A stretch of DNA of 64,000 bases, taken from Adineta vaga (lineage: Eukaryota; Animalia; Rotifera). The notes under the pieces were generated by a model, which was given only the letters and a program-made list of their open reading frames with translations, searched no databases and was not told the DNA's origin. The DNA lies in contig CP075496.1 in the NCBI GenBank assembly GCA_021613535.1, positions 7,316,001 through 7,380,000 on the forward strand, given 5' to 3'. The position numbers and the translations under genes were made by a program. This document shows positions 1-64,000 of this stretch, piece by piece; positions within the stretch are counted from its first letter, which is position 1; the number at the start of each line of letters is the position of its first letter.

Positions 1-1746
1 ATCGTATATGACTTACTAGAATCGAAATTAATTTCGTTAATTCATCTTTACTGTTAAAATGTTGTTTAATTCTAAAAATAAATTGAGTTAAATGTCATTA
101 AATCGTCTTAAAAAGAATTCTCACTTAGGTTCAACAGCTAAATTACTAAGTAATTTTGTAGCGTAGACTTGGTGTGATTTTTTATCCTGAATTATATTCA
201 ATAAATATTCAATAAATCTAAAAGAGATTTTATCAGGAGGAAAACTTTAATTGAATTCCTACTTATTTATATTGATTTTCCCCATTAAAATCAAACGTGA
301 ATTTGTTTTAAGAGATGTATCAACAAGATATTGTAATGCAGTTGATGAATACTTATATTTCAGTAGATAATTATTGAAATATTTACTTTCCAAACATTGC
401 TTTGTATTCTCATCTATAGATGAAAGAATTTCAGATTTTAAATCATCTCTCTGTTTTCTTTTCATACCATCGTCTTGAGAAAGAACAATCATAAGATTGA
501 AAATTGCTGCAGACAAATTTTCATGCGTATTTTCAGCTATAATCGAATGGGAATTGAATAAATCAAAACCGTGATCAACTCGAAATGCAGTTCGAGTTGT
601 TTCTAAATAAACAAAATGAACATCAAAATCTCTCTGTCTCTTTACTTGGCTTATTCTCACCATCTTTTATCAATTGACAGAGAAGATCAATTCCACCAAT
701 GTAAAAAATAATCGGTTGTTTATCTGTATTTAATTTTCTCAATGTATTTGTTAAATTCATTGCTTCTGATAGATTTTCATTTGAAAGAAATATTCGTGCT
801 GATTCTTCTCGTTGATATTTATCGCGTTGTCGTTGAACATCTTGGATACATTCTGAAAAGTAACAAGAGAATATCTCTTCAACCGTATCTTTTCACTCAC
901 GAGCCTTCTATCATTCGACGAGTATTGATGGATTCGAAATTGGTTATAGCAATCTGTTCTGCTTCAAGAAATTGTTCTTTAGCACGATCAAATTCTTTTA
1001 AATTGATCAAACATTTTCCTTTAATTACATATGCTTTGATATATGTAGGTGTGACCTAAACGAAATCTTCGAAAACGAATAATTATCTAGAAAAGATCGT
1101 ACTTTCAATGCCCAATCGCAATCATTCATTGCCTCTTCATATCGTTCTTGTTTAACATAGACTTGTGCTCGATTGGTATATAATATATCATAATCTTTTT
1201 TTGCTTTCAAACCCTTAAGTAACCACAACTGAATTCATGATCGAATTATTTTAATAATTCATACTTGTGTATAGTAGTCAATTGCTTGATCGTATGATTG
1301 TTGATGAAATGCATCATTTCCTTTAGTTTTGAATTCATCGGCTAAAATCTTATTTTTTCGACGATTTTCCGCACGTTCTTCTGCATCTTTTTCCAATGCA
1401 CTCATAAATGCAGCTAGGATCCAAAGTGAAACCTATTCAACAGTTTCTTCAACTTATAAAGATGTGTTACCTTGTGACAATTGTTCTTGTGGTATTGGTT
1501 GAGATGGAGATTTATTAATCACAGTACGATCGACACCTGTTTTTGATATTTGTTTAAGTAATACATCAGATTCTTCCATGGCTTTCGATACATCATTGGT
1601 ATCATTTGACGATAAATTTTGTACAAGTCGATCTAATCAACAAAGAAATTACATATGAAAAATCAATAGTGTACTCATTTTTATTTACGAATATCATCGA
1701 CTTGAGACAGAAATTTATTAAGATCTTCTTGTGATTCAGTCGCCAT
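1..1746 (-). CDS. TTC12: TPR-repeat protein, TTC12-like (multi-exon; 3' part runs off the window)
   Basis: ATG at 1746 (MATESQEDLNKFLSQVDD). Spliced exons give AFMSALEKDAEERAENRRK..ADEFKTKGNDAF and TPR helices LYTNRAQVYVKQERYEEAMNDCDWALK, followed by an ARM-like region (ORF 259-663). Confidence 0.75.
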
Positions 1747-1953
1747 GTGATGCAATGTAAATTTTAAATATATTTCAAATTGTTCTTACTCCATTACCAT
1801 CTCGTTTCCACGAACGACAATGCGTATATCATTGATTCACAATTTTCTGTCCGATGGTGGCGCTAGAATGCGAATTGGTCAGTTTGAAATGACAAGGCGG
1901 AAAGAAAAGGAACAAAGACGAATCGTTCGTTATTGTCATTAAGATCAACGAAA
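1747..1953. promoter_or_regulatory. Compact divergent (bidirectional) promoter region between TTC12 and NCAPH
   Basis: Head-to-head ATGs separated by 207 bp; contains an X-box-like GTTTCCACGAACGAC at 1804-1818. Confidence 0.55.
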
Positions 1954-4588
1954 ATGCCTGAACCAGCACCACGACGGTAACTGAATTTCATATTTGTAAT
2001 TTACTTTCCATCATAAATATTCATTTTAGTTCCTTAGCAGCACGACGACGTACAACAAAACTTGCTCATTTTGATGATGTTGATGATGATATTGATGAAA
2101 AAGAAAATTCACTCAATAGTAGTCTTACAGGACGACGTTCACGTGTTTTGAATAGTTCATTGAATGCTATAGATGATCAACCAACTCAAACACCAAGACA
2201 ATTGGTTGATTTGTATCAGAAGACTGTTGAATTAGCAACTCAAGGAAAAATAAATATTAAAAATGCATTTAGTATACCATTAGTAGAACGTTTACCACAA
2301 ATTTTAAATGTTATTGCATTAGATGATAAAGAAAATCATAATTTAGGACCGAATTTTGTTAAAGCTGGTTCAGTTATTGATACAAGGTGAGAATTGATCG
2401 ATAGAATTTCAGAAAGATAATCGCTTTATTCTTAAACAAATGTTTTCAATTCGTTTTAGTGCTAAAATTTATGGCTATCGTGTTGATGCTCTGCATACAG
2501 AAACTCAAAAATTAAGTGGAAACATTTTAAATACTGAAGAAGATAGTTCAAACGATGGTACGATTAAAGAAAATGGCCAAATGAATGGCGAAAATGAGAA
2601 TATTGATTCCGATCAAGTTGAGTCAAAAAAACCAGTACGTCGTGTAAAAGCCAAAGCAACAACGTTTATTTTAACTGATTTAACCAAAATAACACTTGAA
2701 CATGAATTTCAATTTCGTCCTTTGCAACCACCACATATGTGTCAATGGCGTGGTGGTATTGGTGCTGATTCTATCTATGCTGAAATGGTTTCGAGTACGA
2801 TGTATTCATCTAGTGATTTTCCATTGATTGATGGTTTTACTAACATTAATAGTCGAGTTGAAGAACAACAAACTAAAGTCGATTCGATTCTTGATCAAAC
2901 CATTATAGAAATGATTGATTTAACATCATTACGTAATGTTATTCGAAATAATGAAGGACATGATCATATTCTTGGTAAAAACAAAAGATTTCTCTAGATG
3001 AAATCAATATTAGTCTTCTTTTCTAGGAAATCAAACTTTACGTGATTTTGTTTTCAATGAAATGCCAAGTGGATCATTTATAAATACAATTCATGAAAGT
3101 TGTCTTGGTCAACAACTTGATGATAGTGTCAATCGATCTTGTATCAATAATGATGATGTCGATAATGACGACGGATATAATCATGAAGAATTAATGCATG
3201 CAGCTATTGAAGATCTTAATGATGATCTATCACAAGCGAATGAAGGTTTTAAAAATGCATTGACTCAATTGAGTAATCCAGATCCATCAAGTATTCATTC
3301 AAATTTCCAATCACAACAATCAACAAATGTAAGAAAATATTTCCTTGAATTGAAGATGAATACTAGTTCAATTTTCAGAAATAAGAATAGATATAAATAA
3401 ATGAGTGAACCGTTCGTTTTATTTTCTTTAGTCAAATTTACCATCAACAAATGGTTTATTATCATCATCATTCATGAGTGCAATTTCATTTGCTGATCAA
3501 ATGCCTAATTTATTAAATTCAAAAGATGGTCAATCTGAATATTCGTATTTTGATGCAGCAAAACTAAAATTATTTGCAGGACCTAATATATGGAAATTTA
3601 CTAATCTATTGAATACATCTACACCAACTACAAACACATCAACTGTTCAACAACAACAAGCACCTGCAACACCACATAAAATAGCAAGTCTAGCACGAGA
3701 AGGTGTCGGTCCGAAACGAAATATTCGTATAGAATTGTCCAATAATGGTTCTGTCGAACAGATTATGCTTGGTAATAATAATAATTATGGTCGCGATAAG
3801 AAAACAGTTGGTACAAGTCAAAGTTCATTAATATTGCGTATACGTGAAAAAAGTTTCAATCAAATGCAATTAGCAAGAAAAATACGACCATTAAGTGATT
3901 TAACAAATTCACATCATTTTCCTGATTTAAATTTTGAACATTTGGATTTAATCAATCGTCGACGAGAAAGACAACAACAACAACAACATATTGGTCAATA
4001 TGATGATCTTAATGACCATGATTTCCATGAAGTTGATCATCATCTTGATGATGATAGTAAGTTATTTTCAAATGATAATCTACATCGATGTAATGAACAA
4101 TTTTTGTTTTGCTTTTAGCTGGTATATTATCATCAGCTAATTATGATTTTGCTCGACCAATTCATTATGAAAAAATTGAGTTTGCTAAAGGCTCTTCGTC
4201 TGTCAATGCTAAGAATCTTAAACGTCAAATCATTGAAGAATTTACTCGCCAGAAAACAGATAAACAACGCAGTTTATCACTTGATTCAAGTACAATGAGT
4301 CAACAATCATCGATTTCATCGTTACAATCTCAACAACAAGAACCAGCTGTCGAATTTTCAATTCTATGTGAAAATCTTGCTGATCATGGTCATTTGTCAT
4401 TAGAAACAGATGTTGCATCCGCATTCTATTGCATGTTAATTAATTGTAATGAAAATAAATTATTCTTGAAAAACACTTCTCGCCGTGATGATTTTGTTAT
4501 TCAAGATCATCCATTTATGGATCAACGTAATCTTTCAACATTATCCTATTCCTATGTTAGTCATTCAAATTTATCAATGACTCATTAA
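1954..4588 (+). CDS. NCAPH: Condensin I kleisin subunit (barren/CAP-H), multi-exon
   Basis: N-terminal kleisin motif LATQGKINIKNAF...NFVKAGSVIDT-SAKIYGYRVDALH; central EYSYFD..FAGPNIWKF; C-terminal KIEFAK..NLKRQI...AFYCMLINCNENKLFL. GT-AG introns link the ORFs. Confidence 0.9.
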
Positions 4589-4687
4589 TATTGTTTTGTT
4601 TTGTTCATATGTATAGTCCGTAGTTATTTTTTTTTATGTGTAAAAATGAAAGAATCAAATGACATGTTTCTGTGTACACGAAATCAA

Positions 4688-7600
4688 TTAAAAATGATGT
4701 ATTTGTTGAAAAATTATTGAAATAATAAAGAAAATGAAAATGCTTGAAGAAGGAACGAGTTTGAATGCATAGTTATACATTGTATTGATCGTCTGTCCTT
4801 GAGATAATAGGGGACGACCGATGAGATATACAGCAAAATTTGGTGCATAAACATTAAATGATTGAACCATTGAATTAACGGATTGATCACCACAGCATGT
4901 TATCATAAAATCTGGAAAAAAATCAATAAAATTTGTAGAGAGAAAACAAACGAGTGATACTTACTTTGATATGACATACTTGGAGTATTTCCTAAAAAAA
5001 AGAAAACAAAGAAATAATGTACAATCAACATTATTTTCAACTGAATACTCTACACTACTAGTAACTGTAGGATATTATTTCTACTGCTATGAAATGAATC
5101 ATTGTTCATACCTGCTGCTTGAGGACCATCTAATGGTTGAACTGTAATACGTTCACCAGTCATTGCGATACATGATTGTAGGCCATTGCCAGATGTTGGT
5201 CTACCAAGATAACTACCTGAACCTGGATAAACGTTTTGTGGTCCAACATTTGATCCTGGCATCATTTGTGGATTAAAAGGTGAATTCATTGTACGATTCC
5301 AAGAATAATCCATGCCTGGTTGATTTTGCATTCCCATATTATTGAAATTGTTATTTTGATTATTGAAATAGCTTCCATTATAACCAGGAAAGTATTGAGA
5401 ATTTGGTGCGGCATTACCATTCATGACATAACCTGGGTTATACAATTGATTATTAGAACCAAATTGTGTTGGAGCAGCTGGATAACCTCCATAGGCTTGT
5501 TGTTGTGGTTGAAAATAACCTGCACCAAGATCTTGCGATTGAAAACCTTGTCTATTCATCACATTCGATCTGTTACGTTGCGTATTCATCCAATCTTGTC
5601 GTTTTTGACGTGGACGTTTTTGTAAAAATTTTTGAGGATTATTATAGTAACCAGCTGAACGACGTAAAACATTATTCATTGGATCAAGAAGAACATCAGC
5701 ACATATATGACGAAGAACAAACTAATCAAAACAAAGAAGGAAAAAGGTGATAGTGTTCATAGAATCTGTCAAGAATTATGTACTTGTCTTAAACGATTTC
5801 CATCATTCGTTATACCCATAGATTGTAATGCGGCATTGGTCGGAATAAATAAAGTATAAGGACGACCAGCTTGTTTCAATTGTTCAATAACACGTGTTTG
5901 TTGAAGTAATTGCGCAAATGTACTAAATAGAATAAGAGTTGAAAATAACTATCGCTTTTAATGATTACTTGGCTCCTTGTACGGATCGAGAACTCCTTCA
6001 ATTGGAATTACCATTCCAGATAAAATACCTAGAATAAGAGTATAAAATCATCAAGAATATGCTTTGACATTGATTTTACCTCGAATAACATGCATAACTC
6101 CATTTCTAATTGGCATATTTGATTCACCATTGAGAATGGTTGCTGTAAACTGTAAAGAATTCGTTGTACGACCGACGAGTGTCACAACTTAAAGCAAATA
6201 TTTTTAGTTACCATATATTAATGACATATATCTTACTCGGTCCTCGTGTACCAGTCGAAATTTGTGCTTGAATGGTGAATTGAGGATCCATTGTTGGATA
6301 AGTTAGACCATTTTGAAAAGTTGTTAAGGTTGGATAAGGAGACATTTGATAATAATTCGGACTAAATTGTTGCTGTTGTTGTTGATTTGGTAGTATCTGT
6401 TGTGGAAGTAGTTGTTGTTGCTGCGGTAGTTGTTGATTTGGTAACATCTGTTGTGGAAGTAATTGTTGTTGCTGTTGATTGGGTAGTATTTGTTGATTAA
6501 GTAACTGTTGTTGTTGGTTTGGTATCATCTGCTGTGGAAGTAATTGTTGTTGCTGTTGGTTAGGTAATATTTGTTGATTAAGCAACTGCTGTTTTTGTTG
6601 TTGTTGTTGATTTGGTATTATCTGCTGTGGAAGTATTTGCTGTTGTTGTCGGTTAGGTACTATTTGTTGATTAAGCAACTGTTGCTTTTGTTGTTGATTT
6701 GGTAATTGTTGTTGAGGAAACTGTTGCGGTTGATAATTTGTATTAGATGCTATATTCATTTGTCGACGACGACGTCGTGGTAATTTTTTATCGAATCCTG
6801 AAGCAGCTCGTTGAAACTGTGGCATTTGAGCTTGTTGTTGTTGATTGAAACCAGACTGAAGATACGATTGCTGTTGCTCTTGTTGTCCAGGTTGAAATAC
6901 ATTTTGTTTCGTAAAATAACTTGATTTCATTGAAGACGACGACATTTGTTGATCCGTGTATATTGGAAATGGTATAATATGTCGGCGTAAATTCTAAAAT
7001 AGTTTTGAAGAGTTCAATTATAGAACACTATTCTCAAATAATTGTTTCTTCTACTTACCAAACTAAGCTCTTGTAAATTTCCCAATTGTTGTATCGACAT
7101 TTGTTGTGGAATAAGTACCGTAATATTCATTGATAATGATCCTTGTAATATATTTATTAGTTCTAAATCTCCTGATTGTTGCACAAGATTCATGAAATAT
7201 CTAGAAATCATTATTAAACATATGATGTGGATGTCTTCAGTGATCGTCTCACTTACTGATAATTTCGTGAAAGTTCATCGGCAGCTGATCGAGTTTGAGT
7301 AGTAAGAATTGTAGAAATTGGATAGACAATACCATTACCATAGATTTGAATTTCTTCTGGACGTGAAGTTAAGATACGTGCAACATGTCGACCAGAAACA
7401 ACATCAACTAAGAAGAAGATTTTCATTGACGAAAATTGTAAACTAGCACGCAGAGAAAAAGACGATAATGAATATTACCTTGAAATGTTTGATCTGGTTG
7501 TGTTACTTTGCGGAAAGTAATCCACCGATTACCATCCAATGTTGTCACTTGTTTTGTGGAATCCATTGCTGCTGGAAATAAAACCAAAGGTATGACATGT

Positions 7601-9488
7601 GCTCTGATAAACTAAATCATATTGTGTGAGAAAGAATAAGAAATAAGTCTGTTTTGTTTTACTTCATTAATATCGTTTGTACTATTCATTGAAGACTGAT
7701 CGAGAAGAAAACTTAAACTTGAACCCATACTAGCAAATGCTTGATCGTTTGGTAAGAACCATGTTTGATGATTTATTGAACGTAATTCCGAACGAAAATA
7801 TTCACTACGTTCAGCTAATTGTCGAAGACGACTATAATATTTAACTACAATATGAATATGAAAATTTTCAGAGAAAAATCTTACGAAAATTGTCCATCTT
7901 CAAGTGCATGATAAGCTGTTCTATATGGTGCTTGATCACGTCTTTCAGGTGGCCATAGAATATTATCAATAACATTGATCACACCACGACTCATCAAGCG
8001 TGATTGTAATACAAACGCATTGTTTATAGTTGGACGCTAGAAATAAAAATCATTCATTGTGATTTCTAACTCTTATCAAGATGATGTGACGTAATTCGAT
8101 TGTAATATAAGAAACAGAACGTCATCAAGAAATTGTAAACATTTCACGAACTGTCAAAGTACAAAAGAGAAAATAAATAATTTTTTTCAGAATAGTATTA
8201 ATTCTTCTTGAGTATAGTAGCATGTAGACATATATAGACGAACATAATTTATAGGTTCATATGGTTCTAAGTGAGAAAGAGAACAGCACCCACTGCGAAA
8301 ATATATATCATTTCGACATTCGTTAGCGGGTCATAACGACATTCAGAGTGATTCAGAACAATGAAGTCCATCGAATCATGTACACTAACGAAAAATATTA
8401 AATACTCCATATTCTTTTGTTATATGATGTATTGATCAAAATTATAGAAAGGATATAGTAAGATGGAAACTAGTTTTTGAGAGCATCGTATATCTTTACC
8501 AACTTTATTTATATACTTACTAATATTCCAATGCCATTGTTGGGTTCTATTTGCCCATAACTTTGTTGTTGCGGTAGTTGTTGTTGTTGAAAATTTGAAT
8601 TAAAATTGATATTCGGTATATTTGGATTTTGTCGATGTTGCGTATTAACATTTGCATTTCCCGAAACTGGACTTCCTACATACGAGAAAGAAAACCAAAT
8701 GCATCTTAAAAACAATCAATTATTTACCTTGTGCGGCAAGATAATTGTGATTTCGATTAAAATTATCCACTAAACACAAAATGAAATTTTGCACTCCTAT
8801 GTTTCTCCATATTACATACCAATATATGGATTCATAGGTGCAGCATTTCCAATTTGATTCGTTTGATTAAGCGATGTATGTGTTAACCAAGAAATTCCAC
8901 CTGTTCCATATCCTGCATTATCAAAACTTTCATTGACATGTGGTCCTGTTCCACCATAAAATCCAAGTCCATAGAAAACCTGAAAATTCATATAAATTCA
9001 TCTTTTCTTTTTTCTCTTTCGTTGTTTTTTCAATCTACTTGAAAAGGTGGAAGGATAGTTGGTAGATTATTTTGTACACGAATACCCATCATTTGTCTTG
9101 GATTAGCTTGACTGTATTTTTCTTGTGCCATATTGAATAACATTTGTTCATCATATCGTCCAGGAACAATATGATATTTCCAAAGTAAATTTGGATCTTC
9201 ATTTTTACGATTTAGATGTATCATTGCATCATTATTTGGTGCAAATATAGTAAAATCAATCATACCATCTGTTTGTTGAGGAAACATTCCTTGTAATATC
9301 ATTTGAATATCTTGTTGACGAATTAATTGTTGATAAAACTAAATTTTTCGATCGTTAAAAAGAAGAAAGATCAATTTTAATCAACAACTTACTAATGATA
9401 AATCAGGCATGTTTGCTAGATCTTCAAGTGGACCAGCAAAACAATGAACACTGATTATTAATAGGATATAACAACAAACGAGATTCAT
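4688..9488 (-). CDS. Secreted, probably GPI-anchored, fasciclin (about 4 FAS1 domains) protein with Q/N-rich inserts
   Basis: Signal peptide MNLVCCYILLIISVHCFA. FAS1 H1 motifs FTIFAPNNDAM, TWFLPNDQAF, ITVLIP, YTLFIPTNAAL; H2 motifs GVINVIDNIL and NGVMHVIRGIL. Hydrophobic C-terminus SSSIFIFFIISIIFQQIHHF. Confidence 0.8.
6370..6730 (-). repeat. Coding imperfect tandem repeat (Q)QILPNQQQQQLLP inside the FAS1 gene
   Basis: About 8 degenerate copies of [LL][PN]QQ[IM][LIV]PNQQQQ are visible in ORF 6208-6945. Confidence 0.85.
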
Positions 9489-11084
9489 AGTTCTATTCTA
9501 AAAATGAAGTTAAGAAGTAAAGAGTATTAATTCTCTATCGAGAAGTGGGGAGAGAGAGAGAGAGCGAGAAGGTAAACGAAGAGAAAGGTGAGTATTGAAT
9601 ACGTATAGTTGACCGTATGAGGAGCGATATGACCATTTGACCATGATTAGTCGGTGCAGTTCATCGATAAAATTTTTTCCTATTCTTCTTTTTTTCAAAG
9701 TTCAACTCGAACAATATAGTTGATGGTCGCAAATCGTTGTTGTTGTTGTATGAATATGAATGCAATAAAAGGTGTTATTTTGTCAATAATTACATGCATA
9801 ATAGACAGTACTTTTGTTCGATTTGAAAGAGAAGAATAATGAAAAAAAAGAGAAAAAGATCAATAATTGAATCATGTCTTATCGGGATTGTCATCAAGTG
9901 TCTGAATCAGAAATATATATCAAATACATTCTTATCTATTCCTCCATTTTTTTGCTAATACAACAGTGCATAACTGTCATCAAAATCATCGATCATCTAT
10001 CAGGACATATTTCTCGAACTTTCCGCAAGGTAGTTTGGTACAAGAAAATCATGATATTTTTCATTAAAAAAGAAGGCAGTTTAAAATGATATGTATGATT
10101 GTCAAACTTCACAAATCAATCATTCACAAAAATCTTTCATCACACGTGATTAAAAAGATGAGCCATCTCTATTTTGTCGGTTATCTTCTCCATCAGTCTA
10201 TTAATTGATACGTATGTGACTGTTTTCGTCGATGAACAAATTGATAAAAATTCAAACAACCTATACACAACCATTGATCTAACAGTCATAATTCATTCTG
10301 AAGTATTACAGATTAGTTTTTGTTCCAAAACACATGATCTTTATGTATAATATCTTGATATTCTGTTATATTTACGTCGAACCAGAACCATAGATATGAT
10401 TTCGAGTACACAGAATAGCAAGGATAGATTTTACATACTTAAGACGATTGCTCTATCAATGATATTTGATCATTAAATAGACGATCGTTGGTTCGAAATA
10501 TGACAGGATTCTATCTCTATCATTATTTTTAAATCTATGTACATGTTTCATATGGTTCTTTTTTTCTTCATTCTATGTCATCTGGCATAGAACAGTTCTT
10601 GTTTCAACAGAAGAGAAATATCAAAAAGTACATAGCTAGACGAAAAGGTCTCTGTTACTTTTTTTTTGTAAAACTAAATGGATTCTTTCTGAGAACAATT
10701 GACAAGTAGAAGAAATATGTTTGATTTATGAGCAGTAGTATATTTCAACATTACTTGTTGTTGCAGAAAGATAAGTATTTCATTTCCATTCCTAAAGCCG
10801 TCTTTCTATTCAATTCAATTTAATTCAATAATTTTGCAAAAAAAAAATAAATCAGAGACAAGAACCGTAATAAATATAATACAATAAAGAAAAGAATCGG
10901 ATTAAATTGAGACTCATTCACAGACAAACCACTCCACAGAAAAGAGAAACATTCTGTTTTAAAATGCACGAAACACTCAAATATGAAATAAGTTAATTAA
11001 AAGAATTGCCTCTTAAAATGTGAACGAAAGACTAATGCATTAATAGCTTAGTACTAGTGATACAGTTTCTTTTCTCTCGTTTAA

Positions 11085-14000
11085 TTAAGCTGTTTGTATA
11101 TAATTTGCAGGAACATAACCACGTTGTGTGATATCATTTAGTTTCTCCGCATACCACCAATCTTCATTTCCACCATCATCGAGACGACGTAAAATTTTCA
11201 ATCGTTCACCAACATGTAAAGAAAGAACACCATCACTTGTACATTCAAAATCATACATAGCTACATATATCTAAATGATTTTCGAAGGAAATCTAAATAA
11301 AATCTTAATTAATATATATTTTCATACTCGTTCATCTTCATTCGATTCAGATATGGTGGAATCATCAAGATCAATTGAAGCATATTGATGAGATTCATTT
11401 ATTTGATTTAAATAAATTCGTTCACTATCACAATCACGCGAAGAATTTATTAAACATGATTGTGGTTCTGTATTTGCTCGAGTTAATAAGTGTTTTTGAT
11501 TTTCAGTACGTGATAGATCATAATTAAATGCCAGATTTGTATGAGCTACTGGTAGAGATGCTCGTGTTGGTATCATATCATGGCGGAGAGGCGTTGGTGG
11601 TGTATGAGACAGAAAACCTGATCGATCACCAGATGACAAAGGGATAAGAATAGAACGAGGTAATAAACCGCGAGTGACTAGAAGAAAAAGATATATTATT
11701 GAAAGAAGACGACGACGTTTTTCATACCTCCATTATCCACAAGCCAATGTATATCAATAGAATCTTTTGGATTTGTTTCATTTTGATTAATCACAGCGAC
11801 AAGATCGCCCTATTTTTAATAACAAAAGTTTTATTAAATAAGTTTTTTCTTAGTAACAATTTTCGATACGCCTTAAACAATGACTAATTAATCCTACTTA
11901 CACTTCGAACATTAATCTCCATTGATCGATTACTTGTTGTATTTGTATAATTTCGTATAACTGTAAATAGATCCTTTTCTGTATAATGATTTCTTAATAA
12001 ACGTCGAATTTCATCTGTTTGCATGGATTTATCCTAATTAATGGTACAATTATTCGAATGATCAAAACAAAAACGAAACATTCAACAATACAAACCTTAT
12101 CACTACTGTAAACATTACTCATCAAAGAAGCTATTCGAGCAGCTGATAGATGTTTTAATTTCTCAGAAAAATTCTTTGCTGTAATTGTCAATTGAAATAA
12201 TTGTTCAGCAGTTAAACTATTTTTCGAAGTAAATCTTTCTACAATTTGTAACCAACTTAATTGTCCGGAATTAGTCGATGATGTTGTCTATAAAAATAAA
12301 CAAGAGAATTCAATCAGAATATATATTTCATTATATTAATCGTTTCTTTACTAGATTAAGTGCATATTGAATATTTGTTCTCATATGTTGCATCAAACGA
12401 AGATGTCCAACAATAAATGCTTTTAAACAAATCGATAGAATTTCACAACTTTGTTCATATAGAACAGGTAATTCTTCGAGTAATTGACTATTTAGTGCTT
12501 CATATGTTTTTTTAGCTAGTTCGAGAACTTGTTTTGCCTAAATGAAGGAAAAAAAAATGAGATTTGAAGATGAGAAAAAAAACGATTTATTCAATTTACT
12601 TGTCGTGATTGTTGATCTTTAACTTTATCATACGCTGATTGAGCACTATCATAATCTAATAATTTATCATGTCGTTTCGATATTAAATTTGATGGTAAAA
12701 CAAATAGTTTAATTAATGTATTTACTGGATTTGCTACACATGATTCCATATGTGTACACTAGATAAGAAAAATAAGAGAAATAAACAGAATAAGAGAAAA
12801 AGGAATATTATTTACAAATTCAGTGAATGCATTTTCAAGTAATGAACGTTTTGATTGAGTAAATTGTTGAGCTAAATCCGGCATTTTATCCGATAATAGC
12901 TCTTGAAAATCTTCCGCAACGCTCACTTGAGTAACGAAAGTTTCCTAGAAGAAAATAACTGATTTTAATATCTATATCATTCGAATAAAGATCAAGAACA
13001 AAATGATTCACTTGCAGACAAAATCTATATTTTTTTTTAAATAAAGTTCAATGACAGTAGACAAAAAAACTACTATGATCTCATTTTTTTTCAAGTCAAA
13101 TTTCAGTTTATTTAATTCGCATCTTTCAAAAAGAAAAGACTCAAAAGTATAATAGATCAACTTTTTTTTGAAAAATCTTACCTTTAATGCTTCCATGCAA
13201 TTATAGGCATTGCGAACAAATAATCTTAAAAATTTATCAATTGATCGAAATCGTTGTTCTTCAAAATTGAATCGTTCATCAATTGTATGTGCTGATAAAC
13301 CAAATGCACTGGATAAACGCATACTAATACGTGCAGATTTCTTTCTCATGGTATGCATATTCAATTTATATAATTTATTTGTTAAAGCTTCATCTTTTTC
13401 TCGTCGTTGATATTTTGAAACTAAATGAGAAGAACGACATGTTCGTTGTGGATATTCTCGTCTGATTAAATTCGCTGCTGATAATCTCGGTAATGATGGC
13501 ATCGATGTCGCACGTCGAAATGTACTGATATGATATGGTTCCATATTATCTTCAGTGACATTGGTATTACGTGTACTCTTTACAAGTATATACCGTCTAC
13601 ATTTTGTCAAGGCCATTCGAAATGTATGTGAAGGGAGAACAATGTATATAAATGTGAGCGGATGAAATTGAAGATTCGTACGTTTTTTGCTCGAATGTAT
13701 GTATGTAAGTGATTATGCAAAAAATGTTTGTAGATCTCTTTTTCTCGTCGATGTTATTCTCGTATCTATATTCATTCTTTCGTTTTACCTTGATTCTTCT
13801 TCCTCTTTTTTTTCTTCTTGTTATTCACAAGGACATTGAAATGTCCAATGTCAATACAAAAATGAACACGTACCTATTTCTTTTCGTCGCTTATATTCAT
13901 TGATAAAATTAGCCATCGATATTAAATTCGATATCGCTTCTTTTAAATGTATATAATCCATATGATCACTATTTGTACTCTATGTAAAAAAACAAAAGAG

Positions 14001-17000
14001 ATGAATAGTCTTTGTTAAGTTATAATTACTTTGAACAATTCATTTAATATCAATGGATATCGAACAATACGTTGAATAGGACGTAAGAGAAGAGCAGGTA
14101 TATCGAAAACATTAGGTTTCAAGAGACGAAGTTTACAAAGACCATCTTGAAGATATTGTTGAAGTTTTTCATCATTCGCATGCTAAAAATAAACACATCA
14201 GAATAGTTTTCATTCGAAATTTACAAAATGAATATGCAATTTACCTTACGTAAATAAGCATGTACCCATTCATGATTTCGACAATATTCTGCATAAACAT
14301 GTTTTAATTGATCGATTAAGCCGTTAAAAACTTGACCAATACAACAATGTGCATCATCACCTTGTTGATTTTTTGTATATTCATACTCAAGGAGATTAAG
14401 AAGTTGACGTGTAATGTCATGAATATCACGGATATTTCCAAACAGAAGAGTTTTATTCACACTATCAGGCTAAAGATTGAAATAAGAGAAGAAGAAGAAG
14501 AAGAATTCTTTATAAAGCAAAGAAAAAGATGCTTTACACATAGAATGGAATTTGGATTAAGAAAAGTTTCAATTAATAAATCAAGATCACGAAAATAATC
14601 TCGTTCAGTGGATAATAATTCACTGATAGCATGTTGACGACGACTATGAATAATACTGAAAAGAATAATAGATTGAAAACATATCACAGAGAATTTTTGT
14701 TCAATTTACTTTGTATCAGTTTTATCAACTTGATCATCGATCAATAATTGATCTAAACAAAAGGAAGATTCTGTTAGTTCTGATGAAAGAGAATGATTTA
14801 GTCGATTACCATGTAAATTTTGTAATTCTAAATCAAAAAAATCTGTTCTTGTAGATGAAGTTTCAATATCACAGCTATCATGTGTTGATATCGTTTCCAC
14901 TTGATTAAAGGTTTTATCAAACGGATTATTTATTCCACGATAGAAACTCTATAATAAACATAAGTTTAATGTAAATGTACTATAAAAGAAAGATTATGTA
15001 AGTTTTATTCACTTGCCTGCTGTTGTTCAGTTTTGATTTGTATTGGAGGCCTTGGTGCTGGTCGTGTTGGACCTTTCCATTGTGGAATTGAAGAAGAGAA
15101 TGTTGGCACAAACTGTGGTGGCGGAGGAGGTGGTGGCAGCTGTGGTCGAAGAGAAAGACGAGGTTTGACAGGTGGTGGTTCATCAAATGATGAAAGGGAA
15201 GATGTTGATGATGGTGTATGACAAACATTATGAAATGTTTTAGCTGCTGAAAAAATATATTGATTACTTGTTGAAAAACTATGTAAAGGTACAGATGTAT
15301 AAAATGATTGAACATCGAGAATATTATTATTATTATTTGAATTAATATGATTTGATATTATAGGACAAGGATATTGTTGAGAATAATCAATTTGTGACGA
15401 AGCATAAATAGTGGATGCTGGTGGTGGAGATGCAAAATGAGCTAAAATAAAGGAAAATTCAATGAAAAACAGATACGAAAATGTGACACATACATGGATG
15501 CCAAATAGAGGAATAGAAAGGAAATGTTGCCTGATGATAATATCGACAACAATAACAACAATCGACAAAAGTGTTCATTTTGTCGAAAAACAAAGGATTT
15601 CTTTTTATTTCGATCTCGATTTGCGTCGATGTATGTCTTAGAACTGAACAATATTACTATGTATTTTACTGGTAGGTAAATGCGAAGAAGAAAAAAAAAT
15701 GAGAGAATAAGAGAAAAAAGAGGAACCGTCCAGGAAGAAGGGAAGGCAAGCACGTTCGAATAGACCCAATGTAATCAACGGTAGGGTCAATACAAAAGAG
15801 AAAAGAAAAAAAAACGAAAGAATCCTCTGTACACATATAACCAACATATCATTCTTCAGTTTTTTTTTGTTTCTGTTCATTTTTCCTTTCTTTTATCGCA
15901 CTACAATAATCATGTTCATATTAATAGTTACAATTATTGCTAGAGACAAATTCAGACTAGCAAATTTTTGGAATAAGATGACGCAAGTTGAAGGCGTTCT
16001 TTTTTTTGAAAAATTTTGTTTATACAGTTCGATTATGTAATAGACATATTAAGGCAAATAATACTGTACATTTATCACCTACTTGTATATACTTTAAGTT
16101 AGAGACTTTCATTACGTATGATAGGAATGGAAGAAAAGAAAAGAAAAGAAAAGAACTGATTTGAACGTCCCACTCACATTTATATTTCTTTGGAAGACAA
16201 TCTCGAAAACATTTTAAACATGATAACGATAATTTTGTTTGATGACAACAGAAATTTTTGGTCAAATGTTTTTTTATTCGACGAATATAAGTTGAAGAAG
16301 TAGATAATGAATGTTGATTAGTTGAAGTTGAATGAATATTCGAAGGATAATATGATGTCGAATGAAGACTTAATTGTGAACAGTTGATATCCAAATTCAT
16401 ATTTGATTGAGTATTTTATTTCGATATATTACTGTTTTATTAAATGATAAATCTTCTTTTTTTTCAAAACTGATTGTTATTCTAATTCAACATTAATTAC
16501 AACTTGTGTTCAGACAAAGTAACGTGGTCAATGTTGGAATACGCGAAAGGTGAACGTATGAATGAGAAGACAGTCAGTCAGACAGACAGAGACAGCAAGA
16601 AAGAAAGAAAGAAAGAAAGTAAAAGAAAGAGAAAGAGAACAAAAAAAATTTAAGTAAAAGACAATGTGTACAATTTCACTAAGCTACTAGCTCATCCAAC
16701 CATCACTATATATGTACATATATACATTGAAATGAATGACCGATGTTCAAATAGGAAAAGAAAGGAAAGAAGAGAGTAACAGAGACAAACTGATTAGCAA
16801 TATGTGATAGTTTGATCTATTGTGTTTTTGTTTGCTTTATAGTGAAGGTCAAACTGGACACAATTTGTCGAATGGCACGTTTGATCTAACGTATTGATTC
16901 GTATGTCTACTAAGATGAATACGAAAGAAATACTGTATTTGTTATCAATGAAACAATTATCGTAATTTTTTTTTTATTAGAACAATATTCATTTGTATAG

Positions 17001-18340
17001 ATTTGGAGGGCGATCGTCAATAGACGCATTTGTTGTATAACAAAAACGAAATGTAACTGCTTAAGGCTATCAAATAATCAATAAAAGAAAGAAAGAAAGA
17101 AAGAATGACGAAGTATCGTCTTCTTGAAAAACGAAAGAAGAATAGCTTGAGGTAATTATTCGATAAGAAAAGGAAATTCTTTAAATTTACCTTCTTGTTT
17201 TATCAGATCTTTTGTTCGTAATTTTTCAAATTCTTGAGCAACAAGTTCTTGAATGGAATCAAGTCCATTCTTTTTTGGTTTAATCTCTTGATGCGATTTG
17301 ATATTTGGTACAATTAATAGATCATTTTGTTCATCATCGATTTGTTTATCATCAATTGGTTCGATGAACATTCGTTTAACACGGCCAATTGAATTAAATG
17401 CATTTTTAACAATTAACCATTCACTTTCATTGATATCACCTTCGATAATAGCAAGAATTTCATCTTCAAAACAACCTAATTCATTTGTTCCACTCGGTTT
17501 TATATCACAAATGACTCGAACAAATTTTACAGGATTGATATCGAATGATAACAGATCGTGTTGACTAGATGATACTTGACTTTTTTCTAATCGGAAAAAG
17601 AAGGAATGCATCTATACATAAATTATTCAAATGAAAATCCTACTTGTTTGATTAGAACTACTTGATTTATCTTTTATTAATGTTACAAATGTACTTGGAA
17701 AGATACCAACAGGTCGAAAACTAGTTCCAGGTAAATCAAATTGTAATGAACCACGAAACCAACCATTTGATAAATGTTCATGAACAACTAGAAGATCACC
17801 TACAAAACAAAACAGCAAATTTTGAATATACAATGAGAATAGCTAATTACCTCGACGAAATCGTAAATCTTCATGATGACTTGATTGATAATCTGTATGT
17901 GCAATATACAATGATTGATTATCATCAAGTTTTACTGTTGGAAGTTGGTGAACAAATTTACAAGGTACGAGTCCAGTTTGATTATTTAAACGACCTCGTA
18001 ACCAATTACTATCCACTTGTTCTACAACCTGAAATAATAATATTAGAAAAGAATTATTTGATCATTAATAGAGTCTACAAATGATAAAGCGTTTTGATGA
18101 GCGTCATGCCTGATTAATCATAAATCAAACAATAATCAATAGAAATCAGAAGAAAAAGAATTCTCACGAGTATTTCATGTTTTTGTTTTTACTAATTAGA
18201 ATTCTTGATCAAAATGAGTTCATGCAATTAAATCCAGCTGTTAGATTATATGAAATTACCTCAATAACATCATCTATTTGCAATTCAAGATCACCAATAA
18301 CACCTGTTTGATATGGATATATGACTTTAGCATAGCTCAT
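11085..18340 (-). CDS. DNMBP: Dynamin-binding protein/Tuba-like RhoGEF: 3xSH3 - Pro-rich - DH - BAR - 2xSH3
   Basis: ATG 18340 (MSYAKVIYPYQTGVIGDLELQIDDVIE|VVEQVDSNWLRGRLNNQTGLVPCKFV). DH motifs AISELLSTERDYFRDL, LFGNIRDI, LLRPIQRIVRYPLILN, INEYKRRKEI. BAR region KLISKRHDKLLDYD. Final SH3 ends WWYAEK...GYVPANYIQTA* at 11085. Confidence 0.85.
16178..16400 (-). CDS. Putative alternative first coding exon of the DNMBP-like gene
   Basis: ATG-initiated 74 codons plus 1 nt ending at a strong gtgagt donor. Phase 1 matches the acceptor at 15442 of the Pro-rich exon. Confidence 0.6.
16597..16620. repeat. (GAAA)n microsatellite (a second copy lies at about 17084-17104)
   Basis: Direct reading: aagaaagaaagaaagaaagaaag. 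Confidence 0.8.
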
Positions 18341-18358
18341 GAAGTATTTATTAACAAT

Positions 18359-18375
18359 CTACAAAAAGAAAATCA
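18359..18375 (-). promoter_or_regulatory. Splice acceptor (ttttctttttgtag) 18 nt upstream of the DNMBP ATG; candidate trans-splice site
   Basis: Polypyrimidine tract plus AG in a 124-bp spacer after the TRAPPC2 stop, with no strong donor in the spacer. Confidence 0.55.
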
Positions 18376-18464
18376 TTACATAAAAATAATATTGCTAATC
18401 ACAGATTTCAAAATCGATTTTTATAATTGTTATGAAACTTTTTCTTTTGTTTCTTTTTTTCGTC

Positions 18465-18899
18465 CTATAAAATCCATTTACGAGCAATTGTTTGAATTTT
18501 TTTATCAAAAGCTCCCGATCGAATAGGTTTATCGGGTACATAAAATGGATTAAGTAAAAGTTTGACGTATGTTTCATAAACTTCTGTAAGAAAATTTTTT
18601 AAACCATCTTCACCCGTACGTGGTAAATGTTCGTAAAGAAATAGAAATCGAAGACCACCAGCTGTGACATATGCTGAAACAATCCATTCATTAAATTTAT
18701 CAACTTGTTTTAAATATGTTGTTGTATTACGCCACATGGCTTCATCGACAAGATCAAGCGCAGCATGTGCAATAAATTGATTTAAATGACGATTATCGGT
18801 TGATGATGTGGTTTGTGCAGTTGATCCACTAAGTTCTACTTCATACACAACTTGATCAGCATGACCAACAATGACAAAATAATAATTCGATGATGTCAT
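18465..18899 (-). CDS. TRAPPC2: Sedlin / trafficking protein particle complex subunit 2 (intronless CDS)
   Basis: YYFVIVGH..., RHLNQFIAHAALDLVDE, YLKQVDKFNEWIVSAYVTAG, LLLNPFY..IRSGAFDKKI are sedlin hallmarks. Confidence 0.95.
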   Translation of the reverse strand: MTSSNYYFVIVGHADQVVYEVELSGSTAQTTSSTDNRHLNQFIAHAALDLVDEAMWRNTTTYLKQVDKFNEWIVSAYVTAGGLRFLFLYEHLPRTGEDGLKNFLTEVYETYVKLLLNPFYVPDKPIRSGAFDKKIQTIARKWIL

Positions 18900-18978
18900 C
18901 TGAATCTACAGAGAGAACAAAAAAGAAATGGGAAAATACGTTATTTGAAGGAAGGAACTGACAAAAATCATCTTTATT
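18900..18978 (-). promoter_or_regulatory. AATAAA (18978-18973) followed by a pyrimidine tract and tandem acceptors (tgtag/attcag) abutting the TRAPPC2 ATG
   Basis: Minus strand reads AATAAAgatg...tttcttttttgttctctctgtagattcagATG. Confidence 0.55.
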
Positions 18979-19062
18979 CTAACTATGAAGAACGTGAGGG
19001 TTTTGTTTATAGGATCAAAAAAAAAGAAGAAAATACGAATGGATAATTCAAAAAAATGTCTT

Positions 19063-19364
19063 TTAACCAGCACGTTTTTTGAGTAATTGCCATCGCATAG
19101 CAAAGAATGGAACAGCTACAGCTGATGATATATAGAGAATCAAGGTTGTTGCCAAACCCCATTTGCTATTTGCTACAAGAAAATGTTTATAAATTATTTC
19201 TGTCATTTATAAATTAAAAGTTTCTTACTGTTGAATGGAACATTGGAACCAGGTAAAGCTTCTTGATCCCAGTTGTCTTTCATACGCATGCGGGAACTTA
19301 AACTAAATTGTCGACGACCGACGACTTTTGGTACAAGAGCAAGACTTGGACGAAGTGATGCCAT
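19063..19364 (-). CDS. COX7C: Cytochrome c oxidase subunit VIIc (81 aa, 2 exons: 19364-19229 and 19172-19063)
   Basis: Spliced translation MASLRPSLALVPKVVGRRQFSLSSRMRMKDNWDQEALPGSNVPFNTNSKWGLATTLILYISSAVAVPFFAMRWQLLKKRAG*. It has a transit peptide and the PGxNxPF..KW..PF..R.QLLK signature; 56-bp GT-AG intron. Not in the ORF track. Confidence 0.9.
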
Positions 19365-19496
19365 TATTTATATCTAAAAAAATGATTTTTGCACATATAT
19401 TAATTAACATATACTGGCAGCAATTATTATATATGAAAAACAAAACAAATAAAAAAGAAAAGTTTTTAAAACAACACATAAAAACAAAATCATTCT

Positions 19497-21256
19497 CTAT
19501 TGAGATGATGAAGTATAATCATAACTTGAAGAAGGATTATGCATTTGTAATGATGGCGGAACAGATGCAAATCTAGGATCATAAGTTGAATTTTGAGTAT
19601 AACCATATTGTTGAGTTGAATGGGATCCTGAATTCCATGTGGTAGTATTTGTACTATTATTTCCATAATGAACACTATTGCCATACATTTGTGATGAATG
19701 TTGAGATGGACCATGTATTTGTGAAATTGTACCCGTTGGTTGTTGAGATGGATTCATTGGCCATTGTTGCTGATGCTGAGACCATGGTACATTAGATGGA
19801 TATGAATTATAATAGTGAGAATCTAAAAGTAATTATGATTTATCAAGATATGTCGACCGTTATGTTATTCTAAATATTACCATAAGTATTCGATGACCAT
19901 TGTTGTTGTTGTTGCCCTTGAACATTCGCTGAATATGATGCTGGTCGTTGTGTCATTTGTGGTCGATACTGTCCTTGTTGATAATGACCATAACTGGATG
20001 TTGAGACATGATTACTGTTTGTGTGCATCATAGGATAAACTTGTGATACTAACTGTGATGACGAAGTGGATGGAGTATGTTGTAATACAGGTGGTGTTAC
20101 TTGTGTTTGGACTGGTTGTGAAGATGGTATTTTAGATTCATTTATTTGTATCGTTGATGATGGAGTAGCTGTAGATTGAGAAGATGATATCTGAGATGCT
20201 TCACTTTGCAATTCTGGTAATAAAGTTTGTATGGAAGATGAGAGCGATGGTGTTGATTCTGATGTTAATATCTGTTGTGATGGAATTTCATTTATAGATT
20301 CATGTTTAGCTTTCGATGTGACTAACGTATCTGGTTGAGATATTGTCGTTGTGGACGTCGTTGAAAGTTGTGCTTGTGTAGTTGCTGGAATAGTTTGTTG
20401 TTGTTGTTGTATGAGAAGTTGTTTTTCTTTCTGTAATTTTTCCATTGCTTCATGTTTTTGTATAATTTCATTTATTTTCTCTTCACTTAAATCCGTCGCT
20501 GATGCTTGTTTATAATCATCATAGAAGTTCTCATTTTCTTCTAAGAATTTACGTTTTTTCTCTACATGTTTTTGTTCGAGTTCAGTAAAGTCTTTTTCAA
20601 ATGTTTCACAATGTTCCTTAAGTGCATGAGCTTGACGACGTAATGTTGATATACGATCAGCATTGACATTCAATCGCAAATCTGGTATGCATACTTCATT
20701 AAATACTTCTTGTAATAAACGTTGATTACGTTGAAAGCGTGCAGCAGCTATATGTCGCATTGAAAAACATATTTCATCTTCATTATCATCACCTACTGAT
20801 GGCTCTATTGCAAACGATGGATTGTCCGAAGAAATATTGTGACTTGATATACCAGAACGAAGATATGAAGAATTATGTTCGTCATGAATGTGAAGATTTT
20901 TCTCTAGAATAAAGAAGTTTCGTTATCTGACACTCCTAATAAAATATGAAAACGGAAATACCATGAAAACTGCGTGACATCGGCCACATTTTATGCATAT
21001 AACGAGATGCATATGGTATTGAATTGGATTTCTCATTTGAATTCATATTAACAGCAACTGGTTTCATAGGTCCCATTGACATACTTGTTCGCATAGTAGA
21101 AGACATATTCATATTCGAACCTATTGATGAATTTGATGAATGATTAAAAGACATCGAACCATTTCCGATTCGTTTCAAAGATGATGATGGTAATCGTGAA
21201 TTATATGCTGGTTGTCCATGAGATGAAACAAGGAATGATGCAGAATTTCGTGCCAT
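19497..21256 (-). CDS. SMARCE1: SMARCE1/BAF57-like SWI/SNF subunit with truncated HMG box
   Basis: FSMRHIAAARFQRNQRLLQEVFNE..PDLR...LRRQ...EQKHVEKKRKFLE matches the BAF57 NHRLI/coiled-coil region. Exons 21256-20962, 20903-19881 and 19822-19497 join in frame. Confidence 0.8.
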
Positions 21257-23775
21257 AAAGAACTTCAAGAATTGCTAAAAGTTATTTGGACAAATACAAT
21301 TCAAATAACACACACACAGCTGTAGACTTCGTCTCGCTAGTATCAATGTGCAAAAAACATCGCTTTTAGCGTTTGTGAAAATCATCCACCACGTACATTC
21401 TTCAACCAATAGTTTCCCAGTACTTTCACAGTACTTTCATAGAGGTCACTTCAATACAGTACATGAGATCGATAAAGACTATATATTCGATCGATTTATT
21501 TTCCAGATATAGGATCATTTTTATACATTTTCTTTGATTCTTTGCTTATTTGTTTCATTTCATAGCATTTCATCTTTGTCTTGTATTAAGAGCACTTTGT
21601 AGAATGTATTTACGAGCAGTAAATCCATGGATCTATTTGCGTACGGAATAGAAAAAAAATTGCGTATTTATTCCATCAGTCTTTTTATTTTTTTTCCACC
21701 GAACTATTTAAAATACTTGATACTGATGGTGTTATAAAGAATAAAAAGAAAAAGAGAATGACGGTGTTAAAATAGACAGATGTTGCTTAGAAAAACTTAA
21801 ACGGATTTTAAACGAAAGAAATGGCATGTCAGCATATATTATATATTGACGAAGTATACAGCTTGTTTTATATGTTTCATACCTAATATTGAGTTGTTGT
21901 TTCCTGTAAGTTTTCGATTAAGTTAATTATTTAGTGTTGTACTAACATGAAGAGCATTACCAACATCACAGGCATTTCTATCACGAAAGATAGCATGTTG
22001 AAATATTAACTACTAACATTTATTTTTTTCCTTTTTATTTCGTCTGAATATAATGATGATCGGCATCTGACTGAACGATGTCATTTGTGCTGCCTATATT
22101 CACTCTCTTTCTCTCTTCTTTTTTTTGTCTGTTATGCTATTGTTGTCACACGACGAATATAGAGTACAAATTCCCTATCAAAATTCTCAGGAGACTCATA
22201 AGCACAGTAAGTCGTAAGCGTCTATTTTCATTTTCATTTCTGTTTCATTCTACTGACGTTGACAAACAGTTCAGAATAAGAAAGAAATATCGAAGATGAA
22301 AAATAATATGAAGATTAATCGCATGATTGACTATACTTATTCCGTTTAGTTATATATGTATGTTTGTCTTTTGTTGACTTGTTACTAACTATAGACATGT
22401 ATGTGAGGTTGAATATGTTTAAAAATGAATAGCAAGCAAGATAGGTTAAGAGCGAGAAAAATGTTGACAGTACGAAAAGCTGAATTGCATGATTATGATT
22501 GATTGATTGATATATCGTATTGTGTGTAGATTAGTAACTGACGGTCGAATTAAATATGACAAAAGCAAGAGATAGAAACCAAAGAAACTAGAAGCAAAAC
22601 ACAGACCTCGATCAAAATATATATCAAATCATTATTTATATAAATATATGTACACACATATATGACTTTATACTCCTACTAATCCATCCTTGCATTCAAC
22701 CATTCATTCATCTAAAATACCATAGAAGCGTATGAAAAGAAATGAGTCTAGATTGTTTTTTTTTCATGCATATACATTCTCGTGATAGTTTGCTTGTACG
22801 ATCAGTCGTCTAATTCTATCCAATAACGATGATATTGTGTTGTTGTTGTTGTTGTTATCATTCGCTAAACATAGTAGTGACTATTATTTTTAACGCATTG
22901 ATAAACGCTAGCTATAGCGCATATTTTTTATCATATAATTAGAACATTAATCGAGATATTATCGGTGTAAAAGTGTTTATACACATAGAAAGAATGTCGA
23001 ATTTCATGTCAACGAGTAGAACTTTGCCCTTTGATCAATTCTCGTTGTTTGATGTATTTATATAGAATACTATCAGTAAAAACACAAAAAAGAACTCGAA
23101 TGTCTCGCTTCCTTATTGATTTGTTTGTTCGATAACAAACAGATGTGACACTCTTGTTTTGATCACAAATTACTACTGTTTATGCTGTTTCTAGTACGAT
23201 TATTTTTTGTAATTATTCATTTGTAATTGTTTATATATATATATACATTTGTATGTTAATTCGAATAATTATTCATGATATACATTATGATTGATTCTGA
23301 ATTATATGCATAGATACATGCACTTGACTTCGCTTGTTGACGACAACGCGTAATGCCTTAATACGCGTTCAACAACCAAACTTATCTTTAAGCGTCGAGA
23401 ACTACTAGCACCACTCGATTGTAGTGAATGACGAGTTTATAGGATAACAGAAACGACCAAAAAGAGGAAAAAAACGAAGAAAAATGAAGAGAAAAACTCA
23501 CAAGAACAAGAAGAAATCAGTTCGCTCGCTTGCTTTGGTTGAGCATTCGGTGACGAGAATGACTTGAGCGATAGAATGAATGAGAAGAGAGAGAGAGAGA
23601 GTAGGCACATGTGGCTTGAAGGTTGTCGTGTTTGGCGAGACGACGAAGATGCTAGATATAGTAGTAACTACAGCAGTAGTAGCAGAGAAAAAAAATGAGA
23701 CTACCGGAAAATAATCATAATGGAGCACACATACACAAAGGTCTCTGCAGTTCTTCTTTATGACGTGCGCCTGAT

Positions 23776-23794
23776 GCACACACACACACACACA
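23776..23794. repeat. (CA)n microsatellite upstream of Kv4
   Basis: cacacacacacacacaca read directly. Confidence 0.8.
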
Positions 23795-24726
23795 TAACAT
23801 TGATTGAGATATCTCATTGCTTTTTCTCTCTAAACGACGAGTTCTTTCTCTGTCTCTCTTCGCGTTAGATCGTCGTCACGATGTTCTATGTTTTACATAG
23901 TTTTCTTTGTGTGCTGTTGTTAGCAGTCTTAGCACCGCTCTTAATTAAGACTCACCGAGACGGTAGTAAAATTCTTCATCTTTCTCTTCTCCATTGTTCT
24001 TCTTCGTTTTGCCTTTTTTTTCTAAATTCTATTGTCCGTTACTAACAGTCAGTTGACTTGAACAACAACGATGATCTTCATTATACACATCAATAGATTT
24101 CATGTTCTCTTTTTCATTTATTAATTTCAACCGTCTACCTATATTCAACTATTTTCCTTTCTCAATAGATATATACATATATATATATATATATATTATT
24201 ACCAACGACAGAATGTTTAAAGCCAACAACCATCTGGTTCTCTATTGTCCCAGTTCAAGTTAATGTTCTATCAAAAAGAGACAATCAGCAAAGCAAGTTA
24301 TCAACACGCCGTGCATTGTTACAAGTAAAATAGTGAAGTGCGCAAAGGCGCACAGTAGGTTTGTATTGTTAATTAGCAAATATCAATATTATTATTCTCG
24401 ATCTTGTTTCTTTCTTCTTCTCCTTCTTCATCAACATCATCGTCGCCGGCTTTTGCTTCTTCGTCTTTTCTTCCTTTCTTTCTCATTTTCGCTTACTTCT
24501 ACACGATTAATATTAGTTGCAAAGAAAATTAATGGGTATCAAAAAAAAGGGACATATCTAGCGAAGAAAAAAAAAATAAAGGAAACAACTTAGAAGAGAA
24601 AGAGAAAGAAAACTAGTCATCCTATTCAATAAATTAATTAATGGAGAAGAAAACCTGATTAAAGATAAATCGAATAAAGAAAACTTATTTATAGGTTAAT
24701 TAAAGGAAGACGACTAATCGACGATA

Positions 24727-27700
24727 ATGGCTAGTGTTGCTGCATGGCTTCCTTTTGCTCGAGCTGCAGCTATTGGCTGGGTTCCTTTATCAAAGAATCC
24801 TTTACCTCCACCACCATTTCGTGTATCAACACATGGTGCATCACCATCATCACCTTCAACATCTACGACATCAGCGACAGCAACAACTGTTAGTGAACGT
24901 CGTTGTGATGAAAAAATCATCATTAATGTTAGTGGTCGTCGTTTCGAATGTTGGCGATCAACATTAGAAAAATATCCTGATTCTTTATTAGGTTCAAATG
25001 AAAAAGAATTTTTTTATGATGAAGATACTCGAGAATATTTTTTTGATCGTGATCCTGATGTATTTCGTGTTATATTAAATTTCTATCGTACCGGTAAATT
25101 GCATTATCCTAAACATGAATGCATTGCTGCCTATGACGAAGAACTAGCATTTTTTGGTATATTACCTGATATTATTGGTGATTGTTGTTATGAAGATTAT
25201 CGAGATCGTAAACGTGAAAATACTGAACGACTTATTGATGATCGTTTGCATGAAGATGATGATAAAATTCAACCAAAACCTCAATCTTTGCGTGAAACAA
25301 TGTGGCGAGCATTTGAAAATCCTCAAGTATCAACAATGGCATCTGTATTTTATTATGTAACTGGATTTTTTATTGCTGTTAGTGTTATTGCAAATGTTTT
25401 GGATACAGTTGCTTGTGGACCTGACCCTGACACAGGTTATCCAAGATCATGTGGTGAACGTTTTTCTCGTCAATTTTTTTGTCTTGATACGGCTTGTGTC
25501 ATGATTTTTACTGTTGAATATTTTCTGCGTCTTTATGCAGCACCTGATCGATTAAAATTTGTTCGATCAGTTATGGTAAGAATGAATGAATGAATGAATG
25601 AAAACATCAATATAGTAACGAAATAGATCATATTGTTTTTGTTTTTTCTTTCTAGTCGGTTATTGATGTTGTTGCGATAATGCCATATTATATTGGTTTA
25701 TTCATGCATCAAAAAGGCGAAGTTAGTGGAGCATTTGTGACTCTACGTGTATTTCGTGTTTTTCGAATATTTAAATTTTCCCGTCATAGTCAAGGTTTAC
25801 GAGTATTAGGTTATACGTTGAAAAGTTGTGCCAGTGAACTTGGTTTTCTATTATTTTCATTAACAATGGCTATTATTATTTTTGCAACTGTTATGTATTA
25901 TGCCGAAAAAAGTGTCGTACATACGAAATTTACATCTATACCAGCTGCATTTTGGTATACAATTGTAACAATGACAACACTTGGGTAAGAATTTCATATT
26001 GTAATTCTTTGGATAGAATATTGAAATTAAAGTCATTACTTTGTCAGAAAAGAATTACGCGTTGATATATACATATGAAAGAGATTCTTCCTATTTGCTT
26101 CATCAAAGCCATACTCAAACGTATAGTTGAAGTGTTAATGGTACTTAATACATGTCAATAACGCCTTTAGGGACTATTTCATTCTATTTAAAATCTAATT
26201 ATTATTTTCTAGATATGGTGACATGGTACCAAAAACATGGTAAGTTACATAAAGAAAAAAGATTGTTTGTATTAATAAATCTAATTAATTATGAATCTAG
26301 GGCAGGAAAACTTGTTGGTGGTGTATGCAGCTTAAGTGGTGTACTCGTTATTGCTCTTCCTGTACCCGTTATTGTCTCAAATTTTAGTCGTATATATCAT
26401 CAAAGTCAACGAGCAGATAAAATGAAAGCTCAACGAAAAGCACGTCAGACACGAATACGTCTGGCACGTAATGCTACAAGTAATGCCTTTGTTGCTGCTA
26501 AGAAACGTCGTGAACAACAGGCAGACGATCCAAATTCATCAATGGATAGAAATCTTGTTAATCCATTTGAATTACAACATCATCATCTACTTCGTTGTTT
26601 GGAATTAACAACTGTAAGACAAAAAGAATTTTAAAGAAAGAGAACTCATATTTTAATGTTTATCTTTGTTCATTTGAAGGATCGTGAATTTATTGAAATG
26701 GGTACAGATGCATTAATGAATAGTGGTGGTCGAACAAGTCTTTCTGGCGGTACTGGAAATATGACTGGCCTCGGACGATTTACTTCACCAACAAGTCAGT
26801 TTTTTTTAAATCGTCGAAAATGGTTGTGTTGTGGAGCACGACCACGAAGAAAGAATTCATATAAATATAGTACTGTAAGTGAATACTATCATAAATATTT
26901 GTGAAAACTTGTCTTTATTTTAATCAGTCATCTACTGATTGAAAAAGACAGAGAATATGTGTCTAGTTTTATTCCTATTCTTATTTGTCTTATTTGACTT
27001 TTAAAAGCTGTCAATTAGAAATGCTAATATCAATATGAAGTAAATTAGCGTCATCTATTTCTATGAAATACCAATTACTAAATCCTTAGAGAACAAAATA
27101 GGAAAAGAAAGCGAATAATGTTACGACTTTTGTTTTCGAAAACCTCCTTCTATTTCTTATGAATTGCTTTTATTTCAGAATCGTACCAACAATAATAATA
27201 ATGTTAATGTCAATGATGATGAACTTGATGCTGAATTAGGTGATTTTCAATTGCCATTAGCATTGACTCCACGTGCTTCAGCAGCTTTACTACCACAAAT
27301 ACCTCTAGTGAATGTGATAAAACCACAAGAACACAGATCTTCTACATCCATCATAGGCTCGTCTTCATTACAACATGATGTTGTACTTCATTCCAATGTT
27401 GATGAACCCTTATTATCAGCAACAAATCGTTTTAATTTAAATCATCCATCAAGTAATGAATATCGAAATGTATTAAGTCGAAAAGCAAATAGTCTGTCGA
27501 CTGTTTATGAACATGGTTCAGTACATGAAACATCATTAAATGAATTACCATCCAATTCTAAACGTGCTCGTTTAAGATCACCATCAAGTATAACTGATTA
27601 TGCATATCAAAGAGCACACGATGTTCCTTCATGTGCAGAAAAAAACCCTGATGAATTAGAAACAGTAAGACGAAAAGATGCAAAATTAATTGTGTCTTAA
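24727..27700 (+). CDS. KCND: Voltage-gated K+ channel, Shal/Kv4 family
   Basis: [19 protein letters not shown]-terminus; T1 domain with the H-C-CC zinc motif; S4 [15 protein letters not shown]; pore TMTTLG|YGDMVP; S6 [11 protein letters not shown]; HHHLLRCLE tail. Confidence 0.97.
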
Positions 27701-28187
27701 TGATTTCTCTAACCATTTCTTTTCATGTAGGCACAACAGTGAATGTCAATTTGCCAATAGCCCTGTGTTTATACTCTTCGTCCTTATATACATACCGTGC
27801 ATAGTCACAATCTATTCTCTATACTTACTCTAACTACATGTCTCCTATACGAAGCCTTGTGTCGTTTTGTTACATTGTTGTTTCATCTTTTTTTTCAGTT
27901 GTATAGAATAATAATAATACTAACACTATCGGATGACAATCACTATCTAGCAGAGAAAAGTATATTTTAGGAAAAATAAAAAAAAAATTATACAAAAGAG
28001 AATAAGTTTGTTTTCTTGTGTTTATGTTTTATTTAACGAATTTCTTTTTTTTTATATGTATATTTACGTATGTAACGATTTGAACAGAAAAGATAAATAT
28101 GATATATGTTTTGTTTTGTTTTTTTAAATACTAATGATACATGAGAATAAAGCAAGATAATTAATTGTCTTTGTAAATAGAATATAT

Positions 28188-29745
28188 CTAAGATTGCTTT
28201 GTACGTTTTCTAACAGGTTTTTTTTCAACAACATTTCGTTTTCGTTTATTACTTGTTATAGGTGTTGCAGCTGGTTCATCATCATCATCATCATCATCTA
28301 CCTTATCATCGTCACCGAAATGACGACCTTTATTTTTATCTTTGACAAGTAGATTACTTGTGATAGTTGGTGAAGTTGGTTCATCTTGAGATTCTGATTT
28401 CTTAGAACTTTGTCGTGTAATTTTTAATGTAGAGGTAGGAGATGATTTTGTTTTCGATTTCGATTTCGTTAATTTAGATGATGTTGGATGTTGATATTGT
28501 TTGAGGTGATCGGCATTAGTTCGATAACATTTCGCTCCATATTGACATACTTCTTGGTTATCTGTCTTCGTTTTTGAAGTTGATGTCGAAGGTGATGACG
28601 AAGATATTTGTTCACCTTCTTCATCGGATGCAACAACTTTCTTACCAGTTTTAACATCACGTGATGGAATAATAGAGAATAATATTGAATGTTGCTTAGA
28701 TAATTTTGCGGATGGTACAACTTTTTGTGTTGTACTTATTGGTGTTTTTGTTTTAGCTGCTTCAAGAACATCATTCCAAGTTAAATCACTACGAATGCGA
28801 AGAAATACAGGAAAACGTGGAATACCAGCATTAGATAATTCTTGAAATTTAAATGTTATCACTGAACCTTTTTTAGGTGGATTTCGACGTTGAGACATAT
28901 CAAAGCCACTTCCAACATCGAAACGTTTTCCATTAGGTAATTGACATTGAAGAGCACCTAAAACTCCTGTACAATTTCCTTTTCCAGGTTTATGACCAAC
29001 AACTAGAGCTTCTTGAAAAACAAAAACAAAAACAAAAACAAAAACAGGATTTTCTTTCATTAAAAATTTCATTTTACCTTCGTCATAAAACGTTTTTACT
29101 TTCAGTAATGTTGATGAACGCTTATTTTCATATAGACTACCAGGTTTCCTGAGCATAATTCCTTCTCCACCGGCATCATTTACAGTAGCTAAACATTGTT
29201 TAAGATCTGCAAGATTTTGACATTTTTTTATACCGACAACTGATGCATAACATTTATCGTCATCTTGTGGTACATTCGTCTGTAACCATTTGACACGATC
29301 TTCATATTTTCCTCCATGAGTTGGTGCATCGAAAATCAAATAAGTCAAGAGCTTATAATCATCGGGAACAACTTTATTTCCCTGTTTCTTTATAATACTT
29401 ATACATTTTTGAAAGAGTCCACGACCACACCTAAGAAGAACAGAGTAAGTCAAAAAGAATATTTCAAAATCATTCGATTTTCATCAACCAACCATATTTC
29501 TCCATCCAAGGGTACTTTGGGAAGTGCGGCCTTGAAAAAATCAGGCACGTGAAAAAGATTTCCTTGTCGAGAATAAAAGTTACTCCCACTCCAATACGCT
29601 CTAGAAGAAGATAATCAAAAGAAATTAGACATTTCAGTTCAACATACCGAACACCATCAAGTTTTTCACTCATCCACCAACCAGTAGGATCGATATCTTC
29701 GCTCCATGTTTCTGCAAGAAGAACCTGTGTTGCTGCTGTACTCAT
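28188..29745 (-). CDS. Bacterial-type minimal ATP-dependent DNA ligase (LigE-like) with C-terminal PBZ finger and NLS; 4 exons
   Basis: Motif I WWMSEKLDGVR, LDGEIW, IFDAP, GGEGIMLR, LLKVK; OB domain FDVGSG..ITFKFQELSNAGIPRFPVFLRIR; PBZ CQYGAKCYRTNADHLKQYQH. Introns at 29647-29601, 29492-29431 and 29077-29012. Confidence 0.9.
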
Positions 29746-30127
29746 TTATTTTTAAAATTATAAGAAGTTGTTAGAAAAATAGCGTACGGATTTCTAAGGT
29801 TTCCTTTTTTTTACGTTAGAAATAAAAAGACAACGATGTGAGTATTATTTGTCGATGTTTTCTTTTTTGCTCTATGTGGTTGTGCAAGAACCCTCAAGGC
29901 CAACAGAGAACAGAACACAAGAGAATAGATGTCAACCATTTTTTTTACAGGAAAAGAGGAAAAAAAGTCACGGAAAGAGTAGTTTTTAATCTGAATGTGA
30001 TTATTTTCTACCATTGTAGATTATCGTTGTCAATCAAATATATTTATACGAAATTCATTGGTATATGTAGTCTAGTCATCGTTAATATTTCAATCATTAC
30101 AATTTTACCAATCTTTACCTAAGGTCA

Positions 30128-33100
30128 ATGTCTCACGTTGATACAACTAATCAAACTGACTCGCCATCATTATCCATCGGCGAATTTCGCACTGGTACAG
30201 GACGAGCTCGACAAACGCCAGGTAAAATACACATCTAAAGAAAAAAAAAGAATGCGATTTGTTAAATACCCATCATGGGTTGAGTGACCGTATCACTTTA
30301 TACGAGATTGTTATTGTGTATATACATACCCATCTATGCAGACATACATATATACATATATACATACATATTCAGTAAGCAAGTTAGAAATCGATATCAA
30401 TCGGTTCGATACATTGCGTGCAGACATATTTCATATGTAAGGAGAGAAAAAAAGACACAAAGAAAAGAGAAGAGAGACAAAAAATGTGAGAATGATCGTT
30501 AAGCTATTATTATTATTCATATTGAAGTTTGTATATGATGCCGAATCGATCAAATTTAAACCAGCAACTACAATCAACAGGTATGAGAATGATATATCAT
30601 ACGTATAGTAGTTTACATGATAAGCGACATGAATTTGATGATGATGTATCAATGTTATTATTATATATATTAAAAATTTCATGACAATCGTTTTATTTTC
30701 AATTTATTGATAAGAATAAAAATAGATTGAGTTAAGTGAATCTATTAGTTCTGAAAGAAAGAAAGAACGAATTTATTTAGAAAGAATAGATGCGTAAATA
30801 ACTTCTGAGATTTTTTTGAGTTTGCTCCTGATATATCTTTTGTATTTTTGATGCATTAAGATCTTTAATTAAGTGAAATTATCTTTTTCTACAAATAGAT
30901 TCTTTTACTTTTCATTTTAACTTCTTTATATATATTCAACTAATATATATGAAGAAGTCAATGAACTTTATATACAAATTAGTTGTTTTTATTGTTCATG
31001 CATGTAGAAGTAATATACAATTATAACAATTGTATCCGTCTCAAGTGTAGAGTACTATTCAAAATCGTTCATACAATTCTTCGCACTTATGTCTTATAAC
31101 AAACAAAATCTACGATTTCTATATGTTAACTTGTTCATAATGAAGAAAATAATTCTATGATTACAAAGTAATTTTCATATCCAAGGTAGTTTTATGATTG
31201 AAATACAAAATCATGACACCCGTTTAATATACATTTATCATCATTTGAAAATCGATGCGTAAAGATGACTTTCAATTAACGGATATTTCAAATAATTGAT
31301 AGTTTCATTACCTTTTACGTTCAATGTTATAATATTTTCATTAAATGAAGAAAGGTGATGGATTTATAATCCTTTTCTTCATGTAAAAATCCTAAAACTC
31401 GATATGGATATAGAACAATCAATATAATATATGCATAAATCTTTCTCATACTTTTCGATTAGATGAAAACTGATAATGTAGAAATGAGAATAAGAGATCA
31501 GTCATTTTATCGTATATAACGATAAAAAAAACTCTATCACCTCCATTTTTTCAAAAGGCCAAGGTTATATTTTACAACTCTTCCATCTGACTCATTACAT
31601 AGAGCGACAACAAGAAAAAAAAGTACTTTGTAGGCGAGAGAAGAGGAATCGTTAGAAAAATGTTAAATATGGTTCGTACATGTTATTCGTGAAGATTACA
31701 TCGAAATGTGATTGTTTGGCACTATTGAAAGCAACAACTGCATGAGGGTGTAATGACGTTACTAAAGTGTTATTAGTTTGACGACATAAAAACACAGAAT
31801 CGAATAGAATCGAAAACATTTCGTTAGTTTGCGTTCTCATATATATATATTTTTATTAATTGTCAAGAAGAATGAAACCAGTTGTATATACAATTTCTCA
31901 ATATTATGAAACTCCACGAGGTGAGTAGATGCAAATTAAATTAGATTTTGTTCTATCGTTCGACTTAAGTACATCAGCGATAAAGATCATTACGATACTG
32001 ACCTTGTCTTGTTTCGTATTTATCCTATTTCTCTTTTTCTCAATAATTCACTTAAGAAAAGAAAAGAAAAGAATGCATTTTCTCGATTGTTACTCAGTGT
32101 TCAGACTAAAGATCAAACATGTTCATCTCTTCAGCGTCAAGACAAAAATATATTGCTGATGAGCATCCATTACGTGTACGAGGTACACCAGAATACAATC
32201 CATTATATGATGCATTCCAATCGGACCTATCGGTTCCACCGAGAACAACTCATCATGATTTTCGACCCATAACACCGCCGCCACCACCACGATTCGCGCA
32301 GCATTTTCACGACACCGAAAGTGCATATGATAAGCCACGTTCATTTGGTTTTGATAATGAACCAAAACAACGTACAAATGGACAACGACAACATTCCACA
32401 CATGGTCAAAAGAAAGTTGGTGAGAACTGAACGTAGATATACGATACTAATCCATAATTATTTTTTTAATCATTGATTTCCGCATGCATTCTCTTCTTAA
32501 CATGATTTCATACGCTTCTTACTCGTAGAGAAAATCGTGTTTTTTCGAATAAAAATCGATTATTAAACATATGCCAGCATGTCTATTATAATAGGTCATG
32601 TGCATCACCATAGATTTAATAGCTATTTTTTTTATCGTATTCTTCTTTAAATATACAAAAAAATAATACATTTCTAACCAGTAAAATACTAATATTAGTT
32701 GTCTAAAGTGTTCGTTTATTTAACAATCATTTTCTACTTGATACTTCTTGACATATTAACACACACACACACAATGAATTACATCATCGCCATATTTCTT
32801 TTCTACGCATCTATTCCTATGAAAAGAAATTTTGTTCAATAAATATATCTAACAAGACAATTCAATGGTCCTTATAGTTGTTAACAGGGTCGATGGCATT
32901 AGATGATAACTATAAATTTGACTGTTCTCTTGCGTCTTTTTCTTCTTTCAATAGTTCTTTCATTTATCTATATATGTCCTAACCGGCGGTATACACACAT
33001 GCTTGCTCGCTCGCTCGCTCGCTCGCTTGCTTCGTTGCTTGCACACATCAGAACAGACGAACAGTGTAGTCCATCATAATTTTTCCACCAATGTGTTGAA

Positions 33101-35154
33101 GAAGCGAATGAAAAGAGAAAAAGCGTCTTCTTGACGGTCGAATATGTTATATTTTTCTGAAGGGAAAGAGGAAAAAAATGGCTTTTCATTTAGTTTTTTC
33201 TATCCACCGAAGGATAACATGATTAAAAAGTGCTTTTGTTTCCCATATGGATCTCTTATTTTTCTCAGTAGATTTGCTTGTTTGTTTGTTTTTCTTCTTT
33301 CTATTATTATTATTATTATTGAATCGATTTTTGAACATTTCCTTTGTTTAGAATCAGCAGCGGATAGTGAAGTTGATCTTCTCATGGATAAATTAGGAGG
33401 TGATACAGCCCCTGCTGATGATGTCGAAGCTTGTAGACAACGAAAAGGGCATCGACGACGTCGAATTTTATATAATCTCTTCGATTTTCTCGCCATTGTA
33501 TTAAGTAACTAATCATAATTTTCATAAAAGAAATATTGTCATTTAATATTTTGTAGCATGCACGATTTTTGGTCTTATCTACATATTTATTAAGCCAGTA
33601 CAAAGAGGCTTCTTTTGTGATGATACATCTATTCAATACCCATTTCGACCTGACACTATTCCAATGTGGGTTTTAGCTATTTATGGAGGCGTTGGTCCTA
33701 TCATAATTGTAAGTCATGAAATGTAAACAAACTAAATTGAATTACATTGAGCATAGCATATTGATTTTAAAGTGATATAACACTAGTTTGCTTTCTATTA
33801 AGTAATGACGTAGATAAAAGTAGGAAAAAAAGAGGATATTTCAACTGTTCTACTTTCAATTATTGCTAACTAGAGCATAATCTACTCAGTAACCTCAAAT
33901 GGAATTATTTTTAATAAAGATAAGATTAAAGAATAATTGCTAAGAATAGAATGAAAATGGAATCATATTGCAGGTTTCGTCGACATGAAGTTCAACCCTA
34001 TACTTATGTATTTGTTTACATAGAGTGACAAAATAAGTTTTATGTTCCTAATGAGACAAGAATAACAATTGGTTTTATTATAAAATAATCTTTAATTTTA
34101 GTTTTGCTGTGTCGAATTATGGGTTGTTCGTCCATTTAGTTGTCGTCGTGGATCTAATGGTCATAGTTTAAAACAACGACAAAGTGATTTCCTGAAATCA
34201 TTCTTCCATACTGTATTTCTTTTTATTCTTGGTATTTCTGTTTGTTTTCTTATCACTGAAGTCGGCAAACGTAAGAAAACTTTGAAGAATATCTTTCAAT
34301 TAAATAACAATCTTTTTCTACAGGTACAATCGGTCGACTAAGACCCTATTATGTTACTGTATGTAATCCAGTTTGGGCAAATATTAACTGTACAAAAACT
34401 GTTACAACAGCGAGTGGTACTTTTGTAATTCCACAGTATGTTATCAATCATAATTGTAATTCATCAGCATCGGAAATCGATCTTCAAGAAGCAAAATTAT
34501 CCTTTCCATCGGGTCATTCAAGTTATTCAACATACGCATTTATTTTTTTATTTGTAAATATTATTGATAAGAACTTCTAGATTGATCGAATTCTTTTTGA
34601 TTTACAGGTTTATTTTGAAGCACGAATTGTTTGTCCAAATGTTCAATTTCTTAAACCATTTCTTCAATGTTTATGTGTGGCCGTTGCCTTTTTTACATGT
34701 TTATCACGTGTTACAGATTATAAACATCATGCTACTGACGTTATTGGTGGAGCATTAATTGGTTTTTGTATTGCTGTATTTAGTGTAAGAGAATTCGAAT
34801 AAATTAATGGTCTATTAACATATATATTATTTTTAGGCTGTACGTGTTGGAACTTATCTCTGGAAGTTAAGTGTTTATTGTGAAACAGAAAACGAAACAG
34901 AAAAAGATCGACTACCAAAAGAAGAACGTATTACAATACCTGGTGTCGAAACTAAACAATCAGGTGATTTACGTTCACGTGATGCATCTCACGAATCAGC
35001 TGCATCACATTCACGAAATATTAATCGTTCAAATTATGATAATGTTGCATCAATTCAACCTCCTCAACAACATCGAACGGTATCAAATTTAGTTAAAACA
35101 GTTGGTGGACAACGTACATCACCTACACGAGGATACGAAGAAGCTAACGTTTAA
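30128..35154 (+). CDS. PLPP: Lipid phosphate phosphatase (PAP2/wunen/PLPP) with alternative N-terminal exons
   Basis: RGFFCDDTSIQYP, catalytic C1 KRTIGRLRP, C2 SFPSGHSS and C3 SRVTDYKHHATDVIGG. Phase-1 upstream exons 30128-30221, 31872-31920 and 32135-32419 all join in frame to the exon starting at 33352. Confidence 0.85.
33001..33030. repeat. (TCGC)n microsatellite
   Basis: gcttgctcgctcgctcgctcgctcgcttgc read directly. Confidence 0.8.
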
Positions 35155-35978
35155 ACATAACGAAAAGCTTCGAATTGAAAATTTATCTACTTTTTTTCTT
35201 GTTATTTTCATGTATCTTACGTTTAACCTTGTGTCTAGTAACCTACCTACTTACTCATTTAATCTTCTTTGATCTGTTTGTTTTCTATGTTGTATTACAA
35301 CAAAATTATCGTTTACTAAAACAAAAAATATATACGAGCTCAATCATTGTGTCAATATTTTATATAAAATCAATTATTCTCACAAAAGAGGAATACTATT
35401 TAAATGAAACATTCTCTACATAGATTTATATATTTACGAATGTATCGACATGTATTCAATGAAATGTAAACGATGAAAGACATAGAGCATTGTATTATGT
35501 TAAGTTATTCTTCATTCAAATTTGATCATAAAATGCACGGCATACAAAAGAAATATAATTAGTAACATTAAAACTTCTATGAATTGTCTAGCATCTTCAT
35601 TTTAAATGATACTATTTCATCCCTATTCGATACAACATATAATTTCAATTGAAACTAAATATGTCCGACTTATTTCATCGAAAGATTATATTATTTCTCT
35701 CGAATTTCATCCGACAATTATATAATGTCGTTCTTAGGACTATAAATGCATTCGAAATAAGTTTATTTATACTAAATAATACGTCAAAAGAATTACATTG
35801 ATATTAACCATGTTATACATAAGCAGAAAAAAAATGAATAAATGAATTACGATTGAAAGACCAGTGGGCTCATGTCACTTGCGACAACAGAAAAAAAAGA
35901 AACTTCACCACAAGACAAAAGCAATATGAAAAGGAAACATCACGCAAAGAAATAAAAGTTTATATTTCTCATAAAAAT

Positions 35979-37650
35979 TTATAATTTCTTAGGAAATCGT
36001 TTTTCTGGTACAGCAGATTCGGCATAAAATGCATGAACATCACCTGATGGATTGATTGTAAAATTGTAGACATTCGTATAATGATATCGACCAAGAAAGT
36101 CACCGTAAAACGATTCAAATAAATCATAATCTTGATATCGTCCTAAACCAAGATCACTAAGTTTAACACTGACACGAATTGGGGTTCCATATGGTTGAGG
36201 ATAGAGTGCAACAAACTAAAAAGAAATGGAAGATTGAACATCGACAACTATATACCATTCTTCTCTACTCACTGCTGTACGATCATCTTCTAACGGTTTA
36301 CTCCATACTTCCACATTATCACTTAACTATAAGAAAAAGAATTTACAGAATAGTTTATGCTTGACAATCGATTTACTTTCAGTATACGTCGTCCCATAGC
36401 ACCAAGTGGATCTTGATTGATGGCAATTAAATTTTTATTTAAAATAATATCTCGTGCCCAATCACTAATAGTTCGAAGATCAACTGAGAGAATAAGTGGT
36501 GCAGCCATGATAGACCAAAGAGCCATTTGTGCTCGAGATTGACTTGGACTTAAACCAAAATTTCCAATAACAATCTATATGAAAAGAAAAAAAGAACGAA
36601 CATGAGTGTCAATAAAAACATGATGAATGGGAATTGTTCACCATATCTGGATCATTCCAATGTCCAGGACCATGAAAGGGTGAGAGACGATCTTGATTAT
36701 CACCAAACCATTGAACAATTGAATAAACACTTTCCCATGAATCATCAATATCAGCCCAGTTTCTCCATAAATTACATGTTTGTGCAATTGCTGTATAATT
36801 CGGTTTTACTTTAGAAAATTCTTGATATGCTGGCCATGAACATGAGAATGCGATGGGATAACCTGTTCCATTCAATGCAGTTTCCATCGCTGGATAACCC
36901 GTATCATAATCTTTGATATCAGCATTACAACCATCAAGTTTTAAATAATCAACTTTCCAACTAGCAAATGCTGTAGAAAAACATTTTTCATACATAATTT
37001 CACAAAAAATTTAATCTTATCAATTATTTACTTTTAGCATCTTGTACTAAATGTCCTAGAACACCGGGATAACCTGCACAGGTTTCTGTACCATAATCTT
37101 CATAGATACCGAATTTCAATCCTAAGGAATGAACATAATCTGATAATGCACGAATTCCACTTGGAAAACGTTTATTGTCAGGTTGTAATGAACCATCCTA
37201 AATATATAAATACGTCATATTTTCTTAGATTCACATTCAAATATTACCGCTGCACGAGTACTATTTAACCAACAATCATCAATAATGATATATTCATATC
37301 CAGCTGCTAAATATCCACCTTGTACTAGTAATTGTGCTTGTGTTCGAATTAGTTTTTCACTAGAATTCATCAACAGATGAATGATTGTTCATTATAATTT
37401 CATATTACCTAATACACGTATCTGGATCTGCTTGACAATCGACTACACAACGAAATCGTTGCCAAGTCAACCAACCCTATGAAAAGCAAGATTGATAAAA
37501 GTCTTGTTCAATTTTTTTCAAGGACAAATCATTTCCTACCATTGGTGGTTGTCGAAGTAAACCATTTTCAAGTGAACTTACATGTTGATTGTATGAACAC
37601 AAACAGACAAGTACAATGAAATATACTACCACATATTCTCTCCACTTCAT
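35979..37650 (-). CDS. NAGA: GH27 alpha-N-acetylgalactosaminidase
   Basis: Signal peptide plus [28 protein letters not shown], nucleophile [21 protein letters not shown] and WNDPDM. CSWPAY is the NAGA-type specificity loop (GLA has CEWPLY). Confidence 0.9.
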
Positions 37651-38090
37651 GATAATAATCTAAAAATGAGAATATATCAAGTGATTGTTATCTTCTTGTA
37701 TCTTTTCATCTTTTTTTCTTTTCAAATCAACAAGACAAGATAAAACCATGTTGATATTGACCTTGCTCATATAATCAACATAGGACATATCCTTCTTGTG
37801 ACTTATTTATCCTCTTCTCCCTCTGCCTCGTTTTTTTTTTATCTTTTAAAACAAACTAAGCAAGAAGAAAAAAACGAATTTTGTTTATTTTGTGTCTTTC
37901 TTTTAACATTTAGAAAGAATATGAAATTACAATATTAGTTAAATAACCAACACCAACTGTCTTTTTGTTTACAACCGAGAAAATTATCCGAGAAGAAACT
38001 TTTGTATTAGTAAAATTATCACAAAACAAAATGTTACTATGTATATCACTGTATATAAAATGATAAGAAATAGAAATAAATATTTGATGA

Positions 38091-39879
38091 TTATTGAGTA
38101 TAATTATGATAAGATTCTTGATTGTTAGTAATTACAGTCGATGCGAAGTATTCTGCATGATAATTTTGTGAATGTAGTGTCACTATAAGAAAAAAACTAG
38201 ATAGTCATTCAGTTAAAAGTGATTATCGTACGATAATTAGATGTAGAAGATTGTTGATCATAATAATTGTATGGATATTGTACAGGAGGACGTGATAGTG
38301 TACCTTGATCATTGAAACTTATTGATTCTGATGAATGATATTGAATATTTGCTTGTGGATAAGAATTACCGTAAGATGAATAGGAATAATCATGATTATT
38401 ATCTTGATCATGAGTTGTACGTATACGTTTAGTGTTAGGTTCATCTAAAGAATTGGAATTTTTCATTAACTGTATTTGAAATAGATTTGAGTATTGATTA
38501 TCTGGATCAAAAGCACCAAAAATATTCGTAGATGTTGATTGATTGAATGTTTGATTTGATTGCATTAATTGAGACTGAAGTGGACGTTTGGAAATGTTAT
38601 ATGAATCACGAAATCTCGGAAACTTTTGACGAATCTTAAATATTGAAATAAAATAAAGATATATTTTCCTAAATGAATACATTTACTTGATGATTTTGTT
38701 GTTTAAATGATCTTTTCGCCATGGGATTATGTATAGCACTTTTGATATGCTAAATGAAAAACTTTTTCGCTGAAAAATAGTCATATAAAATAATTCATAC
38801 ATTAATAAGTTCTATTTTTTTAACAAATTTTTTGTCACATCGTTTACATTCATAATAATATTCAGGATCTTTTTGATCTATCTGTGATATTTCATAGTTC
38901 TTAAAATTGATCTGTAATGCCATTGCTTGCTTGTGGCAATAAGCTAGTGATCAACAAAACAAATTTGCATGAAACGAATGAGATTTACAAATATGAATTT
39001 ACCTTCTTCTGTTGCTCGTCGCTTGTGATCTTTTTGAGCTAGATGTGCGATTAATTTTGCTTCAGTAGTAAATTTTATACAACAAACTTCACAAAATCTT
39101 GATGACGAAGAATTTTCGATATTGGTATCAGGATTTGGTTGTATAGGATTGGACGTCTAAACGATTAGAATCTCTTATTAATTCAATTTTTTCTCATCAA
39201 AATAAAGTAAAATATCAGTGATAGTTTTGAATAGTTAAACGAAATTGAGTTAAAGATTCGCTAAGCGAAAATATGATTAATTTTAGTTTAGTAGTTAAGT
39301 GTATTGTCGATAAACATACAGCGCGAAGTTGAAGTTTTTGATGTTTTTTTCCCTTGAAATGATTATCAAGTGTCGCTTGACTACTGCATGTGATATTACA
39401 TAAGTCACACATGAAACCTTTCGGAGCTGAGGATGTTGGTGTAAACTTTCTTTCGGACAAAGAATCATCTGATATTTTACTTTCATTAGATTGCATTATC
39501 AATTCGGTTTTGCTCGAACAAAAGTCGTCATAAGTTGGCTGCTTATAATCAGGATTTTGCTAAAAAAGAACAAACGAAATTAAAAATCAATCAATACGTA
39601 GAAAAGATTATTCTTACAAGAAGCATTTTCTTATATGCTTTTGCATGTCGTTTACCTTGAATATGATCCTTATAATTTGATGGACTATTCAGAAATGCTC
39701 CACATAGATCACATATCACTCCATGTTGAGTATGTGCTGTATCAGTCGAAGCTTGCTCATACTTGTTTGTGTTATTGATAAAATATTGATTGTTGATGTC
39801 TATTGAAAAAGGAGAACACAGTTTTTGTATTATTTTAAAAGAATAAGAAAAATGATCCTACCGTGGATGGATCAACCAT
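38091..39879 (-). CDS. Multi U1/matrin-type C2H2 zinc-finger protein (ZMAT/ZNF385-like); 5' end uncertain
   Basis: Spaced fingers ICDLCGAFLNSPSNYKDHIQGKRH, MCDLCNITCSSQATLDNHFKGKKH, FCEVCCIKFTTEAKLIAHLAQKDH and a fourth CKRC finger; S/N/Y-rich tail. Confidence 0.65.
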
Positions 39880-40185
39880 TGTTCTATGTCTGTTGTCGAA
39901 GGAAATTGTGTCTAAAATATTTTCGATAAAATCAAATCATTCTTCTATTCGTGTAAATATGTGTATTTGAAATTTTTCTTTTATTTCTTTAGAATAAAAG
40001 CCCGAGCAACTACAATATTAATTGAAGAATACTGATTTAAATAGACAGAAAAAAAAACAAAGAAATGGACGGATGAAATTAAACATACAGATATGCACAT
40101 CAGTTGCATTCATTCAGATTTGAATATGAAAAGAAAACGAATAGAACAATCTAATCGAACAGAAAAAATAAATCGTAAGTCATTT

Positions 40186-40997
40186 TTAGAATTCAACACC
40201 ATATTTATCAAAATCACGAACAACAATATGTAAACGTAAATGAACTTTGCCCATAGATACTGTTCGTAATTTATAAAGTTCAGCACTTGATGAAACCAAA
40301 TCAGGATTCTGAAATAAAGTTAAAATGATCTCTATAGTTTTATCTCTTTCTCTCTGATACTTCAACCATTGCCTGTTACAACTTACTTTCAATTGTGAAC
40401 TACCACCAATGAATTGTGTTTTAAGTTCTTCAATCAGCGTACCTTTGGGTCTCCATGTTACACATTCAATTTCATGAAAACCTGGACTAACTGGTATATG
40501 ACAAAAACCGTAACTATATAATTCATTACGTCCATATGAATCTTGATGCCATACTTGAAACTAAAAAATCATATAGAAAATAATCATTCATTATATAACT
40601 GGAACCTAAATATGACCACGTACGTGAAATTTTGGCCAGCCTATAAAGAAAAAAATATATATAATAAGACTTTATACAAAACATCGATGTTCGTTACGCT
40701 TCAATAATCGTACAGAAAGAATGTATTTCTATTTGCTTACATCATTTTATGTACCGAATAGGTCTCTCACAATATTTTCTTACCTTGTAAACCTTTCGTA
40801 GCAAAATGAAGATCAATAGGATGACACCAGTTGGCAACTGGTTCATCCGATGGATCATCAACTTGTGTTTGCCCTTCGTGATCACCTTGTAACACACGCC
40901 AAGCACTTCCCATTTGTACCTTCCATTTACAAAAAAGACTTGCTTCAGGAAAGCCACTTCCACCAACGATTTGTCCAATTACATGTACTTCGGCCAT
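40186..40997 (-). CDS. B9D2: B9 domain-containing protein 2 (ciliary transition zone)
   Basis: [21 protein letters not shown]...EGQTQVD...[15 protein letters not shown]|GWPKFH (17-nt microexon 40640-40624)|[11 protein letters not shown]...[10 protein letters not shown]. Confidence 0.95.
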
Positions 40998-41382
40998 AAT
41001 TTATTTGATAAAATAGAATAGATGATTCAATAAAACGGACGTAGGAGATTGAAGTAGACAGACAGACAGTTACCATCCACTCTCAATTGGTTGCTATCGA
41101 CTGACATTCTAATCAGGTATCAAACCTCCATAGGTGCTCACGACATCTTTCGTCAACAAGTAAGAGCAAGTAATGCTGATTTTGTTTTAGTTTTAGTAGT
41201 ATACTTAAGTTTAACTTCATGCCGTCTAAGTTGATCAAGTTAATCAATTCAAATCTATCTCTTCGTTTACAGTAGTATACATATGATTATTCCTTTCAAA
41301 TGCAGACAAATTATTTCAAAATCTTGTAGAAACTAATTTTATTACAATAATATTGGTGATAAAAAAAAGTCTTTCTTTCATT

Positions 41383-44129
41383 CTAACATCGTCGAAATAT
41401 TGGAATATCTTCGATAGTGACTGGATATGTATGTGTTTGATGTCCATCATAAATATGTTCTGTTTGAATACATGTCCATCTTCCTTGTGGTAAATAAATT
41501 TTTAATTCATCAACGTTTTCTTCCAAAACAGGTGCAATAAGTAAATCATTTCCTAACATGTATTCATTATCACAGATTTGTGCTTTCATATCATAAGGAT
41601 CATAAAACCACAACGGTCGAATCATGGGTGTACCATATTGTACACATTCTTCAGCTGTTGATAATAGAATTGAGCGAAAACGTTCACGAATTTGAAGACA
41701 TTTATGTGCTATACGAATTACTTGTTCATCGTTATAAAGCCATGGTGGAAAAGAAAATTGAATTGCTGGCAAAAGAACATTCAGTTGAAGCCAGCGTATA
41801 TACAATTCACGTTGTGGTAAACGTGTTTGAGATATTGTTAGACCATATCCATTACCACCAACCTATGTTCAAAAACAACGATTACTAAATTATCTGAGAG
41901 CGAGAACTCACTGATCTACAGATGAACGATGTTTCTTATACTATGATATTATGATACTTCTCGAAGAATAATATGCTTCTTTCAATGATACTATTATCAT
42001 CAATATTTTGTTAGAAGAAGTAATGTAAATAAAGAGATTATTTTACTTGATTGACTTTAATAATCAGAAGAAGTTTATTAGGTTGATTAGTCTATAATTA
42101 TAAATTCTTCTATAAAAAGACAAACCTCTTGACCGTGTATCAATTAGAATCTTTTTTCCGTAGAAAATATATACCAAATGTATCTATTCTCAATGCTTTA
42201 CTTACCATATCAGGTAGAATAAATGGATAACCAAGAAGACTTAAATTAAAGATACTTGGTAGTAATGATCTTAGACCATTTTTATATGACCAATGTGAAT
42301 CTTTATCAATAATTCGAACAAACATCGGTAAATGTTGCGTACGATATCCAACACGTACTTCCTGTAAACGATTATTTGGATCCATTTGATGAGCAAGTTG
42401 TGCAAATAGATGTGAATAAATTGCAGGACTAGTAGCTGAAGTTATTTTATCTGTTATGATAGATGTGCAAGATGAATTTGCAAATGAACCAAAGATTGGT
42501 AGCCAATTGACTTCGCCAGCATCAAATTTAAAACTATCAATATTATAAAGTTTTTGTAAACGTTGAAGATTTGAATTATATTCTTGTCGAGTGGAGTCAT
42601 TAGTTAGATCTAAAACACCGGCAAGACCATTCCACCATAATGAAATACCGGGGAATGAAGGTAAAAATTGTTGATGAATGTATTTCATGATGAAAATAAA
42701 TGGTTGAAATACAGGATTACATAGGAAATCATCAAAAACAAGTTGAAGAAAGCGACTTCGTTCAACAATTGAATCAATCAGTGTGGGGAGAATATTCATA
42801 TTAATTAATAAACCACGACGCCAATAATCAATGAACTGAAATGATTTACAAGATAAAAATGGATGAATCCAGAATGTAACTCGAAAATTAAGTTCTTTTA
42901 ATTTTTCTATCATTTGTTTTGGATCAGGAAATTTTGTTGTATCAAAATCTAATACACCCTAATAAGAATACACAAAGTTTATTCTTGTTCAAAAATATCA
43001 AATCTTACATAATGTGGTGTCCAATCATCATCAATACATATTTGTGAACGTGGAAAATTTCGTCGTACGATTTCTTCTGCATAATTCAAAACCTTTTCAG
43101 TATTAATATTTTGTTTAAATTGTGCCCATGTTGACCAAATAGGATCTGTTATCATACGAGGATTCGGTATGTCCGTTGGTTTTCCTAAATAACGATTGAT
43201 CATAGTTAAATGTAAATCACGCATATTAACATGTTGTAAAAGTTTATATTGAAATTGATGAGAATGAAATGTGGATTGTCGATAAGGTGTTCGATATTCA
43301 GATATTAATTGAAGATGTTTCTTATTCATTGATACAAATAATGGTACGAGTGGATCAATAAATAGTGCTAAACCAAGTGATGATAACCAATAGCGTTCAC
43401 AAACACTTCCGAACATATTTCTAAAAAGATAATTTCCTAAAATAATATTAATTTCCGATACTATTTACTTATAAGCATCATTAGGAATCATTGCTTGACA
43501 TTTAGTAACAAATTGATTGATAGGCCAATAGATTGTTCGTTGCGTAGCACCACCATACCAATATCCACTATCAATCAAATTAAATTTATCATCAAAACGT
43601 ATACGATAGGATGGACTAGACCATAGAAATGTATATTCATGTACAAAATATGTTCGTTTGGATTGACAACTTCAAAAATATAAAATTTCACGATGGAGAA
43701 GAACGAAGAACTACAGAAGTAGTTGTCTCACCTTTGTTGTTCTAAATACTCGTGTTTAATTATCAAATGGATATTTGATTTAGCAAAACTAATATCAATC
43801 TGTTCATCTTGTATGTCTAAATGACTTATTCGATATCGTCGTCCATTCAGTTGCGCTAATTCAATCAATTGTTTTTCTAATGGTGATATTTGTATATTTA
43901 AAAGAATGATTCCACTATTGGAGATTTGAAATGACAAAGTATGAAATAAGAATGAACGATTTTGTAATTTTATATTGATCTCATGTTCGCTTTGAGAACG
44001 ACGTCGAACAACGAACCAATAATACCAAATAAAAAATGCACAGATCAAACCAACAACAATAATGGATAGAAGAGTTGAATAAATGAAAAGTCGAAAACCA
44101 AACCATAACCAACCTCGTACATCTGTCAT
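41383..44129 (-). CDS. MYORG: Type II membrane GH31 glycosidase, MYORG-like
   Basis: N-terminal TM helix; WYGG..YWPI, ERYWLSS, PIWSTWAQFK, IDDDW, nucleophile FKFDAGE, RIIDKDSHW, GYPFILPDM, LYIRWLQL, IRPLW. Confidence 0.85.
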
Positions 44130-44914
44130 CGTTTCTTTTTTTAAATGTTGTATTTAATCATCTAGTTCTTTTTTACTGTGTGTATGTCAGTATTTTTTCT
44201 TATCACCACTCGGATGTTGAATCTGTAAAACACATAGTTTCAAAGGTCGAAGTCTATAGTTTTATCTGTGAATAAGTTTTTTAAAAATAGGTTTTTTTTC
44301 GTTCATTATTTTTGCTGCAGACTTTTTCTGATGTGTATATGCTGAAAAGAAAGAGATAGAAAGAACGAAAGAAGGCTAAGAGAAAGAAGAAGAAAGAAAA
44401 TGAAGGACAAAAAAATGTGTGTATGACGCGATTGATAATATGAGAGTAAAGCTGTTCTTTCCTAGATGATCAAATGAACAACACACACACACACTTACAA
44501 ACACAAATTTATATATTTATATATAGAACAGCGATATAAGTGAGAGAAATCCACACAAACACGCACATAAGGGAGGTTTAGGTCCCAGGCAATGAGGAAA
44601 GAAAAAAATAGTGTACAAAAGCATGTTGAAAAACGAAAAAAGATGCAGCGGTGAGGACACACACACTAAAGCCGAATGGGTGATTTTTTTTATTCATCAC
44701 ACAAACAGGTTGTTCATACTATGATGATATATCTTAATACAATAACAATAAATATTCTTCTTGGTGATGGTGTTATTAGTCTCTCGTCGGTATATAAGAA
44801 GAATTAAAGAATTAAAAGAAGCCACTGATACACTGACACACACACACGCACACATATATATATATACGACAAGAATGAAGAGAAAAAGAAAGAGAAAATT
44901 AACGAGAATGTCGT

Positions 44915-46750
<1,836 letters not shown>

Positions 46751-48109
46751 CTCAATAAAATGGGAAGATTTGCTTGAAAATTTTCAAATTCGTTTAGACG
46801 GACGATTGTACACAGGAGAAAGAAAAAAGGATTGGTCTTAGAGAAAAATCCGTTTTTCTCTCATATTGATTTTTAAATACATAAAGATTAATAAACAAGA
46901 TGAGAGATGTTGAGATCTAGAAAAAAACAACAAACAAAAGATAATTTTTTTGTCAATAAATTGATAGTTAAGACAAAAGAAAAAGATAAAAAAAGAGGAA
47001 TGACATATGATCTATTTATTCATCGTTTTTCTAGACATCATCTTTCAGTATGTATCGTGTGGGTGTCTTTGCGTTGCTTGCTTGTTTCGCCTTACTTTAC
47101 TTGTCGATGGGTGATGATCAGAAAAACGCCATACCGGTGGTAGTAGAGCAGCCGAGGTCAACAAACAAGAAAATTTTCTTTTTTTATAAAATTTATTTCA
47201 ACAAAACTATTCATTTTGAAGATAAGAAAAATTTTTTCATCAAAATTACCTATGATATTATCTAGAATATGTAGATGGCATTATTATCGATTCGATAAGA
47301 TATTAGCGTCATCTGTGCATCATAGAAAACATTCATTAAACTATCATCTACGGTGGATATAACGTAAACATTTCGAATTCTAGGATGTGATGTTTTATTA
47401 TCAGAAACAAATGTTCATTTATGGAATCGCAAAAGTTTTTCTCTGAAAAACAAAAAATGCTTGATGTGTCCTATCACATAAGCAGACGATAAACATAGTT
47501 ATCTACGTACAACAGGATCGGGTTAAATAGTTTGACGTTATCGAACATATATATCAGTTTTTTGCTATTTACAGCAATTCATCGACTATATATTACATTA
47601 CCTTAAATACTTATTTTGTCGCATCTGATTAGTAGTAGGTTTGAATATGAAAAATCGATTGAATTCATTTATATAGTTGTTCTTTGCAATTTAAGAGTAT
47701 AATAAACCTTCGCGTTCATCACATTTTCTTCCTCTACATCAATCTTGAGACATATATATGTATATATATTCAAGCATGAAACAATTAAGATCCCAATATG
47801 AATATTCAGATGTGTTAAAGAAAAAGTAAATAATCAGATCTTTTGTTGTGATTATGATGAAATTAAATAAAAAAGTATACCTATCGACCGAGGAGATCAG
47901 CAAAGTGAACTTTAATATTCACACGTAAAATATTTCATTAAAATGTCAAAGTGTCAAAGTCTTTAGATTTTTTATATTATTTTTTTTGACCTTTTATATG
48001 CGGGAAAAGAGAGAACAAGAATTCATAAGTTTTGTAAGATTTATTTATATACAAAGTTATTGAAAATCATTCTGATTAAAAGAAAACAACTGAGTTTATT
48101 CGTTGTAAT

Positions 48110-49924
48110 TTATTTTTTGCCACCAGTAATACGACGTTGTGGTGACTTATCGTTTCGTTTGCCAGTTGTTAATTGCGCATTAGTATCATAAGGATTCGGT
48201 GGTGCACGAATACCACGTGAAAGACGTTGCTAAAAAGAGATGAGTATTGAAGACAGAAGTTAATATTTTTGAGTAACTTACTCGTTCTTGATAACGACGT
48301 TCATAAAAATCTAATTCAGATTCACCAGGTCGTCGCATTTGTGATCGTGCTTCTGCACCTTTTAAAATAAATATAGAACACTTTCATCATGTCTAACAAA
48401 AAACATTGCTTTCTATTTACTATTAGGATCATGAGATGCATGCGAACGAAGTATGGGATGATCCATGGCAGTTATTGGTTGATTAAGAAATTCATCGTCA
48501 GGCCGACCTGTAAAAGACATAATAGTTCTTGTTAGGATAAAGATTAAGAAAAGAGATGTTAGTCTCTACCTCGTCCGCTTGGATCCAATCTAAGATAGCC
48601 TTCAGCTAATGAACTGAATCCCGTCAAACCACCCATTGCTTTATAGGGTGTTGCATAACCTGTTGGATGACCTCGTTGTTCTCTTTCATCTTTTGTCTCG
48701 ACTAGAGTTATATGTTTATTTGCTGATTCACCACATGTACATGTAAATGGAGCAGAAAAACCAGTACAATTACAATCTATTCACGATTTAAAGCATACAT
48801 CTATTTCAATAGAGAAAGCTCCTTCAATACTTTTTTGACATTTGTATGGTGGTCTATTAGTGTGATTGTCGAGAGAATGTTTACAACGACAATTTGGATC
48901 ACTTGTACCGGATGCATTAGCTACATATTCAAAGGAAACACAACGACAACCTGATTGACGACATGAAATAAGTATGGGTCGTTCTGTTGGAATTTCAGCA
49001 AAATCTGTTCTATGTTCAGAAAATCTAAACAAAAACATATCCACATACACAGAAGAGTTTAGTTTTTCGAAAGATAATTTACTTATGTCGACAAAGACAT
49101 TTATGCTGAGGTCCAATTAAGATACAGTCCATACCTTGAGGATTTACCCATGACACATATAACCGATTGCGAAGACGCTAAATATAATTCAATATAAATA
49201 TGTTCAGATATTCTACTAGAATCTTCTTCTCATCGCTAACGATTTTCAAGAACAAGAATAAAAACATTTGACGACATATCTGTATAAGAAGAAATTACAT
49301 GCACACAAATTTCATCTTCGAAATAAAACGAAAGTCTAAATTAGTTCAAATCGTAGTCAAACAATATCTTTATCAACCGTTTGAATTGCTTAGTCCTTAT
49401 TTCAAATGTACTTTTCATGACAAAAACAAACATCTCGATTAAAAAAGCTTTTACTGCATACTACATTTATGCAAGATTATCTCGACTATTTTGTCCTTAT
49501 CAATGACATTAATAAGCTTTACAAAACATTGCATGCAACAAGATGCATATCACAGTAAAAACGTCACGTTATAGCTAATATGGATTCACATTTCAACGTA
49601 CCCTAGATAATCTGAAAAATCTAAATTATGTCTTCAAATTCGACTGCATAGTTCCTTTTTTCTTGAGTTTCAAAAGTTTTCTCTTACCATTGGTAAAACA
49701 CGTTTCTTATAGTCTTCATATTCTTCGGGAGAAAATACTTGTCCTCCGTCATCATCACCGACAATTCTATGTCAAAAGAGACAATGATTAAAATAGTTCA
49801 TTTTTTTGCATTAAAACTATGTTGCTTACGCTCGATATTCAAAATAAGCATCAACATCAGCTGCTGCATGTGATGGTAAATTAATATATTCACCAGGAGC
49901 ACGTCTAGGTTCTCGCCCAGCCAT
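48110..49924 (-). CDS. FAM221A: FAM221A-like Cys-rich protein
   Basis: AAADVDAYFEYR|RIVGDDDGGQVFSPEEYEDYKKRVLP, CILIGPQHKCLCRH, CRCKH, FTCTCG, YKAMGGLTGFSSLAEGYLRLDPSG. Confidence 0.85.
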
Positions 49925-49979
49925 ATTAATAATCAATGAAAGCGATAAATGAAAATAGATATTTTCTCGTCTCGTTTCT

Positions 49980-49992
49980 GTATCTAAACAAC
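49980..49992 (-). promoter_or_regulatory. X-box (RFX)-like motif GTTGTTTAGATAC upstream of FAM221A
   Basis: Resembles the RFX consensus GTTNYY-N(0-3)-RRNAAC/AC and lies about 55 bp from the ATG. Confidence 0.35.
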
Positions 49993-50229
49993 CGATTTTA
50001 GCTAACATTTTCAAAAGATGTCGCTAATGAAAATGTTTTTCTCAAAAATCTTTATTAAAATAGTCCTCAAAAACTAAGTTCACAAGTTTTAACACGAACA
50101 GAATTTTTTATTTTCAAACTTTATTTGTATTGTAGGTCCTTGAGATGTCGCTTCCAAAGATTCCATTTTGCTTACCTTACTACACCACACCCTTTGCATT
50201 CAATCACAATCCTGTATCTTGAAACTACG

Positions 50230-52167
50230 ATGAAATCTCAAGCAGTTCTTCGTCTATGTTCTTCAACAACTCGTTATAATCCATCCGTTTGTACTGGTGC
50301 TGCGAATTTATATCAAGTAAAAATGATTTAAATACATACGTTAGTTACCCGTATATTATTTATTTGACTCTTTTTTTCTTTCATAAAAGTCTCGACGATG
50401 GATTAGTTTACATGAATACCAAAGCAAAAAAATTCTTCATGAAAATAATCTCAATGTTCAACGTTTTCAAGTTGTGGAAAATCCACAAGAAGCTAAACGT
50501 GCAGGCGAAGAATTAAGTTTGTTAAAGCTATTGATGGTTGACTTTGTTTTGAAATAATACTATTTTCTTTCCAGTGAAAACAATCGCCAAGGAATTAGTT
50601 ATAAAAGCTCAAGTTTTAGCTGGCGGTCGTGGAAAAGGTACATTTGATAGTGGATTAAAAGGTGGTGTTCGACTTACTAAAGAGTAAGTTGAAGAATATT
50701 ATATTCCAAAAATAAATATTAGAAGAATTCGGTATTTTTTAGTCCAGTTGAATGCGGTAATTTAGTTAAACAAATGGTTAAACATCGTCTTGTAACCAAA
50801 CAAACACCACCAGAAGGTGTTGAAGTTCAAAAGGTTAGATTGATTATTCAAAAAAATATTACTACATTGTTTTATTTTGGTTTGTTTTAGGTTATGGTTG
50901 CTGAAGCCTTAGATATTGCTCGTGAAACATATTTAGCTATTTTACTCGATCGTGCCTATGGTGGTGCAGTTCTCATGGGTTCACCGATGGGCGGTGTTGA
51001 TATCGAAGAAGTTGCAGAAAAACATCCTGAACAAATATTTACTGTAAGACAAATTTGATCGATTTTCTAAAAGATGAATTTTGTTGAATATTTTTAGACA
51101 GCTATTGATCCCAAAACCGGTATGAATAAAGGACAAGCTTTAGATATGGCTAAAAAACTTGGATTCAAAGATAAATTAGCTGATGAAGTATGTTTATTGT
51201 ATAACTTTATTTCTTTTCATACTATCTTATTGAATAGGCTGCGGATCAAATTATGAAATTATACAAACTATTTTTAAAATATGATTGTACACAAATCGGT
51301 AAACATTGTTAACTATCGTATAGTTTCATTTGTAATGATTTTTCTTCTTGTAGAAATTAATCCATTTGGTGAAACACCAGATAAACGAGGTAATTCACGA
51401 TAAGAGAAAATTTTGAGATAGAAAATGGAACTTTCTCTTTCATTTAGTGATTAATTTTGATGCAAAATTGAGTTTCGATGATAATGCAAAATTTCGTCAA
51501 GCAAATGTCTTCGATATGGAAGATACAAGTGAAAGTGATCAACGTGAAGTTGAAGCAACACGAGCCGGCTTGAATTATATTGGTTTACAAGGAAATATTG
51601 GTTGTCTTGGTATGTAATAAACAGCAAATATTTCTTTAAAATTTATCATTTTCTTTTTGTATAGTCAATGGTGCTGGTCTAGCTATGGCAACTATGGATA
51701 TCATTAAATTACATGGTGGACAACCAGCTAATTTCCTTGATGTTGGAGGTAAATATAGCGATAACAATTATAATTCTATCCAATTTGTTACGATTATATT
51801 TTTTTTAATGTTAGGTGGTGTCAAAGAAGAACAAGTACTTGATGCTTTTAAAATTTTATTCAATGATAATCAAGTAAAATATCTTTCTTATCTAAATATG
51901 CAAATTTTAATTCGTAAAACCCTTTAGGTTAAAGCTGTTCTTGTCAATATCTTTGGTGGTATTGTTAATTGTGCTATCATTGCTAATGGAATTGAAAAAG
52001 CTTGTAAAAAACTTGGCTTAAAAATTCCTCTTGTCGTTCGTCTTCAAGGTACAAATATGGATGAAGCTCGTCGTATACTCAATCAAAGTTCATTTCCTAT
52101 CACAGCTGAAAATGACTTTGAAAAAGCAGCACAAAAAGTTGTTTCATTAGTGAAGAATAGCAAATAA
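50230..52167 (+). CDS. SUCLG2: Succinyl-CoA ligase [GDP-forming] beta subunit, mitochondrial (many short introns)
   Basis: [114 protein letters not shown]. Confidence 0.93.
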
Positions 52168-52547
52168 ATATGCCTTTCGAAAAGACTTGATTTTTTGTCT
52201 GGTAGATTATTATTTTCTTCTTTTTCTCCATCTTATATTCTTTATATAGATATGTTGTTGAGATACATTATATTACTATCTTTTCTTCTTTTGCTCCTTT
52301 ATATTTTCAACAACAACATGAAGTTTTTTTTTTAAAATAAAAACCTTTGAGCTGACCGTGGATTGAATCAACTGTGTTAACATATTTGAATATATCTTAT
52401 AATACTCTATTTTTGTATTAAGAAAACAAATCTTGCAATAGTTTTTCAAAAGAATTTTTGACTAAACTTCAATTCGTTTTACATCGTGATAAATAGAAAC
52501 ACAGACATACACGATGTTAAAACTTTCAATGAATTTGTTTTTGTTGT

Positions 52548-53294
52548 TTAATGTTGAAGTGTCATGAGCCATCTTTCATGTTTTTTACTATACGGTCGTC
52601 GGGTTTGACCATTTTCAATTAAACTTAATTTTGCTTCGTGCACAACAGCACCTAAACTTAATTGTAAATCCACCATACGTTTTAATGGTCGAACAATATC
52701 ATCGAATAATGTTGGTTTATCTCTTTCCGTGCAACGTAAAGCATAAGCAATCGTTTCTAATGTTGACGCTGTTTCTTTCGTCGGTTGTGTTCGAATAACA
52801 AATTCCGATTTTTGATCAATTTTAACATAACATGTCTTTAATTCTTGTAATTCACTATGACGATGATAGATACCCATTGCTTCATTCCACGTTCCATCAA
52901 GTGCTATGATTGTAAAATGATTCGTTTCTTGAATAATATCATCTAATAGAACAGCATTTGCATTAGGAAAAAGTAAATAAGTATTTGGATTTGAATAAAT
53001 ATCGGAAAAATGTTTTCGTGGAAATTGTCGAGCACGTACAACAGTTAATGATGATGGATCGAGACATTTTGAAAGTATTTGAACAGTACCTAACGGTCGT
53101 TTGATTTCATTTGGATGTTGAAAAATTACAACCGATGTATGATCGAGATGAATAGGTTCTGGTGGTAAATGAGAACAAAGACAAACTAATTCCGGTCGTT
53201 CACAACGAGTACATATTGATCGTTTGGGACCGTTCCATTCTTTTTCAGATAAATCATCATCTAATTCAGCAAGAAATGCTTCATTATCATTCAT
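52548..53294 (-). CDS. DTWD2: tRNA-uridine aminocarboxypropyltransferase (DTW domain), intronless
   Basis: CTRCERPELVCLC, IFQHPNE, LLFP, IIALDGTWNEA, FVIRTQP..ASTLE. Confidence 0.9.
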   Translation of the reverse strand: MNDNEAFLAELDDDLSEKEWNGPKRSICTRCERPELVCLCSHLPPEPIHLDHTSVVIFQHPNEIKRPLGTVQILSKCLDPSSLTVVRARQFPRKHFSDIYSNPNTYLLFPNANAVLLDDIIQETNHFTIIALDGTWNEAMGIYHRHSELQELKTCYVKIDQKSEFVIRTQPTKETASTLETIAYALRCTERDKPTLFDDIVRPLKRMVDLQLSLGAVVHEAKLSLIENGQTRRPYSKKHERWLMTLQH

Positions 53295-53358
53295 CTAAAA
53301 ATTAACGAAAAGAAAAACAGATAAACGAAGGAAAAGAGATGACAAATAGTTTGTTTAG

Positions 53359-54148
53359 TTAAATAGCACTGGTAATTAGATTCAATGAACGATCTGTTAA
53401 ACGAAATAAACATTGACGAATGATTATGTTTGTCCAAAGACGTGACTGAGATGGACCTGTGTATGTTAACTAAAAGGTAATATATATATGATCGAGTTAA
53501 ATGAAGATTTTTCGTAGTCTTTTGTTTTTGTCTTACTTGTCCACTAATATCTTTTGTAGCACCAGTTGATAAACTTCGGACAAATAAATGTTTCTGATGT
53601 ATTCGTTTAAGCATATTTATAAGAAATGAAGAAAACTTTTCATCGTCATTTTCATCATCGGATATTGAAATTTGTGTAATGAATTGTGCATTAGGAAAAA
53701 TGTCTCGTAATTTTCTTTGCATCAATAATATTTGTTCGTCAGAATATTTCAATAAATGACGTAAGATTTGTAAATCTTCAATAAGAATGATTTCCGGTGA
53801 TGCAATAATTTGTTGTTTAATCATTGTACATAGATCATCGATAGTAAATGTTGATTTACCATTGAAATATTGATCCGATATGGACGAAAATAATGGAATA
53901 AACATCAACGGTAATGATGTTGACATGTCGGCTGTTTTTAATACATTACCCATTTTTCCTTGAACATGTTTAAGATGAGAGAATGGTGTTAATAAACTAA
54001 TATAAACACAATTTAATGAATTTTTCAATGCATAACTTAGAAAATGTTCTAATAAAAAGTTCGAATCAAAATCAAAACTTGTTATAAGAATAGAACCGTT
54101 TGATGATCGATTTGTATCATCAAGTAATGCATTCAATTCGTCGAACAT
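53359..54148 (-). CDS. ELP6: Elongator subunit 6 (2 exons: 54148-53537 and 53469-53359)
   Basis: MFDELNALL...FLLEHFLSYALK...PFSHLKHVQGKMGNVL...ILIEDL...VRSLSTGATKDISGQ|LTYTG...LFRLTDRSLNLITSAI*. Removing the 67-bp intron restores the ELP6-type C-terminus. Confidence 0.8.
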
Positions 54149-54513
54149 GATGAAGATGATGAAATGAATTTCAATAAATAATCACAAATTTTTTTTTCTC
54201 TTCTTTCTCTGTCAAATCGAAATAGCAAAAGAAGATTCAGATATGAATCGCTACTGTATATGTTATTGATCTAGAATATAGTGTTGATTGTAGCGATAAA
54301 ATTGATCTTGAGGAGGTTCTAAATCCATGTATAGGTTAGTTAAGTGAAACTTTTCTATCTACCTATATACAATGATTATTTTTCAATCAATTGAAAAGTA
54401 TTTATTTTATTCATAAAGATAATCATAAAAATACATGTATGTAGTTTAAAATAAAAATCGATCAAATAAAACGTTAAAAATCATGTCTTTCATTCATTAG
54501 TTCAAACATAAAT

Positions 54514-55249
54514 TTATTTGCCATAGCCATAGTATTGGGGACTATGATATAAATAAACGTAATTGTAAGGAGTATAACGTAGTTCACATCGTCGACCGCG
54601 ATAATTTTGTGGACATGAACAGTATGGTTGACCATATGTATTGGTACATCGACCGCCATTATAACACCTACAAAAGAAAATAAATGAATAAATTGTTCTA
54701 TTTATTTCTACATAAAGAAAATCTTCATATAACCTACCAGCTCATATCACATGATCTAACGCAATAAGAAGCACAATTTGAACCATATGTATTTGGTGGG
54801 CAAATACAAACAGCTTGAAGTGTAAGCTGATTAACAACACAAGTACCACCATTTGTACATGGATTGCTTACAAGACATGGATTATAAGGTAATGGATTAA
54901 TTGGACAATCCGGATTAGCAATAATGTTATTTGGACAAACGCATACATATTGTGAAGGATTTTGATTTGTTGCTATACATGTTGCACCAGCTGGACACGT
55001 AACTAGCCCACATTGATTTGGAATTACGGGTGGAAATAATGTTGTAGCTATGACATTGCCACATCCTGCTGCATTAGGTGCCAATGACATATTTGGACAA
55101 AGACAAGAAAAGACAACATCTGTTTGAACGCATGTATATGGTGCACAAGTAGCTATGGCAACAGCATTACAAACATTCTGAGCAACTGCAATAGATAATT
55201 GCATGTAAAAAGCAATCATAATAACAATCATATTATTCCACATCATCAT
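54514..55249 (-). CDS. Small secreted protein with about 4 EGF-like repeats and a Tyr-rich tail (2 exons)
   Basis: Signal peptide MMMWNNMIVIMIAFYMQLSIAVA. EGF motifs NPCTNGGTC..CICPPNTYGSNC and WCYNGGRC..CSCPQNYRGRRCE; intron 54737-54668; ends YYGYGK*. Confidence 0.8.
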
Positions 55250-57741
55250 TGTCGCCAAAGGTCAATATGGCAATCGTATCCTTGAAAATATGCTCTTGAA
55301 ATTAGTAGATCGAAGGTTGCTTTTATAGACTTCATAACACAGAATGATTTCATAAATAAATATTTTGTTCGAAAACTTAATTCCAAATTCAACATGATTA
55401 TCAAAAGGTTTTGGATTCTGAAATAAAATTCAAAATTTTGACCGGAATCTTTCAAAGAGATGTTATTTGATATGTTTGCTTTTGTATTAAGATATGAGAA
55501 AGAAAAACAAGATAAATTTGATAGATATTTCTTTCTTTATTCATTTCTTAAATACAGAATAAATTGAGTTAATATATGAAATTTGATCCATAGATAATTT
55601 CGATGTACTATTTAGCTATTTGAAATAAGTCAAACACAAATAAATGTGTTCTATTCAAACATATCTTTATTAGTAAAACTAAATCCTGACATCAATCTTC
55701 TTAAGTAACTGATCATTTGAAAAGTAGAAGTTCCTAGTGTTGTCTTTTCTATCGAAATGTAAATACTTGTTTTTATCATAAATAAAAGGAAAAAAAACAA
55801 CAACCTAAATGTCAGGTTTGAACTTATATCATTTATCATTATAGTCATGATTGCGTTCCCACTGTCTTTTCGTATAATCAATATTATATCTAATGATGAT
55901 GTGTGCATATTTTGCTTCATGGTTGTCGATATGTAATGATTGTAAACAAAATATACCTTCATATCTGTACCTGTATACGAAAAAAAAAGTTACCCAAGTT
56001 ATTATTTGTTTATTCATTTTGATTGACACGAGCCCTTGATAGATATGATTTTATCTATAGGCTTAACAGATATTGAAAAAATGCATAGAATGGAACGTGA
56101 AAATTGATCTAATACAGTTATTATCCTTGATATTTCACATACGTTTTCATAAACAATTAACTCATTTGTATGAAAAGTCAGCGAGTATAATTTTGTTCTT
56201 TGTCAAGATTTTCATGGAAGATATCTTTTATCACAATGTACTTTTACCAGTCTTATATCACGTTTTATAGAGATAATATATGAAATATACGTGAGAACAA
56301 CAAATTCAAGGTTTCCGTCCTGAATAATAAATCGACGACAATGATTATATCTTATCGTACGTGATTGAAACTATAACACTCATGCAGACTATTATTTCAA
56401 GGAGACGAAGGTGTCAAGAATGAATAAATACAACATGTTTACTTCATTGCACATATCTTTGCAGATGAAATTACGTCAGATTCTAATGCTATGTTATCGC
56501 TCTTTATTTATTAACTTAAACTAAACAAAATCCTTACACTTATCTTTTTGTCTATTATCTTATTCATCACACACATAGGCATACACACACATGCTCACTC
56601 TCTTTTTTTTTCCTCTTAAGACACATCGAATGTCACACATATATCAAATAAGATCATAATAACTCGAATAGTCTACGTACAAAAAAAAAGAAAAGAAATA
56701 GGAGGAGAAGAATAGTAGATAGAGCACAAGAACAAAAGAATAATGACAAGATACAAACAAAAGACAAAGAAGAAAAAAATCACACGAACATAAAGAAAAA
56801 GACGAACAAGTAATCATCATAATAGAAAAGAACACCAAACATGGCCTTTGGTCATCATTGCGCACAAGAAAGGAAAGAAAAGAAAAGAAAAGAAAACGAC
56901 GAAGACATGTCTCTTAAATATCACTCATCTCTTCGAATTTCATCTCAGACACTCTTCGAAAATACAAGGATTTAAGACCGGTATAGATGAAAAACATGCG
57001 AAGAAGAGTCTATGTTCACAAATGATACGAATATGTTATGCTTCGCAAAATCAAGGAGATTACATACATGTACTTATATACATATGAAAAATATTCGTTG
57101 CCTGAACTTGCTCGATGGCTACATTTAATGAATCGAGCAAATAGAGAAAGAAAATCAACAAACAAAATGGCACGCGAACAGAGAGGCAAATATATATATA
57201 TATTTACAATGGAACAACAACGAAAAGTAACCAAAAAAAAAAGAAAAAAAACGCTTTAATAAACAAGAGACAGACTATAACAAAATTTTAGTCGGAGCAT
57301 ACATTAGAGATAGAAAAATAAACTAGAGACAGAAATAAGCTTAAATTTGAGACTTAACGGCTCGAATTCATATTATTGTTTATCTCATTTTCAAGTCTAC
57401 AATTCGACCTCTTTCTATGTATAACGTCTCGCGACTGACCCTGATGTTAACAAGAGAAAAAAGAAACAGAAAATCTGTACAACAAAGAAAAAAAGAAGAG
57501 AAAAAGAATACTGATGAAGGGAAGAACAAAGAAAGAAAAAAATCCATTATGTGTCAGATCGAAATCACTGGGTACGAAAAACGATCTATCCTATTCGCGT
57601 TTTTCTGATCTAAGGATTCATACGGGAAGAGAAAGAAAGCAAGAAAGAGGGAAAGGAAAAAAAAGGAAAAAAAAATGTATAAAAGTAAAACAAATAAACA
57701 AAAGAAAAAAACCAAGGACACTTTTTTTTTGCTTTGATATT

Positions 57742-60568
<2,827 letters not shown>

Positions 60569-63500
60569 TGTAACTTGTGTCTGAGAATTAAAATGATAAT
60601 AAATTAAAGTTTTTTTGTATTATTATTATTGTATAAAGCTAGTCCCATCAAATATCCTTTTTCAGCTGATGGACGATCGTTCTTTCACTCACTCACAACA
60701 CACACACACTGTCGATAGTCGCCTCTTGCGCGCTCGAGAGAAATAGAGACTAACAAGAACAGTTTGCCTGCTATATATACATGCATAGCTTGCTACCTCC
60801 ATCGTTCTTTTCCTCTCTCTCTCTCTGTCGATTTTTTTTCGTTCTCTTTCTTTTTCTTACCCGGGCGCTGTTGCCCACTTTTAACGACTTACGCATACAC
60901 TCTTCATTCGCATTTTGCTATCGCTACATCACAAGACTATACGTACGCGTGAGAAGAAGAAGAAGACGAAGACGAAGGAGAAGAAAAGAATTGAGGGATA
61001 GAAGTATATACATATATAAACACGTGCTCGCTTTCTTTTTCTTGTTTACCTAAAAGAATAGGATTGGAAGTTCGTTGATCTCTTTACCGATAGGAGACGA
61101 TTAATCAGTCGCAATACGATAGTACTACGCAGATAAGTATGCGGAGAACAGATGACAAGTTTAGTACGCAGAGGAGGATAATACTGTTTCATCATCCAAA
61201 ATGATATCTATTACGCAGTCGACTAAAGAAAAAGAAGTGGGCAATTGGTTTGCAAATCACATGGTCTTCTTAAACGAGAGATGTGTCAAGATGATAACTA
61301 AGATAAAAAAGCAAAGAAAATATTCTTAAATATTTAAATAACATTATATTTAAACTAGATTTTTTAAGTGTTTACTATTCGTAAAAGGAGAAATCTCAAG
61401 TTTTTTTCTCTTCTATTTCGAGAATAATCCAGAATGTGCAGTATGTGGTTACAAACAGAAATAAATTTTCTTTTTTTTTCTTATTAATTATTCATTGTGT
61501 TCGATTGCATCAGTTTTTCTTTCTCTCAATCTCAATCGGATGTGTCATTCACAACTATGAGGATGACGCATATGGGTTTCATGATCTATATACATATGAC
61601 TATATATGACGTGGCACTAACAACAGATGGTTTCTATTGTTTTTCATTAATAGGCAGAGCATTGAGTCAATTCTTTTTCCTCTACACCGAAAAAAAGAGA
61701 TTGAAGAAGAAGAAGAAGAAAAAAAACGAGAAAGATCCCTAGAGCAAGATGGTTACTTTCTCACATTTGTTTTATGTGCAAAAAGGATTAAGAAGAAAAA
61801 GTGCACTGTATATGTATACGTATATATTGATTCGATAGGATTCAATTAGAAACGATGATGCATTACTATAAGGACTAACGCGATCAAAATCAATATATCG
61901 AGTGTATGCGTACGCATATGACACTATTTCATATTTACCTTCAACAAAAGATAGTGAAGGACCAGATAAAGAGACGAGCGGGAAAGAGAAAAAAACTACG
62001 TCAATCTAACGAGGAAAAAGAAAAGAACTCAACTTACAATTGTATTAGAAGGATAGCGAGTGGCATCAACATTCGGTGGCATCTTCGATAAAGAACAAAA
62101 AAATTAACAATAAAAATGCAACTAGTTTTTTCGTTTCATATTTATATGCTATCAACCTTGGTGAATGTATGAATGACACGTTGCACAAACGACATTTCAT
62201 CAGCTTGCTGAGAAGAGAAAAAAATGTATACACATCATTCCTTGAAACAATGTCAAAGAATAACAAAAAAAAGTGTAGGATATTGAGTTACAATTTCATG
62301 CATGAAACAAAATTGTGGTTTCTCGAAATATTTTGTCGTAACTGTTCTCATTTGATGAAAAAGAAAACAAAATATTGCATTAAATATCCTCATCATTTTC
62401 GACTCGGTGACGTTTTCTGTTTGTCTGCAGAGATGTTGACCGCCTACGTGCTTTTTTTTTTCTTGAGAAACAAATGTTTATCATCATCATTGTTGTTCTG
62501 AATGTCATGAAAAATCTATTTACAACCTTTACTCTGTCTTTCTGTTTAATTTTATCATCTACTACGAGAATTGCGTTGTTCTATTCAACTTTATTAACCC
62601 CTGGATGAATCACAGAGTTTATTTTGTATCATATTTTCATATACTTCAATATTTAATCAAATTGAATGACGTCTTTCTATCTCTAAAAACAACTAACAGC
62701 TATTTTTAATTCTCATCATTGCAATTAGAATGACGCATCATCATCATCGCTCTTTCCCATCGAATGATTGATTTCTCTATGGAAAAATAAAACGCAAAAT
62801 TGATTCATCAAATTTATAAATAACTTTGTCGGAATATGAACTCACATCGTCGGCGTTGCAATGATTTCTTAAACTTATTTTACTAAGAAACCATTGCCAT
62901 AGATATGCTTGCTTTTCAAGTGCTTCTTAATTATATTTAATAAATATAGCCTTCGCCATCTAGTTTTTTCTTTACTATAAACAAATATAGAAAGAAGAAA
63001 ATGTATATATTTAGTCATCTCCAGGCATTTAAAAGAAGAAAAAAAAGGAATCTCAATAATCTATTGTTTTGTTTATGCTAATGAAAAACCTTAGATAAGC
63101 GTTTTAGTCTAATCTATGGATTATGTAAATGATTCGCATTTTGTTTTATTTTTATGTCTTAACTACTTTGCATCATGTCACATACACACATGTATATATA
63201 GATATTTTGAAAATAGACCCAAGTATGCATCTTTAATGATAAAATTTGTTCGAAGTCAAACTTCTTCGTTACTCATACTTATTGATTTATGCAAAGTGAA
63301 TGTATGTACTAGGTCAATACATTTGATGGGCTTTTTATGCGATAAAATTTCTAGTTACTCTTTGAATATCTCGATATATATATATAAGGTTTGAATGAAC
63401 AAATATACTTGTAGAGAACGAATAGTATTTCATAGAAAAAATTCAAGTACAGAATATCATGATTAACAAAAGATTTCTCGAATAAGAATGAAAATCATTT

Positions 63501-64000
63501 GAATAGTGCTTCACACTTTATTATTATTCAACGTCCACATCGACATCATTGGTCGTACAATTGTAAGTAAAGAACGAGAAAGTTTTTGACGATCATAATA
63601 TGTTCGTCTTCGAAACATTCAAGAACGAAAGCATAAGAAAGAAAGAAAAAGAAGAAGAAACATAGTTGTAATAACACCAAAAGAAATCAGAGGTAAATGA
63701 CAATAATGAAAAAAAAAGAAGTAAAGTAAAGAGAATATGAAGATGATTAATGCTAAAATCGTCTACAAAACTAATCATTCTCTGACGACCAGTTTTGTGT
63801 TTGAGACGATAGTATCATTATAAAAAAGAAAAAGTAAGAGAGAAAGAGAAATAATAGCACAAAAGAGAATAAGAACAAAGTAGATAGCACCAACAGTAAA
63901 GAAAAGGACGAAAATCGTGAACAAGTTCACATGAATTGATTTGCTTTCTTTGATTTTTCTTTTCTTCTGCATCTAATTGATTTTCAAGAGAGAGAAAATA

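What the first reader, a model, noticed from the sequence alone, without database searches (positions are those of the whole stretch)
18340..21256. Candidate four-gene eukaryotic operon: SMARCE1-like > COX7C > TRAPPC2 > DNMBP
Seen: four unrelated genes on one strand with stop-to-ATG gaps of only 132, 163 and 124 bp. Each downstream ATG is preceded within 0-18 nt by a pyrimidine-rich AG acceptor (tttttttag at 19375, tgtag/attcag at 18907/18901, ttttgtag at 18360). The COX7C-TRAPPC2 spacer has AATAAA about 65 nt before the acceptor. Known: this poly(A)-signal / U-rich / acceptor layout is how nematode and tunicate operons are built, and spliced-leader trans-splicing is known in bdelloid rotifers. 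Inference: one promoter above 21256 drives a polycistronic pre-mRNA that is resolved by SL trans-splicing. The pattern only shows once the unlisted COX7C gene is recognised.
Basis: partly seen in the sequence, partly recalled or inferred. Interest (0 to 1): 0.9.

Follow-up and report, generated by a model that had tools for sequence, protein, structure and literature searches.

The report
Rotifer operon-like cluster with spliced-leader evidence
Four unrelated genes sit head-to-tail about 130-160 bases apart in a bdelloid rotifer genome. Public RNA data show that one gene's message ends at the base where the next gene receives its spliced leader. This is the layout of sea-squirt operons, and I found no report of operons in rotifers.

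Summary
On the minus strand lie a SMARCE1-like gene, COX7C, TRAPPC2 and a DNMBP/Tuba-like gene, with stop-to-ATG gaps of 132, 163 and 124 nt. Each ATG is preceded by a pyrimidine-rich AG.

RNA contigs from four public studies confirm all five introns. One TRAPPC2 contig carries the 3' end of the bdelloid spliced leader, joined at AG 18907/18906. One COX7C contig carries a 23-A tail starting at 18905/18906. So the "spacer" is the COX7C 3'UTR, with no intercistronic DNA, as in Ciona operons. RNA is also continuous from the COX7C 3' end through TRAPPC2 into spliced exons of the fourth gene.

The gene order recurs in many bdelloid lineages, but each junction is broken somewhere.

The single promoter for all four genes is not shown:
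- the g1-COX7C spacer has no RNA cover;
- the COX7C 5' end was not seen;
- COX7C contigs are far deeper than g1 contigs;
- one lineage lacks g1 at this place.

My reading is a Ciona-type operon unit COX7C>TRAPPC2, probably extending to the fourth gene, with g1 membership open. The evidence rests on single contigs, not reads. The scan's first readers noted at least eight similar clusters elsewhere in this genome; none has been followed up.

The parts
19497..21256 (-). g1, a SMARCE1/BAF57-like gene with a coiled-coil region and no HMG box. Exons 21256-20962, 20903-19881 and 19822-19497 (stop included).
   Evidence: PDB 6lth_Q, E 4.6e-20. Introns 20904-20961 and 19823-19880 are skipped in RNA contigs. 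No Pfam family.
21257..21364 (-). g1 5'UTR and likely transcription start region. RNA contigs reach 21348 (X18), and depth arithmetic for X1 puts it at about 21364. They run unspliced through an AG at 21276/21275.
   Evidence: tables 2 and 8. Bins from 21540 to 23500 have no RNA, apart from one small X1 contig in the 21934-22130 bin.
19365..19496 (-). g1-COX7C spacer (132 nt), with acceptor-like AG 19375/19374 and a conserved AT-rich block about 25-45 nt upstream of it.
   Evidence: No RNA contig covers 19373-19497 in any of the four runs, so this junction is untested.
19063..19364 (-). COX7C. Exons 19364-19229 and 19172-19063, 81 codons.
   Evidence: Pfam PF02935 on exon 2. Intron 19173-19228 is skipped in all four runs. 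The orthologues are called COX7C.
18905..19062 (-). COX7C 3'UTR, which is the whole COX7C-TRAPPC2 'spacer'. AATAAA lies at 18978-18973. Poly(A) is added at G 18906 or A 18905.
   Evidence: X5 contig 18905-19092 ends in 23 untemplated A on the minus strand, at depth 219 against 84.5 for TRAPPC2 (tables 7 and 8).
18906..18907 (-). SL trans-splice acceptor AG of TRAPPC2. The exon starts at 18905. A second AG at 18901/18900 abuts the ATG.
   Evidence: The X1 contig 18462-18907 carries 9 extra letters that are the reverse complement of the SL 3' end (CTTACCAAG, followed by AG). This 9-mer is absent from the whole window. It is present in the SL genes and in the published SL (PMC3795323).
18465..18899 (-). 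TRAPPC2 (sedlin), a single exon of 144 aa.
   Evidence: Sedlin_N, 3.9e-43. It is 78-93% identical to TRAPPC2 of named and presumed bdelloids and 66% to that of Didymodactylos. It is single-copy in this genome.
18341..18464 (-). TRAPPC2-g4 spacer (124 nt). It holds acceptor AG 18360/18359, a conserved branch-point and pyrimidine block, and a conserved TGTGATT.GCAAT block with an AATAAA-variant position about 45 nt upstream.
   Evidence: Near-invariant in 8 lineages. RNA contigs cross it unspliced: X5 18326-18811, X16 up to 18413, and the long X18 contig.
11085..18340 (-). g4, a DNMBP/Tuba-like gene with SH3 repeats, RhoGEF and a C-terminal SH3. The first exons are 18340-18258, 18026-17849 and 17797-17644.
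   Evidence: Pfam SH3 and RhoGEF. Introns 18027-18257 and 17798-17848 are skipped. The Rotaria orthologue has RhoGEF, BAR and SH3, and the two are collinear down to about 12366.

Best explanation
The genome is a bdelloid rotifer's, most likely Adineta vaga. That rests on 100.8 Mb in 6 contigs, the bdelloid SL genes and bdelloid nearest relatives.

COX7C and TRAPPC2, and probably the DNMBP-like gene after them, are transcribed through one another. They are separated by spliced-leader trans-splicing in the Ciona manner, with no intercistronic DNA.

Shown:
- The SL is joined to TRAPPC2 at AG 18907/18906.
- Polyadenylated COX7C RNA ends at that same AG.
- RNA covers both downstream junctions unspliced.

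Inferred:
- A single pre-mRNA carries these cistrons.
- Either the trans-splicing cut itself makes the COX7C 3' end, which is then polyadenylated, or cleavage and trans-splicing compete on each molecule. Both were proposed for Ciona.
- The DNMBP-like gene is processed in the same way at AG 18360/18359.

Whether the SMARCE1-like gene upstream feeds the same transcript is open. COX7C may have a promoter of its own in or near the 132-nt spacer.
For::
- The five joints prove that the contigs are RNA.
- The region upstream of g1 is silent, which argues against DNA contamination.
- The SL 3' end (9 letters plus the shared AG) sits at 18907 in X1.
- X16 has a contig break at 18907.
- A 23-A tail follows 18905 in X5.
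- The 4618-nt X18 contig runs from 19092 through TRAPPC2 into spliced g4 exons.
- X5 contig 18326-18811 crosses the third spacer.

Other calls:
- The 9-mer occurs nowhere in the window.
- There are 58 SL gene matches, each followed by a GT donor.
- Placed independently in a 163-nt spacer, a poly(A) site and an acceptor would coincide within about 1 nt with a chance of roughly 0.02 (my arithmetic).
- In Ciona operons the poly(A) tail is added to the G of the acceptor AG, and most lack AAUAAA within 40 nt. Here the nearest AATAAA is 67 nt away.
- COX7C>TRAPPC2 adjacency holds in Rotaria socialis and Didymodactylos and in six distinct lineages represented by unnamed, presumed bdelloid contigs. 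TRAPPC2>g4 holds in Rotaria socialis and nine such lineages.
- The acceptors are conserved far above the intron baseline.
Against: - Each key signal rests on one assembled contig in one run. Contigs cannot prove single molecules, as the tool itself warns.
- No SL or poly(A) end was seen for COX7C's 5' end, TRAPPC2's 3' end or g4's 5' end.
- Contig depths differ greatly: g1 is 0-51, COX7C 175-1460, TRAPPC2 24-90 and g4 4-90. Depth is a poor measure, but this does not look like simple co-expression.
- Each junction is broken in some lineage while the downstream gene keeps its acceptor. L022 has COX7C first. L033/L034 have TRAPPC2 without COX7C upstream. Didymodactylos lacks g4. The C1 ohnologue has only g1 and COX7C. 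So each gene can run from its own promoter.
- The conserved AT-rich blocks in the spacers could be promoter elements.
Confidence: 0.6

Rival explanations
1. This is tight packing only. Each gene has its own promoter, lying inside or just after its upstream neighbour. Each short outron is removed by SL trans-splicing, which more than half of bdelloid mRNAs undergo anyway. Read-through RNA is ordinary 3' run-on, and the poly(A)/acceptor coincidence is a by-product of compaction.
For: - COX7C (L022) and TRAPPC2 (L033/L034) keep the same AG-ATG architecture with no same-strand gene upstream.
- Contig depth steps up sharply from g1 to COX7C.
- The spacers hold conserved AT-rich, TATA-like blocks.
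- At least 50% of bdelloid transcripts carry the SL (PMC1925144), so an acceptor alone says little.
Against: - Poly(A) added at the acceptor AG leaves no DNA between the cistrons. Making either RNA end requires transcription across the boundary, which is the argument made for Ciona.
- A TRAPPC2 promoter would have to sit within the 460 nt of COX7C.
- RNA is continuous over two junctions in three runs.
Confidence: 0.3
2. One reading: one promoter above 21256 drives a four-cistron pre-mRNA (g1, COX7C, TRAPPC2, g4), and SL trans-splicing resolves it at all three acceptors.
For: - The g1 5'UTR starts by about 21350, and the 3.4-kb region up to a divergent Kv4 channel gene is the only long non-coding stretch.
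- g1>COX7C adjacency with a spacer of 132-160 nt is kept in the ohnologue on contig 1, in Rotaria, and in L024, L029 and L036.
- The AG|ATATAA acceptor is conserved.
Against: - No RNA contig covers 19373-19497 in any of the four runs.
- The COX7C 5' end was not seen.
- COX7C contigs are 10-30 times deeper than g1 contigs, and X5 has COX7C at 623 with no g1 contig at all.
- L022 has COX7C>TRAPPC2>g4 without g1.
Confidence: 0.25

Closest known systems
Ciona intestinalis operons without intercistronic DNA (Satou et al. 2006, PMC1488885)
   Same: - Same-strand genes of unrelated function.
- The downstream cistron is SL trans-spliced.
- The upstream mRNA's poly(A) tail is added at the G of the acceptor AG.
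- There is no canonical AAUAAA within 40 nt of that site.
   Different: This is a different phylum with an unrelated SL. Here there is one junction seen in single contigs, against 19 junctions mapped by cDNA clones. No dicistronic clone is in hand.
Caenorhabditis elegans SL1-type operons, as summarised in PMC1488885. The primary paper (Williams et al. 1999) is recalled from memory and was not read here.
   Same: [quoted passage not shown]
   Different: From memory, the nematode cases have AAUAAA a few bases before the trans-splice site and a very long pyrimidine tract. Here AATAAA is 67 nt away.
C. elegans SL2-type operons
   Same: A co-oriented cluster, with the downstream genes trans-spliced.
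   Different: Those have a spacer of about 100 nt between the poly(A) site and the acceptor, and a dedicated SL2. The COX7C/TRAPPC2 boundary has no such spacer. No operon-specific SL was tested.
Chaetognath operons (Paraspadella gotoi, PMC12460157)
   Same: Both belong to Gnathifera. There, 18% of genes lie in SL-associated clusters spaced under 250 bp, with no operon-specific leader.
   Different: The chaetognath operons were defined genome-wide by spacing plus SL reads. The architecture of their boundaries was not compared here.

Membership tests
SL-resolved metazoan operon | Two or more same-strand genes with very short spacing | tested here: met
   Gaps of 132, 163 and 124 nt.
SL-resolved metazoan operon | The organism has SL RNA genes and uses the SL | tested here: met
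   58 matches to the SL exon followed by a GT donor. The sequence equals the published rotifer SL.
SL-resolved metazoan operon | Downstream cistrons are SL trans-spliced | tested here: inconclusive
   Met for TRAPPC2 (SL 3' end at 18907). The 5' ends of COX7C and g4 were not recovered in the contigs.
SL-resolved metazoan operon | A polycistronic precursor RNA exists | tested here: inconclusive
   RNA contigs run from the COX7C 3' end through TRAPPC2 into spliced g4 (X18), and across TRAPPC2-g4 (X5, X16). A contig across two genes does not prove one molecule.
SL-resolved metazoan operon | No promoter between the cistrons | not testable with these tools
   This needs cap-selective 5'-end or nascent-RNA data.
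Ciona-type / SL1-type operon without intercistronic DNA | The upstream mRNA's poly(A) site abuts the downstream trans-splice acceptor | tested here: met
   For COX7C/TRAPPC2, the A-tail starts after 18906/18905 and the SL is joined at AG 18907/18906. Each rests on one contig.
Ciona-type / SL1-type operon without intercistronic DNA | No canonical AAUAAA within 40 nt upstream of the poly(A) site (a trait of most Ciona operons) | tested here: met
   The nearest AATAAA is at 18978-18973, 67 nt upstream.
C. elegans SL2-type operon | An intercistronic region of about 100 nt between the poly(A) site and the acceptor | tested here: not met
   The distance is zero at COX7C/TRAPPC2.
SMARCE1 / BAF57 | HMG box plus a C-terminal coiled-coil region | tested here: not met
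   The coiled-coil region matches human SMARCE1 residues 165-391. No HMG box was found in any exon, and no RNA lies upstream of about 21364. 'SMARCE1-like' is a fair label; full membership is not.
DNMBP / Tuba | N-terminal SH3 repeats, DH (RhoGEF), BAR and C-terminal SH3 | tested here: inconclusive
   SH3, RhoGEF and a C-terminal SH3 were found. BAR was seen only in the Rotaria orthologue's precomputed hits.

The most novel reading that the evidence does not exclude
Bdelloid rotifers use Ciona-type operons widely. Trans-splicing of the downstream gene and polyadenylation of the upstream gene share one phosphodiester bond, perhaps because the trans-splicing cut itself makes the 3' end that is then polyadenylated. 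Chaetognaths, also Gnathifera, have SL-associated operons, so operonic transcription may go back to an early gnathiferan or have arisen repeatedly in the same form.
Probability: 0.3. Interest if true: 0.8.

Novelty: new member of a known kind. Interest (0 to 1): 0.62.

Why it matters
SL trans-splicing in bdelloids has been known since 2005. [quoted passage not shown] My searches found no later report.

A boundary where the poly(A) tail and the SL meet at one AG would place rotifers beside Ciona and the rare nematode SL1-type operons. That makes the open question of how such boundaries are resolved testable in a third lineage. It also bears on annotation: the short COX7C gene was reportedly unlisted. 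And it bears on how a compact, rearranging, asexual genome keeps genes expressed. If the pattern is general, as other first-stage notes on this genome suggest, it would change how bdelloid gene regulation is modelled.

Tried and rejected
- Looking up the window's own TRAPPC2 in public assemblies found nothing on record. No further RNA contigs of this species could be fetched.
- All fetched relatives turned out to be DNA contigs. The COX7C intron is present and they hold no SL, so they give synteny only.
- The 30-letter unlike tail of the g1 contig at 19498 has no match in the haploid assembly. I take it to be the other allele, which also has a 21-nt insertion at 19550, and not a splice. This leaves the g1 3' end unmapped.
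- A local cis-spliced origin of the 9 SL letters is rejected, because the 9-mer is absent from the window.
- DNA contamination as the source of read-through is rejected. Introns are absent from the contigs, and 21540-23500 is almost silent.
- Nematode-style spacing is rejected for COX7C/TRAPPC2.
- Ranking genes by contig depth is used only as a weak hint, as the tool advises.
All protein searches were done exon by exon, by reference, so the joined COX7C, g1 and g4 proteins were never searched.
Full report
**What is there.** The window is G000 contig 4, 7316001-7380000. The assembly has 100.8 Mb in 6 contigs, and GC is about 31%. Together with the bdelloid spliced-leader genes and bdelloid nearest relatives, this points to Adineta vaga. 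That is an inference.

Four genes lie on the minus strand:
- g1: ATG 21256, stop 19499-19497.
- COX7C: 19364-19063.
- TRAPPC2: 18899-18465.
- g4: ATG 18340.

The stop-to-ATG gaps are 132, 163 and 124 nt, as reported. AATAAA is at 18978-18973.

**Gene identities.** All protein searches were done exon by exon, by reference.
- COX7C exon 2 passes Pfam's cutoff.
- TRAPPC2 is a clear sedlin.
- g1 matches the coiled-coil half of human SMARCE1, E 4.6e-20. It has no HMG box.
- g4 has SH3 repeats, a RhoGEF domain and a C-terminal SH3. It ends at 11085. Its Rotaria orthologue also has BAR, so it is DNMBP/Tuba-like.

No same-strand gene follows closely after g4. Upstream of g1 lie about 3.4 kb of non-coding DNA, then a divergent Shal-type potassium channel gene starting at 24727 on the plus strand.

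**RNA evidence.** The runs were found and were available only as assembled contigs. I laid four runs from four studies on 17600-23500 (5901 letters).

All five predicted introns are skipped with GT..AG ends, and the region from 21540 to 23500 is almost silent. So the material is RNA, not DNA. No other joint was reported in any spacer, which argues against cis-spliced 5'UTR exons.

Three observations bear on the operon idea.

*First.* In X1, the TRAPPC2 contig (18462-18907) continues with nine letters whose reverse complement is CTTACCAAG.
- Followed by the genomic AG, this is the 3' end of the bdelloid SL. The genomic SL exon is followed by GT in 58 matches, and the published 23-nt SL is in PMC3795323.
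- The 9-mer is absent from the whole window.
- TRAPPC2 is therefore SL trans-spliced at tgtAG, with its exon starting at 18905. X16 has a contig break at the same base.

*Second.* In X5, the COX7C 3'UTR contig (19092-18905) ends in 23 untemplated A.
- The genome reads ATTCAGATG there, so this is not internal priming.
- Because 18905 is itself an A, the tail may start right after G 18906.
- The COX7C message thus ends at the acceptor AG of TRAPPC2, and the 163-nt "spacer" is simply the COX7C 3'UTR.

*Third.* RNA crosses the junctions unspliced.
- A 4618-nt X18 contig runs from 19092 through both spacers and TRAPPC2 into g4 exons, with the g4 introns removed.
- X5 (18326-18811) and X16 (up to 18413) also cross the TRAPPC2-g4 spacer.
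- The tool rightly warns that a contig across two genes does not prove one molecule. It does show that RNA spanning the unspliced acceptors exists.

[quoted passage not shown] There is no intercistronic DNA, and most operons lack AAUAAA within 40 nt (PMC1488885).

The COX7C/TRAPPC2 boundary has all three traits. That paper argues that such a boundary makes independent transcription units unlikely, because forming either RNA end needs transcription across it. It offers two mechanisms: trans-splicing itself makes the upstream 3' end, or cleavage and trans-splicing compete on each molecule. I cannot tell these apart here. The nematode SL2-type layout, with a spacer of about 100 nt, is not met.

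**What is not shown.**
- The g1-COX7C spacer (19373-19497) is not covered in any run.
- The g1 contig ends at 19498 in 33 unlike letters that match nothing in the haploid assembly. It is probably the other allele, which also carries a 21-nt insertion at 19550.
- The COX7C contigs stop 17-33 nt short of the ATG, so its 5' end is unknown.
- No SL or A-tail was seen at the g4 acceptor.
- The g1 5'UTR reaches 21348-21364, running through an AG at 21276/21275 unspliced. This fits a conventional promoter there.
- Contig depths are g1 0-51, COX7C 175-1460, TRAPPC2 24-90 and g4 4-90. The tool says depth is a poor measure, so I treat the step-up at COX7C only as a hint that COX7C has its own promoter.

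**Comparative evidence.** The ohnologous region on contig 1 keeps g1>COX7C, with a 140-nt spacer and an AG before the ATG. It has lost TRAPPC2 and g4, which are single-copy.

| Gene order | Where found |
|---|---|
| g1>COX7C>TRAPPC2>g4 (all four) | Rotaria socialis (L018-L021), L024, L029, L036/L037 |
| COX7C>TRAPPC2>g4 (contig ends upstream) | L026, L027, L030, L035 |
| COX7C>TRAPPC2>g4, no g1 | L022 (COX7C sits next to the same divergent channel gene) |
| TRAPPC2>g4, no COX7C within 1.6 kb upstream | L033; L034 (421 nt upstream held) |
| COX7C>TRAPPC2, no g4 | Didymodactylos |

The order is therefore widely kept, but each junction has been broken somewhere. In those cases the downstream gene keeps its AG-ATG architecture, so the acceptor alone is not diagnostic of an operon. 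All of these contigs are DNA.

The spacers hold blocks that are nearly invariant across 4-8 lineages: the three acceptors, a branch-point and pyrimidine block before g4, and AATAAA-like positions. The COX7C intron is not conserved. These blocks fit RNA-processing signals, but promoter elements are not excluded.

**Verdict.**
- COX7C>TRAPPC2 is a Ciona-type boundary with direct, though thin, RNA support.
- Extension to g4 is likely.
- Inclusion of g1 under a single promoter is unproven and has some evidence against it.
- I found no report of operons in rotifers in the searchable literature, and PMC7986045 says none had been reported.
- First-stage notes list at least eight similar clusters elsewhere in this genome, and one pair in this window. 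None has been followed up, so the pattern may be general.

Noticed in passing
window 24727-26634 (+): A Shal-type (Kv4) potassium channel gene lies divergent to the cluster. The same neighbour sits next to COX7C in the unnamed bdelloid contig L022, so synteny extends beyond the cluster.
   Followed up: partly
G000 contigs 1, 2, 4, 5 and 6; for example L009 1340-1620: SL RNA genes (58 matches) mostly lie in head-to-head pairs about 156 bp apart, with large arrays on contig 5 near 9.88-9.93 and 10.91-10.93 Mb. Variant leaders exist, such as A for C at exon position 9 or 12.
   Followed up: no
window 19498-19900: The expressed g1 contigs in X1 and X16 differ from the assembly by a 21-nt insertion behind 19550, a 3-nt deletion at 19900 and a different 3'UTR. 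This is probably the other haplotype, which the haploid assembly does not hold.
   Followed up: partly
window 21934-22128: A small low-depth RNA contig in X1 lies in the otherwise silent region upstream of g1. It continues for 185 letters unlike the window. It could be a repeat or an unannotated RNA.
   Followed up: no
window 18385-18405; L018, L024, L025, L029, L035, L036: A block TGTGATT(C/A)GCAAT, followed by an AATAAA-variant position, is nearly invariant in seven of the eight aligned lineages, about 45 nt before the g4 acceptor. It could be a poly(A) signal region or a bZIP-like binding site.
   Followed up: partly
L005 (G000 contig 1, 5799000-5808999): The ohnologous copy keeps g1 and COX7C. 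COX7C exon 2 is 100% identical in protein there, which explains why the RNA contigs break at 19063. It has no TRAPPC2 or g4 downstream.
   Followed up: yes
window 18899-18907 versus the orthologous loci: In every other lineage the TRAPPC2 acceptor abuts the ATG (YTTCAG|ATG), so the 5'UTR would be the SL alone. This genome has an extra tgtAG 6 nt upstream, and that is the one seen in RNA.
   Followed up: partly

Follow-up and report, generated by a model that had tools for sequence, protein, structure and literature searches.

The closest described parallels to the gene pair analyzed here are the spliced-leader (SL) operons of other animals. Most operons of Ciona have no intercistronic DNA (Satou et al., 2006, PMC1488885). 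In Ciona intestinalis, genes of an operon lie on the same strand less than 100 nt apart, the downstream cistron starts at an AG acceptor, a single leader serves monocistronic and operonic genes alike, and the members of an operon are not obviously co-functional (PMC1488885). Upstream cistrons without AATAAA are typical of operons in both Ciona and Oikopleura, and in Ciona the poly(A) site has been mapped to the acceptor AG and dicistronic cDNAs have been cloned (PMC1488885). The SL1-type operon examples from C. elegans have a canonical AAUAAA in the upstream cistron (PMC1488885), and C. elegans also has a separate SL2 class of leader. The chaetognath Paraspadella gotoi, a gnathiferan relative of the rotifers, has operons as well, defined as genes on one strand that are separated by less than 250 bp and of which at least one carries a leader. 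These operons have no leader of their own, and the study rests on genome-wide RNA evidence (PMC12460157).

In rotifers, leader trans-splicing is established and has been known since 2005, as cited in PMC3795323, which gives the published rotifer spliced leader as GGCTTATTACAACTTACCAAGAG (Table 1 therein). According to the SLIDR/SLOPPR paper, no operon or polycistronic mRNA had been reported from rotifers (PMC7986045). The 2025 chaetognath paper mentions rotifers in passing among the lineages with trans-splicing and operonic transcription (PMC12460157), and our literature search found no later report of a rotifer operon.

Here we analyze ELP6 and a DTW-domain gene, which are neighbors on the minus strand of a 64,000-nt stretch of the genome of the bdelloid rotifer Adineta vaga (hereafter the window). 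The pair resembles the operons of Ciona in its orientation and spacing, in a downstream gene that starts at an AG acceptor, in an upstream gene without AATAAA, in the use of one leader and in members that are not obviously co-functional. It departs from the Ciona pattern in its phylum and in that five related bdelloid lineages do carry AATAAA after the ELP6 stop, and the evidence for it comes from genome sequence and a relative's contigs rather than from a mapped poly(A) site and cloned dicistronic cDNAs. The A. vaga pair differs from the C. elegans SL1-type examples in lacking the canonical signal, and for comparison with the two leader classes of C. elegans it should be noted that one leader sequence was searched for in A. 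vaga. Relative to P. gotoi, the rotifer case is a single locus with RNA evidence from a relative only. We propose, with a probability of about 0.55, that ELP6 and the DTW gene form an SL-resolved two-gene operon of the Ciona or C. elegans SL1 type, with little or no intercistronic DNA.

Results

Gene Models and Identities

ELP6 and the DTW gene are two separate, intact, single-copy genes. ELP6 consists of exon 1 (54148..53537, minus strand; 612 nt, 204 codons) and exon 2 (53469..53359, minus strand; 36 codons plus the TAA stop at 53361-53359), which are separated by a 67-nt phase 0 intron (53536..53470, minus strand) that reads GTAAGA...TTTTAG and has its donor GT at 53536-53535. The exons were searched separately, with the NCBI protein I4U23_019340 standing in for the spliced protein. 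Exon 1 matches the Pfam ELP6 family (PF09807, E=4e-16) at 59.7 bits, ELP6 as a whole scoring 59.7-62.8 bits for a cut-off of 31.6, and it is identical throughout (100%) to I4U23_019340, a 240-aa 'hypothetical protein' of Adineta vaga whose C-terminus is matched by exon 2. The two-exon model also reproduces the C-termini of the annotated Rotaria ELP6 proteins, the Rotaria sordida orthologue being named Elongator complex protein 6 in UniRef, and every rotifer ELP6 protein that has been annotated includes exon 2, at a length of 240-243 aa. Among the protein matches, the spliced junction is present only in the NCBI eukaryotic gene models, and the others are genomic read-through ORFs. Intron position and phase are kept in nine lineages, while intron length varies from 43 to 1970 nt, and the 36-aa C-terminal peptide encoded by exon 2 is strongly conserved in all lineages. 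A search of ELP6 against PDB sequences gave no match at E<=0.01, and no paralogue was found in the assembly (100.8 Mb, six contigs), of which the window occupies part of the chromosome-scale contig C4. Members of the ELP6 family have a RecA-like fold and assemble with ELP4 and ELP5. An ATTAAA within exon 2 was considered as a poly(A) signal and rejected, as it is the product of Leu-Asn codons and is absent where those codons differ.

The second gene (53294..52548, minus strand) is a single exon of 248 codons that encodes a DTW-domain tRNA-uridine aminocarboxypropyltransferase, here labeled DTWD2-like. Its protein matches Pfam PF03942 across the entire profile (positions 1-195 of 195; E=2.5e-42, 145 bits, cut-off 33.7) and PDB entry 9kyt, a 'tRNA-uridine aminocarboxypropyltransferase' (E=5e-7). 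The residues D133, G134, T135, and W136 of the DGTW motif are invariant among the lineages compared, as are the N-terminal cysteines C28, C31, C38, and C40. Human DTWD1 and DTWD2 and E. coli TapT are tRNA acp3U transferases (Takakura et al., 2019, PMC6895100), and the rotifer protein shares with them the DTW domain, the DGTW motif and the N-terminal cysteine cluster. In contrast to the human pair, only one DTW-domain gene, with no paralogue, was found in the haploid A. vaga assembly. An exact look-up of the A. vaga DTW protein gave no record, in a collection that may withhold those of the window's own genome. As to the DTWD1 and DTWD2 subfamilies, NCBIfam gave no match and the atlas clusters and PDB give a generic enzyme name only, and there were no named non-rotifer relatives among the matches returned for the DTW protein. 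The assignment of the two genes to ELP6 and the DTW family in the original prediction is borne out by Pfam matches well above the cut-offs.

The Spacer and the Acceptor at the DTW Start Codon

The ELP6 stop codon (ending at 53359) is separated from the DTW ATG (53294) by a 64-nt spacer (53358..53295, minus strand), exactly as predicted, to the base. This spacer comprises the ELP6 3′ UTR and the tract that leads to the acceptor. Pyrimidines make up 73% of its length, and 85% at positions -23 to -4. It contains no AATAAA, and it ends in TTTTAG (53295..53300, minus strand; AG at 53296-53295) directly abutting the ATG, all of which agrees with the earlier description. Such an arrangement exceeds chance expectation: 3.0% of the ATGs in the window directly follow YAG, and only 2 of 2998 follow TTYYAG.

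The motif TTYYAG|ATG is invariant in all of the related lineages (13/13), where the rest of the spacer is unalignable, and position -3 of the DTW ATG is always a pyrimidine in the lineages compared. A pyrimidine at -3 together with a conserved TTYYAG fits a 3′ splice site and not a translation-start context, and we regard TTTTAG as the probable SL trans-splice site. A conserved acceptor taken by itself would fit cis-splicing and trans-splicing equally, so that the DTW gene might instead have an ordinary cis-spliced 5′ UTR intron, with a non-coding first exon within or before ELP6 and with no leader in A. vaga. We consider this improbable, as neither a conserved donor nor a non-coding exon is apparent in the spacer or the ELP6 intron, and as a relative's contig, described below, has leader sequence at the acceptor and not an upstream exon.

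The signal for the ELP6 3′ end is less uniform. AATAAA lies right behind the ELP6 stop in five related lineages (L007, L011, L021, L022, and L023) and is lacking in A. vaga, which shows that this signal is variable. From the position of these motifs, ELP6 3′ ends may form well ahead of the acceptor.

Conservation of the Pair Across Bdelloids

The locus was compared in 13 distinct bdelloid lineages, represented by contigs L003, L004, L005, L006, L007-L010, L011, L012, L017 (Rotaria sordida, GCA_905252715), L018/L025/L102, L021, L022, and L023/L024, whose DTW proteins are 71-91% identical to that of the window. ELP6 is followed by the DTW gene on the same strand in 13/13 lineages with the acceptor kept. 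Among them is Rotaria sordida, whose submitters had annotated a pair of genes with 85 nt between them. Across the 13 lineages the spacer measures 35-93 nt, a gap like that of SL operons, whose members share a strand and are separated by less than about 100-250 nt. In contrast, the length of the ELP6 intron varies 46-fold and the intergenic region upstream of ELP6 measures, on a rough reading of the gene calls, some 200-640 nt. Hence the short spacer looks to be constrained in length while the adjacent intron is not.

The wider neighborhood qualifies this picture. An EGF-like gene located upstream of ELP6, across an ordinary intergenic region, is kept at every locus, which means that conserved adjacency is not specific to the ELP6-DTW pair; the convergent succinyl-CoA-ligase gene downstream of DTW has been lost from L005 and from Rotaria sordida. 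Beyond the 13 lineages, neither ELP6 nor the acceptor was seen on a contig with a 34%-identical DTW protein (L020), which is too short, and there is no ELP6 near the DTW gene on a contig with a 39%-identical protein (L026). The remaining metagenome DTW matches are distant and share no more than 35% identity. To date the linkage, DTW proteins were also placed in a tree, which was poorly resolved and had no starred branches.

Leader-Joined DTW mRNA in a Relative

The leader sequence expected as the 5′ joined part at position 53294 is GCTTATTACAACTTACCAAGAG. In the A. vaga genome the leader with a GT donor behind it is found 42 times and the reversed control not at all, and A. vaga therefore has the leader machinery. 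RNA-level evidence comes from one related lineage, represented by L025 (= L103, JGI 3300002346), L101 (Logan assembly of SRR5248463) and L102 (SRR5248462), which encode an identical DTW protein (P0012) that is 79% identical to that of A. vaga.

Contig L025 contains ELP6 minus exactly the 62-nt intron that is present in the near-identical genomic contig L018, leaving a canonical exon 1-exon 2 junction. The spliced ELP6 is followed by 33 nt of spacer, then by CTTACCAAGAG, which abuts the DTW ATG. This element corresponds to the 3′-terminal 11 nt of the leader published for rotifers, and the chance of such an 11-nt match, with the AG fixed, is ~4e-6. Given the missing intron and the leader fragment, L025 looks RNA-derived. 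It is nevertheless a mosaic, in that spacer sequence passes directly into the end of the leader, and it cannot be counted as a dicistronic transcript; among the contigs of the relative no single clean dicistronic contig was found. The 434-aa SUCLA2-like (succinyl-CoA-ligase) ORF on contigs L101 and L102 is uninterrupted, whereas introns divide this gene in the window and in L004, indicating that both contigs are cDNA-derived. In L102, 34 nt of unspliced spacer are joined to DTW (...CTTCTAG|ATG), and L101 starts exactly at AG|ATG, the kind of break that an assembly graph is expected to produce at the point where two different upstream forms part. Between them, L025 and L102 span the complete spacer, with 27 nt in common. 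Sequence from ELP6 thus comes within 7 nt of the acceptor, and the precursor of DTW, as judged by the spacer in L102, begins at the latest 6 nt past the ELP6 stop.

We take L025 as evidence that, in the lineage of this relative, a leader-joined DTW mRNA exists and the ELP6 intron is cis-spliced normally. The invariant acceptor and the 42 leader genes suggest that A. vaga itself also carries the leader on its DTW mRNA.

These contigs also bear on a fusion protein that had been put forward as an alternative outcome, in which the ELP6 donor at 53536 would be spliced in cis to 53294, skipping exon 2 and giving a functional in-frame ELP6(1-204)-DTWD2 product. As had been pointed out, both the donor of exon 1 and the acceptor next to the ATG are phase 0, and they join in frame. 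The same is true in every lineage, although this is automatic for any phase 0 intron combined with an acceptor that abuts an ATG. Human DTWD2 isoforms with alternative first exons and different localization (PMC6895100) offer an analogy, but a loose one. On the other side, L025, the sole contig that spans ELP6, has the exon 1-exon 2 junction, and its leader fragment indicates that the acceptor was used in trans. The annotated rotifer ELP6 proteins all retain exon 2, and a fusion would delete its conserved 36-aa C-terminus. A search that admitted proteins of 157-499 aa, for which the query was region 1-204 of the unspliced 285-codon ELP6 ORF so that fusion-length proteins would be visible, returned no match of about 452 aa. 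A functional fusion is consequently the least credible of the explanations considered here, and that part of the original prediction is not upheld, though the fusion could still arise as a trace by-product.

Conserved Sequence and Candidate Promoters

If the two genes are co-transcribed, a promoter would be expected upstream of ELP6 and not in front of DTW. Aligning nine lineages over the 180 nt that precede ELP6 yielded a conserved non-coding block at 54247..54320 (minus strand), 100-170 nt upstream of the ELP6 ATG, which is a candidate promoter element. It is composed of the elements ATCCTCC..CAA, CGCTAC(A/T)RTC (CGCTACAATC), and RT(A/T/G)GCGAY, the last with an invariant GCGA, and it includes an inverted pair, ATCGCTAC and GTAGCGAT, at 54247-54297. 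In the rest of the window the block motif is uncommon, and the ELP6 intron and the spacer have no comparable conserved block, the acceptor aside.

The most serious competitor to an operon is that ELP6 and DTW are transcribed independently. The DTW promoter would then lie inside the body of ELP6, a short outron would be trans-spliced, and the spacing would be inherited microsynteny. Trans-splicing does not need an operon, the EGF-like neighbor is positionally conserved too, and the contig with unspliced spacer places the start of the DTW precursor only at or before 6 nt past the ELP6 stop. Synonymous-codon identity, measured at same-residue pairs, takes values of 0.552 (ELP6 exon 1), 0.595 (exon 2), and 0.559 (DTW), and exon 1 contains a peak at about codons 103-126 (53765-53842) with a maximum of 0.86 and a permutation p of about 0.03, uncorrected for shared ancestry. 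This peak could be an embedded regulatory element or internal promoter, which would favor independent transcription. However, spacers as short as 35-41 nt would force a promoter and its start site into ELP6 coding sequence, and the value of 0.595 in exon 2 implies no strongly constrained hidden element there, nor any excess of synonymous constraint. The A. vaga ELP6 intron contains a TATA-like run, which was considered as a DTW promoter and rejected because the introns of other lineages lack it, and the intron and spacer show no non-coding conservation except the acceptor. A spacer held to 35-93 nt next to an intron that varies so widely also speaks against independent transcription. We therefore regard it as possible, but clearly less probable than an SL-resolved operon.

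Discussion

In the SL-resolved operon that we favor, transcription would start from a promoter that precedes ELP6 and is indicated by the block at 54247-54320, and would continue across ELP6, then the 64-nt spacer, and on into DTW. Ordinary cis-splicing, as seen in the relative, would remove the ELP6 intron, and the ELP6 mRNA is proposed to end somewhere within the spacer. A leader of 22-23 nt would then be trans-spliced onto TTTTAG|ATG to form the 5′ end of the DTW mRNA, a step that is seen in the relative and would be expected to proceed in the same way in A. vaga. The mature DTW 5′ UTR would consist of the leader alone, 22-23 nt without an AUG, and the leader would exchange the genomic pyrimidine at -3 for a purine (GAG|AUG). 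For this unit in particular, we infer that A. vaga acts as its relative does, that transcription starts only upstream of ELP6, and that the ELP6 mRNA ends within the spacer.

The notion of a dicistronic unit resolved by trans-splicing accordingly stands in part. It is favored by the conservation of the pair and its acceptor, by the leader found on the DTW ATG of a relative, and by a conserved block that occurs only upstream of ELP6, while the functional coherence that had been ascribed to the two genes is weak. Elongator acts at the wobble uridine, U34, of tRNA. The DTWD enzymes place acp3 on the D-loop, at U20/20a (PMC6895100), and the two enzymes thus differ in tRNA position, in chemistry, which is unrelated, and in cofactor use. 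A rough estimate, for a compact genome with perhaps a hundred genes for tRNA modification, is that about one such adjacency would be expected by chance. That two tRNA-uridine modification enzymes are paired here is most likely incidental, and it would matter only with co-regulation shown.

A stronger version of the proposal can also be considered, namely that the pair forms a genuine polycistronic operon older than the bdelloid radiation, in which selection has kept the linkage because one promoter co-regulates both enzymes, and in which a minor ELP6(1-204)-DTWD2 product might form by cis use of the trans acceptor. We view this combination as rather unlikely, although less so than a cis-spliced 5′ UTR intron or a functional fusion.

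Our analysis presents the ELP6-DTW pair as a compact and easily assayed test case for Ciona-type operons in bdelloid rotifers. Its value as such derives from three properties, which are that the pair is conserved, that DTW starts exactly at a trans-splice acceptor, and that there is leader evidence in a relative. If the SL-resolved operon is true, it would have a bearing on the frequency with which operons arose among animals, as well as on the annotation of bdelloid genes.

Regulatory candidates at the 5′ side of ELP6

The immediate upstream neighbour of ELP6 is a gene for a cysteine-rich EGF-like secreted protein (54526-55258, minus strand), and this position is retained in every related locus, with a gap to ELP6 of ~200-640 nt. 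Between the two genes, 100-170 nt 5′ of the ELP6 ATG, lies a non-coding block (54247-54320, minus strand) that is conserved in nine bdelloid lineages and carries the inverted pair ATCGCTAC ... GTAGCGAT at a spacing of ~35 nt, a motif that is not common in the rest of the window. The block is probably a promoter or a transcription-factor site.

A second candidate lies within the ELP6 coding sequence itself, where synonymous-site conservation shows a local peak at 53765-53842 (codons ~103-128), with a maximum of 0.86 versus a mean of ~0.55 (permutation p ~0.03). The peak includes ATTGCATCA, which codes for Ile-Ala-Ser, is retained in six of seven lineages, and matches the core of the C/EBP-ATF amino-acid response element. 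The peak could represent an embedded regulatory element, or else it could be noise. The phase-0 intron of ELP6 is 43-67 nt long in most lineages but reaches 487 nt in one bdelloid lineage (L007:2970-3460) and 1970 nt in Rotaria sordida (L017:3620-5580), and these differences suggest that the two long introns arose by insertions.

Transcript boundaries and the spliced leader

At the 3′ side, cDNA-derived sequences of one related lineage (L101:750-940 and L102:780-970) link the mRNA of the DTW-domain gene (DTW) with that of a convergent succinyl-CoA-ligase beta gene, the two stop codons being only ~190 nt apart. The 3′ UTRs of these convergent genes probably overlap or abut; the corresponding stretch in A. 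vaga is at ~52170-52548 of the window. A JGI contig of the same lineage, L025, is mosaic at L025:735-772, where the ELP6-DTW spacer passes, at a CTT microhomology, into the final 11 nt of the leader. Such a mosaic could have arisen when spliced and unspliced reads were merged into one assembly consensus, or as an artefact of template switching, and it should not be taken as a dicistronic transcript.

A YAG immediately 5′ of the first ATG, as in DTW, is present in only two further ORFs (17156-17611 and 18465-18899, both minus strand) among the 24 in the window of at least 120 codons. The six-contig A. vaga assembly contains 42 spliced-leader genes, which are clustered on contig C5 and many of which form head-to-head pairs with leader starts ~130 nt apart; their sites include, among others, C1:2551158-2551338, C5:9884354-9925971 and C5:10912929-10934589. 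All copies in this assembly carry TGCTTATT... at the place where the published 23-nt leader carries GGCTTATT..., and hence the leader of A. vaga may have a length of 22 nt or may differ from the published one in its first base.
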